A stretch of DNA of 64,000 nt. It comes from an uncultured Phycisphaerales bacterium. GTDB taxonomy: Bacteria > Planctomycetota > Phycisphaerae > Tepidisphaerales > Tepidisphaeraceae. The notes below the pieces were generated by a model. The model saw only the letters and a program-made list of their open reading frames with translations. It made no database searches and was not told where the DNA came from. Positions 1 to 64,000 of the stretch are shown here, piece after piece; position 1 is the stretch's first letter; every line of letters begins with the position of its first letter. The stretch spans positions 288,001 through 352,000 of the forward strand of contig CAVWVQ010000001.1 in the NCBI GenBank assembly GCA_963758525.1, in the 5' to 3' direction. The translations under genes were made by a program, and so were the position numbers.

Positions 1-1002
1 CGGCAGGAAATCGAAACGCTCACCGCCCGCTACAAGCTTCTCTCCGCCGCGGTCGTCCCGCTGGGCGAGCAGAGCTTTGTCATCGACGCGGCCCGCGACA
101 ATCTGCGCAGCTGGCACGAAACGCTGGCCCGCGACTACTCGGCGTATCTTCGGTACATCATTCTCCGGCTTGGAGCGATGGCGACCGCCCTCCTGGTGCT
201 GATGGGCATCTCCAAGGCCTGGCGGAGCGTCACCTTCCGCTACATGACCGACATCCGCCGGCGCAGACAATTTCTCGTCGTCCGCCGGCTCGTCGTCGGA
301 GCCTTCATCATCATCATTCTGATCGGCGGCGTCGTCACCGAGTTCGGATCGCTTGCAACCTATGCCGGTCTGCTGACCGCCGGCATCGCGGTCGCGCTCC
401 AGACCATCATTCTCTCCGGCGTCGCGCATTTCTTTCTGATCGGCCGCTATGGAGTGCGCGTGGGCGATCGCGTCACCATCACGGGGATCACCGGCGACGT
501 CATCGAGATCGGGCTCTTCCGCCTGTACCTCATGGAACTGAGCGGTTCGCACGTCTGCCTGCAGCCAACAGGGCGCGTTGCCGTCTTTTCCAACTCGGTG
601 CTCTTCCAGCCCTCGGCTTTTTATAAGCAGCTTCCCGGCGCGGATTATTCCTGGCGGGAAGTGGCGATGACGCTCTCGCCCGACAGCGATCATAAGCTCG
701 CCGAGACGCAATTGATGAAGGCGGTTCAAGGCGTCTATCAGGAGTATCAGGCCACGATCGAAGAGCAGCACACGCGCGTGAGCAATGCGCTGCACTTTCA
801 GATTCCAGTCCCGCATCCGGAGGGACGGCTTCAGTTTGTGGAAGGCGGGCTCGAGTTTGTCGTTCGTTATCCGGTCGAGCTGCGGCGTTCGGCAGAGATT
901 GACGACAAGGTCACGCGGGCGCTGCTGCACGCCATCGAGGTCGAACCGAACCTGAAGCTTGTCGCTTCCGGCACGCCGACGATTCAGGCCGTCGAAGCGT
1001 AA
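1..1002 (+). CDS. MscS-family mechanosensitive channel (5' truncated by window edge)
   Basis: Frame open from base 1; TM helices then AGIAVALQ..RVGDRVTI.GITGDVIEIGLF MscS signature. Confidence 0.85.
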   Translation, partial: RQEIETLTARYKLLSAAVVPLGEQSFVIDAARDNLRSWHETLARDYSAYLRYIILRLGAMATALLVLMGISKAWRSVTFRYMTDIRRRRQFLVVRRLVVGAFIIIILIGGVVTEFGSLATYAGLLTAGIAVALQTIILSGVAHFFLIGRYGVRVGDRVTITGITGDVIEIGLFRLYLMELSGSHVCLQPTGRVAVFSNSVLFQPSAFYKQLPGADYSWREVAMTLSPDSDHKLAETQLMKAVQGVYQEYQATIEEQHTRVSNALHFQIPVPHPEGRLQFVEGGLEFVVRYPVELRRSAEIDDKVTRALLHAIEVEPNLKLVASGTPTIQAVEA

Positions 1003-1964
1003 GACAACGTGCCGATCTGACGCGATGGGACCAGTGCGCCGCGCGCACGGACGCTTTGCAGATCCTTGCCGATCTGTTCGCGCAGCGCGTCGACGCTCGA
1101 GTATTTGCGCTGCTCGCGCAACCAGTCCGTGCAGTCCAAATGAAGTTCCCGGCCGTAGAGGTCGCCGGAAAACCCCAGCAGATGCGCCTCGATCTGGCGG
1201 GTGTTCCCGTCGAAGGTCGGTAATGTTCCCACGCTGATTGCTGCCGGATAATCCGTTCCGTCGACGACAGCACGCCCGGCATACACGCCATCTGCCGGCA
1301 CGAGCTGCTCGGTCACCTTGAGATTCGCCGTCGGCGTGCCGATCGTGCGCCCGCGTTGGTGCCCCGCGACAACCTCTCCGCGCAACTGATATGGACGTCC
1401 AAGGCAGATCGCCGCCTCGCGGACCCGTCCCAGCCCGAGCAGCCAGCGAATCAGCGAGCTGCTGACGGTGACGATGGAGCAATTGAGCAACACCGCCTGC
1501 ACCGGCGGCGCGACGTGCAGTTGCACGCTGCTCCCCTGGGCCCAGCTGCGCAGAGCATCCATGTTTCCCCCGCGGCCTTTGCCAAACGTGAACGACTCCC
1601 CTTCGATCAAGTGGGCCGGCCGCACATCTGTCACGATCATCTTCCAGAACTCCTCGGCGGTGAGACCCAGCACCTCCCGCGTCGGCGGCAGCAGCACCAG
1701 CGTATCCACCCCCGCCTCCTCCAGAATAGCCTGTTTCACCGGCAACGGCGTCAGCCGCGGCGGAGTCTCGGCCGGCCGCAACACCGTGAGCGGATGCGGC
1801 TCAAACGTCACGATCGCCACTCCCCCCGGCGAAGATGCCCGCAATCGATCTGCCATCGCCAGCAGGCTCCGGTGCCCGCGGTGAATCCCGTCGAAGTTGC
1901 CGATCGAAACGGCGGCGCCCTTTGCGAGCTGGCGGAAGCCGTCAAAGCCATGGCCGATGCGCAT
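984..1964 (-). CDS. ribF: Bifunctional riboflavin kinase/FAD synthetase
   Basis: IGNFDGIHRGH, TFEPHP, VSSS.IR, RGRTIGTPTAN, IEAHLL motifs; ATG at 1964. Confidence 0.95.
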   Translation of the reverse strand: MRIGHGFDGFRQLAKGAAVSIGNFDGIHRGHRSLLAMADRLRASSPGGVAIVTFEPHPLTVLRPAETPPRLTPLPVKQAILEEAGVDTLVLLPPTREVLGLTAEEFWKMIVTDVRPAHLIEGESFTFGKGRGGNMDALRSWAQGSSVQLHVAPPVQAVLLNCSIVTVSSSLIRWLLGLGRVREAAICLGRPYQLRGEVVAGHQRGRTIGTPTANLKVTEQLVPADGVYAGRAVVDGTDYPAAISVGTLPTFDGNTRQIEAHLLGFSGDLYGRELHLDCTDWLREQRKYSSVDALREQIGKDLQSVRARGALVPSRQIGTLSYASTA

Positions 1965-2047
1965 ACGGCATTTATAGGGTTTGATCCGTGAAACGTGAAA
2001 CGCGAGGGGACTCCGTATTTGATGGCGCATCGCGTATTGTGTTGCCG

Positions 2048-3202
2048 ATGCTGGGTCTGATTCTCTGCTGCGTCGGCGCGGTATTTAACGTGTTGACCGA
2101 CGCGTCTCGCAAAAAGGTGCTGGACCATCAGTTTGATGCGGCGCTGATCAGCCTGTGGTGCAAGCTGGTGGCGTTCGCCTGTTACCTGGCGCTGGCAGCC
2201 GTGCTGATCGCGCGCGGCATCAGGATGCAAATGCCCGCCATCGGCGGCACGCTCGGCATCCCGCCCGCGATCGCGTTTCTTCTGTATCTCCTCCTCAACG
2301 CGCTGTTGGAGGGGACTGCCATCCTTCTCAACTACCGGGCGCTCCAAGTCGCGCCGCTTTCCCTCTGCGTACCGTTTTTGGCCCTGACCCCGCTCTTTCT
2401 GCTGCCGATCGGCAGCATCTTTCTGCACGAAGCAATCACCGTCGGGATGGTGATTGGTGTATTGATGGTCGTGATCGGCTCGCTGGTGATCAACCGTCAG
2501 TTAGTCGCGAACGGCTGGCTCGAACCGCTCAAGAACATCTTTCGCGAACGCGGCAGCCGATACATGCTGATCGTCGCGTTCCTCCTCGCATGCACCTCGG
2601 CACTCGATAAATGGTTCGTCAACAGCTCCAGCGATACCCTGTTTGCTTCCCGCTTCTCCCGCTCGCTCACGCTCTCGATGGGCAAGTGCGTGATGCTCTC
2701 GATCTTCTTCACCAGCCTGGTCGTCGTCCGAAGCAGCGGCCGAAGACCATGGCGTGAATCCGCCGCGGCCGCGGGATCCGCGGCCGGTATCGACTGGGCT
2801 CGCGTGTGGCGGGTGGTTCCCGCCTGGCTGCTGGCGGCGGGACTTTTTGAGGCGGTGGTGATGGTGCTGCAACTCACCGCCCTGCAGTTCACCGTCGCGG
2901 CAATCGTCATCAGCATCAAACGCTCCGGCATTCTGCTTGCCTGCGCGCTCGGATGGTTCCTTTTCAACGAACGCGGCATCGTCGACCGCGTGATCGGATC
3001 ATTTGTAATGATGTCCGGCGTGTTGATTTTCTTCCTCACCAAGCCGGACGGCGCCGGCCACACCACCATCAGCGGCGCCGGAGCAATGGGTGTCGCGGCC
3101 ATTGCGCTGCTCGGCATGTGCGTGGCGCTCTATCTCACGCGCGACTTTCATAAGACGACCGCTCCCGCAGAGTTAATTTCGGAAGTTGAACTGGAGACGT
3201 AA
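2048..3202 (+). CDS. EamA/DMT-family transporter
   Basis: About 10 hydrophobic segments; YRALQVAPLS..PFLALTPLF and SIKRSG..GWFLFNE repeats. Confidence 0.8.
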   Translation: MLGLILCCVGAVFNVLTDASRKKVLDHQFDAALISLWCKLVAFACYLALAAVLIARGIRMQMPAIGGTLGIPPAIAFLLYLLLNALLEGTAILLNYRALQVAPLSLCVPFLALTPLFLLPIGSIFLHEAITVGMVIGVLMVVIGSLVINRQLVANGWLEPLKNIFRERGSRYMLIVAFLLACTSALDKWFVNSSSDTLFASRFSRSLTLSMGKCVMLSIFFTSLVVVRSSGRRPWRESAAAAGSAAGIDWARVWRVVPAWLLAAGLFEAVVMVLQLTALQFTVAAIVISIKRSGILLACALGWFLFNERGIVDRVIGSFVMMSGVLIFFLTKPDGAGHTTISGAGAMGVAAIALLGMCVALYLTRDFHKTTAPAELISEVELET

Positions 3203-3393
3203 TGCGCGCTTCGGGGGAAATTTTGGTGCTTGCTGCGCACGCATGGGGCCTGCTGCCGAGCACGCCCCGCATGCGCGCACGACGGAATCTCGTCTTCACG
3301 CGCGTCCCTCGCTCTTCCGTCTCCGCAATTTCACCTTCTGCGCGGCGGCAGATTCGGATATCGTTTCGCCTGTTCGATTCTACAGGAGACGAT

Positions 3394-4173
3394 ATGAAGC
3401 TTTGGATGGTTGCGATGTGTGGCATTCTGTTGACGGGATCAGCACAGGCGGCATTGAAGACCGAAGTGGTGAAGTACAAAGTCGGCGACGTCGAGTGCCA
3501 GGGATTTCTCGCGTATGACGATCAGGCCGGGAAGCGGCCCGGAATTCTCGTCGCGCCCGAATGGTGGGGACTGACGGATTATGCAAAGCATCGAGCCGAG
3601 CAACTGGCTGGTCTGGGATACGTTGCGTTGGCGATGGACCCGTATGGAGACGGAAAGACCACCGACGATCCGAAGGAGGCCGGGAAGCTGGCGGGCGCGT
3701 TGAAGGCTGATCTTCCCAAGCTCCGCGAGCGAGCCAAGGCGGCGCTGGACCTCCTGAGCAGGCAGGAGACGGTTGATCCGGAAAAGCTCGGCGCAATCGG
3801 TTATTGCTTCGGCGGAACAACCGTGCTGGAGCTCGCGCGCTCGGGAGCCGATTTGAAAGGTCTGGTGAGTTTTCACGGGGGCCTGGCGACGCCAAACCCG
3901 AAGGATGCCCAGAACATCAAGGGACGGATTCTGATCTGCCATGGGGCGGATGACAAGTTCGTCTCCGCATCCGAAATCGCCGAGTTCCAGCAGTCCATGC
4001 GCGACGCCAAGGTCGATTGGCAGATGAACGAGTACGGCGGCGCCGTCCACGCGTTCACCAACCCGGACGCCGACAAGCACGGCATTCCTAACATCGCCTA
4101 CAACGAGAAAGCGGATCATCGTTCGTGGCAGGCGATGAAGGACTTTTTCCACGAGGTTTTTGATGGGAAGTGA
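3394..4173 (+). CDS. Dienelactone hydrolase family protein
   Basis: AGGAG RBS, signal peptide, PEWWGL, IGYCFGG, VHAFTNP. Confidence 0.9.
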   Translation: MKLWMVAMCGILLTGSAQAALKTEVVKYKVGDVECQGFLAYDDQAGKRPGILVAPEWWGLTDYAKHRAEQLAGLGYVALAMDPYGDGKTTDDPKEAGKLAGALKADLPKLRERAKAALDLLSRQETVDPEKLGAIGYCFGGTTVLELARSGADLKGLVSFHGGLATPNPKDAQNIKGRILICHGADDKFVSASEIAEFQQSMRDAKVDWQMNEYGGAVHAFTNPDADKHGIPNIAYNEKADHRSWQAMKDFFHEVFDGK

Positions 4174-4295
4174 AACTGGTGATTGGTGAAGCTGGTGATT
4201 GGTGATTGGAACGTGACAGATGCGTCAAAGTGAAGACGTGAAACGTGAAACGTGAAGACCTCAAACGTGAGGACGTGAAACGTCAAGCGTGAAGG
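4172..4295. repeat. Heptamer short tandem repeats (TGGTGAT and CGTGAAA types)
   Basis: Runs of tggtgat and acgtgaa immediately after the stop codon. Confidence 0.75.
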
Positions 4296-4445
4296 TTCGT
4301 ATCGCGTAGTGCGTACCTTCGCAAAGGTTAGCCGCGACGCGCAGCGGAGCGTGTATTTCTCGGGTCTTTGAGGGCATCGGGGGACCATTCAACGGTATTT
4401 TAGCGGAATGGGGCAACATTCGCGGGTTCCAGGTCGTATTTCGAG

Positions 4446-6479
4446 ATGACCGACTGTCATTCTCTCATGCGACCTTGTTGTAAATCATTTGCGGGTTCGG
4501 CTGCACGGATCATCAGGAATTGCGCACTGGGCTTGATCGTCGCGCGCTCCGCCGGCGCGGGTTCGGTAAGCACGTACGATCATTGGGCTTTCAAGCCGCC
4601 AACGTTACCGGCGATTCCGTCGGTGCAGAATGTCGCCTGGATCGCAAATCCGATCGATCATTTTGTGCTCGCGAAGCTCGAATCGGCGGGACTGGCGCCG
4701 GCGCCGCCGGCGGACAAGCGGACGCTGATCCGGCGGGCGACGTTTGATCTGATTGGTCTGCCGCCGACGGCCGAAGAAGTGAACGCGTTTGTCGCGGACA
4801 GCTCGCCGGACGCGTTTGACAAAGTGGTGGATCGGTTGCTCGCGTCGCCTCACTATGGAGAGCGATGGGGCCGCCATTGGCTGGACGTCGCGCGGTACGC
4901 GGATAGCAAGGGATACGTCTTTCAGGAGGAGCGAAAGTATCCCTGGGCCTATACGTATCGTGACTGGGTCATCCGGTCCCTCAATGCCGATCTTCCCTAC
5001 GATCAATTTCTCCTTCAGCAAATTGCCGCGGATCGGCTCGCGACCGGGCCGGACAAGAGCTCGCTGGCGGCGATGGGATTTCTGACGCTGGGCCGGCGTT
5101 TTTTGAATCGCGAGCCGGACATCATCGACGATCGGATCGATGTTGTGTGCCGCGGAACGATGGCGCTGACCGTCGGCTGCGCGCGCTGTCACGATCACAA
5201 ATTCGATCCGATCCCCACGGCGGACTACTACTCGCTCTATGCGATTTTCAGCAACAGCCCGGAGGACAAGAACGCTCCAATCCTGGGAACTCCCGATCAA
5301 AGCCCGGCAGCGCTCGAGTATTTCCAAGAACGAACCAAACGTCAGGCCGCGGTCGATCAGTTCATCGATCAGCAGCGAAAATCGCTTGCCGCGAAGGGCG
5401 TCGCCGGCGGTCTGCCGTTGCCGCGGCTCAAACAACTGCTGGATCGAAAGACCATGGAAGAATTGCGGCGGCTGGAAAAGGCCGTCGACGAGCTGGACGC
5501 GACCAACCCGGCGGCCCCGCCGCGGGCGATGTGCTTAACCGACTCCGCCACGGTGCATCCGCAGCACATTTTTCTGCGCGGCAATCCCGACGCGCATGGC
5601 GATGTCGTGCCGGCGGAGTTTCTGAAAGTGCTTTCCGGTCCGGATCGCAAGCCGTTTACGCAGGGAAGCGGCCGGCTGGAGCTTGCGCAGGCGATTGCGT
5701 CAAAGGATAATCCGCTCACCGCGCGGGTGATGGTCAACCGCGTCTGGCTCGAGCATTTTGGCGCGGGAATCGTGCGCACGCCAAGTGATTTTGGAATGCG
5801 ATCTGATCCGCCAACGCATCCCGAGCTGCTCGACTGGCTGGCGATTCAATTCATGAACGACGGCTGGTCGCTCAAGAAACTGCACCGGCTGATCATGCTC
5901 TCCAGCACCTATCGCCAGTCGAGCGACGACAATCCCAGCGCCGAGAGCCGCGATCCGCAGAATCTGCTCGTCTGGCGGATGAACCGCCGCCGGCTCGATT
6001 TTGAAGCAACGCGCAACGCGCTCCTTGCCGCGGGTGGCGACCTCGATGATCAGATGTTCGGGCGCGCGGTCGATATCACCGCCGTTCCGTATTCCCATCG
6101 CCGAACGGTGTACGGCTTCATCGATCGGCAGAACCTTCCCGGTCTGTTTCGCAACTTCGATTTCGCCAGTCCCGACGCGACATGCCCGCGCCGGTTCACG
6201 ACGACCGTCCCGCAGCAGGCGCTGTTTTTCATGAACAGTGACTTTGTGATCGAGCAGGCAAAGTCACTGATCCGCCAGCCGCAAGTCGCGTCGCGACAGA
6301 TTCCCGGCGAACGAATCGTGGCGCTCTATCGGGTATTGTTTGAACGCGCTCCGACAGACGACGAGAAGCAACTTGGGGCCGAATTTGTGGCACACGAGTC
6401 GGATGATCCGGCACTGAGCGCATGGGACAAATATGCGCAAGTCCTCTTGGAATCGAACGAGTTTGTTTTTGTGGATTGA
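4446..6479 (+). CDS. Planctomycete DUF1549/DUF1553 (PSD1) protein
   Basis: HWAF, YGERWGRHWLDVARYADS, CARCHDHKFDP, NPLTARVMVNRVW, PTHPELLDWLA. Confidence 0.92.
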   Translation: MTDCHSLMRPCCKSFAGSAARIIRNCALGLIVARSAGAGSVSTYDHWAFKPPTLPAIPSVQNVAWIANPIDHFVLAKLESAGLAPAPPADKRTLIRRATFDLIGLPPTAEEVNAFVADSSPDAFDKVVDRLLASPHYGERWGRHWLDVARYADSKGYVFQEERKYPWAYTYRDWVIRSLNADLPYDQFLLQQIAADRLATGPDKSSLAAMGFLTLGRRFLNREPDIIDDRIDVVCRGTMALTVGCARCHDHKFDPIPTADYYSLYAIFSNSPEDKNAPILGTPDQSPAALEYFQERTKRQAAVDQFIDQQRKSLAAKGVAGGLPLPRLKQLLDRKTMEELRRLEKAVDELDATNPAAPPRAMCLTDSATVHPQHIFLRGNPDAHGDVVPAEFLKVLSGPDRKPFTQGSGRLELAQAIASKDNPLTARVMVNRVWLEHFGAGIVRTPSDFGMRSDPPTHPELLDWLAIQFMNDGWSLKKLHRLIMLSSTYRQSSDDNPSAESRDPQNLLVWRMNRRRLDFEATRNALLAAGGDLDDQMFGRAVDITAVPYSHRRTVYGFIDRQNLPGLFRNFDFASPDATCPRRFTTTVPQQALFFMNSDFVIEQAKSLIRQPQVASRQIPGERIVALYRVLFERAPTDDEKQLGAEFVAHESDDPALSAWDKYAQVLLESNEFVFVD

Positions 6480-6508
6480 GAGTTGATTCATGCACCCGCT
6501 CGGAGAAG

Positions 6509-6548
6509 CCCTCACCCCAACCCTCTCCCGGTGTAGCAGGAGAGGGGG
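6509..6548. repeat. REP-like palindrome (CCCTCACCCCAACCCTCTCCC...GGAGAGGG)
   Basis: Intergenic hairpin; related copy at ~47742-47803. Confidence 0.7.
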
Positions 6549-6587
6549 CAAGAGCGGAGGCGCGAGTGTCGAAAGTGGAAGGACGGC

Positions 6588-8039
6588 GTGATGTTGCATC
6601 ATCGAAACAATCCCAACGATCGATTCTTGAGCCGGCGGGATCTGCTGCAGAAATGCGGCATGGGACTCGGTGCGCTGACACTGGCCAGCGTTCTGGGGGA
6701 AGCGCGCGTGTTGTCGGCGCAGACAGCTTCGGAACTCAATCCGCTCATGGCGCGCCAGCCGCAGTTTCCGGCGCGGGCCAAACGCGTGATTCACCTGTTC
6801 ATGAACGGCGGCCCGTCGCACGTGGATACGTTCGATCCCAAGCCGGCGCTGGCGAAATATGCGGGGCAGGTCCTGCCGATCCCGAACCTCAAGACCGAGC
6901 GCAAAACCGGCGCGGCCTTTCCGTCCGCATTCAAGTTCAAGCGTTGCGGACAGAGCGGCATCGAAGTCAGCGAAATTTTTCCCCGCGTCGGCGCGTGCAT
7001 CGACGACATCTGCGTGATCCGCTCGATGCAGGCGGACGTGCCGAATCATGAGCCGTCGCTCCTGCTGATGAATTGCGGGGAAGCGCGCCAGATCCGCCCG
7101 AGCATGGGATCGTGGATCACGTATGGGCTGGGCAGCGAGAGTCAGAACTTGCCGGGCTTCATTGTCATGTGTCCCGGCGGCTATCCCATTCAGGAGTCGC
7201 AGAATTGGCAATCCGGATTTCTGCCGGGCGCGTACCAGGGAACCTACGTCGACAGTCAGTATACGGACATTCACAAGCTGATCGAAAATGTGCGGAGCCG
7301 GGTCAGCTCGCCCGCCACCCAGCGCCGGCAGCTCGATCTGCTGATGAAGCTCAATCAGGAGCATCTTGCGGCGCGCCAGCACGATGCGCAGCTCGAGTCG
7401 CGTATCCAATCTTTCGAACTGGCATACCGCATGCAATCCGACGCGAGCGACGCCTTTGACGTGAGCCGCGAACCGAAGCACATCCACGAGCTGTATGGGC
7501 CCGGAACCCAGGCCCGGCAGATGCTGATCGCGCGCCGCCTCGTCGAGCGCGGCGTCCGTTGCGTGCAACTTTGGACCGGCGCCGGTCAGCCATGGGACAA
7601 TCACGACGACTTATTTCAGCATCACCGCGAATTGGCACACGATTGCGATCAGGCGATCGCCGCGCTGCTGATCGATCTAAAGCAGCGCGGAATGCTCGAA
7701 GATACGCTGGTCATCTGGGGCGGCGAGTTTGGGCGCACGCCCACGGTCGAGCTGCCAACGCCGGGGGCCAATGCGGGAAAGGTGAACGGCCGCGACCACA
7801 ATCACTACGGATTTACGACCTGGCTTGCCGGAGGAGGCGTCAAAGGCGGCTACGTTCACGGCTCAACCGACGAATTCGGATTTGCCGCCGAGCGCGATCC
7901 GGTGCACGTTCACGATCTCCACGCGACCATCCTGCACCTGCTCGGATTCAACCACGAAAAATTCACCTATCGCTACGCCGGTCGCGATTTCCGGCTGACC
8001 GACGTGCATGGGAATGTGGTGCATGATCTGATTGCGTGA
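6588..8039 (+). CDS. DUF1501 domain protein (Tat-like signal)
   Basis: SRRDLL, FMNGGPSHVDTFDPKP, WGGEFGRTP, GRDHN, RLTDVHG. Confidence 0.92.
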   Translation: MMLHHRNNPNDRFLSRRDLLQKCGMGLGALTLASVLGEARVLSAQTASELNPLMARQPQFPARAKRVIHLFMNGGPSHVDTFDPKPALAKYAGQVLPIPNLKTERKTGAAFPSAFKFKRCGQSGIEVSEIFPRVGACIDDICVIRSMQADVPNHEPSLLLMNCGEARQIRPSMGSWITYGLGSESQNLPGFIVMCPGGYPIQESQNWQSGFLPGAYQGTYVDSQYTDIHKLIENVRSRVSSPATQRRQLDLLMKLNQEHLAARQHDAQLESRIQSFELAYRMQSDASDAFDVSREPKHIHELYGPGTQARQMLIARRLVERGVRCVQLWTGAGQPWDNHDDLFQHHRELAHDCDQAIAALLIDLKQRGMLEDTLVIWGGEFGRTPTVELPTPGANAGKVNGRDHNHYGFTTWLAGGGVKGGYVHGSTDEFGFAAERDPVHVHDLHATILHLLGFNHEKFTYRYAGRDFRLTDVHGNVVHDLIA

Positions 8040-8101
8040 ACGCAATCCTCAAGTTCAAGCAATGTGGCGCCCACTACGTCGAGCGGAACGCAATGCCGTC
8101 A

Positions 8102-8323
8102 TTAAACCGCAGTGGCAGGAGGATTTCGAACCGACGGAATGCGCTGCTCATACGTCGCGGGGCCTTCTACTGAGAACGCTATGCCTTCGATAGCGAGCTC
8201 GGCCAAGGCTGACTCGGGCACAACCATCTCTCCGGTCGCCCAACTCTTGATCGGGAAGCGACCCGCGAGATAGCCGAGTGCCTTCTGTTTGTTCGCGTGA
8301 TCTGGAAATCGAATTCGAACCAT
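8102..8323 (-). CDS. Small hypothetical protein
   Basis: 73 aa ATG ORF with protein-like composition in an otherwise empty gap. Confidence 0.6.
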   Translation of the reverse strand: MVRIRFPDHANKQKALGYLAGRFPIKSWATGEMVVPESALAELAIEGIAFSVEGPATYEQRIPSVRNPPATAV

Positions 8324-8489
8324 AGCACAAGTAAGTGTATTAAATTCCCGTCACGTTCCAATCACCAATCGTCGCAAGGCATCGCTCACAGCTCATACCC
8401 GTCGCGATAATTGTGCGGCAATGACGTTGGGTGTGGAAACCGCCGAGCAGTTCGCCTTGCCTGACGGCCTGCGGCCTTCTTTGCAGCCG

Positions 8490-8518
8490 TTGACTGCGCC
8501 GCGGGCCACTTCTATGAT
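8490..8518 (+). promoter_or_regulatory. Putative sigma70 promoter of trxA
   Basis: TTGACT-N17-TATGAT. Confidence 0.6.
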
Positions 8519-8568
8519 CCCCTCGTCCAGCCAGTCGGCAAAAAACAACGGAAATAGGAGTTTCGATC

Positions 8569-8901
8569 ATGGCTCAAAATGTCACCGAGTTCACCGACCA
8601 GAATTTTGAGTCAGAAGTGCTCAAGAGCTCCGTCCCGGTATTGGTCGATTTCTGGGCCGAGTGGTGCATGCCGTGCCGAATGCTCGCGCCGACGATCGAA
8701 AAGCTGGCAACCGACTATGTCGGGAAGGTGAAGGTCGGGAAACTCGATACCGACGCCAACCGCGACGTCTCCATCAAGTATGGCATCAGCGCCATTCCGA
8801 CCGTCATCCTCTTCAAGGACGGCCAGGTGGCGCAAAAGTTTGTCGGGCTTCGTAACGAGCGCGATTTCAAGGAAGCGCTTGCCGCCGTCGGGGCGCGATA
8901 G
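8569..8901 (+). CDS. trxA: Thioredoxin
   Basis: VLVDFWAEWCMPC active site; AGGAG RBS. Confidence 0.95.
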   Translation: MAQNVTEFTDQNFESEVLKSSVPVLVDFWAEWCMPCRMLAPTIEKLATDYVGKVKVGKLDTDANRDVSIKYGISAIPTVILFKDGQVAQKFVGLRNERDFKEALAAVGAR

Positions 8902-8931
8902 GCCCTGGCGGTTCAAGAATGATCCCTCGCA

Positions 8932-9501
8932 TCATCCGCGGGTCCCGGACTGCTTTCTGACCGCAGCGAGCACATTGCAAAACAAAACGCCCTGACCGAT
9001 CGCGTCGTCGACGGCCACGTGATTGTGCTTCAGCTTTTCAAACCACGCCTTGGGCATGTTTCGCTTGGTCGAGTCGCGGTATCCCCTGCCCAGCGCGGCC
9101 ATGGCGAGTGTCTTGATATCCAGGGCAGAGTGCGAAAAGGGACTCGCGCCCGTGAATCGCATCAGATACCAGTACACGAACATGAAGTCGTAAGAGGCGG
9201 GATATCCGACGAAGACCGGCCGACCGGGCAACGCGGCTACCCAGGCGACGTAATCCGCCATGACGATGGACGGATCGCGAGCGTTTTGCCGGGTGGCAGC
9301 CCACGCTTCGGGTTGGCTGCCCCACCATTGCATGGTTTCGGGATGGCCAGTTGCGCCCGGGAGTAACTCAAGGTTCGCGCTAAACACGCAAACCAGCGTC
9401 TTGTCTTCGAGAAACGCCGCCGAGCCGATGCTGAGCATCGAATGCGGCCCGGGGATCGGCCCATCCGCCTCGATATCCGTGCTGACGTAGATTTCAGGCA
9501 A
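8932..9501 (-). CDS. DEDDh 3'-5' exonuclease (RNase AS-like)
   Basis: [22 protein letters not shown] motifs. Confidence 0.85.
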
Positions 9502-9782
9502 AATGCCTCCTTGTGATCGAGCAGTGTATCAGTCCGAGCATTCCCAAATGCTCGCATCGGGCGTCGGCAAATCCAAGCCTTTTAGTGTACCGCTGACTCG
9601 GCGTGGGCGTGAAAACGTCTCCAAATCGGGGCGGGAAACGCACCGGCTCCACGAAATGGCGGTTAGGGGAGTCGACCTTCGACCCGGTTGTGTTTTTGTG
9701 CCTGAAACCGTCTCGTGTGGCCCTCGCGCTGGCGGTGGACGCGGCGGGGCCTATAATTCCCCGGCGATTAACAGGAGATGCG

Positions 9783-11014
9783 TTGGGCGAGCGGTATTTG
9801 CAGCACACATTTGCGAATGGACTTACGATTGTTGGCGAGCGGATGGCAGGGATGCAGTCCGCAGCCATGACGTTTTTGTTGCCAGCGGGGGCGGCGAGCG
9901 ATCCGGTGGATCGTTCGGGCTCGGCAACGGTTTTGGCTGATTTGGTGCTGCGCGCGCCGGAAATCGGGATAATCGTCAATTGACGGACTATCTCGACACG
10001 CTGGGCCTGCAGCGGTCGGCCAGCGTGGGGGTGCAGCACGCGCGGTTTGGATGCGCGGCGTTGGCCCAGAAAGTGATGGAGGGGCTGGACGCGTACGCCG
10101 ACATTGTGCGACGGCCGCACCTTCCCCAATCAGGCTTCGACGCGGCACGCGATCTGGCGCTGCAGGCGCTGGCGGGAGTGGACGATGAGCCGCGGCAGAA
10201 GCTGATGATCAAGCTGCGGGAATGGCATTTCCCGTCGCCCTATGGGCGCAACACAATGGGAGAACGTGCGGAGTTGGAGAAGCTGACGCTCGATTTGAGC
10301 CGGGCGGACTATTCGCAACGATATCACGCGCAGGACACCATTATTTCCATCGCGGGGAACATCGATTTCGAGCGTGTGAAATCCGAGATCGAACGCCTGT
10401 TCGGGGACTGGCAGGGTCCGGCGACGGCGCCGTTGAGACTGTTGCCGCCGCCGGGGCGGGCTCTTCACGTCGATCAGGCCAGCGAACAGACCCATATTGG
10501 CATTGCGTATCCCTCGACGCAGGAAATCGACGCGAACTATTATGCGGCGCGGATGGCGATTGAAGTGCTCAGCGGCGGGATGAGCGGACGGCTGTTCACC
10601 GAGGTGCGCGAGAAGCGCGCCCTGTGCTACTCCGTTTCGGCGGGATACAGCAGCCTGCGGGGAATCGGCAGCATTCTTGCGTACGCGGGGACGAGCAACG
10701 ACCGGGCCCAGGCCACGCTCGACTGCGTCATGGCGGAGTTGCATCGCCTGCACGAGGGGATCACGAGCGAGGAGCTGAACCGCGCCAAGACCGGGCTCAA
10801 GGCCAGCACGATCATGCAAGGCGAATCGACCAGTGCGCGGGCCGGCGCAATTGCGCACGACTTCTACATGCGCGGGCGGATTCGCACGCTCGACGAGATC
10901 AAGTCGTCGATCGATTCCGTGACGGTCGATCAGGTGAACTCATATTTGAGGGCTCATCCGCCCGGACCGTTTACGATCGTTACCGTCGGTCCCAAAGAGC
11001 TGAAGCTTCCGTAA
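9783..11014 (+). CDS. M16 (pitrilysin-family) peptidase, non-catalytic subunit; apparent 1-bp deletion near 9953
   Basis: TATAAT at 9752, AGGAG, TTG start; adding one G restores RGAGNRDNRQLTD; GGMSGRLFTEVREKR; no HXXEH. Confidence 0.85.
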
Positions 11015-11127
11015 TTGAATGTGAGCGAGTACGCCCACATGCCGCAGGATGCTGCCCGTCCGGGCAGCCGCTAAACACGAGGGTTGGGAAGCGCCCGTCC
11101 TCGCACACTCATCGAGAGGATTTATCC

Positions 11128-12380
11128 ATGCTTTCGTTTCATCAGGCCCAACTTTCCAACGGCCTGGACATCATCGCGGAGGAAAACCCCGACTCCTATT
11201 CCACGGCGCTGGGCCTGTTCGTCAAGACCGGGTCGCGCGATGAGGCTGAGGAGATCAACGGCGTTTCGCATTTTCTCGAACACATGATGTTCAAGGGCTC
11301 CAGCAAATACACGTGGGAAGACGTGAACCGGATCTTCGATGAGATCGGAGCCAAGTACAACGCGTTTACCTCGCAGGAGATGACCGCCTACTACGCGAAC
11401 GTGCTGCCGGAGTTCACTGAGAAGGCGATGGAGCATCTGTCGCACCTGCTGCGCCCGGCGATCCGAACCAGCGACTTCGAGACGGAGAAGAATGTCATTC
11501 TCGAGGAAATCGCGATGTACCTGGATGATCCGGGGCATCGGCTGTACGAGAAGCTGATGCAGATCCATTTCGGGCACCACCCGTTGTCGATGAGCATTCT
11601 CGGCGCGCCTGAATCGATCACGCGACTGCAGCGCGATCAGATGGCGCGATACTTCGCGCAGCGATATGGCCCGGGAAATATGGTGCTCGCCGCGACGGGC
11701 CGGCTTGCGTTCGACCAGATCGTCTCGCTGGCGGAAAAGTATTGCGGCTCGTGGCCCCATGTGGATGCGGCGCGCAACAACCGGCGCCGATTTATAAGCC
11801 GCAGCGCAGCGACATGTTCGACACGAAGCTCAACCGCCAATATCTGATGGCGATGATGCCGGGGCCCAGTGCGCAGGACGATCGCCGGTTTGCGGCGCGC
11901 GTGCTGGCCGATGTGATCGGCGACAGCGACGGAAGCCGGCTGTATTGGGCCCTGGTGGACAACGCGATCGCCGAGGATGCGGATTTCGGATTTTATCCGC
12001 ACGACTCGTGCGGCAGCTTCTATCTCGCGCTGACCGCCGGTCCGGAACGGATCGATCAGGCGCTGAAGATCGCCCTGGGCGAATTGGCAAAGGTGAAGCA
12101 CGATCTGAACGATGCCGAAATCGAGCGCGCGAAGAACAAACTGGCGAGCAGCCTGGTGTTGCAGGGGGAAGTGCCGCTGGGGCGCATGCGCTCGATCGGC
12201 GGGCAGTGGATCTACAACAAAGAGTATCGATCACTGGAGCAGGATATGGCCACGCTGCAGGCCGTTGATCGCAAGTCACTGCAGCAGCTGACCAGCGATT
12301 TCCCGTTTGATCCGATGACGATCGTCACGCTGGGGCCGGGAGCGACCGGGAACGGGCAGTCCGCTGATGCCGCTCGCTGA
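11128..12380 (+). CDS. M16 peptidase, catalytic subunit; apparent frameshift near 11776
   Basis: GVSHFLEHMMFKG; continues in shifted frame QPAPIYKP..SRLYWALVD. Confidence 0.88.
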
Positions 12381-12406
12381 ATAATCAGCGTGCGGCGCGG
12401 ACCCTG

Positions 12407-12636
12407 CTAATCTGTCCGCCGCCGCGCTTCGGTAATGTCAGCGATCAGTTCCTCATCGCTTACGCCCATCGCTGCAAATTGCCGTCGCAGGGGCGCGAGT
12501 ACGTCATCCATCGATTCCCGCGCCGCGGCGTGGGCCACAAGATGAGCGACATACGCTGATACGTCCTCTCCCGCGGCTGCGGCCCGCTCGGGAAGGCGAA
12601 TTTCCAGTTGGGGGGGATTTCGATCGTCAGCATCAT
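12407..12636 (-). CDS. Small hypothetical (antitoxin-like) protein, frame broken at a G7 tract (12610-12616)
   Basis: One extra G gives MMLTIEIPPQLEIRLPERAAAAGEDVSAYVAHLV. Confidence 0.5.
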
Positions 12637-12736
12637 TGCCTGGGATTATATCCAAGTGGCGTGAGACCGCACTCCCCCCAAGAGGGATGATCTTTACCGC
12701 ACGACTCCGACCGGCGATCCGTATATCATTCACCAA

Positions 12737-13612
12737 ATGACCGATCGCGTGCCGCGCAAGTTCACGTTCGCCGATCTCCGTACCGCCCGGGCGACGGGCG
12801 CGAAGACTCCGTTCCTCACCTGCTATGACTACACGACCGCCAGGCTGATGCAGGCGGCGGGAGTAAGCGGACTGCTCGTCGGTGATTCGGCGGCGAATGT
12901 GATCCTCGGCCATCCGACCACCCTTCCGGTTTCTCTTTCCTTCATGATCGAAATTACGGCGGCGGTGCGCCGCGGAGCGCCTCTGGCGCTGCTGATGGCG
13001 GACATGCCGTTTGGGTCGTATCAGGGGTCGATCGACCGCGGAGTGCGGGCGGTGGCAAGAATGGTGAAACTTTCCGGCTGCGATTGTGTAAAGATAGAGG
13101 CGGGGCCGAGTCATCTCGGTCTTGTGACGGCATTGGCAGACTCCGGTGTGGCGGTGATCGCTCATTTGGGCTTGCGGCCGCAGTCGATCGGAGTGTTGGG
13201 TGGATATCGCTTTCAAGGTCGAACGGTCGAAGAAGCGTTGGAGATTGTGAAGTTGGCAAAGGGCATGGAACGTGCCGGAGCGGCGGGACTTCTGTTGGAA
13301 GCCGTGCCGCGGGAAGTCGCCGCGGCGGTGATGGAATCGGTCGGGGTTCCGGTGATTGGGTGCGGCGCCGGGCACCCGTGCGACGGAAGCGTTGTCGTGA
13401 CGCACGATGCGATCGGACTCACGGCGCGGCCTCCCAAATTTGCACCTGCAATCGCCGACCTTGCCAAGCCGCTGGAGCAGGCCTTTGCCGACTACGTTCG
13501 ACTGATTGCAAGCGGCCGCTATCCGGAGCCGGAACATCGCTATGAAATGCCGGCCGAGGAGAAGGCGAAATTTCTGGAATATCTGGAGCCCGCGAGCGTT
13601 TCCCGGCCGTAA
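12737..13612 (+). CDS. panB: 3-methyl-2-oxobutanoate hydroxymethyltransferase
   Basis: LTCYDY, LVGDS, ADMPFGSY, HLGLRPQS, VIGCGAG. Confidence 0.95.
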   Translation: MTDRVPRKFTFADLRTARATGAKTPFLTCYDYTTARLMQAAGVSGLLVGDSAANVILGHPTTLPVSLSFMIEITAAVRRGAPLALLMADMPFGSYQGSIDRGVRAVARMVKLSGCDCVKIEAGPSHLGLVTALADSGVAVIAHLGLRPQSIGVLGGYRFQGRTVEEALEIVKLAKGMERAGAAGLLLEAVPREVAAAVMESVGVPVIGCGAGHPCDGSVVVTHDAIGLTARPPKFAPAIADLAKPLEQAFADYVRLIASGRYPEPEHRYEMPAEEKAKFLEYLEPASVSRP

Positions 13613-13708
13613 GATGTAGTTTGATGTTTTGACGAAAATGCTTTGAGCGGCCGGCTTGTGCCTGTGGGTTTCGGATTCGTTCATTTATCAGCCATCAATG
13701 GAGACTAT

Positions 13709-15286
13709 ATGAATTCGTTTCGTAAATCGTTGGCAGTCATGGTCCTCAGCGGAGGCACCGTGGGCGGATTGCTTGTTGGGGCCGGGGTGGTGCGGGAGTA
13801 TGCGTTCGCGCGGGCCGAGCAAAAAGTCGAGGCGTCGCGGGAGCAACTTTCCACGGTGACCGATCTGTCCACGGTCTTCCGCGAAGTCGGCAAGGCAGTG
13901 GAGCCGTCGGTCGTGAACATCACGGTGCATAAGAGCATCAAGGGCGTTCGGCGCGAGCTGCCGTTCGACGATGATCTGCTCAAGCGATTCTTCCCCGATC
14001 GCTTCAAGGATCAGCCGGACAAGAACAACAATGACGACAACGGCAACAACGATCAGCCGGATCCCAACGGCGGCGATGACGGCGCGGAGCAGGTCGGCAC
14101 GGGCAGCGGCGTGATCATGGAAGTGGACGGAAAGTACGGGTACATCCTGACCAACAATCACGTTGCCGGCGGGGCGACGGAAATGCTTGTGACCCTTTCG
14201 GACGGCCGACGAATTGAAAACGCCAAAGTGCTGGGGACCGATCCGAAGAGCGATCTGGCCGTGGTCAAGATCGAAGCCGAGCATCTCATCCCCGCACGCT
14301 GGGGCGACAGCAGCACGCTCGAAAAGGGCGACTGGATTCTCGCCTTTGGAAGTCCGTTCGGATACGTCGGGTCGATGACGCATGGCATCGTCAGCGCGCT
14401 CGATCGGCAGGCCGGTATTCTCGGGAGCCAGGGTTACGAAGACTTCATCCAAGTGGATGCGCCGATTAATCCGGGCAACAGCGGCGGGCCGCTGGTGAAC
14501 ATCCACGGCGACGTGGTGGGAATCAATACCGCCATCGCATCGCGCAGCGGCGGGTTCCAGGGAATTGGCTTTGCAATTCCTTCCAACGAAGCCAAGTTCG
14601 TCTACGGCGCTCTCAAGGATAAAGGACATGTCACCCGCGGATGGCTCGGCGTAAGCATCAGCGACGTCGCCAATGACCTTCCCAAGGCGCACAGCTTCGG
14701 CTACCAGGGCACCACGGGCGTGCTCGTGGAACAGACGTTCCCGAACACCCCTGCCACCGGAAAGCTTCAGCCCGGCGATATCATTGAAGAGATCAACGGA
14801 AAGCCCGTCGAGAGCGTCCTGGCGCTGCGAAACAGCGTGGCCGCGAATCCTCCGGGGGCTGAGATGAACTTCAAGATTTTCCGTGATGGCAAGGACTCTG
14901 ACGTGACCATCAAGCTCGGCGAGCAACCCGCCGATCTCGTTGCCTTTGGTCACGGGGCAACGCCCAGCGACAGCGGCGTGGCTCCGTCGAGCACTGCCGA
15001 CGCGCTGGGAATGAAGCTGGTGACGCCCGATCAGCAGGCGGTCACGCAATACAATCTCTCGGAGAAAGAGGGCGCGCTGGTGGTGACCGTGAAGCCGCGC
15101 TCGGCGGCTGACAAAGCCGGGATTCGCCCGGGTGATTTGATCACGCATGTCGCGGGCCAGGTGGTCACCAACGCCAAGCAGGCCGGCGACGCAATTGCCA
15201 AACAGGATGTGACCAAGGGCATCCGCTTCTATGTGACCAACGCTGACGGATCACGATTCGTCTTCGTCGAACCGGAGAAGAAATAA
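13709..15286 (+). CDS. HtrA/DegP-like serine protease with two PDZ domains
   Basis: LTNNHV, SDLAV, INPGNSGGPL catalytic triad; RGWLGV PDZ. Confidence 0.93.
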   Translation: MNSFRKSLAVMVLSGGTVGGLLVGAGVVREYAFARAEQKVEASREQLSTVTDLSTVFREVGKAVEPSVVNITVHKSIKGVRRELPFDDDLLKRFFPDRFKDQPDKNNNDDNGNNDQPDPNGGDDGAEQVGTGSGVIMEVDGKYGYILTNNHVAGGATEMLVTLSDGRRIENAKVLGTDPKSDLAVVKIEAEHLIPARWGDSSTLEKGDWILAFGSPFGYVGSMTHGIVSALDRQAGILGSQGYEDFIQVDAPINPGNSGGPLVNIHGDVVGINTAIASRSGGFQGIGFAIPSNEAKFVYGALKDKGHVTRGWLGVSISDVANDLPKAHSFGYQGTTGVLVEQTFPNTPATGKLQPGDIIEEINGKPVESVLALRNSVAANPPGAEMNFKIFRDGKDSDVTIKLGEQPADLVAFGHGATPSDSGVAPSSTADALGMKLVTPDQQAVTQYNLSEKEGALVVTVKPRSAADKAGIRPGDLITHVAGQVVTNAKQAGDAIAKQDVTKGIRFYVTNADGSRFVFVEPEKK

Positions 15287-15319
15287 ACCGTCCAGCCTCT
15301 CATCCTGGTGAGACAACCG

Positions 15320-15357
15320 AAACTCCCGGTCGAAAGACCGGGAGTTTTTGTTTTTTA
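15320..15357 (+). terminator. Rho-independent terminator
   Basis: AAACTCCCGGTC-GAAA-GACCGGGAGTTT then T-tract. Confidence 0.85.
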
Positions 15358-15590
15358 TCGGACACGGCTTGCCGCCTGCATCCCCCTCATGGGTTTACCG
15401 GCCCGTCCCATAGAACCCGCGTTAACAGTTCCTTGCTCGCCACCGGCAAAAACTGCGCAACTCTGCTAAAGCTCCCGCGCACAATGTCGGATACTAACTG
15501 GTCAAACGGCTTCGCCGGCCGTAGGCGAAACGATCAGGCAGCATGTGACCCGTGCGGCCGCTTCGTCCGCCACCCAGGAGAGAAATGCAA

Positions 15591-16175
15591 ATGAACGCGA
15601 CAAAAGTAAAAGACGTGCTGACCACGGGCGAAGTTGCAAAGATTTGCAACGTCGCGCCCCGGACGGTCAGCAAGTGGTTCGACTCGGGCGCCCTGCATGG
15701 ATACCGGATTCCCGGCAGCAAGGACCGCCGGATCCCGCTCAACCAGCTCATCCGCTTCATGAAGCAGCATGGAATGCCGCTCAACGGACTGATGACCGGC
15801 TGCACGCGAGTCATGATCGTCGACGACGAGCAGGACATCGTGGAAGTGCTCGAAAAGATCCTTGAGGACGAAGCGAAATACGAAGTCGAAGTCGCCTGCG
15901 GCGGATTCGCGGCCGGCGTGACCGCCGAGAAGTTCCGCCCGCATGTGATTCTGCTCGACATGCACCTCTCCGACATCGACGCGCCTGAAGTTGCCCGGCA
16001 GGTGAAGAAGAACGCGGATTTGCAGCTCACGAAAGTGATCGCGATGAGCGGGAAGCTCACCGAGCAGGAAGCACAGGGCCTTCTGCAGGGCGGGTTTGAC
16101 GGATTCCTCCGCAAACCATTCCACGTTCGCCAGGTGATCGAGGCGATCGAAGACGCCACGGCGGTCGTTTACTAA
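15591..16175 (+). CDS. Response regulator: N-terminal excisionase-like HTH plus receiver domain
   Basis: LTTGEVAKICNVAPRTVSKWFDSG; VMIVDDE, LLDM, LRKPF. Confidence 0.9.
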   Translation: MNATKVKDVLTTGEVAKICNVAPRTVSKWFDSGALHGYRIPGSKDRRIPLNQLIRFMKQHGMPLNGLMTGCTRVMIVDDEQDIVEVLEKILEDEAKYEVEVACGGFAAGVTAEKFRPHVILLDMHLSDIDAPEVARQVKKNADLQLTKVIAMSGKLTEQEAQGLLQGGFDGFLRKPFHVRQVIEAIEDATAVVY

Positions 16176-16208
16176 GCTTTACGAAAATCTCGACGCAAGG
16201 ATGCGCCA

Positions 16209-16240
16209 AGGGTCGTCTCGGAGGGGACGACCCTTTTTTT
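16209..16240 (+). terminator. Rho-independent terminator
   Basis: AAGGGTCGTC...GACGACCCTT followed by T-run. Confidence 0.8.
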
Positions 16241-16241
16241 G

Positions 16242-17000
16242 TTACTGGGGATTGGTGGTCGGCTGAAAATCCTCGCCGGGCGACGCATCCGAAGGAGAAG
16301 ATGACGGCGAGACGATCCCGCCATTGCGACGCGGCCGATTCTCCCTGCCCCAGTTTTCCGGGCCGTGTTGAATGACTTCCTGAAGCTGCTGACTGATCAC
16401 CGTCTCGCGATTATGCTCGTCGGCGTCCCGCTTGGATTGGAGTTCCGCGGCCCAGGTTTTCATGCGATTGATGCGCGTCTGGCGGTCCTGCTGTACGTTG
16501 TCGAACAGCGCCTGAACCTGCTGCCGCATGGTCGCGCGGAGAGCCGTCTTCTGGCTGCCGCTGGCGGACATGTACTGGCGGTGCAGATCGAACAGGCTGT
16601 CCTCAATGCTCAACCGCTGGAGCTGGACCTGGTAGATCTGGGGAAAATAATCCTGCACTTTGCGCAGCGCCGCGTATCGGCTGTAGATCACCGTCCGCAA
16701 GTGCTGCTTGAGGGGGCCGTCGGGCAGCTCGCTGACCAGCGCCATTCGTTTGGGGCTGTATTGGTTCAGAAATGATGAGGCCAGCTTCCATTCTTCCTCG
16801 GTCGGGCGATGACGGCCGCCGTGGTAAGGCGCATCGGAACCGGCGGGATTAGCCTCCTGAGGAAAATTCGGATCGGAAATGCCCGATGCCGGATCGGCTG
16901 GGTGATCGGGTTGGTCGGCCAATGCGCCAAGCGGCAGCAGGCAGAGAAGCCACGCCGCTCCCCGCAGACCGAATTGACGCGGATGACCAGACTTACTCAT
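16242..17000 (-). CDS. Exported helical hypothetical protein (third gene of ECF operon)
   Basis: Signal peptide WLLCLLPLGALA; overlaps the anti-sigma stop. Confidence 0.7.
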   Translation of the reverse strand: MSKSGHPRQFGLRGAAWLLCLLPLGALADQPDHPADPASGISDPNFPQEANPAGSDAPYHGGRHRPTEEEWKLASSFLNQYSPKRMALVSELPDGPLKQHLRTVIYSRYAALRKVQDYFPQIYQVQLQRLSIEDSLFDLHRQYMSASGSQKTALRATMRQQVQALFDNVQQDRQTRINRMKTWAAELQSKRDADEHNRETVISQQLQEVIQHGPENWGRENRPRRNGGIVSPSSSPSDASPGEDFQPTTNPQ

Positions 17001-17610
17001 TCTTGTCGCTCTCCACGGAAACCTGCGGAGCATCGCCCAACGCAAACAACTGATTGTCTTCCCTCTCGGTGGACGCGCCGAAGGAATTCTCGAGATCCTG
17101 AGCCAACGCAGCATTGTTTTGCTCGGGCTGAGTATCGGGCGGAGAGACTGGGTTTGTGGCGGGGTCAACGACCGGATCGGGGTTGACCGTTCGGACGGCA
17201 AGCGGCTCCAGGCTCTGGTTCCCCACGTTATAGTTGATTACCCAAGTCAGAAACGCCAGGAAAATCGCCGCGGCCGCAATGCCCGGATAGGCCCACCAGG
17301 CCAGGGCAAACCTGTTTCTCGCCGGCTTCGCGTTGCGACGCGCTTCCTCGGCCTGCAGGGCAAGCTGCCTTCGCATCGCCCGGCCCAGGCGGCGCACGAT
17401 CACCGCCTCCGATGTGATCGGCTCGGCTCGATCGAGCGCGGCAACGCGATTCGCAAAGTCCCCGGTCATCTCCCGCAATCGATCCAGCTCGCGCCGCAGG
17501 TTTGCATCGCCGGCGAGCATTTGAGCGACCTCCCCGCGATCCACCGGCGGCAATTCACCCGCCAGGTACATCAGAAGAATGACTTCGTTATTTTCCAGTG
17601 ATTCGAGCAT
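16993..17610 (-). CDS. Putative membrane anti-sigma factor
   Basis: LLMYLAGELP N-terminus, single TM helix, directly downstream of ECF sigma. Confidence 0.7.
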   Translation of the reverse strand: MLESLENNEVILLMYLAGELPPVDRGEVAQMLAGDANLRRELDRLREMTGDFANRVAALDRAEPITSEAVIVRRLGRAMRRQLALQAEEARRNAKPARNRFALAWWAYPGIAAAAIFLAFLTWVINYNVGNQSLEPLAVRTVNPDPVVDPATNPVSPPDTQPEQNNAALAQDLENSFGASTEREDNQLFALGDAPQVSVESDKNE

Positions 17611-17622
17611 TGAGTCTTCCGA

Positions 17623-18243
17623 TCAAGCATCCATCAGTTGCTTCAGCTTGATCATTGCCTTGTGAACGCGTCCCAGCGCGGTGTTTAAGGGGCAACCAAG
17701 TATTTTCGCAATTTCGACAAACTTCAACTCGCTGTAATACCGCAACATCACAACCTGGCGTTGGTTTTCCGGAAGCTGCGATATCGCCCAGCGCAGCTTT
17801 TGTTCCTGCTCACTTCCTTCCAGTCGATGATCCGAGGCCGGGAATTCATCATCTGTTACCAGACGCAATCCATCTCTGGCATTTTTTTCCCTGCCGCGCG
17901 AACGCCAGAAGTCGTTCGCCTTGTTGGTCGCGATCCGGAACAGCCACGACTTGAAGCCGCCTCCGGAAAGCGACGGGTCAAATTTGTCAGCATGGTCCAA
18001 AACACTCAGCCACGTCTGTTGCAGCAGCTCATCGCCAGCCTGACTGCCTGTCAGTCGCTGCAAATACCGCAGCAGCGGCTGGTAATATCGCTTCACCAGC
18101 GCGTCCCCGGCGGCGGCGTCGCCGTTGCGAAGCCGCTGAAACAACGCCTCGTCGGTGACGACATCCGGCGAGGCGGTTTGGGACACAACCGGCAAGGGCA
18201 TCGAATTTGGTCCAGCCGTCCCACTCATAACGCTCTGCAGCAC
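17623..18243 (-). CDS. ECF RNA polymerase sigma factor
   Basis: FKSWLFRIATN region 2; LPENQRQVVMLRYY..EIAKILGCPLNTALGR region 4; start uncertain. Confidence 0.92.
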   Translation of the reverse strand: MLQSVMSGTAGPNSMPLPVVSQTASPDVVTDEALFQRLRNGDAAAGDALVKRYYQPLLRYLQRLTGSQAGDELLQQTWLSVLDHADKFDPSLSGGGFKSWLFRIATNKANDFWRSRGREKNARDGLRLVTDDEFPASDHRLEGSEQEQKLRWAISQLPENQRQVVMLRYYSELKFVEIAKILGCPLNTALGRVHKAMIKLKQLMDA

Positions 18244-18428
18244 CGATTATTTCGCCCGATTCAACGCTTTTCGTCTGAAACGTGGGTTTCATGTCCCCGC
18301 GGGACTACACCAGAGTAGAGGGATCGCCAGCTTGCGACAAATAACGGTGCACACGATCAAACCGCCAGGGTCAGCCTCTCCTCCGCTGCGACCCGTCGCG
18401 GCTCACCCCGACTAACCCTCGGCTAACC

Positions 18429-19905
18429 TCAGAATGACCTCGAATCACGATGCTGCGGATGTCCGCGCCTCAGCATCTCGTCAAACGCGCTACCAACTGT
18501 ATTGATCACCTGCCTCCAATCCCCCGGTTGCTTCTGGCGGAACAACCGCATCGTCGGATACCACGGCGAATCCTCCCGACGCTCCATCCATCGAAAATCC
18601 GCCACCGATGCCAGCAGCACCCACACGGGTTTTCCTATCGCTGCCGCCAAATGTGCGATGGCCGTGTCCACGCAAATCACCAGATCGAGCGAGGCAACGA
18701 TCCGCGCGGTATCGGCAAAATCCCGAATCTGATCGCTCATGTCGATCAGCTTCAACCCTTGCGGCGCCCTGCCCGTTTCGGCAGCCGCCTCTCCAAGCTG
18801 CAGACTGAAGAACGTGACGTCCTCGCGCAAGCGGTGCAAGCTGCCGAAGCGCGATCGAGCGATTTCGATCGCGCGCGTGCGCGGTCGATCCCGACCACGC
18901 CAACCCGACCCTCATCCCTGCTTCCTTCAACTCGCGCGGCTCCGCTGCCAGATAGGGCACACGGCGCGCAATGTCCGTCTCCGATCGCAGTTTCAACGCA
19001 AAGGGCAGACTCATCATCGGCAGATGCACATCGAAATTTTCGTCCGCGTCGACCGTTCCCCCCACCACTTTCATCCGGCTCGACTGCGCTGCGCTGTGCG
19101 CCAGGCGCATCAGCGGCTCAGGGCACTCCACGATCACTTGGCCGACCTTTTCGACGACAGCCGGCACGAATCGAAGCATCTGAAGAGTGTCCCCAAAACC
19201 CTGCTCGGCATGCAACAGGATCGTTTTGCCGCGCAACTCTGATCCATCCCACTGCGGCTGTGCGAATTGCCGCCTTCGATTGCGAAACGTTTCGCAACGC
19301 CAGCGCCATTCATATTCACGATATCCTTCCTCCAGATCTCCGCGCTGGAGCAGCGCGTGAGACAGATTCCCGTGAGCTTCCGCGAAGTTGGGATCGAGCG
19401 CGATCGCCGCGCGGAATTCGGAAATTGCCTCATCAGTCATTCCCTTCGACCGCAGGACGTCGCCAAGGCTGTTGTGCGCCTCTGGAACTCCCGGCCGCAG
19501 GGAGACCGCACGTCGGCAGCAGTTCACCGCCTCGTCGATTTCTCCCGCCGCGACCAGCGCGTGTCCCAGGTTGATCCACGCTTCGGGAAAGTCCGCCAGC
19601 AGTTCCACCGCCCGGCGATAACAGGTGATCGCCTCCACGATCTCACCGCGCGCCTGCAGCGCGTCGCCCAGATGCCCGTAAGCCTCGGGAAACCGCGGCC
19701 GCTGCGCGATCGCCTTTCGCAGCAGCGGGATCGCATCGCCATGCCCGACCTGCACCGCCAGAACTCCCAGCAGATGCAGCGCGTCCGCATCGTTGGGATG
19801 CAGCGAGAGCACCTGCCGATAAATGGCCTCCGCCTGCGGCAGTTCCCCCGCCCGATGATGCGCCTCCGCTGTCTCCAGTGCCTGATGAATAGTCGTGTCG
19901 TCCAT
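18429..19905 (-). CDS. TPR-repeat protein with C-terminal GT9-like glycosyltransferase domain; frameshift near 18825
   Basis: TPRs, EQGFGD, VGLAWSG; LDLVICVDTAIAHLAAA and DSPWYPTMRLFRQ in second frame. Confidence 0.85.
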
Positions 19906-20089
19906 GCGCTTCCCGGTGCCATGAGCTTACCACGATGCCACCCGCGGGAGGTCTACATCGGCCGGCCTTCTCATTTTCCCCGCGGAACAAATGCCGATCC
20001 GCGCGTATCCTGCCCTTCCCACTCCGGCGTGCTCCGCCAAGCGAACATGACAGCCCCCAACTGTCTTCCTTGCTTCCGTCGCTCTCCTT

Positions 20090-20235
20090 TACCGCTCATG
20101 CGACATCGCGCGACAGATTTTGCAGCGCCGCATGTCGCATCCGCCGCGCAACTGCTTGCCCTGCCGCGGGATGCTCTCCAGCCTGGCGCGACGCCGCGCG
20201 CAACAGTTGCGCGCCTTTGCTGAAAACGGGGTATC
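20090..20235 (+). repeat. Non-coding module A (inverted homolog at 33040-33186)
   Basis: CATGCGACATCGCGCGACAGATTTTGCAGCGCCGCATGTCGCA... matches the reverse complement of 33040-33186. Confidence 0.85.
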
Positions 20236-20296
20236 CCCGCACGCTCGCCGCGTACGACGCGCCTCCTTCGCCGCCCTCCAGCCGCGCCAGCCCAAA

Positions 20297-20720
20297 AGAG
20301 TGATTGCCACGAAACAACACAAACGACACAAAAAAAGAGAGCCTGGGGACGAGAGCAGCTTCCGGTTTCACTCTCTGCTATTGCGCGTCGCCTCTCTCTT
20401 CCCCTTTTTGTGTTTTTGTGTTTTTTGTGGCCATTCGCTCATTGATTTCAATGCGCTCGGCCATAGTCTCCGCGGATTGCCAATCGGTGTGCGACTTGCT
20501 GCTGCACCTGCGCCTGTCCCCGCAGATCTGTTGTGATTGCGTCACGGTATCCTTTTCGCTCGCCCCCGTGCGACATTAATTGGCTCCGGTTTCTCCTCTG
20601 CCAACGATTCCGTCTGTTCCAAAGCCGTAGGGTCCGCTCGGCGGCTCTTGGGTACGCCTCGAATCGATGACAGCGTCGAGCCGCCGTGCGGACCATTCCT
20701 CGACTTCCGCGAGAATCCTC
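20297..20720 (+). repeat. Non-coding module B (diverged inverted homolog at ~33545-33968)
   Basis: Colinear similarity including GTATCCTTTTCGCTCGCCCCCGTGCGACATT and GCCGTAGGGTCCGCT. Confidence 0.85.
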
Positions 20721-20729
20721 GCCGGTCGC

Positions 20730-21196
20730 TGCAGCAGATGGGACGCCGCGCTTATCCGCACGCGAAGGAACTGCTGATCACCGCCGATTCCGGCGGCAGC
20801 AACGGCTCCCGCGTGCATCTGTGGAAATGGCGCCTGCAAAAACTGGCCGATGAGACCGGGCTGCGCATCTCAGTCTGCCACTTCCCGCCCGGGACCAGCA
20901 AGTGGAACAAGATCGAGCACCAGATGTTCTGCCACATCGCCGAAAACTGGCGCGGCCGGCCGCTGGTCAGCCGCGGCGTGATCGTGAACCTGATTGGTCA
21001 TACGACCACGCGGCAGGGACTGCGCGTCAAGGCGGCGCTGGACAAAGCCAGCTACAAACAGAAAATCAAGGTATCCGACGAGCAGATCGCGTCGCTCCGA
21101 TTGACCAGAGACGCCTTTCATGGAGACTGGAACTACAGTCTGGCTCCGCGTGAGTCAACATAGTAATTGTTCAAGTTATTTTGTTACGGTGCCTTA
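20730..21196 (+). mobile_element. ISAzo13-family IS remnant (3' part of transposase plus right end)
   Basis: LLITADSGGSNG, CHFPPGTSKWNKIEH, FHGDWNY; end-like CAAGTTATTTTGTTACGGTGCCTTA. Confidence 0.88.
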
Positions 21197-21225
21197 ATCG
21201 TGGAGGTCGAATTTGCTCAGGCTTA

Positions 21226-21542
21226 TGGCGAAAATGTTTCTAAGGCCTTCTGTCATCCTTTTTATACTTCTCTATGCGCGACTGCCTCGAGGCTTTTATG
21301 ATACCGACATAGCTACACCATACAGTTGCGCAGTTTTTGCTGGATTGTGCGTTATTGCGCTTCTATGGTTTGTGGAGATATATCTTTTAATCGCGGTATA
21401 CTGTGATGAGCGCGCTGGAAGACGGAGCCCGTTAGCCTGCAAAAAATGCGGTTACGATTTACGGGAAAGCCTTTCTTACTGCCCAGAATGTGGTGAACCG
21501 AGCACGCTGCGCCCGTCAATGCGGCATCGACCTCGTTCCTAG
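21226..21542 (+). CDS. Small membrane protein with C-terminal Zn ribbon
   Basis: TM segments, CKKCGYDLRESLSYCPECG; visibly lower GC. Confidence 0.65.
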
Positions 21543-22462
21543 GCTCTGTCTGACGGATCGAGAACCCTCAGGTATTTCAGCATGATAGCGAGTTTGGCGA
21601 AGCTCAAGAAGTTAAGAGCCAGCTTCTCATAGCGTGTTCCCAGCCGACGACATTCCTTGAGCCATCCGATAGCACACTCGATGCGGCTTCGTTTGCGGTA
21701 GCTGCTTTTATCGAATCGCTCGCCCTTTGGTCGTGGCTGATTGGATTTGCGCGGGATGACGGCTTCGATCCCGCAATCGGCCAGGAACTGGCGAACGGTT
21801 TCGTAGCTGTACCCTTTGTCGCCCGCGATCTTCCCCGGCCAGCCGATGTGCAGGGGCGCTGCACCGCGTGCATCACCTTGTGGAGCTGCGTGGATTCGTG
21901 CGTTTGCCCCGCGGTAACGGTGACGGCGAGCACAAGGCCCTTTCCGTCAGTAACCACGTGGAACTTTGATCCCCATCCGCCGCGCGAGCGGCCCAGCGCG
22001 TGGTCGGCCGGTTCGAAGTCGAGGCCGCGCCCCCTTTGCGCGCCCCGGCGGCAGCGCGAGAAGCACGCACATTGGAGCCGTCGACGAGCCAGAGATCCCA
22101 ATCGATCTTGCCCTCCTTGTTGAGTCGAATCCGCAGTGCTTTGAGGATGCGATCGAAGAAGCCTTCGCGCCGCCAGCGGTTGAAGCGATCATAGACGCTC
22201 TTCCATTTCCCGTAGCGTTCGGGCATGTCTCGCCATGGAGCTCCGGAGCGAAGAATCCAGAGCATCCCATTGAGCGTGATGCGGTGGTCGTTCCATCGTC
22301 CGCCACGTTTTTGTACGGGGAAAAGTGCCTTGATCAGGTTCCAGTGATCATCCGTGAGTTCGTAGTGCGCCATCTGTCCTCCATGTGGAGAACATCATGA
22401 CGATCATAGAAGAACGCGCAATACCTAACGAGCGCCGAACATTCGATCCGTCAGACAGAGCC
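21542..22462 (-). mobile_element. IS5-family element (IS427-like, split orfAB)
   Basis: 20-bp perfect IR GGCTCTGTCTGACGGATCGA, flanking TA; orfA LRSGAPWRDMPERYG from 22373; orfB GRSRGGWGSKFH..AGDKGY..RYEKL; extra frameshift near 21853. Confidence 0.92.
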
Positions 22463-22464
22463 TA

Positions 22465-23694
22465 GTGGCCCCGCTACGAAGTCGTGCAAGAAATTGAGGC
22501 CACGTGTTCGGCGTACCATCGTCTCATCCGCTCGTTGGTCCAGGTCCACTGGAACGGATGAGCATACCGCCGATTGTACTCGTCGGACGCGGCAGTTACA
22601 TGGTCGATGAAATGCTGGCGATCTTCCCAGGAGCCGCGGCGAAGGTAGTGCAAGCCGAAGTTGTCGACCAGCAACTCCGCTTGGTTGAGCCATGAGGCGT
22701 GAGCGGGGGTAAAGCGGGGCCGCCACCAGTGATGACACTGGGCCCAATACGCGGCGGTCTCGCCCGAGGTATGACTGGGATCTCCGTCCTGAATCAAGAA
22801 CACTCCGTGAAGACCGCGATGGCGGCTGCGGAACCTTCGCAGTTGTTCGATGTAATGTTCGGCATCCTTCTTTGCCACCACGGCGGACTCCATCCGTCCG
22901 CTATGGAGGATCAGGAACAGGAGCAGATTGACGGTCCCATGCCGGGTGTACTCAAACTCCTGCTGCTCAATCGAGCCGGGAATGGCTGGCCGGATCGGCT
23001 TTCGTTCCAGGACCTGGTGGTTGGGGACTTCGTCAACCGCGACGGTCCAGACGCCCAGGTGGGCCAAATGGGCCGCTTGGGCATAGCACCAGAGCACTTT
23101 TTCCGCACGCTGCTTAAACAATGGATCGAGTCGGGCGGTTCGCCAGTACCGGGTGCGATGCGGTTGCAAGTTCACGTCCTGCAGGATTCGCCGGACCATA
23201 CTGGGGCTGATGGTGTCGACGATTCCGTCGACGACGGCCTGATGAGCCAGGTCGGCGCTGGTCCAATGAGTCATGTGCAACCCCTCGGCAATCGGCTCCA
23301 GGCAGGCCAACTCGACAATCCGCGCCCTTTGGAGGGGGGAAAGCTGCTGGGGCCGGCCCGAGCGAGGCTGGTCCGCCAACAGTTGATCAATGCCGCTGCG
23401 CTCATACCGCCGGCAGAGTCGCCAGATGGTTGAAGGGTCGCAATGGAGGTCGGATGCGATGGTCGCAATGCATTGGCCGCCCGCGACTGCCAGGACCGCG
23501 CGGGCATGCTGCACTTGGAAGAAAGGCCGGCTCCGACTTCGGGAAACGCACTCGAGTGCCCGAACATCGTCTGCGGAAAGAATCAGCGGACAAGGCCTTC
23601 GACCGCGCATGGAAAATCCTCCGTGAATAACAAAAAGAATCCATTTACTATCTTAGCACTGCTAATTTCTTGCAGGACTTCGTAGCAGGGCCAC
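22465..23694 (-). mobile_element. IS630-family element with intact transposase (22474-23610)
   Basis: 31-bp IR with 2 mismatches (GTGGCCCYGCTACGAAGTCSTGCAAGAAATT), TA duplication; EFEYTRHGT, TPAHASWLNQAE. Confidence 0.93.
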
Positions 23695-23713
23695 TAGGAA
23701 ACTTCTAACGGGA

Positions 23714-24100
23714 TTGCGCCAAGTTAAGCTCGCGAGAGGAGGATGTCATGCAAAGCTGAAGCATTACTGAAACCTCTCTGTAGAACCTTGCGGGTGCGAA
23801 ACCCGTCCGGCACAGCCTAGCCAGCAGCCGGTAGCGAGTCTTGCGTGGGGCGCGGGCAACTGCGTGCTGCGAAGCGTAGACAGCGAGTCGTCAAGCCATG
23901 CGATTGAGCCCCGAAAGGACAGTTGAAGAAGCCACGGCCGTTCCCGTATCCGTGGCCGCGCCGGATGGAGCGCCAGAGGCGGGTTCCGCCCGATTCTTCC
24001 GGGGTCGTTGGAGCATGTGCATAGCGACGGAGGGTTCTGCGAGAACTTGGGAGATCCTGTCACCTCCACGGAATAAATGGCGGCGTGTGCAGCAGGCAGC
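23714..24100 (+). ncRNA. Group II intron 5' portion (domain I region), truncated, no RT ORF
   Basis: TTGCG start; GCGAAGCGTAGACAG, ATTGAGCCCCGAAA and GAACTTGGGAGATCC motifs typical of bacterial group IIB introns. Confidence 0.75.
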
Positions 24101-24102
24101 AG

Positions 24103-24797
24103 GAAGGCTGTTAAGGACATCCAACTTTCTTGGCGATGCTCACGTTCTCAATCGCGGCAACGGCCGGCTGGAGATCTTCCGCAAGGCGGGAGACTTCCTG
24201 GCGTTTTGCGATCTGATGGTCGACGCCAAGGAACGGGCGGAGATCGAAGTCTTCGGCTTCTGCCTGATGTCCAACCACTGGCACATGGTGGTGCGGCCGC
24301 GGCGGGATCAGGACCTGGCGAGGTACTTCTCCTGGCTGACCAATACGCACGTGAAGCGGTACCGTGCTCATTACCGTCGGACCAGCGGCCATCTGTATCA
24401 GGGCCGCTACAAGAGCTTCGTTGTCCAGGAAGATGGGCATTTGCTGACACTGCTGCGTTATGTGGAAGCCAATCCATTGCGGGCGAAGATGGTGGAGCGG
24501 GCGCAGGACTGGCACTGGTCGAGCCTGGGCTGCCAGAAAGAGCTGGCGAGACAACTGCTCGACGATTGGCCGATCGACCGCCCGCGGAACTGGACGGCGC
24601 TGGTGAACGAGCCGATGGATCCGGCCGCCGTGAAACGGGTGGCACTTAGCTTCGAGCGTGGCCGGCCGCTGGGAAGCGATCCCTGGACCCTGAAAATGGC
24701 GGGCCGGATGGGGCTGCAGTACACTCTGAATCCGAGAGGCAGGCCGAAGATCCCGGAAAAAGGCAAATAAAACGGTGGATGTCACCTTAACAGCTTC
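24103..24797 (+). mobile_element. Y1/HUH (RAYT-like) transposase unit 1 with terminal IRs; N-terminus deleted (CDS remnant 24141-24770)
   Basis: HVLNRGNGR, NHWH, RYVEANP; degenerate left IR 24103-24128, right IR 24770-24797. Confidence 0.88.
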
Positions 24798-25261
24798 CCA
24801 ACAGGCGCCTTCGAGAGTGGGACGCCGATAAAATCGGATTCAGAAACACACTGAGCGGACATTTTAACATCGGTCCGATCTTAACCCATTGGACACTGTT
24901 GGCGTACACCAGCGCCCAAGCGGCGAACTGCGCGGCCCTAGCCGCAGCAATCTGCCCAGATGGCCAAAAGCCGAAGGCGATCGATCTTGCTGCCGTGCCG
25001 GCGCTGTCTGCGGCGATTTACGCCGCTTTTCAGTCGCGTCAAGCATCGTCGTCGCTGCCAAGCATGACGGATTTTGCACTGGCTCCAGACATATACCCCG
25101 GCGGTTCGTCGGGTGAGTCATCTGGCGGGCCGACGGACTGGAATTCCATAGGGGAGGCAGCCGCCACGGGGGCGGTCGGCGCGACAGCAGTCGGTGCAGG
25201 ATTCGCACTGGGGGCCGCGCTTGAGGAAGCGGCCCCCTTCTTGGTGCTCTTGTTGCTGTAG
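24797..25261 (+). pseudogene. Start-less orphan C-terminal fragment, polymorphic-toxin tip candidate
   Basis: Frame open from the IR with no upstream ATG; Gly/Ala-rich hydrophobic C-terminus. Confidence 0.45.
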
Positions 25262-25296
25262 CAACACACTTGTGGACGTTTTGTGAGGTCGTGGAA

Positions 25297-26340
25297 ATGG
25301 AATTGTCACTCCTGTGGAGGCATTCAACCGGTGGTTGGGTAAATTCCTCACCCGCCGTCGTAGACGGTAAAGTCTTCGTGCAAAGCGACGATGGCAATCT
25401 CTACTGCATATTTCTTTGCAGCGGGAGACTTCATTGGAAAGCGTTCACGGGAAACAAGGGTGGAATGTCTTCACCGGCGGTTGCGGCTGGGCGAGTTTAT
25501 ATCGGAAGTTCGCGGGGGACCCTCGATTGCTTCAGTGCCGATGCTGGAGACCTCCTCTGGAGCTGCACGACGGGCGGTAGTATCGCGTCCTCTCCGTTGA
25601 TCGTTGATAAACGCGCGTATATTGGTTCTGAAGACGGTTACGTCTATTGTGTAGAGGCTGGCACTGGCGCACGCGTCTGGCGGGCGCAGACCGGTGGTGA
25701 GGTGAACTCAAGCCCCGCTAAGGGAAACGGCTGCGTGTTCATCGGCAGCGATGACTACTCTCTGTACTGTCTTTGCGCATACTCCGGTGCCACAATTTGG
25801 GCTCGGCAGTGCAAGTGGTGGGTGACAGCAACGCCTGCCGTTAGTGAAGAACATGTATTTATCACCTCACTTTATGACCTCGAGTGCGTTCGCGCGCTCG
25901 ACGGCACCCTGGTGTGGGGAGCCAAAGCCGAGTGCGAAATTGCCTCTTCGGTCGCGGTGGGCCGGTCACATGTTTATGCGGGTGCCCTTGACGGGCGTTT
26001 CTACGCGTTTGACCGCGTCACCGGAAGAGCCGCTTGGAGGCGCGGGAGCGGACGGCTTGACGACATGATTCAGTCGTCCGCCTCCGTCGCAGGGGGGCAC
26101 GTACTGTATGGAGGCCATGACGGTGCGCTGTACTGCTTAAGCGCGGATGATGGCGCAGTGGAGGCGCAGTATCAAATTGGCGGCGGTATAGTTTCCTCTC
26201 CAGCCATCTCGGGGGATAAGGTTGTCATCGGAAGCGATGACGGGGATGTCTACTGTCTTCAAACAGAGATACAGGCGGCGGAAGATTGGTGCTGCTTTCG
26301 TGGCAACAGCGAAAGAACAGGGCAAGGCCAAAACGAATAG
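25297..26340 (+). CDS. PQQ-like (BamB-type) beta-propeller repeat protein
   Basis: Repeated TGG..SSP.V...VYIGS.DG.LYC...G...W units. Confidence 0.88.
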   Translation: MELSLLWRHSTGGWVNSSPAVVDGKVFVQSDDGNLYCIFLCSGRLHWKAFTGNKGGMSSPAVAAGRVYIGSSRGTLDCFSADAGDLLWSCTTGGSIASSPLIVDKRAYIGSEDGYVYCVEAGTGARVWRAQTGGEVNSSPAKGNGCVFIGSDDYSLYCLCAYSGATIWARQCKWWVTATPAVSEEHVFITSLYDLECVRALDGTLVWGAKAECEIASSVAVGRSHVYAGALDGRFYAFDRVTGRAAWRRGSGRLDDMIQSSASVAGGHVLYGGHDGALYCLSADDGAVEAQYQIGGGIVSSPAISGDKVVIGSDDGDVYCLQTEIQAAEDWCCFRGNSERTGQGQNE

Positions 26341-26360
26341 CGGGCCGAAAGGGGAGAACC

Positions 26361-27035
26361 AGGTGACATCCATCTTTCCTGACGATGCTCATCCGCTGAA
26401 TATATCATGCGGCCAGGCCCCGCACTTCTCGAGCCGCGATCGGCGGTCTGGTGTATCACGTTCTCAATCGCGGCAATGGCCGGCTGGAGATCTTCCGCAA
26501 GCCGGGAGACTTCCTGGCGTTTTGCGATCTGATGGTCGACGCCAAAGAAGAGGCCGAGATCGAAGTCTTCGGCTTCTGCCTGATGTCCAACCACTGGCAC
26601 ATGGTGGTGCGGCCGCGTCGGGATCAGGACCTGGCGAGGTACTTCTCCTGGCTGACCAATACGCACGTGAAGCGGTACCGTGCTCATTATCGGCGGACCA
26701 GCGGCCATCTCTATCAGGGTCGCGCAGGACTGGCACTGGTCGAGCCTGGGCTGCCAGAAAGAGCTGGCGAGACAACTGCTCGACGATTGGCCGATCGACC
26801 GCCCGCGGAACTGGACGGCGCTGGTGAACGAGCCGATGGATCCGGCCGCCGTGAAACGGGTGGCACTCAGCTTCGAGCGTGGCCGGCCGCTGGGAAGCGA
26901 TCCCTGGACCCTGAAAATGGCGGGCCGGATGGGGCTGCAATACACTCTGAATCCGAGAGGCAGGCCGAAGATGCCGGAAAAAGGCAAATAAAAACGGTGG
27001 ATGTCACCTTAACAGCTTCTCACCTTAACAGCTTC
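26361..27035 (+). pseudogene. Y1/HUH transposase unit 2, inactivated
   Basis: Start ATG changed to AGG at 26415; 95-bp deletion removing RYVEANP; partial left IR 26361-26377; right IR 26992-27019 with 16-bp tandem duplication. Confidence 0.88.
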
Positions 27036-27036
27036 C

Positions 27037-27230
27037 CCAATTGAAGGGATCACTTGGGATGGCAGGCAAGTCGTAATCCGGCAATCGCAAATCAAGGCCG
27101 TGGGATTACTTGAGGCCGTACCTGCGGCCGACGCGGAGTTCCTAAATGCCGAATACGTGGTTGAGGCTTTCAAGAGCTGTCCAACGAGTTTAAGACCGTC
27201 GTCAGAGTTGCTCCCGTTGGCGGATTTTAG
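27037..27230 (+). pseudogene. Start-less nuclease-toxin C-terminal fragment candidate
   Basis: IEGITWDGRQVVIRQSQIKAVGLLEAVP..; one added C near 27170 gives EAFQELSNEFKTVVRVAPVGGF-stop. Confidence 0.4.
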
Positions 27231-27240
27231 CAGGCGTAAT

Positions 27241-27699
27241 ATGGAACCACCGTTTTTGAATATTTTGCGCCATCGGGCGAAAGGTGATTTTGCAATCATG
27301 AATTGGGTGCGTGATCCTAAATTTGGCTATTTTGTTGAATGGGGACAGCCAATATTCCTTCCGGCTGAATCGATGCAGTTCGATGGAATTCATGTTGTCG
27401 TCTCAAATCTGGGCTCATTCGCGGCTCGTGATCCTGCAGCGAATCCGGGGAATAGCGCGAGCCGGCTCGAAAAGATTCGATTCAATCGGGAACACGATGT
27501 GGTGCAGGTGGAACTAGTTTCGCCATTATCGCTGACGCTAAAGCCGCTTCATCGGGACGGCGGCGGTCGCTACGTGGGCGAAGCGGGCACGGCGTCCGAT
27601 AAATCGATCCGATTGCCATGTGAACCCGAGCATTTCTTCCGCGTGTTGCAAGATCGCTTCGATATCGCTAAGGAGCCAAATGCACGGAAGCGACGGTAG
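27241..27699 (+). CDS. Hypothetical protein, putative immunity protein
   Basis: 152 aa, ATG 10 nt after the toxin-fragment stop, lower GC. Confidence 0.55.
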   Translation: MEPPFLNILRHRAKGDFAIMNWVRDPKFGYFVEWGQPIFLPAESMQFDGIHVVVSNLGSFAARDPAANPGNSASRLEKIRFNREHDVVQVELVSPLSLTLKPLHRDGGGRYVGEAGTASDKSIRLPCEPEHFFRVLQDRFDIAKEPNARKRR

Positions 27700-27807
27700 G
27701 CGCCAGTGGTCTTGTTTCCGGCTGTCCGAAGTGGCGATGAATAACGCATAGTGGCCTGGGCTTGCCGACATCCGTCTCAACACTGCGCACTGATCGCGAG
27801 CGTCGCG

Positions 27808-28008
27808 ATGCAGACGACCACATTCGCCAACTACACCAACGGCAAGCCGGGCGACGTCACCGATCCGTTTGGCAACGTTACGCACAATCACTATGACAGC
27901 ACCACCGGCGATTTGCTTTCCACCACCACACAATACGGTACCGTCAGCGCCGAGATGACGTACTTCACCTACAGCGACGGCACCGGCGCAACCGCGAGCC
28001 TTCCCAAA
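27808..28008 (+). pseudogene. RHS/YD-repeat fragment cut at the left IR of unit 3
   Basis: GKPGDVTDPFGNVTHNHYDSTTGDLLSTT matches the YD-repeat pattern. Confidence 0.7.
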
Positions 28009-28771
28009 GAAGCTGTTAAGGTGACATCCATCTTTGATTGACAGACTTTTTGCCGGAGTTATGATCCAACTATGCCCCGCACGTCCCGCGCAGCTGTCGG
28101 CGGTCTTGTCTACCACGTTCTCAATCGCGGCAACGGCCGGCTGGAGATCTTCCGCAAGCCGGGAGACTTCCTGGCGTTTTGCGATCTGATGGTCGACGCC
28201 AAGGAAGAGGCCGAGATCGAAGTCTTCGGCTTCTGCCTGATGTCCAACCACTGGCACATGGTGGTGCGGCCGCGTCGGGATCAGGACCTGGCGAGGTACT
28301 TCTCCTGGCTGACCAATACGCACGCGAAGCGGTACCGTGCTCATTATCGGCGGACCAGCGGCCATCTCTATCAGGGTCGCTACAAGAGCTTCGTTGTCCA
28401 GGAAGATGGGCATTTGCTGACACTGCTGCGTTATGTGGAAGCCAATCCATTGCGGGCGAAGATGGTGGAGCGGGCGCAGGACTGGCACTGGTCGAGCCTG
28501 GGCTGCCAGAAGGAGCTGGCGAGACAACTGCTCGACGATTGGCCGATCGACCGCCCGCGGAACTGGACGGCGCTGGTGAACGAGCCGATGGATCCGGCCG
28601 CCGTGAAACGGGTGGCACTTAGCTTCGAGCGTGGCCGGCCGCTGGGAAGCGATCCCTGGACCCTGAAAATGGCGGGCCGGATGGGGCTGCAGTACACTCT
28701 GAATCCGAGAGGCAGGCCGAAGATGCCGGAAAAAGGCAGATAAAAACGGTGAATGTCACCTTAACAGCTTC
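28009..28771 (+). mobile_element. Y1/HUH (RAYT-like) transposase unit 3, intact (CDS 28072-28743) with terminal IRs
   Basis: MPRTSRAAVGGLVYHVLNRGN, HWH, catalytic Y in RYVEANP, WSS; IR GAAGCTGTTAAGGTGACATCCA at 28009, inverted copy ending at 28771. Confidence 0.92.
28038..28065 (+). promoter_or_regulatory. Putative sigma70 promoter giving a leaderless transposase mRNA
   Basis: TTGACA-N16-TATGAT, ATG 6 nt downstream. Confidence 0.6.
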
Positions 28772-28853
28772 CTGGCGAGGAATATGAGCCTGGCCCGTGA
28801 ATGACATTCGGTATGCGCAAAATGGTTAGTCGTTTGCTGCTCGACACGCAGAA

Positions 28854-29444
28854 ATGATCGCCGTGAGGGATACTATCGCGGTGTTGGACTCCGAATTGCA
28901 AACGGAAAGTGGAGAGGTGGCACGCTGGTGTCTCGCCTGTTGTGCAGTCTCGACGCTTGTTCTGCTATGGGTTGTAAGCTATTCCTATCGTTTCAGTGTT
29001 TCCTTCAATCGCTCGGGGAATTTTGCCCGTCGAGTCGAGACGAATTATGATCGCCTTAGCTGCAATCGCGGCAGGATCCTTTGGTGCCGCCAGTGGGCAC
29101 AGCCTTTCGATCCAGATCCGCACACTGCCTTTGGGTCGCTTAACTTCGAACTGATGCACCTCAAACCAGGTCTTTCAGCAGCGTTATTGCCCTCATCTTC
29201 AGATGCTACTGGACGGATCGCTGTGTTCGGGTTCGCGCATTATCGATTTCACGAGGATGGACCAAATGCGCCGTATGGCACCCGGTCCAGGACTGATGAG
29301 TGGCAATGCCCTATAGCGCTATTCGTCGTTGTCGGCTGCCTCCCGGTTGCCGCAATGATACGACGGTTTATTCGCCAGCGACGTCGAGCGGGGCGCGGGT
29401 TTGCGATTGTGCGTCAGCGGGCGCCCAAAACTAGCCGCCTATGA
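28854..29444 (+). CDS. Hypothetical membrane protein
   Basis: N- and C-terminal TM segments, Arg-rich tail. Confidence 0.6.
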   Translation: MIAVRDTIAVLDSELQTESGEVARWCLACCAVSTLVLLWVVSYSYRFSVSFNRSGNFARRVETNYDRLSCNRGRILWCRQWAQPFDPDPHTAFGSLNFELMHLKPGLSAALLPSSSDATGRIAVFGFAHYRFHEDGPNAPYGTRSRTDEWQCPIALFVVVGCLPVAAMIRRFIRQRRRAGRGFAIVRQRAPKTSRL

Positions 29445-29675
29445 GCGCTTCAAAACCAGCCACGGCACCCGCCCGGGTTCCGGTGGCATCCGAGGCAAAA
29501 CCAGCCAGCGCGCCCGCCGGGATTTTCGCTCCGCAAGTGAACTCACATGCGTCGGAGCCGAGAGGGGAAACCGTCGGGTTATCGGGCGACGTGAGGAAAG
29601 GGGGACGTGAGGAACGGGGGTGAGGGTGAGGTTGCGGTGCGAGAACAGCAGGGTTTTTTTTTGCCCGAAGGCTCG

Positions 29676-30554
29676 TCATATGCGGCTACGACGGACAAGC
29701 AAGCCAAAAGAGCCGAGCCCCAGCAACGCCAGCGAAGCAGGCTCGGGGAGGTCGGGGTCAGCGTTGTATGCCATCCCGCTGGCGGCTGTGAAGCTGAAGC
29801 CGTCGGTCATTGGGGTCACCGTGAAAAAACCGGTGTCTAAGTCGTCCATCGTGATGCCTCCACCGGTGCCCTCATGGAGATCGACGCTATAGTTTCGAAT
29901 CTGCAAGAGGTCGCCCAATACCACGGACGTACCCGACTCCAGCGTGAGGTCCACCGTCATCGTGGCGTCTTCGGGAGAATCTGAATTAAAGTTGTTGTAC
30001 GCGTCTGGATAATGATCAAGTTCGGCGACCTTGCCGATATACGGTCCCCCAAACGCAACGGACCCATTTTCGAAAAGACTCAGTGAGTTGACATAATCGG
30101 CGTAGCCATATTCCACGTATTGGTCTGACCCGTACAGCCTGGCCGACCCGTCGAAGTTAAGTGTCACCTGGAAGTCGCCACTCTGGTTGGCGGGACCAGA
30201 GATATGGAACGTGTCGAACGCGTATAAGTCAGCCCCGTTACCTCCTCCTCCAAGGTTGGGAAGCCAAGTGGTCGCCGACGAGGCGTGCAGCGCGCCATCA
30301 TTTATTGTGCCGGAGAACTGGCTGATCGTCCCGCTATTTGAAGTTAGGTTAAAGCTGTCCGAGTAAGAAAGCTGTGGCAAATTTGAAACGTTGACGCCGG
30401 GGGCCGAATCGCCGCCGACACCTCCCTGGTCAGCAAACGATATTCCGTAGAGAGGGGCCGCTCGGGCCGCTAACGGCTTCATCCACATCGCAAAGACACC
30501 AACGCCGCACAGCAGCGCGAGCGCATGCGGCGCTCTCCATCGCAGTGTAGACAT
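29676..30554 (-). CDS. PEP-CTERM sorting domain protein
   Basis: Signal peptide; C-terminal LPEPASLALLGLGSFGLLVRRSRI; GGAGGAG RBS. Confidence 0.88.
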   Translation of the reverse strand: MSTLRWRAPHALALLCGVGVFAMWMKPLAARAAPLYGISFADQGGVGGDSAPGVNVSNLPQLSYSDSFNLTSNSGTISQFSGTINDGALHASSATTWLPNLGGGGNGADLYAFDTFHISGPANQSGDFQVTLNFDGSARLYGSDQYVEYGYADYVNSLSLFENGSVAFGGPYIGKVAELDHYPDAYNNFNSDSPEDATMTVDLTLESGTSVVLGDLLQIRNYSVDLHEGTGGGITMDDLDTGFFTVTPMTDGFSFTAASGMAYNADPDLPEPASLALLGLGSFGLLVRRSRI

Positions 30555-30814
30555 TCTCTCCTCCGTATCCCTGGGCCCGATCTGCAGAACTTAGCACCAA
30601 TTCATATTTTTTTGAAAGCAGGCAACCGGCAGCCCATTGGCCCAGTACCATGCAAACCGAACAGCATCGAAATTGTTTTACAAGTTCGTCCAGAACGAGT
30701 CAAGATATGCTCAGCTCGCTGGGCGTGGGGACAATTTGGAGGGGGTGCGTTGACCGGTGATGTCCGACACATGCCCCAAATCCCCAGCGGCAATCGGCGG
30801 TCTGACAATTGAAA

Positions 30815-31410
30815 CTACCCTTGCGACCCCCTCCGGTGGCTGAACCCGGCGTAGATGAGCATGTTTCGCATCAACTCCGTGGCGCTCTTGGGCGAGTAGC
30901 CGTCTACTCCGTCCACTTTCTGCCCGACCATCCCCTCGGTGAGGTCTTCGCGGCTGTAGAAGACCTCGACACGCCCGCCATGCTGGATTGCGCGAATGCG
31001 CGGTGTCCGAACACTCCCCTCAAGGACGGAGCGGGCATAGGGACGATAGCTCACGTCCAGAATGGCCATCTTGGGGAGGTTGAATATCGGGTGGTCCGGC
31101 TGCAGCGTTTCGACAAGTCCTTTTTCCGCGTCGGCCCCAAGCGAAGTCCTCAGCTCCGCCTCGATGGAGTCGGCAAAGTCGCTGCTACCGCCGGCGGCGT
31201 CGATGATCAGCGTTCCGCCGCGGCTGATCCACTCGAGAAGCGCGGCCCGCTGATCGTCGGTCAGCTTAATTTTGGTCGTCCCGGTGAGATGGGCGACTTT
31301 GTAAGGGCCAAGAGAGCCGGCATCGAATTCTGCCGGAGTTGCGGTTAATGCGATCTTGGCCTCGTTGTGGAGAACAGCGGTCATCCGGTTCCATGCGCCA
31401 GGCTCAGGAA
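30815..31410 (-). pseudogene. DUF4159-like C-terminal fragment truncated at the end of the adjacent Y1 element
   Basis: PEPGAWNRM..GGTLIIDAAGG..F, DHPIF, YSREDLT; in-frame stop immediately upstream. Confidence 0.65.
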
Positions 31411-31887
31411 TCGCCTAACGGGACAGGTCCAATTCTTTTGCCTTTTGCTCGCTCGCCTGCCGCGCGGCCGCAACGGGCCGAGCCCCAACTGTCTCTCGGT
31501 CTTGGGGGTCCATGCGGGCGAACCGTACGGACGATTATGCCGGATCGCGTGGAAAACCGCACCCATCTCCGCGTTGGTCTGCGGCTGGTTGACCCATTCG
31601 ACCCAATCGCGACGCCGTCGGACCGGCCAGCGGCAGAGGGGAATGCGCGGCACGTCGTCGGTCGCCGGGCGCATCGACTGGCCAAGGCTGGACCATCGCC
31701 AGTCCTCTGCCCGCGTGACGATGTTGGCCCGCAGCGGATTGCGCTCAACGTATCGCACCAACGTGGAGAAGTGCGCATCGTCCTGGACGGGGAAGGACTT
31801 GTAGCGGCCCTGATAGACTGATCCATATCCCACCCGATGGCGATGTTCCACCCATCGCCGAACATGTGTGATGGTGAGCCGTTGCAA
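31381..31887 (-). pseudogene. Fourth, divergent Y1/HUH transposase, 5' truncated
   Basis: YQGRYKSFPVQ, RYVERNPLRA, WRWSS, RPRGR; HUH-containing N-terminus missing. Confidence 0.85.
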
Positions 31888-32043
31888 GTTTCGTCCGGTT
31901 AGAAGTTTTCGCGGCGCATCGGATAGCGCAGGACTCTACGTGGTTTTGGAAATCGGTTTCGCCTGCGGCGACACGGCGGGCATGCCCACCGGCTAAACGA
32001 GGAGGAAAATCCGCTGAAAGCACGGTCGGGCTCGGAAAATAAT

Positions 32044-32080
32044 GTGCCATTTCGTGCCATTTCGTGCCATTTCGTGCCAC
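32044..32080. repeat. Decamer tandem repeat (GTGCCATTTC, about 3.7 copies)
   Basis: Read directly from the sequence. Confidence 0.85.
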
Positions 32081-32175
32081 TTTACGGGCAAAGCTGGGGT
32101 CTGGACGTTCTGATTGCAAATTCGGGCGACAGTAAACGTCGCATTGCAGACGGGGGATTTCGTAGTTTCAACGTT

Positions 32176-32655
32176 ATGGACCAAAACATTCAAAATACCG
32201 AGGCACATAGGCACGAAGGCACGCAGGCACGAAGTGATGGAGTTCCGGAAGTGGGAGCGATCGAATACCCAGCTGGATTCTCCGAGGAGCAGAAGCGGGC
32301 ACTGACGGCGATGGTGCAGGGGGCGAGCATTGCCGCGGCAGCGCGGATGGCGGGGGTGCATCGGGCGACGGTGAGCCGGTGGGTGAACGAAGGGGGCGAG
32401 TTTCATCGGGTACTGCGGACCGAGCAGGCGAAGAGACTGGCGGCGGTGCGCCGCGAAGCGCGGTCCATCGGCGAGCAGGCGGCCAATGTGGTGGCTGATG
32501 CGATCCGGGCGGGCGATGCGTCGGTGGCGATGGCGGTGCTCAAAGCACTTGGGGTTTTCGCCGAGCCGGAGTGGACACAGCCTTGGGGCGAAGATACAGC
32601 GGAGGGCAATCAATGTCGCGGCGGGTCGAGCCAACATGATACGGTGACGCAATGA
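32176..32655 (+). CDS. HTH protein (terminase small subunit/phage HTH-like)
   Basis: SIAAAARMAGVHRATVSRW. Confidence 0.7.
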   Translation: MDQNIQNTEAHRHEGTQARSDGVPEVGAIEYPAGFSEEQKRALTAMVQGASIAAAARMAGVHRATVSRWVNEGGEFHRVLRTEQAKRLAAVRREARSIGEQAANVVADAIRAGDASVAMAVLKALGVFAEPEWTQPWGEDTAEGNQCRGGSSQHDTVTQ

Positions 32656-33026
32656 CTATGGATTTACCGGGACCGGTGGCAGGGATGATTCACGGAGGCG
32701 GCGCGGAACTCCCGCGGCAGCAGGCCATCGCGTTGATGCACCTGGCGGCGGGACAGAACGTGGAGTCGGCGGCGCAGGGCGCGGGCGTCAGCCGGGGAAC
32801 GGTGTATCGATGGCTGCAGCGGGATGAGGCGTTCGCCCGCGGACTCCGCGACGCGCGGCACGCCGGGTGCGCCGCGGCCCGGCAGCAGATCGTCGCGGTG
32901 GCGCCAGCCGCTTTGGAACTGGTGCGCGGAACGGTGCAGGACGGCGACGTTTCGGTCTCCATGGCCGTCGTGCGAGCCATGAAGTTGCTGTCGCGGCTGG
33001 AAACCGCCGAAGCAGGTGCAGCGTGA
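32652..33026 (+). CDS. HTH protein, paralog of the upstream gene
   Basis: NVESAAQGAGVSRGTVYRW; ATGA overlap. Confidence 0.7.
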   Translation: MTMDLPGPVAGMIHGGGAELPRQQAIALMHLAAGQNVESAAQGAGVSRGTVYRWLQRDEAFARGLRDARHAGCAAARQQIVAVAPAALELVRGTVQDGDVSVSMAVVRAMKLLSRLETAEAGAA

Positions 33027-33039
33027 CCCGCCGGCGTTT

Positions 33040-33186
33040 CGGATGCCGCGTTTTTAGCAAACGGCGCGCAACTGTTGCGCGCGGTGTCGCGCCGGGCCGG
33101 AGAGCATCCCGCGGCAGGGCAAGGAGTTGGACGACGGGTGCGACATGCGGCGCTGCAAAATCTGTCGCGCGATGTCGCATGAACGG
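33040..33186 (-). repeat. Module A copy (inverted)
   Basis: Reverse complement of 20090-20235. Confidence 0.85.
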
Positions 33187-33544
33187 GAAGAAGGCATGGA
33201 AGCAGGAAGGCCGCGTTTTTGAGCGTAATTCGGGGTTTCGGGAACTTGCAGGAGGTGCGCTACTCCTGTGCGCCGCGCTGCGCAGCGGGCCGATGTCGCT
33301 TTCTGGACTTTCCCCTCCCCCGGCGTGTCAACGAATGCAAAGCGGCGCAGCGCTGGCGGCAACTTGAAGACGGCGGCCGGACGCCCCGTATCAGACATCG
33401 GGCTGCGGTCGAGGCGCAGATCAATTCCGGCGGACCTCAGTCGGCTTTGGGAGATTCACAATCAAGGTGGATTGGGATGTGCGAAATCCGTTAGAGACTC
33501 ATTGAGTGGACGGTTCACCATGGACAGTGGAGAGCGTCGTCAGG

Positions 33545-33968
33545 CATTCGCGCGGGCGTCGCGGGAATGGTCCGCATGGCGGCTCGGCGCTTTCGGCCAT
33601 TCGAGGCGTACACGAGAGCCGCCAAGCGGACCCTACGGCTGTGGAACAGACGGAATCGTCGGCGGAGCAGAAACCGGCGACTAATCAATGTCGCACGGGG
33701 GCGAGCGAAAAGGATACGTGAGGCATTGGGCAACAGATCCGCTGGGACAACCGCAGGTTCAGCACCAAGGCGCCCTCCGATTGACGGCGCACGCAGACCA
33801 TGGCCGAGCGCGTTGGAATCAAAGAGCGAATGGCCACGAAAAAACTCAAAAACACAAAAAAAGGAAATAGAGAGGCGACGCGCAACAGCAGGAAGTGAAT
33901 CGGAAGCTGCTCTCGTGCCAGGGCTCTCTTTTTTTTGTCGTTTACGTTTTTTCGTGGCGATCACTCTC
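33545..33968 (-). repeat. Module B copy (inverted)
   Basis: Diverged reverse complement of 20297-20720. Confidence 0.85.
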
Positions 33969-34184
33969 TTGGGCTATTTGGCGCGAACCCCCAGGAACGT
34001 AAAAATCTGTAAAGTTCTGTAAAGTGGATCACGGTTTGGAGGGTCTGGCGAGGGGCGGGACTCGAACTGTTGCAAAAGGCGCCGAGGAAGCGTCAAGACG
34101 CGGCTGGGTTGCGACAATTACACCGCTCGCGCATCCTATCGGCGTGCCGACTGGCGGCGGCGGAACGCTTAATTGAAGGGATCA

Positions 34185-35598
34185 ATGCGGGACTTCACAA
34201 TTTGTCATTTCAGCGGTGTCGTACTGACGTGTCTTGTTTCGACGGCTGCCGTGTTCGCGCGGGTCGAGTGAAAATCGCGGCGAGCCGTTTCCCAGCGCGA
34301 CGCCGCAAGCGGTTGTCGATGTGGAGGCGCGGATCTTTCCGGCGGTAGTGCGGATCGACGTGGCGCAGGAGATCTACTCCGAGGGGAAGCGGACGGTGCG
34401 GCGCGGCATCGGCTCGGGCGTCATCATCGATGACGACGGGCGAATTCTGACGAACTTCCACGTCGCCGGGCGGGCGGCGGAGCTTCACGTGACGCTCTTC
34501 AACAAGGAACGCGTTCCCGCCCATCTGGTGGGCGACGATCACTGGACGGACCTGGCCGTTGTGCAGATGGACATGGATCACATTCGCGACCAGAAAATTG
34601 AATTCAAGCATGCCGAGCTTGGCGAGAGCAAGACGCTGATCACCGGGCAGGACGTGATGGCGATCGGGACGCCCTTCGGGCTTGCCCGCACGGTGACGCT
34701 GGGGATCGTGTCGAACAACGATCGCACGTTTTATCCGGAGCAGATGCAGATCGATGAGTATGAAACCGGCAATTTTTCGAACTGGATTCAGATGGACACC
34801 CCGATCAACCCCGGCAACAGCGGCGGGCCGCTGGTCGACATGACCGGCAAGGTGGTCGGGATCAACACGCGCGGAGGCGGGCAGAATCTCAATTTTGCCA
34901 TCCCGATTGACACGGCCAAGGCGGTGATTCGTCAGATTCTTGCCAGCGCCAAACCCGACAAGAAAGGGCGCGTCGATCGCAGCGACCTGGGGATCGATCT
35001 CAAGCCGCTGCAGGACCTGGAAACGTTCTACGACATTGACATTAACCGCGGCGTGCTCGTCAACAGCGTCGATCGTAATTCGCCTGCCGAGCGCGCGGGC
35101 GTTCTCACGCAGGACATCCTGCTCGACATCAACGATAAGCCGATCAACGTGCGGTTTCCGGAAGAAGTGGCGGCGGCACGGAAATTCATCGCGGACTTGC
35201 CGATCGGGTCGGACGTGCGTCTGACGCTGAAGCGCGGCAAGCAGACGGTGCACGTGGCCGCGCGCACGCAGAAGCTGCAGGGCGCGGTCGGCGAGGAGAA
35301 GGAATTCAAAGCATGGGGCGTTTCCGTGCGCGAGGTGACGCGAGCGTACGCCAACGAGCAGCAACTGGACGACGATCAAGGCGTGGTGGTTACGACGCTG
35401 AGCCCCGGCTACCCTGCCGCCAAGGCTGAGCTGCAGCCGGGCGACGTGATTCGCACCATCAATCAAGAGCCGATCACGGATCTCGACGAGTTCAAAAAAC
35501 TGTACGACGCGTCGGTGAAAGCGGCGGACCCGGCGGTTCTGCTGGACATTCAGCGCGGGCGCGGCCGTCAGTCGGCCGTGCTCAAAATCACGTACTGA
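34185..35598 (+). CDS. HtrA-like serine protease with PDZ domains; apparent frameshift after the signal peptide (~34260)
   Basis: LTNFHV, TDLAV, INPGNSGGPL. Confidence 0.88.
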
Positions 35599-35635
35599 TT
35601 CCGATCATCAGACTGCCAACTCTTCTGGAGCGTTC

Positions 35636-37044
35636 ATGAAGCGAATCGTTGTGTCCCTCTTGTTGTCGGTTGCCGCGGCCGTTCTGGGCTGCGCCACGCG
35701 CCTCCCCCGCCGTCGCGCGCTCCGCTGTCGGCGGACGCGGCGGCGCAGCAATATCAGACCATTACTCCGTCCCTGGTGGCAGTGCAGTATGTGTGGGAGA
35801 GCGAACTGGGGCGTCGGGAGATCATCGGGGCCGGCATCGTCGTCGGTGATGATGGGCTGGTGATGACCTCGATCGCGATGGTCGGATCCCAGTTTCCCGA
35901 CGAGCAGATGAAGGACTTCAAAATCATCGTGCCCAGCGACACGGGAGATCCGCAGGAACTCAAGGCGGTGTTTCAGGGGCGCGACGAGCGGACTGAAATG
36001 GCGTTTGTCAAAACGCTCGAGCCGCAGAAGTGGAAGAGCATCAAGTTTGCGGAGCAGCCGCCCGGCGTGGGCGACTATGTCTACTCCGTCGGATTGATGC
36101 CAAAAGAGGCGGGTTACAAGAGCTATTACATGTCGGGGATCGTTGCGACGACGTTGCGGGGCGAGATGCCGATGATCGCCGTGGACGGCGGACTTGCGGC
36201 GGTGAATTCCCCGGTATTCAACGCGCAGGGACAGGCGATTGGCGTGGTCGCGATCGCGCGGGACGAGCCGCTGTTGCTCAACAACCCGACGGACGCGCTG
36301 CACTCCGTGACGAATCCGCCGAAGCTCTTCACGCCGACGCGTTTTTTCGCTCAGAGCTTGAGCGACCCGCCGACGCCGGGCAAACCGGTCAAGCTTCCGT
36401 GGCTGGGCGTGGTGCAGATGACCGGGCTGACGAAGGACGTCGCGGAGATTTTCAATTTGAAGGGCGAGCCTGCGATTCAGGTTGGCGGAGTGATTCACGA
36501 CATGCCTGCCGACCAGGCGGGACTCAAGCAAGGGGATATTATCGTCAAGCTGAACGGCCAGCCCCTGGAGCGCGGCGACGAGCCCGAAGAACTGCCGATG
36601 ATTTTCAGCCGCAGGCTGATGCGGATGAAAGTTGGAGATGAGGTGGTGCTGTCGGTGTTACGGCGTCGCGGGCAGCCGTTGCAGGACATCAAAGTCACAC
36701 TGGCGGAACAACCGCCGCGTCCGAACACCGCGAAGCGTTACTTTGCCGAGGACCTGGGCTTTGCGGTGCGCGACGCGGTCTTCATCGACACCTACATGCG
36801 GCACCTGCAGGCTGATGCAAAGGGCGTTATCGTGGCAGTGCTGCGGCCACAAAGCTCCGCCGAATCCGGCGGTCTGCATGACGGCGACATGATCCAACGC
36901 CTCAACGGCGAGATCGTGACCAATGTGGACGAGTTTCAGAAAGCGTATGAACAGCTGCGCAAGGACAAGCCAAAGGAAAGCGTTGTGCTGGTTGTATTGC
37001 GCGAAGGGCACGAGGACACGATCCGCATCGAGCCGCCGCAGTAG
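35636..37044 (+). CDS. Trypsin-like/PDZ lipoprotein lacking catalytic His/Ser; frameshift near 35698
   Basis: Lipobox VLGC; GAGIVV..GLVMTS, VNSPVFN, PWLGV and two PDZ domains. Confidence 0.8.
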
Positions 37045-37205
37045 AATGCAGGCGGAACGTATTAAGCGAGTCTGCACCTTCCTTGGGCGGTTCGAAACAG
37101 CCAGGAAGAGCCGGCGGTGACGCCGCTTGCATTGCCGAAATAGGCCGCCGAAGTAAAGGCCTCTTTGCAAACGCCCTGATGTCGCTAAAATGCCGTCGAG
37201 TGTCC

Positions 37206-37278
37206 GGGCAGGTAGCTCAGTTGGTAGAGCAATGGACTGAAAATCCATGTGTCGTGGGTTCGATTCCCACCCTGCCCA
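37206..37278 (+). tRNA. tRNA-Phe(GAA)
   Basis: Cloverleaf; anticodon arm ATGGA-CTGAAAA-TCCAT; GTTCGA T-loop. Confidence 0.96.
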
Positions 37279-37292
37279 ATGAGAATTTCCCT

Positions 37293-37348
37293 GTAGCACA
37301 GCCGTCCCGGATGTGATTCAAAACCCACAGCCGGGACGGCTGTGCTAC
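37293..37348. repeat. REP doublet (GTAGCACAGCCGTCCCGG...)
   Basis: GTAG-initiated inverted pair. Confidence 0.8.
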
Positions 37349-37475
37349 GGATCGCGTTTCGACAGGAGGGGGCGGGGCATGGCCGCTTTATTTCAGGCGG
37401 AAATTGCGGATCGGAATCATGACTCGCCTTTACATGCCACAGGTGCGCATTAGAATTCTGCCACCTCAAGCAAGG

Positions 37476-38363
37476 ATGCGCGTGGACTATCGGGTTGAAC
37501 TGGACGTCTACAATGGGCCGTTGGATCTGCTGCTCTACCTGATCAAGCGGGATGAGCTGGACATCTACGACATTCCCATCAGCCGAATTCTTGATTCTTA
37601 CATGACATACGTGAGCCTGCTCAAGGGTCTCAAGGAGCAGGAGGGTTTGGACATCAACGTCGCCGGGGAATTCCTCGTGATGGCGGCGACGCTGATGGAG
37701 ATCAAATCGGCAATGCTGCTGCCCAAGGCTCCAGTTGAAGCGAGCAAGGACGGTGCGCCAACCGCCGCGCAGGAATTGGCCGACCCCCGGCAGGAGCTGG
37801 TTCGCCAGCTCCTGGAATATAAACGGCTCAAGGATTCCGCAACGCTTCTGGATCGCAGGCAGAAGGAACATCAGAGCCGGTACCCGAGCGTGCCGGCCGC
37901 GCAGGAAGGAGCGGCTGACGAGCCGCCGCCGGTGGATTTGGAGGAGGTGCAGGTGTGGGACCTGCTGTCGGCATTTGACCGGCTGATGCGGGAAGTCGGG
38001 ACGCGCAAGCCCAAGTATCATGAGGTTGTTTACGACGACACCCCGATCGATCTCCACGCTGCTGACATCGAAGATCGCCTCAAACGCGAAGGGCCGCTCA
38101 CGTTGCGGGCGTTGATCGTCGGCCGCAAGAGCCGAAGTGAAATGATCGGCGTGTTTCTGGCGCTGCTGGAACTGATCAGGGAGAAGAAGATCCTCGTGAA
38201 ACAGGAGTCGGCGCTGGACGATCTGGAAATCACTGCCGCGCCGGAGGAGCATCGTAAACAGTATGCGCACGCGTCTCTGCATCTGGCGGAGGAAACGCCC
38301 GAACCATCGGAATCGCCGCGCGAACCGGTCGCGCCGCCGATGGATGCGGCGGAGATTGCCTGA
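37476..38363 (+). CDS. scpA: Segregation and condensation protein A
   Basis: GPLDLLLYLI, EFLVMAATLMEIKS, FLALLEL. Confidence 0.93.
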   Translation: MRVDYRVELDVYNGPLDLLLYLIKRDELDIYDIPISRILDSYMTYVSLLKGLKEQEGLDINVAGEFLVMAATLMEIKSAMLLPKAPVEASKDGAPTAAQELADPRQELVRQLLEYKRLKDSATLLDRRQKEHQSRYPSVPAAQEGAADEPPPVDLEEVQVWDLLSAFDRLMREVGTRKPKYHEVVYDDTPIDLHAADIEDRLKREGPLTLRALIVGRKSRSEMIGVFLALLELIREKKILVKQESALDDLEITAAPEEHRKQYAHASLHLAEETPEPSESPREPVAPPMDAAEIA

Positions 38364-38381
38364 AATGCTGGTTGGGTTGGC

Positions 38382-38487
38382 GTGGCACGGGCATCTTGCC
38401 CGTGCAGATGGCGTTGGAACTGCGAATGCTTTGATATCATGGCTTTTCTACTACAACGCACTCAACACGGGCAAGATGCCCGTGCCA
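38382..38487. repeat. REP doublet (GTGGCACGGGCATCTTGCCCGTG)
   Basis: Two inverted palindromic units. Confidence 0.8.
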
Positions 38488-38500
38488 TGGGGAACGTTGA

Positions 38501-38959
38501 ATGCTTGCTGAGAAACTGAAGTCGCTGGGAGTCGAGTTGCCCACGGTATCGGGGCCGTTTGGAGCGTACGTTCCGGCGCGGCGCATCGGAAATCTGATTT
38601 ACATAGCGGGGCAGTTGCCGATGAAAGACGGCAAGCTCCTCGCGACCGGCCCGGTGCCTTCGAGGACATCGGTTGAGCAGGCGCAGCTCGCGGCGCGGCA
38701 ATGTGTGATCAACGCGATCGCGGCGATCGGAACTGTTTGCGATTCGATCGACATCATCGCCGGCGTGGTGCGGGTTGGGGTGTTCGTGAGTTCAGATGCG
38801 GGATTCACTCAGCAGCCGAAGGTGGCGAACGGAGCGAGCGAATTGCTGCTGGAGCTTTTCGGCGACGCGGGACGGCACGTGCGGGCGGCGGTGGGAGTCA
38901 ATGTTTTACCTTTGGACGCGTCGGTTGAGATTGAGTTTATTTTCGAGGTGGCATCGTAA
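38501..38959 (+). CDS. RidA/YjgF-family protein
   Basis: YIAGQLP, VANGASELL..FG.AGRH.RAAVGV..LP. Confidence 0.9.
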   Translation: MLAEKLKSLGVELPTVSGPFGAYVPARRIGNLIYIAGQLPMKDGKLLATGPVPSRTSVEQAQLAARQCVINAIAAIGTVCDSIDIIAGVVRVGVFVSSDAGFTQQPKVANGASELLLELFGDAGRHVRAAVGVNVLPLDASVEIEFIFEVAS

Positions 38960-39037
38960 CTTGGTGCGACTTGGTGTTACGTGGCTAGAGGTTCCTGCGA
39001 CGAATCCTGTTTCTGTTGCTATGATTCTCCGAAAGCA

Positions 39038-39571
39038 ATGATCCGCCCCGCCACAATTCATGACGTTCCGCACATTGAGGAGATCATCAACAGCCATGCC
39101 GGGCTGGGGAAGATGCTCTTCAAGAGCTACGCGCAGTTGTACGAGGACCTCCGCGACTTCGGGGTTTACGAAGAAGACGGTCAGGTTGTCGGCTGCTGCG
39201 CGGTGACGATTCTTTGGGCCGACCTGGCGGAGATCCGCTCCCTGGCAGTGGACGAAGAGCATATTGGCCGAGGCATCGGTCGTCGGCTGATCGAATGGAG
39301 CATTGATGAAGGCCGCCGGCTCGGCATTCGCCGCCTGATGGCCCTGACGTATGAGCAGGCGTTTTTTGAGAAACTCGGGTTCGATGTCGTCGCCAAGGAA
39401 ACGCTGCCGCTCAAAGTGTGGAGCGACTGCGTGCGGTGTCCGAAGCGGGACAAATGCGATGAGATTGCGGTGGTGCTTACGCTGCATGAAGTTCCGGAAA
39501 ACGATCAGCCCGCCGCCGCGCCGACTCCCCGGGGCGTGTCGATTCCGGTGCTGGAATTTAGTGAGGATTGA
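39038..39571 (+). CDS. GNAT N-acetyltransferase (short ArgA-like)
   Basis: LAEIRSLAV, GRGIG, LP.KVWSDC..CP....CDE. Confidence 0.88.
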   Translation: MIRPATIHDVPHIEEIINSHAGLGKMLFKSYAQLYEDLRDFGVYEEDGQVVGCCAVTILWADLAEIRSLAVDEEHIGRGIGRRLIEWSIDEGRRLGIRRLMALTYEQAFFEKLGFDVVAKETLPLKVWSDCVRCPKRDKCDEIAVVLTLHEVPENDQPAAAPTPRGVSIPVLEFSED

Positions 39572-39790
39572 GAGGTGGGCGAGGCACGAAGGCACGGAGG
39601 CACGAAGGGAAGGACGCGCCTGAGGGCGCGAGCTTTTTGGGTTTGGTTCATTCGATGTTCGACATTCGATCTGCGATCTTCATTGGAGCATGCGAGCGTG
39701 TCATTTGGATTTCGGGCGTTCGCTGATTGCTCTGCCTTCTGATTGCTCTGCCTTCTGGCTCCTGACTTCTTCTTCTGCTACGCTCTTCCC

Positions 39791-40907
39791 ATGATTCACG
39801 AGAACCTCTCGCAATCGATCGAAGACCTTTCATCCCGGATCATTGCCATCCGGGACTCTCTTTGACTTCCCCACCAAACTCGCTCGACGCAAAGCACTGG
39901 AAGACAAGATGGGGGATGCCGGGTTTTGGAATGACCCTGAGGGGGCGAAGTCCGTCGTCGCGGAGATGAAAACGATCAAGGGGGTCGTCGAGCCGGTGCA
40001 GGCGCTGCTGGAGGCGATCGACGACGTCCGTGCAATGTATCAGCTTGGCGAGGAAGCTGGGGATGCCGACACGCTGGCCGAGGCGGATCAAACGCTGGCA
40101 GCATTGGAGAAGCGCGGCCAGAAGGTGGAGCTGCAGTCGCTGCTCGACGGGAAAAACGATCCCCGCAATTGCTTCCTGCAAATCCATGCCGGCGCCGGCG
40201 GCACCGAGGCGCAGGACTGGGCGGAGATGCTGCTGCGGATGTACCTCTATTTCTTCGAGAATCGCGGGTGGGATGTCAGCGAAGTGGACCGGACCCTGGG
40301 GGAACAGGCCGGGATCAAGGACGTCGTGCTGCTCGTCAAAGGGGAATACGCCTACGGGTATTTGCGTGCAGAGGCAGGGGTTCACCGGCTGGTTCGTCCC
40401 AGCCCGTTTAATGCGCAGGGGAAACGGCAAACGAGTTTTGCGTCGGTCGACGTCGTCCCAGATTTCGAGGACGAGGGGGGCGATCTGGAGGTTCCCGAGG
40501 CGGACATGGAAATCGTTGCCTTCGTGCGCGCATCCGGCCCGGGCGGACAGAACGTGAACAAGGTCGCGTCGGCTGTGCGGATCACGCACATACCAACGGG
40601 GTTGCAGGTCACCTGCTCGGTCGAACGCAGCCAGCAGCAGAACAAGCGGCTGGCAATCGCCCTGCTCAGAGGCCGTCTGGAGCTTCTCGAACAGGCCAAG
40701 CGTGACGAAGAGTTGAAGAAGATGTATGGCGAAAAGGGCGCGATCGCCTGGGGAAATCAGATTCGCAGCTACGTATTGGATGATCGCCGGGTGAAGGATC
40801 ACCGGACGATGGTAGAGACGAGCAACGTCGAGAGCGTGCTGGATCGGGGGGAACTGGACGGCTTCATCGATGCCGAATTGCGGCGGCGTAAGAAGGAGAA
40901 GAAGTAA
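39791..40907 (+). CDS. prfB: Peptide chain release factor 2 with programmed +1 frameshift at CTT-TGA-C (39860-39866)
   Basis: 24-codon first segment; GAGGTEAQDWA, SPF, GPGGQ, WGNQIRSY. Confidence 0.95.
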
Positions 40908-40910
40908 GGG

Positions 40911-41142
40911 GAAGGCGCGAAGGCACGGAGGCACGAAGGCACGAAGGCACGGAGGCACGAAGGGAAGGAAGGGAGAGAGGGGCAAAACGGGGGGATCGGC
41001 TCCTCGGGGTACCGCAAACCGGGTGTTACGCATTTTCTACCGTGCCTGTGCGTCTCCCTTCCCTCTCCGTCTCCCATCCCCTTCCTCACCCTTCGTGCCT
41101 TCGTGCCTCCGTGCCTTCGTGCCTTTCCCACCCGTGCCTTCC
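40911..41142. repeat. Inverted arrays of octamer GGCACGRA repeats
   Basis: Array 40911-40963 facing complementary array 41089-41142. Confidence 0.8.
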
Positions 41143-41373
41143 GCAGTCCCTTTCCCGACAAACACTTACCAATCATTCAAGCCATTCCTGTGTTCGGTCC
41201 GATAACTTTGTGGCTGGTTTCGCAGCTGACGGATGCCCGGCCTCCGATTGACCTGCCGACAAAACTTCATAGACTTTCGTCCGTTATCGGGCTGGGCAGC
41301 ATTGAAGCAGGTCAACGGAGTGGCGACTGTTTGCACGGCCGTTCCGCAGTGTTGCTTTTGAGCTGTAATAATT

Positions 41374-42253
41374 ATGATCGTTGATTGTCATACGCACATC
41401 TGGCAGTCCCCTGACCAACTGGGTCAGCTCGACTTGGGTAACTCGTCGCCTCCATCGGCGCGTCGGCCCCTGCGCGTTTCGGCGCATCGAACCGTTTGGC
41501 GCTCCGCCGTCCCCGCGGCCGACCCGGATTATCATTGGGCTCAGAGCGGTACCGTGGACAAATCAATTGTCCTGGGTTTCAAGAGCCGGTACCTTCGCGC
41601 GGAAATCCCCAATCGTTTCGTATCTGACTACGTGAATCGCTTTCCGCAGAAGTTAATCGGCTTTGCCGGGATCGATCCGACCGAACGCTCGGCAGTTGCC
41701 GAGGTGCAGACGGCCAAGGAAGATCTCCTGCTGCGCGGGCTGACCGTTTCTCCAGCGAACCAGGACTTTCATCCAACCGATACCCGGGCCATGGCGGTCT
41801 ATGCCGAAGCGGAGCGGCTGGGAATGCCGATCCTCATTCATCCCAGCGGCCAATTCACCGAACAGAGCAAGCTTGAATACGGCCGGCCCTATCTGCTGGA
41901 CGAGATCGCCCGCACGTTTCCGAAGCTGCGGATTGTCATCGCCCAACTCGGCCAGCCGTGGATCGACGAGACCATCTGCATGTTGGGAAAGCATCAGCAT
42001 GTTTATGCTGATATGAGCGGCCTGTTGATGCGTCCGTGGCAGGCGTATAACGCGCTGGTGCTGGTCCATCAGCATGGCGTAATCGACAAGCTCCTGTTCG
42101 GCAGCGACTTCCCATATACCAGCGCGACGGAGTGCATCGAATCGCTCTACAGCATCAACCAGTTCGCGCAGGGAACCAACCTCCCCCTGGTTCCGCGAGG
42201 CGCTTCGCGGCATCGTCGAGCGCGACACGCTGGGCCTGCTGGGTCTGGAGTAA
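41374..42253 (+). CDS. Amidohydrolase family protein; frameshift near 42197
   Basis: DCHTH, LLFGSDFP; corrected end PREALRGIVERDTLGLLGLE. Confidence 0.85.
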
Positions 42254-42281
42254 ACCCCCGAGTTTTGACGAAAGGGTGCCC

Positions 42282-42905
42282 GTGAAACCGATTGCCAGGA
42301 AGATTCTCTCACTCTCGATCACGATCGCAGCCGCATCGCTTTCCACGGGGTGCGCGGGCCATGCGGGCGGCATCACGCTGACTTCCATGCGCACGCATGA
42401 GAAGTTCGACCAGGGATTTTCCGATGCCTACCTGAGCCATAATGCGAACGGGGATCTGGATGTCGTGCTGATCGACTCGGCGACTGCCGACGCGCTCGCC
42501 GGGCATCGGTCGAAATCGCCAATTCAGCAGATTCTTCACCTTCGCGTGCTTTGGCAGCCGGAGCGCGATCTGAAGGTAACCGACGCGGCAGCGTGCAACG
42601 CTTCGGTTCATTGGTATGTGATGGGCGGCAATCCCAAGGGAATGCTTGAATACACCGGCACCGCGTTTGTTTCGACCACGTCCTTCAGCGATCTGGTGCG
42701 CGTGCATGTGCAAAACGCACAGGTGCGTCCGCTGCCGACCTCGGCCGGCCTGCAGGATCCGGTCGGCCCGTCCAAGCTCGAAGGCGCTGTCTTCGCCCAC
42801 GAGGACGCGCGGGTCGTCAGCCAGTTACTGAACGAAGTGAACACCCCCTTGGCGTACGCCGCCGAGGCCGGACGCGCCGGTGTGCAAAACAGCATCGCAC
42901 GGTAG
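42282..42905 (+). CDS. Hypothetical lipoprotein
   Basis: GTG start after GAAAGG; lipobox-like STGC. Confidence 0.65.
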   Translation: MKPIARKILSLSITIAAASLSTGCAGHAGGITLTSMRTHEKFDQGFSDAYLSHNANGDLDVVLIDSATADALAGHRSKSPIQQILHLRVLWQPERDLKVTDAAACNASVHWYVMGGNPKGMLEYTGTAFVSTTSFSDLVRVHVQNAQVRPLPTSAGLQDPVGPSKLEGAVFAHEDARVVSQLLNEVNTPLAYAAEAGRAGVQNSIAR

Positions 42906-43055
42906 CAGCCCGTGGTTAAAGTCGCGCGGCCGTTGTTTGGGTCCTCGTGCCGGGCTCTTCGTTGTCGAGACTTGCTAGCCTGCATCACAACGCCACATCA
43001 ACCTGAAAACGGTTCTCACTCGCGGGAGTCGGTGCGGATAACGGACGGAGACTGC

Positions 43056-44381
43056 ATGACCGCGCCGTCGAATCAATCCACAGGCGAGACAAATGCTCAA
43101 TCGCCGTGCCTATTCAGCTCGCTGAGTCCGCCGCCTCGATTCCTGGTCCCCTGCCTCACGCACGCATTGCCAGGTTTGGCCGCCGACGTCGTCCGCGTGC
43201 GTCCGCCCGGCACGCAGGTCCTGGCGGGCGAACCGCTGGTCGAGCCGCATCCGGCATTGCGCTACACACCGCTCGCCCCCGCGCAGGGGACGATCATCGG
43301 AATGCAGGCGGCGCCGATTCTCCGTGGGTATGAGGTTCCCGCCGTTTTACTCCAGACCGCGCCGCGACCGCTCCCGCTGGCGGAGGATCCGCCTGCCGGG
43401 GATGTCGTCGCGCGCATGCGCCAGGCGAGCTTTTCCGAATGGATCGACCGCCTGCGGAGCAGTGCCCTCTGGACGGCCCGCTGGGCCTGCCCGGATTTGA
43501 TCGAGCAGCTCCATCGCTGCCTGACGCGCCCGGTCGACACCGTTATCTGCAGCGTGATCGATCTCGATATGGCCCTTCCCGTCCAGGCGATGATCGCGTC
43601 GACCTGGGCCGACGATCTGGCTGCCGGAATGCACGCGCTGGCGAGCCTCACCGGGGCGGGACGCGCCTGGATTGTTGTGCCGGAGAGTCTTCCGCAAGGC
43701 TGCTACGCCCGCCTGGAAAAGGCCATTGAGGGGACCGACCTCAAGCTGATACCCATCCAAAACCGCTATCCGACCGCCCACCCTTCCCTGCTGTTGCAGG
43801 GTTTGACCGGGCGGCTGGTTCGCTTCGGAAATCTGCCGGTCGAGCAGGGCATCCTGTTGCTCGACGCCGCCGCCGCTCGCAGCGCCGGGCGCCTCTTCCT
43901 CCGCAACGCTCCGACGCTCGAGCTTCCGATGGGAATCTACGATCAGAGCACGCGCCGCGCGCACTACGTGTTGGCGCCGATCGGCACGCCGTTGGAGTAT
44001 CTGCTGGAGCGGGCGGGCGTCGCAACAACGTTCTGCGTTCTCTCCGCCGGCACCCCGCTGCATCAGCAGGTGCTCTCGCGCGATTGCGTCGTGGGCGGAG
44101 CGAGCATGACGATCTACGCTTCGCCGCCGATCCGCGAGCTGAATCCAGAGCCATGCATCCGCTGCGGCTGGTGCATCGAAGCGTGCCCGGTTCACATTCA
44201 ACCTGCCGCACTCCTCGAAGCCGCACAGACGCACGATGCGCACATGGCCGACGCATACGGGCTTCCCGCCTGCATCGAATGCGGCATCTGCACGTATGTG
44301 TGCCCGTCCTATCTGCCGCTGCTGCATGGAATCCGGACGCTGAGAGCGGGATCGCACGCAGAAGCCCAGAGCCTGGAGTAA
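43056..44381 (+). CDS. RnfC/RsxC-like 2x[4Fe-4S] protein, divergent
   Basis: CIRCGWCIEACP and CIECGICTYVCPS; APIGTPL; upstream of rnfD-like gene. Confidence 0.75.
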   Translation: MTAPSNQSTGETNAQSPCLFSSLSPPPRFLVPCLTHALPGLAADVVRVRPPGTQVLAGEPLVEPHPALRYTPLAPAQGTIIGMQAAPILRGYEVPAVLLQTAPRPLPLAEDPPAGDVVARMRQASFSEWIDRLRSSALWTARWACPDLIEQLHRCLTRPVDTVICSVIDLDMALPVQAMIASTWADDLAAGMHALASLTGAGRAWIVVPESLPQGCYARLEKAIEGTDLKLIPIQNRYPTAHPSLLLQGLTGRLVRFGNLPVEQGILLLDAAAARSAGRLFLRNAPTLELPMGIYDQSTRRAHYVLAPIGTPLEYLLERAGVATTFCVLSAGTPLHQQVLSRDCVVGGASMTIYASPPIRELNPEPCIRCGWCIEACPVHIQPAALLEAAQTHDAHMADAYGLPACIECGICTYVCPSYLPLLHGIRTLRAGSHAEAQSLE

Positions 44382-44456
44382 GAAAATGGGGAGCAAAGAG
44401 TTGCAACCGGCGTTTGCGTCCCCGCCTTTCACACCGCACAATTCGCGGCGATCCCG

Positions 44457-45641
44457 ATGAATCGCTCCTTTGCCCTCCGCCCTGCTTCCGTGACCCCGCT
44501 CTCACACAGCGGCATCACCGTAGCCGGTTTTTACTCAATGCATCTGCTCGGCATCGCGCTCCCGCTGACCGCCGGCGTGCTCCTCTACGGCTGGAGAGCC
44601 TTGATCGTGATCGGCGGCGTGCTCGCTTCGACGCTGGCCGCGGTAGCCGTCTGGCGTCGAATCGGAACGCGCGGACCCCAATTGCGGTACTCGCACGCGG
44701 CGTGGCTTGCCACGCTGCTCGCTCTCATGCTCCCGGCGCACTTGGCGACGAGCGTTCCTGACTCTCACGGCGAAGTCCCGTGGCTGATCCTTCCCGCTGC
44801 CGGAATGAGCCTTGCCATCATCATGTGGTTCATCGGCGGCCTGGGCGCGGGCAGGATTCATCCCACCCTGGTCACGTTTCTTCTGCTGGCCGCTTTGTTT
44901 GGCGACATGCTCGCCCCCCGCTACGTGCTGCGCCGCGATCACCTCTTCACCGGCGATCTGCTCAAAGCCGCCGCGCCCGATCAGCGAATCGACCACGGCG
45001 ATTCCTGGATCACCCGCAAACCCGCCGGCGATCAGGACGCCGAGAGGGTCGAACCCGCCGCCACCGCCCTGATTCAATACACCACGGGCCGCGAGAGACC
45101 CGCACGCGGATGGCTTCCCGTGCAGGGACTTCTCCGCGACAGCATGCCTCCGCTGGAGGATCTCATCATCGGCGGACACCCCGGCCCCATCGGCATCAGC
45201 AGCCGGGTCACCGTCATCGTCGGCGGGCTTTTCCTCCTCTACCGCGGGCTCATCGACATTCGCATTCCCCTGATCATCTGGCTCATCGAATTCGCCGCGC
45301 TGCTGATCCTCCCCATCCCCAGCGTGATCGCCAAACACCCGCAGTGGCACTGGCTCGCCCTGCGCGACCCCAACGTTGGCGTCGCCACCGCCATCACTCT
45401 CGCCAACTACGAGATCATGGTCTCCCCCGTCTTATTCATGGCCTTCTTCATCGCCACGTCCCCGTCGATCCGTCCCATGACACGCGACGCGCGCACAGTC
45501 TACGCCGCCATCATCGGCCTGCTCTGCGCGTGCTCGCAGCTCTATGTATCCGTCGACTTCGGCCCCTACGTCGCCCTGCTGATCGCCAGTCTGTTCACCC
45601 CCGCGCTCGATTGGCTGTTCCGTCCGCGCCCGCTGATCTAA
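44457..45641 (+). CDS. RnfD/RsxD-family membrane protein, divergent
   Basis: GGLG...IHP, GG.PGPIG..S, FMAFFIAT.P. Confidence 0.78.
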   Translation: MNRSFALRPASVTPLSHSGITVAGFYSMHLLGIALPLTAGVLLYGWRALIVIGGVLASTLAAVAVWRRIGTRGPQLRYSHAAWLATLLALMLPAHLATSVPDSHGEVPWLILPAAGMSLAIIMWFIGGLGAGRIHPTLVTFLLLAALFGDMLAPRYVLRRDHLFTGDLLKAAAPDQRIDHGDSWITRKPAGDQDAERVEPAATALIQYTTGRERPARGWLPVQGLLRDSMPPLEDLIIGGHPGPIGISSRVTVIVGGLFLLYRGLIDIRIPLIIWLIEFAALLILPIPSVIAKHPQWHWLALRDPNVGVATAITLANYEIMVSPVLFMAFFIATSPSIRPMTRDARTVYAAIIGLLCACSQLYVSVDFGPYVALLIASLFTPALDWLFRPRPLI

Positions 45642-45730
45642 AGAGAAAGCTGGAATCGTCAGCGTCCTGGAGTAGAATCGCGACGAGCGATGATGGAACA
45701 CGCCCCCGAGGCTTGCTCCTCACGCAGAAC

Positions 45731-45813
45731 GGCCTCTTGGCGGAATTGGCAGACGCGATGGATTCAAAATCCATTTCCCAAAAGGAGTATCGGTTCGACT
45801 CCGATAGAGGCCA
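45731..45813 (+). tRNA. tRNA-Leu(CAA)
   Basis: Cloverleaf with long variable arm; ATGGA-TTCAAAA-TCCAT. Confidence 0.93.
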
Positions 45814-45830
45814 GTTGACTCGGGATGTTG

Positions 45831-46617
45831 CTAAGCATTGGGCGTTGCCCATTGCTTCGTTTCTGGCATCTCTTTTCGGGGCAGTGCCGACGAATCAGAT
45901 GTTTCGGAAGGTGATTCTGCTGGTGAATTGAGCAGTGCGCTCCGCAGAAACTGCTCAATCTCACGCCAACAGTCAGCCGGACGGGCTTGAAGAAGCATAT
46001 GGGGTCCAGGGAGCCGACGGACGCGGGCATCAGGGCGGGCGGCCAGGATTGATTCAAGCGCCTGGCGGGGAATCAGGCGATCTTCGTTTCCGATGAGATA
46101 GAGCACCGGCATCTGGCAGCGGGCCAGCGTGTCGGAGCAATCGACGCGGAATGATTCGCGCAGGCGCAAGAAGAACCTTCGGTCGCGATTGGCGGAGCGA
46201 CTGGCGGACAGTGAGCAAGACCTCACGCGCCGCCTCCGACCCCATGAGATAGCGGCGCAGCGCGGCAAGCGAAATCGGCAGTCGAAAGAGAATCGGCGCC
46301 AGCAGCCGCTCATACCACGGGGGCAGCGGGAGGCGCACGAAGCTGGCGCACAGCACGACCGCGCGGACGCGCCGCGGATGCGCGGCCGCGAAACGAACGG
46401 CAAGCGGGCCGGAGAAGGATTCGGCGATCAGCACGAGCGATCGCTCGGCTTTCAGCTCCTCTTCGAGCCGCGTGAGCAGTTGATCGTACGGAAGATATTG
46501 CTCCGTTGGATATGAAATGGCCTGGCGCGGAAACTCAGCAGGCACTACTTTGAGAAATGCCTCGAAGAGATCGGCTGTACCGTGCAGGCCGGGGAGGAGG
46601 ATGAGCGTCGGGGGCAT
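45831..46617 (-). CDS. Alpha/beta hydrolase; frameshift near 46168
   Basis: LLPGLHGT, AESFSG, GPHMLLQ. Confidence 0.82.
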
Positions 46618-46743
46618 AAATTCGGCGAAGTGTAGCAGGGGCAAGACGGACTTGTGATCTCTGCGTGCTGGGGATGGGCCGCAGAACAATTGGATACGAC
46701 CGCTGGCGGGTGGAATCGAATCAACAAGCCAAAGTTCAGTCTG

Positions 46744-46801
46744 TTGTGGTGCAGACTTCCAGCCTGCCATCTGAGAAGCAGGTTGGAAGCCTGCACCACA
46801 A
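46744..46801. repeat. REP doublet (GTGGTGCAGRCTTCCAGCCTGC); second copy at 53051-53110
   Basis: Inverted pair seen twice in the window. Confidence 0.8.
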
Positions 46802-46894
46802 ATGTGCCATTGACGTTCAATTCAATCGCCGGGGACTGTTTGGGAGGCAAAAGCGGTTCGCACGGGTTGGAAACCCGTGGTACGTTGGCGGGGT

Positions 46895-47662
46895 ATGGAA
46901 ATTAATCTGTTGGTTTTGAATGTTGGGAACTCGCGCATTGCCTGCGGAACGTTCGTCGCGGGAGAATTGAGAGGAGTGACCCGGCACCGGATCGATGAAC
47001 GTGCTGCCTGGCAGAAAGCGATCGTTGACGCGTGGGCGAGCCTGGACGGACGCGATGCCGCCGTTGTCGCGGCCACGGTGAATCCGCCGTTGATCGAGGC
47101 GATTGAGCATGTCGTCGATCTGGCGATCGGACGCAACGTTGTATGGGTGGGAAAGAGCCTGGACCTGCCAATTCGAGTGTTGACGGACAAGCCTGCGGAG
47201 ACGGGAGTCGACCGCGTTCTCAATGTGGCAGCCGCTCACGAGCAAATCGAATCGGCATGCGTCGTGGTCGATGCCGGCAGCGCGGTGACGGTTGACTGCT
47301 GCAACGACGGCGGAGATTTCATTGGAGGCGCCATCCTGCCCGGCGCTGCGATGATGCTCGCGGCACTGCATGCACACACGGCAAAGCTTCCCGAAGTCAC
47401 GCTAGCGGTTCCGCAAGGCCCGGTCGGGAAAAACACCGAGCAGGCGATGCTTCATGGCGTATATCACGGAATACGCGGAGCGGTGAAAGAACTGGTCGAA
47501 ATCTACGCGACGGATCTGGGCCGCTGGCCGGAAGTCATCGCGACAGGCGGCGATGCGAAACTGCTGTTTGATGGATGGGAGCTGATTCACGCGATCGCGC
47601 CGGATCTCACGCTGTATGGCATCGCGCTGGCGTATACGAATCATCATTTGACGGATGAGTAG
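46895..47662 (+). CDS. coaX: Type III pantothenate kinase
   Basis: NVGNS, GVDR, VVDAGSAVT, GGAILPG, ATGGD. Confidence 0.92.
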   Translation: MEINLLVLNVGNSRIACGTFVAGELRGVTRHRIDERAAWQKAIVDAWASLDGRDAAVVAATVNPPLIEAIEHVVDLAIGRNVVWVGKSLDLPIRVLTDKPAETGVDRVLNVAAAHEQIESACVVVDAGSAVTVDCCNDGGDFIGGAILPGAAMMLAALHAHTAKLPEVTLAVPQGPVGKNTEQAMLHGVYHGIRGAVKELVEIYATDLGRWPEVIATGGDAKLLFDGWELIHAIAPDLTLYGIALAYTNHHLTDE

Positions 47663-47825
47663 GGCATCATGTGGGGAACCTCTTCCGTCTCACTTCTAGA
47701 GGATTCTAGAAAGAGCCTGCACCGCGATGAATTCGCAATCACCCTCACCCCAGCCCTCTCCCGGAGTACGATTCGACAACCCTCATCGCAGGCCGGGCGA
47801 GGGGGCCGGAAGCGCAACTGACGGA

Positions 47826-48866
47826 ATGGGCCAGAGAGCAACTGAAGCACGCGGCAACATCGTGTTGCCGCTGACGGGTGCAGGGATGGCGGCTGTCGCG
47901 GTCGTGCGAGTCAGCGGCGCGCTGTCGGCCGATTTTCTCCGAATCCACTTTTCCAAGCTTGCGCGGAGCGGACGCTGCGTTCACGGCGAGGTGCGCGACG
48001 AAGGTGCCGTGATCGATGACGCGGTGGTCGTCCTGTCGGAGGATCAGCAACAGGCTGATATCAATCTGCATGGGTCGTCGTGGACCGTTGCGCGGGTGAT
48101 CGAGCTGGCGAAGAAATTCGGTTTTCGCGCTGTCGACGATGCGGGCGAGCAGTTTCTGTTTGGCGCTGATGGGGACACGCCATTGGAACGGGAGGTGACG
48201 GCATGGCTGCCTCTGGCGCGGAGCGAGCTTGCGATGCGCATGCTGGCAGCTCAAGTTGACGCATGGAACACATTGCGTGAGACGATGCCCGAGCCGGAGC
48301 GATTGAAGGAAATCGGCGCCGACACGGCACTGTGGCGGATGCTGCATCCGCCTTGCCTGGCAATCGTGGGTCGGCCGAACGTTGGCAAATCGACTCTCGC
48401 AAATCGGCTATTCGGGCAGGAACGTTCGATCACCGCCCACCTGGCGGGGACCACGCGCGACTGGGTCGGCGACTACGCAAATATCGATGGGCTGCCGATC
48501 ATGCTGATCGATACGCCTGGGGTCCGGGAGACAGAGGATCGGATCGAAGCCGACGCGATCGACGCCTCGCGGGAGCAGATCGCCGGCGCCGATCTTGTGC
48601 TTTGGGTGGTGGATGCGGCGCAGGCCAATTTCGACGTTCCGCAATTCCCCAAAGCGATCCGGGTATTCAACAAATGTGATTTGAATGAAAACAACGCGAT
48701 CGGCGCGGCGGAGGGGTTGCGTGTTTCAGCAAAGACCGGCGCGGGAATCGATGGCCTGCGACAAGCGATCGTGGAGTTCTTCGGATGCGGGCAGATCGAC
48801 GTGAACGAGGCGCGATGGTGGACCCAGCGACAGAGAGAAGTGCTGGAGCGGGGATCGATTCCGTAA
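47826..48866 (+). CDS. MnmE/TrmE-like GTPase, shortened
   Basis: AVAVVRVSG, IDDAVV, GRPNVGKS, GTTRD, DTPG, NKCD, SAKTG. Confidence 0.8.
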   Translation: MGQRATEARGNIVLPLTGAGMAAVAVVRVSGALSADFLRIHFSKLARSGRCVHGEVRDEGAVIDDAVVVLSEDQQQADINLHGSSWTVARVIELAKKFGFRAVDDAGEQFLFGADGDTPLEREVTAWLPLARSELAMRMLAAQVDAWNTLRETMPEPERLKEIGADTALWRMLHPPCLAIVGRPNVGKSTLANRLFGQERSITAHLAGTTRDWVGDYANIDGLPIMLIDTPGVRETEDRIEADAIDASREQIAGADLVLWVVDAAQANFDVPQFPKAIRVFNKCDLNENNAIGAAEGLRVSAKTGAGIDGLRQAIVEFFGCGQIDVNEARWWTQRQREVLERGSIP

Positions 48867-48889
48867 GCAAGGCGTTTACACCTTCGGTC

Positions 48890-50963
48890 TCACAACCACC
48901 TAACGATATCGTGGTAGGTTACGAAGACGAAGACGCCGACCAGAAATGCGAGTCCGACATACTGCGCGATCGCCTGCGTGCGCGGCGACAGGGGCTTGCC
49001 TTGCAGCTTCTCCAGGATGAGGAAGGTGAACAGGCCGCCGTCCACGATCGGGATGGGGAGGAAGTTCACGACGGCCAGATTGGCGCTGATCATGGAAAGA
49101 AACCAGATCAGCCAATCGAACCCTTTGAACGCGAGCTTCTTGCCGGCGATGAAGATGCCGACGGGGCCCATCATGTTGGCGGGGCTGAGGTTTCCTTCGA
49201 ACATCCGCCGGAGCGTGAGATAAAACTGCAGGGTGAAATCGCGGGTTTCGGTGATGCCCCAACCAGCGGCCTGCCAGATGCTGTTGGCTTTGCGGATGGC
49301 ATTGCTCGGATCGGCCAGCGAAAGAAAGGTGACATAGCGCACCGCGTGAATGGCGGCTTCCTGAGCCGCGTCGATCACGATCTTGGTTTTCACATTCTCG
49401 CCGGAGGGGTTGATAAACTCGATCGGCACCGCAGTGTCTGGCGCGACATCCAGCAGGACCCGATGCACGTCGTACCAGGAGGAGACCTTGTGCCCGTCGA
49501 TTGAGGTGATCGTCGCCCCGCGCGGAATGGAAGCGCACCCGGCAGGAGTGTCCTTGAGCACCTGCGCGGCCACGGCGTGATTTTCGTCGTAGCCCAGCAC
49601 GATGCCCAGGCCGCGGCCCCCGCCCTCTAGTTTCATTCCTGTCTGCAGATCTTTCACATGAATGAGTTGATCGACGCCGTTGACCCGGCGAACGACGTCC
49701 ATCGACACCATTTGACGTTTGTCGCCGGCGTCTTTGAGGAAGCTGGTCAGCTCTTCGCGTGTCGGAGGAGCGGCCACAGCATCATTGTTGGCATAAAAAC
49801 CCGCCTGGATGACGTCGCCGGGGAGGAGCTTGCCGCGGGCAGGAGAATCCGGAAGCACGTTTTCGACCGCAGCGCGGGGAACCATGCCGATCAGGTGGAA
49901 CGAGCCAGCCGAAAACGGATCGGCAAAATGACCGTGAATCGTTTCCTGGCGGACAGCACCGTCGGCGGAAGTGACGGTCAGCACAATCGGCTTGCCGAAT
50001 GAGTTCTGGACGATCGAATCGAATTTTTCATAGTCATCCGGCGCGATCGGCCGCCCGTCCACCGCGGTGATGAGCTCGCCAGGCTTGACGGCAAGAGATT
50101 CGAGGAGCACGCGTTCACTGAGCTTTGGATCGTTCTCCACGACGGCGTCGGCGAGGCCGCGAAGATCGTGATAGGGTTCGATTCCCAGTGCCACGAACTC
50201 CTTCGGTTCGCCCTTGAATCGCTCGGGGGTGATTTCCAGATGAATATGCTTTCCGTCGCGAATCACGTCGATCGGGACGGTGACGTCCGGCTCCAACAGT
50301 GCTGCGTTGAGCCCGATCTTGGTGAAGTCGTACTGCTTTTTGCCGTCGAGCGTGTCGACGTAATCCCCAACTTGCAGCCCCGCGCTGCGCCGGGGAGTCG
50401 GGGAACAAGCCGCCCACCCTGGCCGGCGGAACGTGAAAGCCCATTCGGAAGACGATCATGAATCCGATGGCGGCAAGAATGATGTTCATGATCACGCCGG
50501 CCGAAACCACCGCCATGCGGGCGGGAATCGACTTGCGGTTGTAGGCGCGGGGATCGTCGGCCTGGGAGTTGGGATTCAGATCGTCCTGTCCGAGCATCTT
50601 CACGTAGCCGCCAAGAGGGATCCAATTCAGACGATATTCAGTGTCGCCCAACCCCAGAGCGGCCGCCGCCTGATCGATCTGCGCGTCGCTGAATCCATCG
50701 ACCGTTTCATGCAGTTGCAGCTCCGAGCTTTTCTGTGTTTCGAGATACGCTTCGGCGCGCTTGCGGTATTCGTTATTGGTGGTGCCGACACGGAAGCCGA
50801 TCCCCTTGCGCCAAGCGACAATGGCCTGGCCGAAACCGACGGCAAACTGTTCGACCTTGATCCCCACCCATTTGGCGGCGAGGAAATGGCCGAGCTCGTG
50901 GAAGAAAATGACAAAACCAAACCCCAGGATCAGCAGGGTGATCGTCAGCGCGTCGTTGGGCAT
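48890..50963 (-). CDS. rseP: RIP metalloprotease RseP; frameshift near 50383
   Basis: HELGH, IPLGGYVKM, PDZ domains, NFLPIPIVDGG; follows dxr. Confidence 0.9.
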
Positions 50964-50967
50964 GCGT

Positions 50968-52137
50968 TCAATTCCGAAGTTTCGACTCCGCCAGGAGTGC
51001 GGTCACATGTTGCCGGGCCCAGCGATCCGCCCCAAGGAGATCGTCCAAAGTCGGGTGCGTCTGGAGCCGATGTGCGTCAATTGTAAGCTCCACCGCCCGC
51101 GAAATCCCGCCGAACGAGATTTTCCCGCCGCAGAACGCCTCCACGGCGGCCTCTTTCGCGGCGTTCATCACGGCGCCCAGCGTTCCTCCCCTGGCGGCCA
51201 CGTCGTAGGCGATCCGCAGCGCGGGAAAACGATCGAAGTCGGGAGGCTCAAAATGGAGCTTGAAAGCCTGCTTCAGATCCAGCAGCGGAGTCGATCCGGC
51301 AAGCCGATGCGGATAGGTGAAAGCATACTGAATCGGCGTCCGCATATCGGGCGGCGAAAGCTGCGCCAGCACCGAACCATCCACGAACTCGACCATCGAA
51401 TGGACGATCGACTCGGGATGCACGACCACCTCGATCCGGTCCGGCGGTAGGTCGAACAGCCAGCAGGCTTCGATGATCTCCAATCCTTTGTTGAACATCG
51501 TGGCCGAGTCGATGGTGATCTTATCCCCCATGCGCCACGTCGGATGCCGCAGGGCGTCCTGAAGAGTGGCGTTCTGAATCTGCTCTCGCGTCGCGTTGCG
51601 GAATGGTCCGCCGCTGGCGGTGAGAATGACTCGCTGAATCTCATGTCCGCGTCCGCATTGCATTGCCTGGAAGACCGCGGAGTGTTCGGAATCCACCGGG
51701 AGAATCGTGATGCCCCGCCGTTTCGCTTCAGGAATCACCAGCGCTCCGGCGATGACCAGCGACTCCTTATTGGCCAGCGCCAACCGCTTGCCCGCGCCGA
51801 TCGCCGCGATCACCGCCGGCAACCCTGCCGCGCCGACCACGGCGGCCAGCACCGTATCGACGTCCGGCCGCTGCACGATCTGCGTCATGCCGTCGGCCCC
51901 GCGGTAAATCTCAACGCCCAGGTCGCGGATCTGCTGCAGCGTCGCCCGATCGCAATCGTCATCGGTGATCACGACCGCCGAAGGGCGATGACGCTGCACC
52001 TGCTTGAGCAGCTTGTCGGCGTTGCGATGAGCGCCCAGCGCGACAGCTTCGTACGGCCGACCGAGGTGTTCGATCACCTGCAGCGCGCTGCACCCGATGG
52101 ACCCCGTCGACCCGAGAATGGCGATGCGATGACTCAA
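50968..52137 (-). CDS. dxr: 1-deoxy-D-xylulose-5-phosphate reductoisomerase
   Basis: ILGSTGSIG, LANKES, PVDSEHSA, LTASGGPF, KITIDSATM. Confidence 0.96.
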   Translation of the reverse strand: MSHRIAILGSTGSIGCSALQVIEHLGRPYEAVALGAHRNADKLLKQVQRHRPSAVVITDDDCDRATLQQIRDLGVEIYRGADGMTQIVQRPDVDTVLAAVVGAAGLPAVIAAIGAGKRLALANKESLVIAGALVIPEAKRRGITILPVDSEHSAVFQAMQCGRGHEIQRVILTASGGPFRNATREQIQNATLQDALRHPTWRMGDKITIDSATMFNKGLEIIEACWLFDLPPDRIEVVVHPESIVHSMVEFVDGSVLAQLSPPDMRTPIQYAFTYPHRLAGSTPLLDLKQAFKLHFEPPDFDRFPALRIAYDVAARGGTLGAVMNAAKEAAVEAFCGGKISFGGISRAVELTIDAHRLQTHPTLDDLLGADRWARQHVTALLAESKLRN

Positions 52138-52219
52138 CCCGATAGAAGCTAAGCGCGGGCGGGGAAAAAGAAAAGCCGACGACTAGTGGTCAGGGTTCAG
52201 GGTTCGGGGAACCCACGTC

Positions 52220-52957
52220 TCACTTCGGCTTCTCGAAGATCATCACATGCTGCTGCGGCAGATCGTCGATCGTCTTCACATGCTTGAGTCCGACGGCGGA
52301 CATTTCCTTGATCGCCTGCGCTTCGGTCATCTTGTGATGCGGAAGAATCTGCACATTCGGATCCTCGGCCTTGTATTCCACATCGATCACCCGCCCGCCG
52401 GGTTTGAGGGAAGCCAGAATCGCCTCCATCATCTCGCGCGGATGATCGAATTCGTGATACGAGTCCACGAACAGAACCACATCCACGCCCGCCGCCGGCA
52501 GCTTCGGATCGGTCACCGTTCCCAACACCGGCTCGACATTTTCAATCCCTTTTTCCTTGCTCCGTTTGCGGAGGATTGCCAGCATCTGCGGCTGAATATC
52601 CTCGGCCAGCACTTTCCCCTTCGGGACCAATGGCGCGATGCGAAAACTGAAATACCCCGTGCCCGCCCCAATGTCCGCGACCACCTCGTCCCCCTTCAGC
52701 TCCATCGCCTCGGTCACCTTGTGCGGCTGCTCCTCCTGCTCCCGACCCGGTCGATCGAGCCACCAGGCGGCCAGATGACCCATGACGTTGGCGATCTCCC
52801 TCCCCATGTAGACTTTGCCGATGCCGTCCGGGCTCGGAGGACAATCGGTATAGAGCGGCTCGGTCGTCGGCGGCGCATCAGCGCGCGATGCACCGCTCCG
52901 GAAAGTCAGCACGATCGCGACGAGAACGAGAAAGAGCGTTTGACGACCGCGTGTCAT
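52220..52957 (-). CDS. Class I SAM-dependent methyltransferase
   Basis: VADIGAGTGYF, LKPGG. Confidence 0.88.
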   Translation of the reverse strand: MTRGRQTLFLVLVAIVLTFRSGASRADAPPTTEPLYTDCPPSPDGIGKVYMGREIANVMGHLAAWWLDRPGREQEEQPHKVTEAMELKGDEVVADIGAGTGYFSFRIAPLVPKGKVLAEDIQPQMLAILRKRSKEKGIENVEPVLGTVTDPKLPAAGVDVVLFVDSYHEFDHPREMMEAILASLKPGGRVIDVEYKAEDPNVQILPHHKMTEAQAIKEMSAVGLKHVKTIDDLPQQHVMIFEKPK

Positions 52958-53249
52958 GTTTGTCTCCGGCAAGAGGGTAACCGCTGCGTGAACGCTGACG
53001 AAGCACTACTCAGCATGGCCGCCTCCCCGGGGAAAATCGCATGCGCCCTTTGTGGTGCAGGCTTGCAGCCTGCCGGCGTTTTGGAAGCAGGCTGGAAGCC
53101 TGCACCGCAACGCAAGTCATGCCAATAAGTGGCACATGGGATTGTGCCCGGCCGCACCCCGTTTCTCTGCTGCCTGCGTTCCAGTTTTCCCAGCTACCCG
53201 GTACCATCCAGTGTCGATTCACCAAGGGGCGGTCATCCGGAGGCCGATC

Positions 53250-54092
53250 ATGAAACACGACATTTTCCATCGATGTTCCCGCAGGCCAATTTTGATTCGC
53301 ATGGCCTGCGCGCTTGCAGTCCTTTTCATTGCTGGTTTGGGGCGAAACGCGGGCGTCGCCCTGGCAGACGACGCCTCGGACGCGCAGCATGTTCAACAGA
53401 TGATGGAGGGCATGCATGGACAGCTTGCGGAACTGACGGAGTCGTTAGGCGGATTCTCCGACGAGCAGAAACAGAAACTGACTGCGCTCGAATCCTCAAT
53501 GGCCGACAAACTCAAGGCGAATCCGAAGATGGAGCCTCGCGACGTGCGCGATCAGGCGATGGCGGGCTTTCGGGAAATTCTCACGCCCGATCAGCAGAAG
53601 AAATTTGACAACATGCTGGCGGAAAGCGCCCGGATGATGGCCTCAATTGTGACCGGCTCGCATCTGAAATTGATCGGCGTGGCGCTGATGTCTTTTGCCA
53701 ACGATCATCAGGGGAAGCTTCCGGGAAATCTCGGCGCGCTGGCGGATCAGAAGCTTGATCCAAAGACATATCTCACCGGTGATTCCAAAACAACGGTACC
53801 CGCGGATTTCGACAAACTCGAGGCGGATCAAAAAGCCGAATGGATCGACGCGAAAACTGGATTCACGTTCATCGCCGGCGGAAAGGATTTGAGCAAGCTT
53901 GGCCCGGCTGTGATCGCCTACGTGAAGCCGCGCGCGGCCGCGGGCCCCAATAACTTTTTGCTCGCCGACGGCAGCGTCCTGGCGGAGGATGCCGTCACGT
54001 CGGAAAAGATCATCACGGAGTTGAAGGACGGCAAAAATCCCCCGCCGTCGCTGGACATGCGTCTGCCCGGCCCACCCGGCCTGGCGAGGTAA
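53250..54092 (+). CDS. Exported hypothetical protein (DUF1559/H-X9-DG-like C-terminus)
   Basis: GGAGG RBS, signal peptide, LK.IG.AL..FAND..GKLP, NFLLADGSV. Confidence 0.6.
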   Translation: MKHDIFHRCSRRPILIRMACALAVLFIAGLGRNAGVALADDASDAQHVQQMMEGMHGQLAELTESLGGFSDEQKQKLTALESSMADKLKANPKMEPRDVRDQAMAGFREILTPDQQKKFDNMLAESARMMASIVTGSHLKLIGVALMSFANDHQGKLPGNLGALADQKLDPKTYLTGDSKTTVPADFDKLEADQKAEWIDAKTGFTFIAGGKDLSKLGPAVIAYVKPRAAAGPNNFLLADGSVLAEDAVTSEKIITELKDGKNPPPSLDMRLPGPPGLAR

Positions 54093-54101
54093 CGCCCGTG
54101 C

Positions 54102-54413
54102 TTAAGTCTCGCCTTTGAGCCCCAACTCCGCCCGCAACTCGGCCTCGGCTTCCCGCCAGTTGTGATCGGAGTGGTTCGTGTATGTCTTTCGTTCCCAGAT
54201 CAAAAACGCGCGTTGTGCAATCATCTCATAGCTGATCGCGATCTGAGGCCCCGGCAACTGGACTGCCACGGCCACGGGCGCTGACGCCAGCCGTCGCGGA
54301 GCAACCGCGGCAGCTCTCTTCTTCGGCTTCGAAGAGTTCTTCGTTTTCTTTGCAGTACGTTCTTTGGGGAGAGTTTTCGGTTTCCTGGTGATCTTTTTCT
54401 TTTTCGCAGCCAT
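54102..54413 (-). CDS. DUF2934-like protein with Lys-rich N-terminus
   Basis: IAQRAFLIWE..NWREAEAEL. Confidence 0.75.
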   Translation of the reverse strand: MAAKKKKITRKPKTLPKERTAKKTKNSSKPKKRAAAVAPRRLASAPVAVAVQLPGPQIAISYEMIAQRAFLIWERKTYTNHSDHNWREAEAELRAELGLKGET

Positions 54414-54480
54414 CGGCAAATCCTCGGCGCGTTGGTCCCGACGATCGTGCTGGATGCTGTACCAGATAGCCCGCGGCGGT

Positions 54481-55464
54481 TCAATGCAGCGACCGGCTGA
54501 TCAGCGGCGAGGTGCGATTCCCGTAGCACGGCCGTCTCGGCTGTGATTTGGGGCCACAGCCCAGACGGCCGCGCCACGTCACCGCGTCATTTGAAGCCTC
54601 GAAGTTGACCAGGCTATTTGTGCGCGAGCCCTCAGGCGCAAGCGCGCTGGAATGCGTGGCTGGAATATGCGCATGCGCGTTGATGTGATTGATGCAATAG
54701 CACGGCGTCCCGGCGCACTGGGGACAATAGCGAAACTCCATCTTCCGGTCGCTCCTCTCCGTGACACCGCATGCCGTGCAGCGATGGAACGGTTCGATGG
54801 CCAGTGCCGTGGATTGGGCCCTGACAAGCATGCGCCGGTGTCCTCCTCTAACACGTTGCAGCAGCTCCCTGTGAAAGAAGAGCAGGAAGTTCGCAATGGC
54901 TGCCACGATCAATGCCTTATCCAACCAGGTGCCGACGCAGAATTGGAGGATGTAGAGTATCCACGTCAGCAGTGCCAACCACTTCACCTTGATCGGGAGA
55001 ACGAAGAAGAGATAGATGACAAACTCTGGAAAGAGAAACGCGAACGCTAGAAAGATCGATTCCATCAGGTAGGCGTTGGTGGCCGGCAGCATCGGCAGCG
55101 CCAGCGACACCGCCACGCTTGCGACCCATCCGACGAGCAGGAAGAGATTGAAGCGGACGGTGCCCCAATGGTTTTCCAAGGCCATTCCCATCAGATACAA
55201 AAAGTACATGGAGAAAAAGAAGAAGATCGGGTTCGTGGTTGGCGGGATGACAACGAACGTGAACAGCCGCCAGACCTCGCCGTGACGAACGAGCGATCCC
55301 ACGAGCACGAGCCGCGACAGAAAATCCTCCGCCCCTTCCCCCTGCCGCGCCTGCGACGCCATCCAGAGGACGTACGCCAGGCTCTGCAGGAAAATGATAT
55401 AGATCGTGATTCGCGGGATCGCGTAGCGCCCCAGCAATCGTTCCAGTCGGGCCAGCAGTTTCAT
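54481..55464 (-). CDS. Rhomboid-like membrane protein with C-terminal Cys/His cluster
   Basis: GEVWRLFTF, LENHWG, LPIKVKWLA, HRCTACG..FRYCPQC. Confidence 0.75.
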   Translation of the reverse strand: MKLLARLERLLGRYAIPRITIYIIFLQSLAYVLWMASQARQGEGAEDFLSRLVLVGSLVRHGEVWRLFTFVVIPPTTNPIFFFFSMYFLYLMGMALENHWGTVRFNLFLLVGWVASVAVSLALPMLPATNAYLMESIFLAFAFLFPEFVIYLFFVLPIKVKWLALLTWILYILQFCVGTWLDKALIVAAIANFLLFFHRELLQRVRGGHRRMLVRAQSTALAIEPFHRCTACGVTERSDRKMEFRYCPQCAGTPCYCINHINAHAHIPATHSSALAPEGSRTNSLVNFEASNDAVTWRGRLGCGPKSQPRRPCYGNRTSPLISRSLH

Positions 55465-55498
55465 GTGGATGGCTTTGTATCAAGTTCATGGATCGTCT

Positions 55499-55810
55499 TC
55501 ATATCTCATCTTCCAAAACGTTCTCAATATCCCGCGCACCATGCAGTACGGTAAGAATCTCAATTCCGCCGTCGAACGGCCGGTAGAAAATGAGGTGATT
55601 GCGAAACCCCTTCACGGACCACACCCGGATCCTAGCGAGCCTGGCATTCGCTGACGCGTAGAGGCGACCCATCCCCGGCATTCTCTCAAGCTGTTTGAAA
55701 GTTTCTTCCGTCGAGATCAAGAAGCGTTCGGCCGCCGAGGCACTGTCGACCGCGATGTACTCGGCGAGTTGAATAATCGCCTCGACAGCCCTTGGTTGCC
55801 GTCGGATCAT
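55499..55810 (-). CDS. parE: ParE/RelE-family toxin
   Basis: YIA.DS..AA.RF, PGMGR, LIFYR, VLHGARDI; ATGA overlap. Confidence 0.85.
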   Translation of the reverse strand: MIRRQPRAVEAIIQLAEYIAVDSASAAERFLISTEETFKQLERMPGMGRLYASANARLARIRVWSVKGFRNHLIFYRPFDGGIEILTVLHGARDIENVLEDEI

Positions 55811-56079
55811 TCGCCCTTCGCCTTGGCGGCGAGCCGCTCGCGAACCGTCTGCCTGATTTGGTCCCAATCGCGCGAGGTCATCTCCACCGCGTCACCGCTA
55901 TCGAGCGCTTCGATGAGCTTGCAATCGAGTTGTTCGCGTGCTCTGCGTTTTTGCTCTTCACGTACGAGCGAACGAAAAAATTCGCTCACGGTCCCAAACC
56001 CGTCTGTCTCCACGCGGTCTTCCACCCATCGACGCATGGTGTCGGGTAATGAAATGTTCATGCTGCTCTGGCTTGCCAT
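55807..56079 (-). CDS. parD: ParD-family antitoxin
   Basis: MNISLP...WVE.RV...GF.TVSE..R.LVRE. Confidence 0.85.
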   Translation of the reverse strand: MASQSSMNISLPDTMRRWVEDRVETDGFGTVSEFFRSLVREEQKRRAREQLDCKLIEALDSGDAVEMTSRDWDQIRQTVRERLAAKAKGE

Positions 56080-56166
56080 CCCCTGATAATAGTCGGAATG
56101 GCAGAATATGGCAAATCTCGCCATCAATCGGCGCCATAACCGCGGTTTCTCGCGTTCAGGCTGGTT

Positions 56167-56832
56167 TCATCTCGTCACTCCCATTACAAGCCCGTCGTAT
56201 CCTTTCGTGCCGACGCTCTGTATCAACGTGGCGGAGAAGCGAGGCTCTTTGCTCATCGCTTCGACGCATCGACGCACACCGATAACGTCTTCGTCCGCGC
56301 TCTTCGCGTCAACAACCGCCCCCTTGCGAACGACGTTGTCGACGATGATCAGGCTCCCCGGCCGGGAGAGCTTCATGGCCCAGGCGAAATAGTCGGCATT
56401 GGAGGGCTTGTCGGCATCAATGAAAAACAGATCGAACGGACCGGCGCCCGAGCTCGAAAGTTTGGGGAGCGTCTCCAGCGCCGGCCCGAGGATCACCTCG
56501 ACCTTGTCCGACAGGCCGGCCCGCGCGAGATTGGAGCGGGCGACGCCGGCATGCTTTTCATCTACCTCGAGCGTCAAAAGCTTTCCATCCGGCGGCAGCG
56601 CCCTCCCAAGCCAGATGGTGCTGAAGCCGCCCAGCGTGCCAATCTCCAGGATCTTCTTCGCGCCCATGGCCCGCGCCAGCAGGTGCAGCAGTTTGCCCTG
56701 TACAGCGGAGACTGCAATCGGGGGAAGCTTTGCGTCAACGCTTGCCTTGACCGCCGCGTCGAGTGCCGGGTCATTCGGCAACAACATCTGCTCGAAATAC
56801 CGATCCACCGACGTCCAAGTGTCCTGGCTCAT
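56167..56832 (-). CDS. O-methyltransferase
   Basis: ILEIGTLGGFS, FDLFFIDADK, VDNVVR. Confidence 0.92.
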   Translation of the reverse strand: MSQDTWTSVDRYFEQMLLPNDPALDAAVKASVDAKLPPIAVSAVQGKLLHLLARAMGAKKILEIGTLGGFSTIWLGRALPPDGKLLTLEVDEKHAGVARSNLARAGLSDKVEVILGPALETLPKLSSSGAGPFDLFFIDADKPSNADYFAWAMKLSRPGSLIIVDNVVRKGAVVDAKSADEDVIGVRRCVEAMSKEPRFSATLIQSVGTKGYDGLVMGVTR

Positions 56833-56907
56833 GGTTCCTGCTCCCAGTCTGAAAACAGATCTCGAGACGGCGCGCTGCCGGCCAGCTAAGATTATGCCAG
56901 ATGAAAG

Positions 56908-57258
56908 GGACGGAGGGGAAGAGAGGGACGAAGGGACAGAGGGGAGAGGCACGAAGGCACGAAGGCACGGAGGCACGGAGGCACGGAGGGGAGGACGCTT
57001 CGCGGCAGAGTTAGAGCAGGGCTCTGCCGACTCTGCTGCTGGTTGGCGGGTTACGCGGGTCCCTGTTCTTGCGACTACCGCGCTCGCGACTCAGCATTAT
57101 TATCTGCCGTCGCGAAGCGTCCTCCCCTTCGTGCCTCCGTGCCTCCGTGCCTCCGTGCCTTCGTGCCTTCGTGCCTTCGTGCCTCCGTGCCTCCGTGCCT
57201 CTCCCCTTCGTCCCTTTGTCCCTTTGTCCCTTTGTCCCTTCCCGTCCCTTCCTCCCCC
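56908..57258. repeat. Long imperfect hairpin built from octamer arrays
   Basis: GGCACGRA and GGGACAAA arrays plus unique arm GGGGAGGACGCTTCGCG mirrored at ~57110-57127. Confidence 0.8.
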
Positions 57259-57329
57259 TATCATTCATTGACACCACCGCCCCTCCGGCGCTAAATTGCG
57301 GTGCGAGGCTCTCTCTGAGACAATGCTCG

Positions 57330-57411
57330 GCAGGAGTGGCGGAATTGGCAGACGCGCAGGACTTAGGATCCTGTACCGAAAGGTGTAGGGGTTCGACCCC
57401 CCTCTCCTGCA
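57330..57411 (+). tRNA. tRNA-Leu(TAG)
   Basis: Cloverleaf; CAGGA-CTTAGGA-TCCTG; long variable arm. Confidence 0.95.
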
Positions 57412-57449
57412 TCGAAATCCACCCCGAAGGCGGAAAGGATCGGAACATC

Positions 57450-58600
57450 ATGCTCAACCCACAACCCTCCCGCTTCCGTTCTTCCCTCATCACGGCCCTG
57501 CTGGCCGTCATCACACTGCCGGTCGCCGCGGCTTCGGCGGACACGGTCTGGCATAAATCCGCGGGCGCGAAGAAGGCGCTGATGTATCAAAACGTGAAAG
57601 TTGAAAAAGTCGACGGCGACGATCTGGTCTTCGTCTCCGCAAGCGGCAACGAAACGCGCAAGAAGCTGGCGGAAGTGTCGCGCATTGCGATGGACGATGA
57701 GCCGGCGCTGACGGCGGCGGAGGAAGCGTACGACGGCGGGAACTTCGCCGGAGCGATCGATGGGTATCGCAAAGCCGCAACCGCCAGCGCCCGCGCGTGG
57801 GTGCGGCAGCGAGCGGCGCTGCGGCTGATCGACGCGGGCAACAAGGCGCCCGATTTCGGCGCGGCGGTGGCGGGTTTCGCGGCACTGGCGACGATCGATG
57901 CGGACTCGGCCCAGAAGCAGAAGCCGGTGATTCCACCAGATGCGACCAAATCCGCGCTCACCGCCGCGATCCGCGACGTGCAGAACGCCGAGCAAACCAC
58001 CGGCATCAAAACCGCGCAGATGCGCGTGCTGCTGAATTTTCAGGTCGAGCTGATGAGCGCGGCGCACGATACCGATGGAGCCAGCGCTGCATTGAAACAA
58101 CTGGCAAGGCTGGGCGGCGCCGCCGCTCCGGTTGACGCGACCCCCGGCGCTGCGCCCGCGGACAATGCCGCAATGGCGCGGTCGCGCGCCGAGGAAAAGA
58201 TCAATGAAGCGCGCGTGGCGCTGCGCAGAAGGACTACAAGCACGCCAACGAAGTGCTGATCGCCGCCGGTGATGGGATCGTGGCGCCGGATCAGCAGGAC
58301 GAGGCGATGTTCATGCTGGCCCAGGCCAAGGAGGGGCTCGCCAGTGATGATCCCAAGGCGCTGATGGACGCGGCCATCGCATATATGCGGGTGGTCGCGA
58401 ATTTCGGAAAAACCCCCGACGCTCCGCATATCGCCGAGTCACTGATGAAAACCGCGGCAATTGAAGAGAAGCTTTCCAAGCCCGAGGAAGCGCTGCGGAT
58501 CTACAACGATGTGGCAAGCAATTACAAGGACGCCCCCGCCGCCCAGGACGCTGCCGGCAGCGCCGCCCGCATTTCCGCGGCGATCAAGGCCAAAGGCTGA
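57450..58600 (+). CDS. Exported TPR protein; frameshift near 58223
   Basis: Signal peptide; TPR-like helices, AYMRVVANF, EEALRIY. Confidence 0.7.
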
Positions 58601-58606
58601 TTCTGC

Positions 58607-60619
58607 ATGACAAAATTCATTCGTAAGTACCAGAAGCAGATGCTCGCAGTTTTTGGAGTGGTGCTGATGGTGATCTTCATCATCCCGCCGAGCATGAAAA
58701 GCGGTCGCGAGTTCGTTCGCCGTCCGATCGGACACGTCGGAAGCGAAGCGGTTTACAACGACGACAAGATCCAGGCCCACAACGACTGGCAAGTGCTCAG
58801 TCACGTGCTTGCCCAAATCCCGTTTCTGCCGAGCCGATACAGCTATGATTTGTCGCTCGAGCCGCAACCTGCGCCCTACATCTTCAAGCTCGGATTCGAG
58901 CTGACAACCGCGATTGACAAGAATCCCGACATCTACCTTCTGTTGCAGCAGGAAGCGAAACAGCGCGGCATCGAAGTGTCGGCTGACGAGGTCGGCACCG
59001 TGGTCGCCAATGACCTCTACACGTCAGACTTCCAGAAAGTGTCGCCCGATACGATCGGCAGCCAGGACGCGTATGACAGGCTCACCGCCGCGGTTTCGCG
59101 CTTCTTGCCGGTGCTCACGCTTGTGCGCCAAGTTGAAGCCGATGTGAAGATCACCAAGCCGATGTGGGAGCAGACGCTGGCCAGATCGCAGTTGGTGCGT
59201 CTGGCGATCGTCGAGATGCCGGCTGATCGATTTACGGCCACCGTCGGCATTCCCACGCCCGAGCAGATTCAGGCGCAGTACGACAAATATCGCGACGTCG
59301 TGGCGCAGCCACAGGCCGCGGAAAGCGACGGCATGAACTTCGGCTACAAAGTTCCCGAGCGCGTACGCATCCAATATCTGAAGATTCCGCGCCAGTCGGT
59401 GCTCAACGCCGTCCGCGCCTCGCGATCGGCGTATGACTGGGAAGTCGACGCCCGCGTCTACTATTACGCGCATCAGTCCGAGTTCGTCGGCCTTCCCCCC
59501 GCCACGCAACCAACCACCAAACCCACAACCGGCCCATCGACGGCCACTGCCAGCGCAACCAGCGCGCCCGCCACCGCCCCGGCGACCGCAATGGCTGCAA
59601 CCGCTCCGGCGACTCCCACGACGCGTCCGTTTACTGAAGTGCAGGAACGCGTGATGACCGCCATCCTCGCAGCGCCGGCCGACGAACTGGCGCAGAAGAT
59701 TCAGCTCGCCCTCACCGCCCGGCTCAACGCCGACTTTGCCGCGTTCACTTCCGCGCCGGCGACACAGCCCGCCACCGCACCGACCACTGCGCCAACGAGC
59801 GGCTTTGCATCCAAGGCATATCTTGAGGGCGTCGCGTTGGACATCCAAAAGCAATTCGGCGTGTTTCCCGAAGTGACGCAAACCGGCGACTGGCTTGACG
59901 CCGCTGCCCTCGCCAAGCTCCCCGGCATCGGCTCGGCGTCTTCGGGAACCAGTGAGTTTGCCAGCATCGCAATCCCCGCCACGCAGCCCGCGTCCGGCGG
60001 ATCTTCCGCCGCGCCGCTCGCGCTGCTCCAGCCCTCGGAGCCGTTGAAGGATCCGAATTCAAACATTTACATCTTCCGAATCGAGCAGCGCGAACCAGAG
60101 CACACCCCGCCGCTGAAGGAAATCATCACCACCGTGGCGGCCGACGTTCAAGCCGCGCACCAATATCAAGCCGCCCTCGACGCCGCCAAGGCATTGCTCG
60201 AAGCGTCCCGCAAACACGGGCTTTCCGCCGCTGCCGGCCTGCAGAATCTTCCGGTCATCACAACGTCCACGCCCTTCGCGCCCGGCTCTGCGATCCCCGG
60301 CTACACCGCTTCGCCGGCAGCATCCCGCGCCGTTGGCGCAAAGGCGGGTGAACTGCTCCGCGAGGCGACGGCCGAGAATCCGCATCCACTGGCCATTGTG
60401 GAATTGCCAGCCGACAAAAAAGTGGTGCTGGTGCAACTGATTGACATCGCCGCCCGGATCAAGCCCGACGACATGTATTTCATCCAACTGGTCCGCACCC
60501 GCCAGGAGGACGCCGCCCAGCGGGAAAACATCGCCCGGCAATATTTCAGCTACGACGCGATCAAGAGCCGGATCGACTACGTCCCCGTTAATTCTGACTT
60601 GGGCAAATCGGGTTCGTGA
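58607..60619 (+). CDS. Membrane-anchored periplasmic protein (PpiD/SurA-like candidate)
   Basis: FIRKYQK plus TM; PERVRIQY, PF.EV motifs; ATQP linkers. Confidence 0.6.
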   Translation: MTKFIRKYQKQMLAVFGVVLMVIFIIPPSMKSGREFVRRPIGHVGSEAVYNDDKIQAHNDWQVLSHVLAQIPFLPSRYSYDLSLEPQPAPYIFKLGFELTTAIDKNPDIYLLLQQEAKQRGIEVSADEVGTVVANDLYTSDFQKVSPDTIGSQDAYDRLTAAVSRFLPVLTLVRQVEADVKITKPMWEQTLARSQLVRLAIVEMPADRFTATVGIPTPEQIQAQYDKYRDVVAQPQAAESDGMNFGYKVPERVRIQYLKIPRQSVLNAVRASRSAYDWEVDARVYYYAHQSEFVGLPPATQPTTKPTTGPSTATASATSAPATAPATAMAATAPATPTTRPFTEVQERVMTAILAAPADELAQKIQLALTARLNADFAAFTSAPATQPATAPTTAPTSGFASKAYLEGVALDIQKQFGVFPEVTQTGDWLDAAALAKLPGIGSASSGTSEFASIAIPATQPASGGSSAAPLALLQPSEPLKDPNSNIYIFRIEQREPEHTPPLKEIITTVAADVQAAHQYQAALDAAKALLEASRKHGLSAAAGLQNLPVITTSTPFAPGSAIPGYTASPAASRAVGAKAGELLREATAENPHPLAIVELPADKKVVLVQLIDIAARIKPDDMYFIQLVRTRQEDAAQRENIARQYFSYDAIKSRIDYVPVNSDLGKSGS

Positions 60620-60637
60620 TCGAGGGCCGTGATTCTC

Positions 60638-60698
60638 GTAGGGCGGGATTGATCCCGCCGCGGTTGACGGTTGCTCGGCGGGATCAATCCCGCCCTAC
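60638..60698. repeat. REP doublet (GTAGGGCGGGATTGATCCCGCC)
   Basis: Canonical GTAG plus palindrome, inverted pair. Confidence 0.85.
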
Positions 60699-60830
60699 TT
60701 TGCCAAGCTCGACGGCGCCAGTGCGGGGCCGAGCAGCTTGTCGCCGGACTCGACTGAACGTGACCGAAAGCGCCAGAACGCCAGCGTACTTGACTGATCG
60801 CCACGAGGTTATATCCTTCCCTCTCCGTTC

Positions 60831-60903
<73 letters not shown>

Positions 60904-60978
60904 TGCGTTTGCCCCGATCCCGACGATTGCAATTTGCAGTTTTGACCGAACCAGACGGCCGCTGCTGCGCTTGAAATC

Positions 60979-61815
60979 ATGTCACCTCTGCGAAGCGGAC
61001 CTGAAATCCCCCTGCCAGCGGACCAGAAGGACATTGGCCGATTCCTCAAGGATGTGCTGCGCCACCCCGCTTATCAGGAGGTTGATAAACGGCTAAAGGG
61101 GCTTGCCGCGAGTTGCCCCAATGGAGAGGCTCAGTACTGGAGCGTTTTCCGGCATAAATCCGACGGAAAATGGAGCGCCGAACGGAGGGCCCTTCACGAA
61201 GCGCTGGTTGCCACCGCCCTCGCCGGCAAGCGGAGAGTGCCGAAGGGAGTCAAGCCCCTCGCGGTCCTTTTGATCGGCACGCCCGGCTCCGGGAAGACGA
61301 GCGAGGGCATGAAACACGTACCTAACTCCAAGGAGGATTTCGTCGTCATTAATGCCGATGATGTGAAGGAGAGTCTACCCGAATATCGCGGCTGGAATGC
61401 AGGCGCTTTGCACGAAGAATCGAGTTACGTCGCGGAGAAGCTCATTTTTTCCGCGGCGGTTGACAATCGTCACCACATCATTTTTGACCTCACCGGGGCC
61501 AATGGGATAAAAATGCTGGGCATGGTGGATGACCTCGATGGGTTGGGATACGAAATTCACGTGATTCTCGTGAAGATTCCCGCTTGGATGGCCGCCGGGC
61601 GAGTCTGGGATCGGTTCTGCAAAGTGCCATTCGACAAAAAATCTCCCAGTTCGATGTCCGGGCGATTCGTTCCCCCGGAATATGCGTATAATATCGTAGA
61701 TGACAGGCCCGCAAACACATACAGCCTGCTGAAGCAACACGAAGCTGTTAAAAGCTGGACCTCAATATCCACGGAAAAGAAACCGGCTCAGGTTTTGGAA
61801 CAGGATACCCGGTGA
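60979..61815 (+). CDS. Zeta-toxin-like P-loop kinase
   Basis: GTPGSGKT, INADDVKESLPEY, HEESS, GRFVP. Confidence 0.8.
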   Translation: MSPLRSGPEIPLPADQKDIGRFLKDVLRHPAYQEVDKRLKGLAASCPNGEAQYWSVFRHKSDGKWSAERRALHEALVATALAGKRRVPKGVKPLAVLLIGTPGSGKTSEGMKHVPNSKEDFVVINADDVKESLPEYRGWNAGALHEESSYVAEKLIFSAAVDNRHHIIFDLTGANGIKMLGMVDDLDGLGYEIHVILVKIPAWMAAGRVWDRFCKVPFDKKSPSSMSGRFVPPEYAYNIVDDRPANTYSLLKQHEAVKSWTSISTEKKPAQVLEQDTR

Positions 61816-61818
61816 CGT

Positions 61819-61989
61819 ATGGCGAAAACGTATTTATCCAAGCTCTACGAGAAAATGGAAGAGTCTCGGATGGACCGCCTGAGCGAGACTTCCAAGCGAA
61901 TTTTGGCCAAGCCTAGAAAAAAACAGGTCAAGACGACCAGGCTCCGGCACATGGTTGCGTCGGCGGCTCGCGCCCCCGCAACACCATAA
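61819..61989 (+). CDS. 56-aa basic protein, candidate partner/antitoxin
   Basis: ATG 3 nt after the zeta stop; MAKTYLSKLYEKMEESR... Confidence 0.5.
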   Translation: MAKTYLSKLYEKMEESRMDRLSETSKRILAKPRKKQVKTTRLRHMVASAARAPATP

Positions 61990-62131
61990 GAGAACTCTTC
62001 GAGTCGAATGATCGAATGCCGAAAAAAAGCGAGGATTCTTGGGTTTTTCGGCGAGCGCAGGCAGCGGTTCTTAATCAGCGGGTTCCAGGTTCAAGTCCTG
62101 GATGGCGCATTCTTCCACGCTAAGATTCGGT

Positions 62132-62395
62132 ATGGCAGTCGATCCTCATCCATTCCTGCAGATCGAAGGGCAGTGGGAAGAGCTCGTCAGGAATTCCCAC
62201 GAATTCGCCGGCCGGCGCGTCCGGGTGACGGTGCTCTCCGATGACCGCGATGTGAATGTCGGTTTTATCGCCGAACGGCAGCGCTGGATCGCCGAAGGAA
62301 ACGCATTGATCACAACGCCACCGGCCGCCAAAAAGTCCACCCCATTTGGCGACGCCCTAGTCGACAAATTCCGACGGCAAGGATTGGAACTCTGA
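62132..62395 (+). CDS. Small hypothetical (antitoxin-like) protein
   Basis: IEGQWEEL....EFAGRRVRVTVL; precedes a PIN remnant. Confidence 0.6.
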   Translation: MAVDPHPFLQIEGQWEELVRNSHEFAGRRVRVTVLSDDRDVNVGFIAERQRWIAEGNALITTPPAAKKSTPFGDALVDKFRRQGLEL

Positions 62396-62475
62396 TGCTG
62401 GGCCGCTGGTGTCATTGTGCGACCGGAATCAAAGCACCCACCCTCGCTGCCAGCTTGTGCTTGACGCCGCCACGG
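62394..62475 (+). pseudogene. PIN/VapC toxin N-terminal remnant
   Basis: DAGPLVSLCDRNQSTHPRC; no start codon, then degenerates. Confidence 0.5.
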
Positions 62476-62694
62476 CACCCGGCGTTCGACTATCGGGGGC
62501 TCCGATGCCTCAGTCCCCATGGTGCGTGCAGATATCATTTCCCACCCTCAAGGCTGTGACCGCCCTCACGCCCCCAGCACTTGCTCCGGGGTCCTCTTTC
62601 CGGTCCCCCGACCTGCTCCCTCAAGCCGTGTCGTATCCGCCGTATGCGGTGCAAACAATAACTCCGATCCATTGAGAATAGCACTATTCACACC

Positions 62695-62723
62695 TTGACG
62701 ATATTCGTTATAACGACTATTGT
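62695..62723 (+). promoter_or_regulatory. Sigma70 promoter with palindromic operator (62701-62720)
   Basis: TTGACG-N17-TATTGT; ATATTCGTTATAACGACTAT dyad; GTG 6 nt after -10. Confidence 0.75.
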
Positions 62724-62729
62724 CCGTGC

Positions 62730-63223
62730 GTGGCGAAGTTGAAGGACGAGATAGGAAAGGTTCAGCCGTTCGAGTTGATCGAACAGGAGGCTATGCTGAG
62801 CCTGTTGCGCACGGCTGATGCGCTCTCGCGTCCTTTTGAAGAGCTTTCCAAAGGGACCGGCCTCTCGGGGACGCAGTACAACGTGCTGCGCATTCTCGCG
62901 GCGCCGGGGAGGACGGTCTTCCCTGCGGCCAGATCATCGAGCGCATGATCACTCGCGATCCTGACATGACGCGCATGCTCGATCGGCTGGAGAAGCGCCA
63001 CCTGATCGCCAGGTCACGCGATGCCGACGACCGGCGCGTGGTGCGGGCGAGCATCAGCAGGAAAGGGCTCTCGCTTCTGGCCGAGCTGGACGAGCCGGTG
63101 CTGGAAATGCATCGGCGACAACTCGGGCACATGGGAAAAAGCCGGCTGCGGCAACTGATCAAGCTGCTGGAAGAAGCCCGCGGCGACTCGAATGCTCCAC
63201 CGAGTACATGTGATGGTCATTAA
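62730..63223 (+). CDS. MarR-family regulator; frameshift near 62897
   Basis: QYNVLRIL(RGAG), PDMTRMLDRLEKR.LI.R.R...DRR. Confidence 0.88.
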
Positions 63224-63288
63224 ATGATTTATCGAGCCGGGACGTTCGTCCTGGCACTATTTTTTCTCATGTTTCAAGGAAGGAATGT

Positions 63289-63876
63289 ATGAATTTTCAA
63301 AGACGCCCAATCGTGTTGTCTGCGATCGTTATCGGTTTGCTCGCCGTCGGTCAGGCGCGGGCGGCGGATACGTTTAAGATCGACCCCGTCCACTCGACCG
63401 CGATCTTCCGCATCAGCCATCTCGGATCGAGTTTTGTCTATGGCCGCTTCGATGACGTCGGTGGCACGTTTACGGTGGACGAGCAAAAGGCCGACGACGT
63501 GCACTTTGACGTCAGCATCAAGGCGGACAGCGTCGACACGAACAACGCTGCGCGGGACAAGCATCTGAAGAGCGCCGATTTCTTCTCCGTCAATGAATTC
63601 CCGACGCTCACGTTCAAGAGCACCGCGGTGAAAAGCGATGGCGACAAGAAGTATGACGTTACCGGCGATCTCACGATTCACGGCGTCACCAAGAGCGTAA
63701 ACGCGAAAGTCGATTTCGTCGGCACCGCCGATGCGACGAAAATGAAAATGGGATTCCGGGCCGGGTACGAAGCACACCTGACGATCAAGCGATCCGACTT
63801 CGGCATGGACAAGATGGTTCCCATGATCGGAGATGAAGTGCAGCTCACCGTGAGCCTGGAAGGCGTGAAGGAGTAG
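63289..63876 (+). CDS. YceI-family protein
   Basis: FKIDPVHS, GRF, RDKHLKSADFF, GDLTIHGVTK, IKRSDFG. Confidence 0.93.
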   Translation: MNFQRRPIVLSAIVIGLLAVGQARAADTFKIDPVHSTAIFRISHLGSSFVYGRFDDVGGTFTVDEQKADDVHFDVSIKADSVDTNNAARDKHLKSADFFSVNEFPTLTFKSTAVKSDGDKKYDVTGDLTIHGVTKSVNAKVDFVGTADATKMKMGFRAGYEAHLTIKRSDFGMDKMVPMIGDEVQLTVSLEGVKE

Positions 63877-63881
63877 TGGAG

Positions 63882-64000
63882 GAGGGTTCAGGGTGTCAGG
63901 GTTCAGGGTTCAGGGAAGAATGGATCTCCTGAACCCTGGCACGATAAACCTGAACCTAGCGGAAGAGAGTTGAGGGTGTCAGGGTGTAGGGGTTCAGGGT
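63882..64000. repeat. Heptamer repeats (CAGGGTT) with inverted partner
   Basis: cagggtt runs and cctgaacc; same unit near 52190. Confidence 0.7.

Follow-up and report, generated by a model that had tools for sequence, protein, structure and literature searches.

Judged from their sequence, the three units of the array at 24103-28771 of the window (the whole 64,000-nucleotide stretch of DNA that was analysed) are TIRtrons, each a RAYT-like TIRYT tyrosine transposase gene lying between inverted repeats (IRs). We propose, with a probability of roughly 0.6, that a recently multiplied TIRtron nicks single-stranded DNA at C|T, joins each of its ends independently and clips a decaying toxin/immunity island. 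The element is likely to be an active TIRtron variant which erodes such islands, the unit cutting and rejoining at its own ends and trimming its neighbours. HUH end-joining that clips the neighbours is suggested by the lack of target duplications and of rejoinable empty sites, together with a junction bias towards C|T, the cut site of related RAYTs.

The features of the array are collected in Table 1. The three units are co-oriented and 91-98% identical to one another. The first-pass annotation had described three near-identical RAYT-like genes in the same orientation, all carrying the RYVEANP tyrosine motif; the orientation and the similarity were confirmed, but only the gene of unit 3 is intact. 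In unit 1 the first ~14 codons are gone, and in unit 2 a 95-nt deletion near 26722 has removed the catalytic Tyr motif and shifted the frame. The positions given for the 22-mer IR and its inverse copies proved correct, as did the somewhat lower GC content of the spacers (58.3% and 54.6% vs 60-61% in the units), while a tandem duplicate behind unit 2 had been overlooked; its internal break point was seen again at 3 other loci. The IR had been called non-palindromic, which holds for the 22-mer alone (-0.3 kcal/mol) but not when the inner bases are included, since each end then forms a weak hairpin of 4-6 bp. These end hairpins were no better than those of shuffled sequences.

Table 1. Features of the TIRtron array and its surroundings (positions in the window).
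Feature	Position	Strand	Details
Group II intron 5' remnant, D1-D4	23797..24102	+	RF02005 at 23797-24015, E 2e-32, 114.6 bits
TIRtron unit 1	24103..24797	+	degenerate left IR 24103-24123, 5'-deleted transposase gene, right IR 24776-24797
Start-less ORF, 153 aa	24800..25261	+	opens at unit 1 right IR; Gly/Ala-rich hydrophobic tail
PQQ/BamB-like beta-propeller gene, intact	25297..26340	+	PF13570 E 4e-58, PF13360 E 7e-39
TIRtron unit 2	26361..27019	+	partial left IR 26361-26372, right IR 26998-27019
Tandem duplicate of outer right-IR part, 16 nt	27020..27035	+	
Start-less remnant, 74 aa	27036..27240	+	upstream of the CdiI gene
CdiI-type immunity gene (EC869/TA271/YPIII family), intact, 152 aa	27241..27699	+	profile and fold
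Internal RHS/YD-repeat fragment	27745..28008	+	blastp to RHS protein P0004, residues 1021-1086
TIRtron unit 3	28009..28771	+	intact 763-bp element, left IR 28009-28030, right IR 28750-28771
Sigma-70-type promoter match, 11/12	28038..28065	+	within left end of unit 3; consensus match only
HUH/Y1 tyrosine transposase gene, 223 aa	28072..28743	+	PF01797, alignment; NHWH, YVEANP
Predicted membrane-protein gene	28854..29444	+	after unit 3 right IR; 15.7 bits with a home-made profile, weak

That the assembly produced the triplication as an artefact of a repeat is very improbable. No contig of the 4 public runs spans the array and the assembly carries 6% contamination; however, each unit has private substitutions, deletions and unique flanks, pieces of the spacers were recovered at 99-100% identity in the runs X1 and X2, and similar multi-copy clusters occur at three other loci.

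The transposase is indeed RAYT-like and of the HUH/Y1 type, with terminal IRs on either side of its gene. PF01797 was found in 71/71 family members, H60 and H62 are invariant and Y121 nearly so (at least 90%) in the alignment of the 71 sequences, and the best match among solved structures is the E. coli TnpA-REP 4ER8. IR-bounded Y1 genes are not new: the TIRtron and its TIRYT enzyme, though little studied, have been in the literature since 2013 (Di Nocera, De Gregorio, Rocco 2013, PMC3733652). As in the TIRtrons described there, a RAYT-like HUH/Y1 gene is enclosed by terminal IRs at a fixed distance, with no REP array. Most of the published TIRs carry GGGGWSAS, which the core of the array IR partly resembles, with agreement at 6/8 positions. 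IR pairs accompany 69/108 complete genes of relatives, the start codon lying at a median distance of 60 nt; the strict motif is present in 10/69 of these and a relaxed GG(G/T)GWCR-like core in 59/69.

Among the TnpA-Y1 subclasses (Quentin et al. 2018, PMC6006769) the transposase probably belongs to subclass 2.1, a placement made by motifs. Its NHWH, LYQ, YVEANP and WSS motifs and its 223 aa agree with the traits in Table 1 of that paper, namely a class-2 Y---NP, NHxH, an FQ/WQ-type motif, an SS extension and about 238 aa. According to the same source, all 20 TIRYTs were put in 2.1, one of the largest Y1 subclasses, present in 14.9% of species, and a C-terminal HTH / Bac_DnaA_C-like domain is a further trait. 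Here our family differs: Pfam revealed no HTH/DnaA-C tail in any of the 71 members (E<=0.01), the tail is formed by four helices in the AF2 model and ends in RGRP motifs, and HTH proteins are not among the Foldseek matches listed for this model.

A screen of the genome with at most 3 mismatches gave 31 IR matches, so the array is not unique. Altogether 20 element pieces were located at 12 loci, 81-100% identical, with tandem clusters of copies at 4 loci; the full 223-aa protein is encoded by 4/10 two-ended copies, and one more of these codes for a 233-aa variant. The TIRtron has evidently multiplied recently in this genome, and it behaves like an IS, since its copies are far closer to each other than the 49% mean protein identity reported for subclass 2.1.

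The claim that no target duplication accompanies the units was upheld genome-wide, where duplications of at most 2 nt were observed in 10/10 two-ended copies. Nor could an empty site be rejoined: in the same 10/10 copies no blastn alignment crossed the joined flanks, and neighbours interrupted at one element end do not continue beyond the other end. The breakage of neighbouring genes at the IR ends was likewise verified, and affects IS-like repeats, a group II intron, DUF4058 and alpha-galactosidase genes and RHS. From the 31 ends (1 not scorable), a run of C followed by T was found at 22/30 junctions, against a background of 22% (p 3e-9), by a rule which was set after the data were seen and which allows C runs of varying length. 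After leaving out the duplication junctions the count was 17/25 (p 1e-6). At C3:303.6k, a duplication of 84 nt is bounded by C|T on both sides, and four IR-end duplications begin at the same T. About 8 junctions have a homologous original, and in 2 of these, read by eye, the expected AG is missing from the target.

The C|T bias supports the enzyme as the maker of the joins. TnpA-REP enzymes cleave at C|T, one of them also at C|A, and in their authors' model tandem units are added (PMC3333891, PMC8266576); both the cleavage and the tandem additions reported in these papers fit the junctions and end duplications seen here, and 4ER8 is a member of the same group. Unlike the REPtrons, which are single-copy and reportedly immobile as a unit, the gene is multi-copy here with both ends, and only IRs and weak hairpins were seen in place of GTAG-footed REP hairpins or BIME arrays; identity with a REPtron was rejected on these grounds. 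The IS200/IS605 TnpA elements (IS608, ISDra2) share the HUH/Y1 fold and the lack of target duplication, but their Y---Q motif is replaced by Y---NP in our protein, symmetrical IRs take the place of distinct subterminal hairpins and tnpB is missing. The flanks are non-contiguous here, where IS200/IS605 insertion is precise and leaves them contiguous. This assignment was also discarded.

Flanks that never match would also be accounted for if the element merely inserts, and later host recombination between near-identical co-oriented copies deletes the intervening DNA, so that one hybrid copy remains whose flanks are unrelated. The close similarity of the copies and their tandem clusters are in line with this, and so are the several left-end types that sit on near-identical element bodies, as expected of hybrids. 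However, for isolated copies separated by hundreds of kb the recombination would require very large deletions, and neither the C|T-bounded tandem end duplications nor the one-sided clipping of RHS beside single copies in relatives is explained. We consider this course of events unlikely.

In the preferred model of a TIRtron joining its ends independently, the protein would recognise the AAG-GTGAC core or a weak hairpin and form a 5'-phosphotyrosine on T, leaving a 3'-OH on C. One-ended strand transfer or primed replication may then produce the adjacent deletions and the tandem additions. Copies would last in islands which are dispensable and horizontally acquired and which presumably also gather other IS and arrays of orphan toxin/immunity genes, and putative read-through from the element promoter may sustain expression of a downstream immunity gene and favour its retention. 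The parts of the TIRYT literature considered here give no biochemistry, cut site or transposition evidence. With its 31 ends, junction bias towards C|T, tandem duplications bounded by C|T, clipping on one side and no target duplication, the present burst makes the mechanism directly testable, and a single protein of 223 aa and a substrate of 22 nt would do for this.

The spacers contain start-less ORFs that begin at both right IRs and are followed by intact genes, as had been noted, and the intron remnant does halt at the left IR of unit 1; a second intron copy at >=80% identity was not present in the genome. Toxin/immunity homologs, which had been assumed in both spacers, were found only in the second, as an orphan CdiI-type gene and an RHS fragment. 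In case of the first cassette (24800-26340), none of the tests run gave toxin or immunity homology. Its start-less ORF is toxin-tip-like by position only, with no match in Pfam, the Atlas or 120 RHS proteins and no meaningful one in NCBIfam, and the 72 family genomes searched contain no close homolog of its beta-propeller gene (E<=1e-45).

The product of 27241-27699 belongs to the CdiI family by sequence profile and fold, at low sequence identity and a TM of about 0.6. It had 66 matches among 50% representatives, PF07262 was detected in 4/57 members of its family, and profile searches pointed to 2gkp (E 0.0045) and 4zqv (E 0.024). Its AF2 model reached a pLDDT of 93, and the Foldseek top 5 were all CdiI or NMB0488 (E 7e-6 to 1e-3). 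In CdiI systems of this type the cognate toxin tip is a PD-(D/E)XK domain encoded upstream, which the immunity protein binds by beta-augmentation. The remnant in front of the gene is probably a clipped toxin tip, judging by its position and a resemblance; PF21111, Pfam, PDB and plasmid searches gave no match to it. The YD fragment, which had been said to run into the left IR of unit 3, does so and matches 3/120 RHS proteins (best E 1e-5, 38% identity), with no Pfam or NCBIfam match.

These cargoes raise the question whether the TIRtron has been co-opted in this lineage for the HUH-driven building of immunity arrays, in which C|T cuts strip the fronts of toxin genes, tip and immunity gene are spliced behind the element promoter and the IR ends act as cassette boundaries, modules being captured, excised or reordered in an integron-style manner. 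The CdiI-type gene and the RHS fragment are indeed flanked by a right IR on one side and a left IR on the other, and the left end holds a strong promoter match, by consensus. A start-less ORF followed by an intact gene stands after many right IRs of the genome, mostly without homology support; at one of them a start-less DUF2515-like domain opens, which is C-terminal in 23/27 longer homologs. RHS pieces lie within 3 kb of 4/12 TIRtron loci in this genome (chance about 0.8%, p 2e-6), three of the other four matches to this RHS subfamily are found at a TIRtron copy or close to one, and membrane/Zn-ribbon genes are within 2 kb of an IR in 3/19 cases (p 0.001). In relatives, RHS frames abut the IR in L120, L121, L123, L127 and L153 and solo IRs in L149, all co-oriented.

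The predicted enrichment did not extend beyond this genome. With sensitive RHS detection, 7/87 relatives were positive vs 3/60 for an IS630-type transposase control (p=0.53), whose matches are likewise co-oriented, and 80/87 relatives had no RHS within 3 kb. A narrower test by core domain gave 7/127 vs 1/122 (p 0.066 at 3 kb, 0.036 at 5 kb). Within the genome, 1/9 IS5 loci are near RHS, which does not differ significantly from the TIRtron (p 0.34), and 3/9 IS5-like copies have a TIRtron at a distance of 3 kb or less. The Y1 gene was absent at 14/15 loci chosen by RHS without a known Y1 neighbour, one of which has solo IRs, and no Pfam immunity family was met among 121 flank ORFs (E<=1e-4). The genome contains no duplicated or reordered cassette and no conserved cassette-side recombination site, and among the joints listed from the low-depth contigs of the public runs none connects both ends. 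A dedicated toxin-shuffling machine is possible but unsupported by the tests run, and we regard the array-builder hypothesis as quite unlikely. If it were true, a cassette system would be run by a single-strand tyrosine transposase and not by an integrase, and read-through or capture of immunity genes would be a new route to immunity against the toxins of neighbours; if there is neither, the array is a useful worked example of a TIRtron eroding toxin islands.

The array resembles integrons and recombinase-associated immunity clusters in its co-oriented immunity-like genes, recombination enzyme and candidate promoter, but differs in having an HUH enzyme repeated at every junction, no attC-like site and no reordering observed. 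It has in common with the orphan CdiA-CT/CdiI and Rhs-CT/RhsI arrays (Poole et al. 2011, PMC3150448; PMC9086364) the start-less tips followed by intact immunity genes and the CdiI fold of the 4G6U/4ZQU family, and IS-disrupted orphan modules are on record there (PMC3150448). Unlike in those described arrays, the boundaries of the pieces here are transposon IRs and not the conserved blocks of RHS/VENN homology, and an intact RHS parent is not found beside them. The word "rhs" does not occur in the main texts of PMC3733652 and PMC6006769, nor "target site" in the former. Xer/IS-linked poly-immunity clusters are mentioned in bioRxiv 10.64898/2026.07.13.738213. The gene at 28854-29444 is weakly related to the membrane/Zn-ribbon family found near other TIRtron copies.

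The 223-aa protein of the array was identified as a Y1 HUH transposase (PF01797) with the motifs NHWH and YVEANP, and its nearest solved relative, by profile as well as by fold, was E. coli TnpA-REP 4ER8 (model pLDDT 95). The arrangement of the gene and its terminal inverted repeats (IR) matched the TIRtron/TIRYT in the accessible text of Di Nocera et al. 2013 (PMC3733652), and subclass 2.1 was tentatively equated with TIRYT in the accessible part of Quentin et al. 2018 (PMC6006769). From the published examples, as far as these are described there, the element differs in two ways, namely its IS-like copy number and the missing HTH family, which was found in none of the 71 members of its protein family. 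The IR pair was present in 69 of the 108 complete relatives having flanks, 59 of these 69 with a GG(G/T)GWCR-like core. The stability of the IR hairpin was not significant (mean z -0.7). The RGRP motifs at the end of the protein may correspond to an AT-hook.

The genome holding the window (C1:288001-352000) measures 6.47 Mb in 6 contigs and contains 31 IR matches and 20 element pieces across 12 loci, which are 81-100% identical; the full protein is encoded by 4 of the 10 two-ended copies. Its named homologs suggest a member of the Planctomycetota, probably of the Phycisphaerae. GC skew was too weak for judging replication-strand bias. A second Y1 family, with 41-49% identity to the first and frequently represented by pseudogenes, was intermingled with it and was also mixed with a repeat of about 15 copies near HTH ORFs.

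Positions of the TIRtron units and associated features (window positions unless a contig or locus is named; G000, the window's own genome; L numbers, fetched loci of G000 or its relatives)
Feature	Position	Remark
TIRtron unit 1	24103-24797	same orientation as units 2 and 3; left end degenerate and fused to the gene at codon ~15
TIRtron unit 2	26361-27019	same orientation as units 1 and 3; partial left end and 95-nt deletion removing RYVEANP
TIRtron unit 3	28009-28771	same orientation as units 1 and 2; sole intact unit
Start-less ORF, first spacer	24800-25258
Start-less remnant, second spacer	27036-27240
Intact 152-aa gene, second spacer	27241-27699
Internal RHS fragment	27745-28008
Upstream IS cluster	20537-23711	ISAzo13-type fragment, IS5-type and IS630-type elements
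Second Y1 family	31381-31887 (-); G000 C3:1093985, 1062037, 2876052, C1:205255
Repeat near HTH ORFs	32044-33026	~15 copies
Octamer tandem repeats	32185-32265, 39566-39630, 40897-41156, 56905-57255	some inverted pairs, giving long hairpins
Exact 42-nt direct repeat	60863-60904, 62069-62110	1.2 kb apart
Start-less DUF2515-like domain	L001:7638-8333 (G000 C2:453637-454332)	opens at a right end
RHS/tip open frame	L011:9690-13757 (G000 C3:3470688-3474756)	single frame starting at right IR
Membrane/Zn-ribbon proteins	G000 C3:222779, 224438, 4615499; L083, L086, L124, L140, L142, L143

The first-pass annotation had described three near-identical genes in one orientation, each with the RYVEANP tyrosine. 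Their co-orientation and near identity (91-98%) stood, but only unit 3 is whole, and the deletion in unit 2 has removed the tyrosine motif. The DNA between the units was indeed lower in GC (58.3% and 54.6% in the two spacers vs 60-61% in the units). Directly before unit 1 lies the 5' part of a group II intron (RF02005 match), and behind unit 2 there is a tandem duplicate, 16 nt long, of the IR end. An assembly artefact as the source of the triplication was considered highly improbable, despite the fact that the public runs contained no contig spanning the array and covered the stretch as low-depth pieces only, the gaps in this coverage being uninformative. Of the cluster upstream of the array, the IS5-type element has 9 copies in the genome and the IS630-type element 4. 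The 42-nt direct repeat, which we take to resemble a tRNA 3' part, is possibly an integration scar.

The spacers had been read as toxin/immunity cassettes, and this was borne out in part. In the second spacer the ORF 27022-27699 resolved into a start-less remnant, which we assume to resemble EC869-type or PD-(D/E)XK DNase toxin tips, and an intact gene. The product of the latter belongs to a family of proteins of about 145 aa (66 matches), 4 of 57 members of which were assigned to CdiI via Pfam; it gave profile matches to 2gkp and 4zqv, and its five best fold matches were all CdiI or NMB0488. Immunity proteins of that CdiI family neutralise a PD-(D/E)XK DNase, according to the accessible part of the literature. 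Searches of 300 further genomes of the phylum and of plasmids turned up no member of the family. Together with the internal RHS fragment this gene supports the cassette reading; the remnant, on the other hand, was without a match in Pfam, the PDB or plasmids, or to PF21111 in its own genome, and no homolog was found for the start-less ORF of the first spacer. A PF21111 screen of 301 phylum genomes gave no signal, with the controls silent as well. A word-based homolog search with 27022-27696 was empty, and an Atlas search returned no usable match for this stretch or for the first spacer's ORF, the partner of which is a PQQ-type beta-propeller gene without close homolog among the family genomes.

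The claimed absence of target duplication held genome-wide, since none of the 10 two-ended copies had one above 2 nt. Nor did blastn align across the rejoined flanks of any of these ten; tblastx spans over rejoined flanks were rejected as empty sites and interpreted as self or repeat matches instead. The neighbours were broken at the IR ends as had been noticed: the identifiable ones (the intron, the RHS fragment, a second-family Y1 pseudogene, an alpha-galactosidase and two IS-like repeats with presumed family names) did not resume at the opposite element end. Of the 12 clipped genes counted by hand, 10 lay in the orientation of the element, whether RHS or otherwise. Read outward, 22 of the 30 ends that could be scored showed a C run followed by T, where 22% would be expected (p 3e-9, a generous value, as the rule was defined after data inspection); with duplication junctions left out it was 17 of 25. 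At C3:303.6k both boundaries of an 84-nt duplication were C|T; four IR-end duplications began at the same T, one of 73 nt began at C|T, and several stopped at C|C. Tandem partial IR copies were piled outside the ends in relatives too (L120, L127, L136, L137, L064). Contigs of the public runs X1 and X2 left the right IR into flanks which, by eye, were absent from the genome's 31, and this suggests further TIRtron insertions in related strains. In the accessible portions of PMC3333891 and PMC8266576, TnpA-REP enzymes cleave at C|T, one of them at C|A as well, and tandem units are added, in the published model, via nick-primed synthesis.

We favour, with a probability of roughly 0.6, an active TIRtron of which each end is joined independently at C|T sites. 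Such joining would lead to adjacent deletions, clipping the neighbours, and to tandem additions, and the copies would accumulate in islands that the cell can dispense with and that carry many orphan toxin/immunity genes. Since the left end has a strong match to a sigma-70 promoter, read-through from this candidate promoter could favour the retention of downstream immunity genes. Recombination between TIRtron copies could produce some of the hybrids, which we regard as rather unlikely. The junction data make TIRYT chemistry testable.

An HUH enzyme dedicated, in this lineage, to shuffling toxin/immunity cassettes at the IR ends, as the first-pass annotation had proposed, was judged quite improbable. 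In the own genome 4 of 12 TIRtron loci had RHS pieces no more than 3 kb away (p 2e-6 compared with chance), but so did 1 of 9 IS5-like copies, and the difference had p 0.34. Since 3 of these 9 adjoin TIRtrons, the two kinds of copies mark shared hot spots. For the neighbour tests in relatives the best 150 of 192 Y1 matches were used. In 72 family genomes 7 of the 127 Y1 genes listed had an RHS core at a distance of 3 kb or less (0.5 expected), all 7 co-oriented, compared with 1 of 122 IS630-type controls, which is borderline (p 0.066). More weight was given to the more sensitive test on fetched windows with 39 RHS queries, in which the RHS enrichment was not significant: 7 of 87 Y1 genes among the matches listed vs 3 of 60 controls (p 0.53), the controls being co-oriented with RHS as well. 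This test excluded matches less than 3 kb from a contig start (40 of 127 Y1, 2 from the unpublished genome G283) and used 60 of the 122 controls, with no genome contributing more than 3. In the core-domain totals G283 accounts for 2 Y1, 2 control and 7 RHS rows with zero positives, and no conclusion depends on it. Five relatives had RHS frames abutting the IR, and one had them at solo IRs, invariably on one side only; at 15 further loci chosen for RHS cores the Y1 gene was absent in 14, the exception being a known neighbour in the relative G295. No duplicated cassette was found in the genome, and there was no sign of cassette reordering. Orphan modules disrupted by IS are already in print (accessible text of PMC3150448). 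In the accessible literature, outside of which most subscription papers lie, nothing was found that connects TIRYT/RAYT with RHS or immunity arrays.

RHS pieces occurred at or near three further TIRtron loci of the genome. Of 27 longer homologs of the DUF2515-like domain, which vary in their N-termini and some of which are named YukE-like, 23 carry it at the C-terminus; it is a candidate polymorphic toxin domain acting as a swappable C-terminal tip. Membrane/Zn-ribbon genes were enriched near TIRtron ends (3/19), the Zn-ribbon motif was present at 6 of 86 loci (L051 of G283 among these), and membrane proteins with a C-terminal Zn-ribbon also sit between the RHS pieces of Y1-free orphan arrays; these proteins are a candidate uncharacterised immunity family. 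In the one-contig relative G247, 23 RHS cores form several long orphan arrays, and the five stretches examined (L140-L144) held no Y1 gene. The L011 open frame is a fusion of four parts, namely RHS core and tip followed by another RHS segment and another tip.
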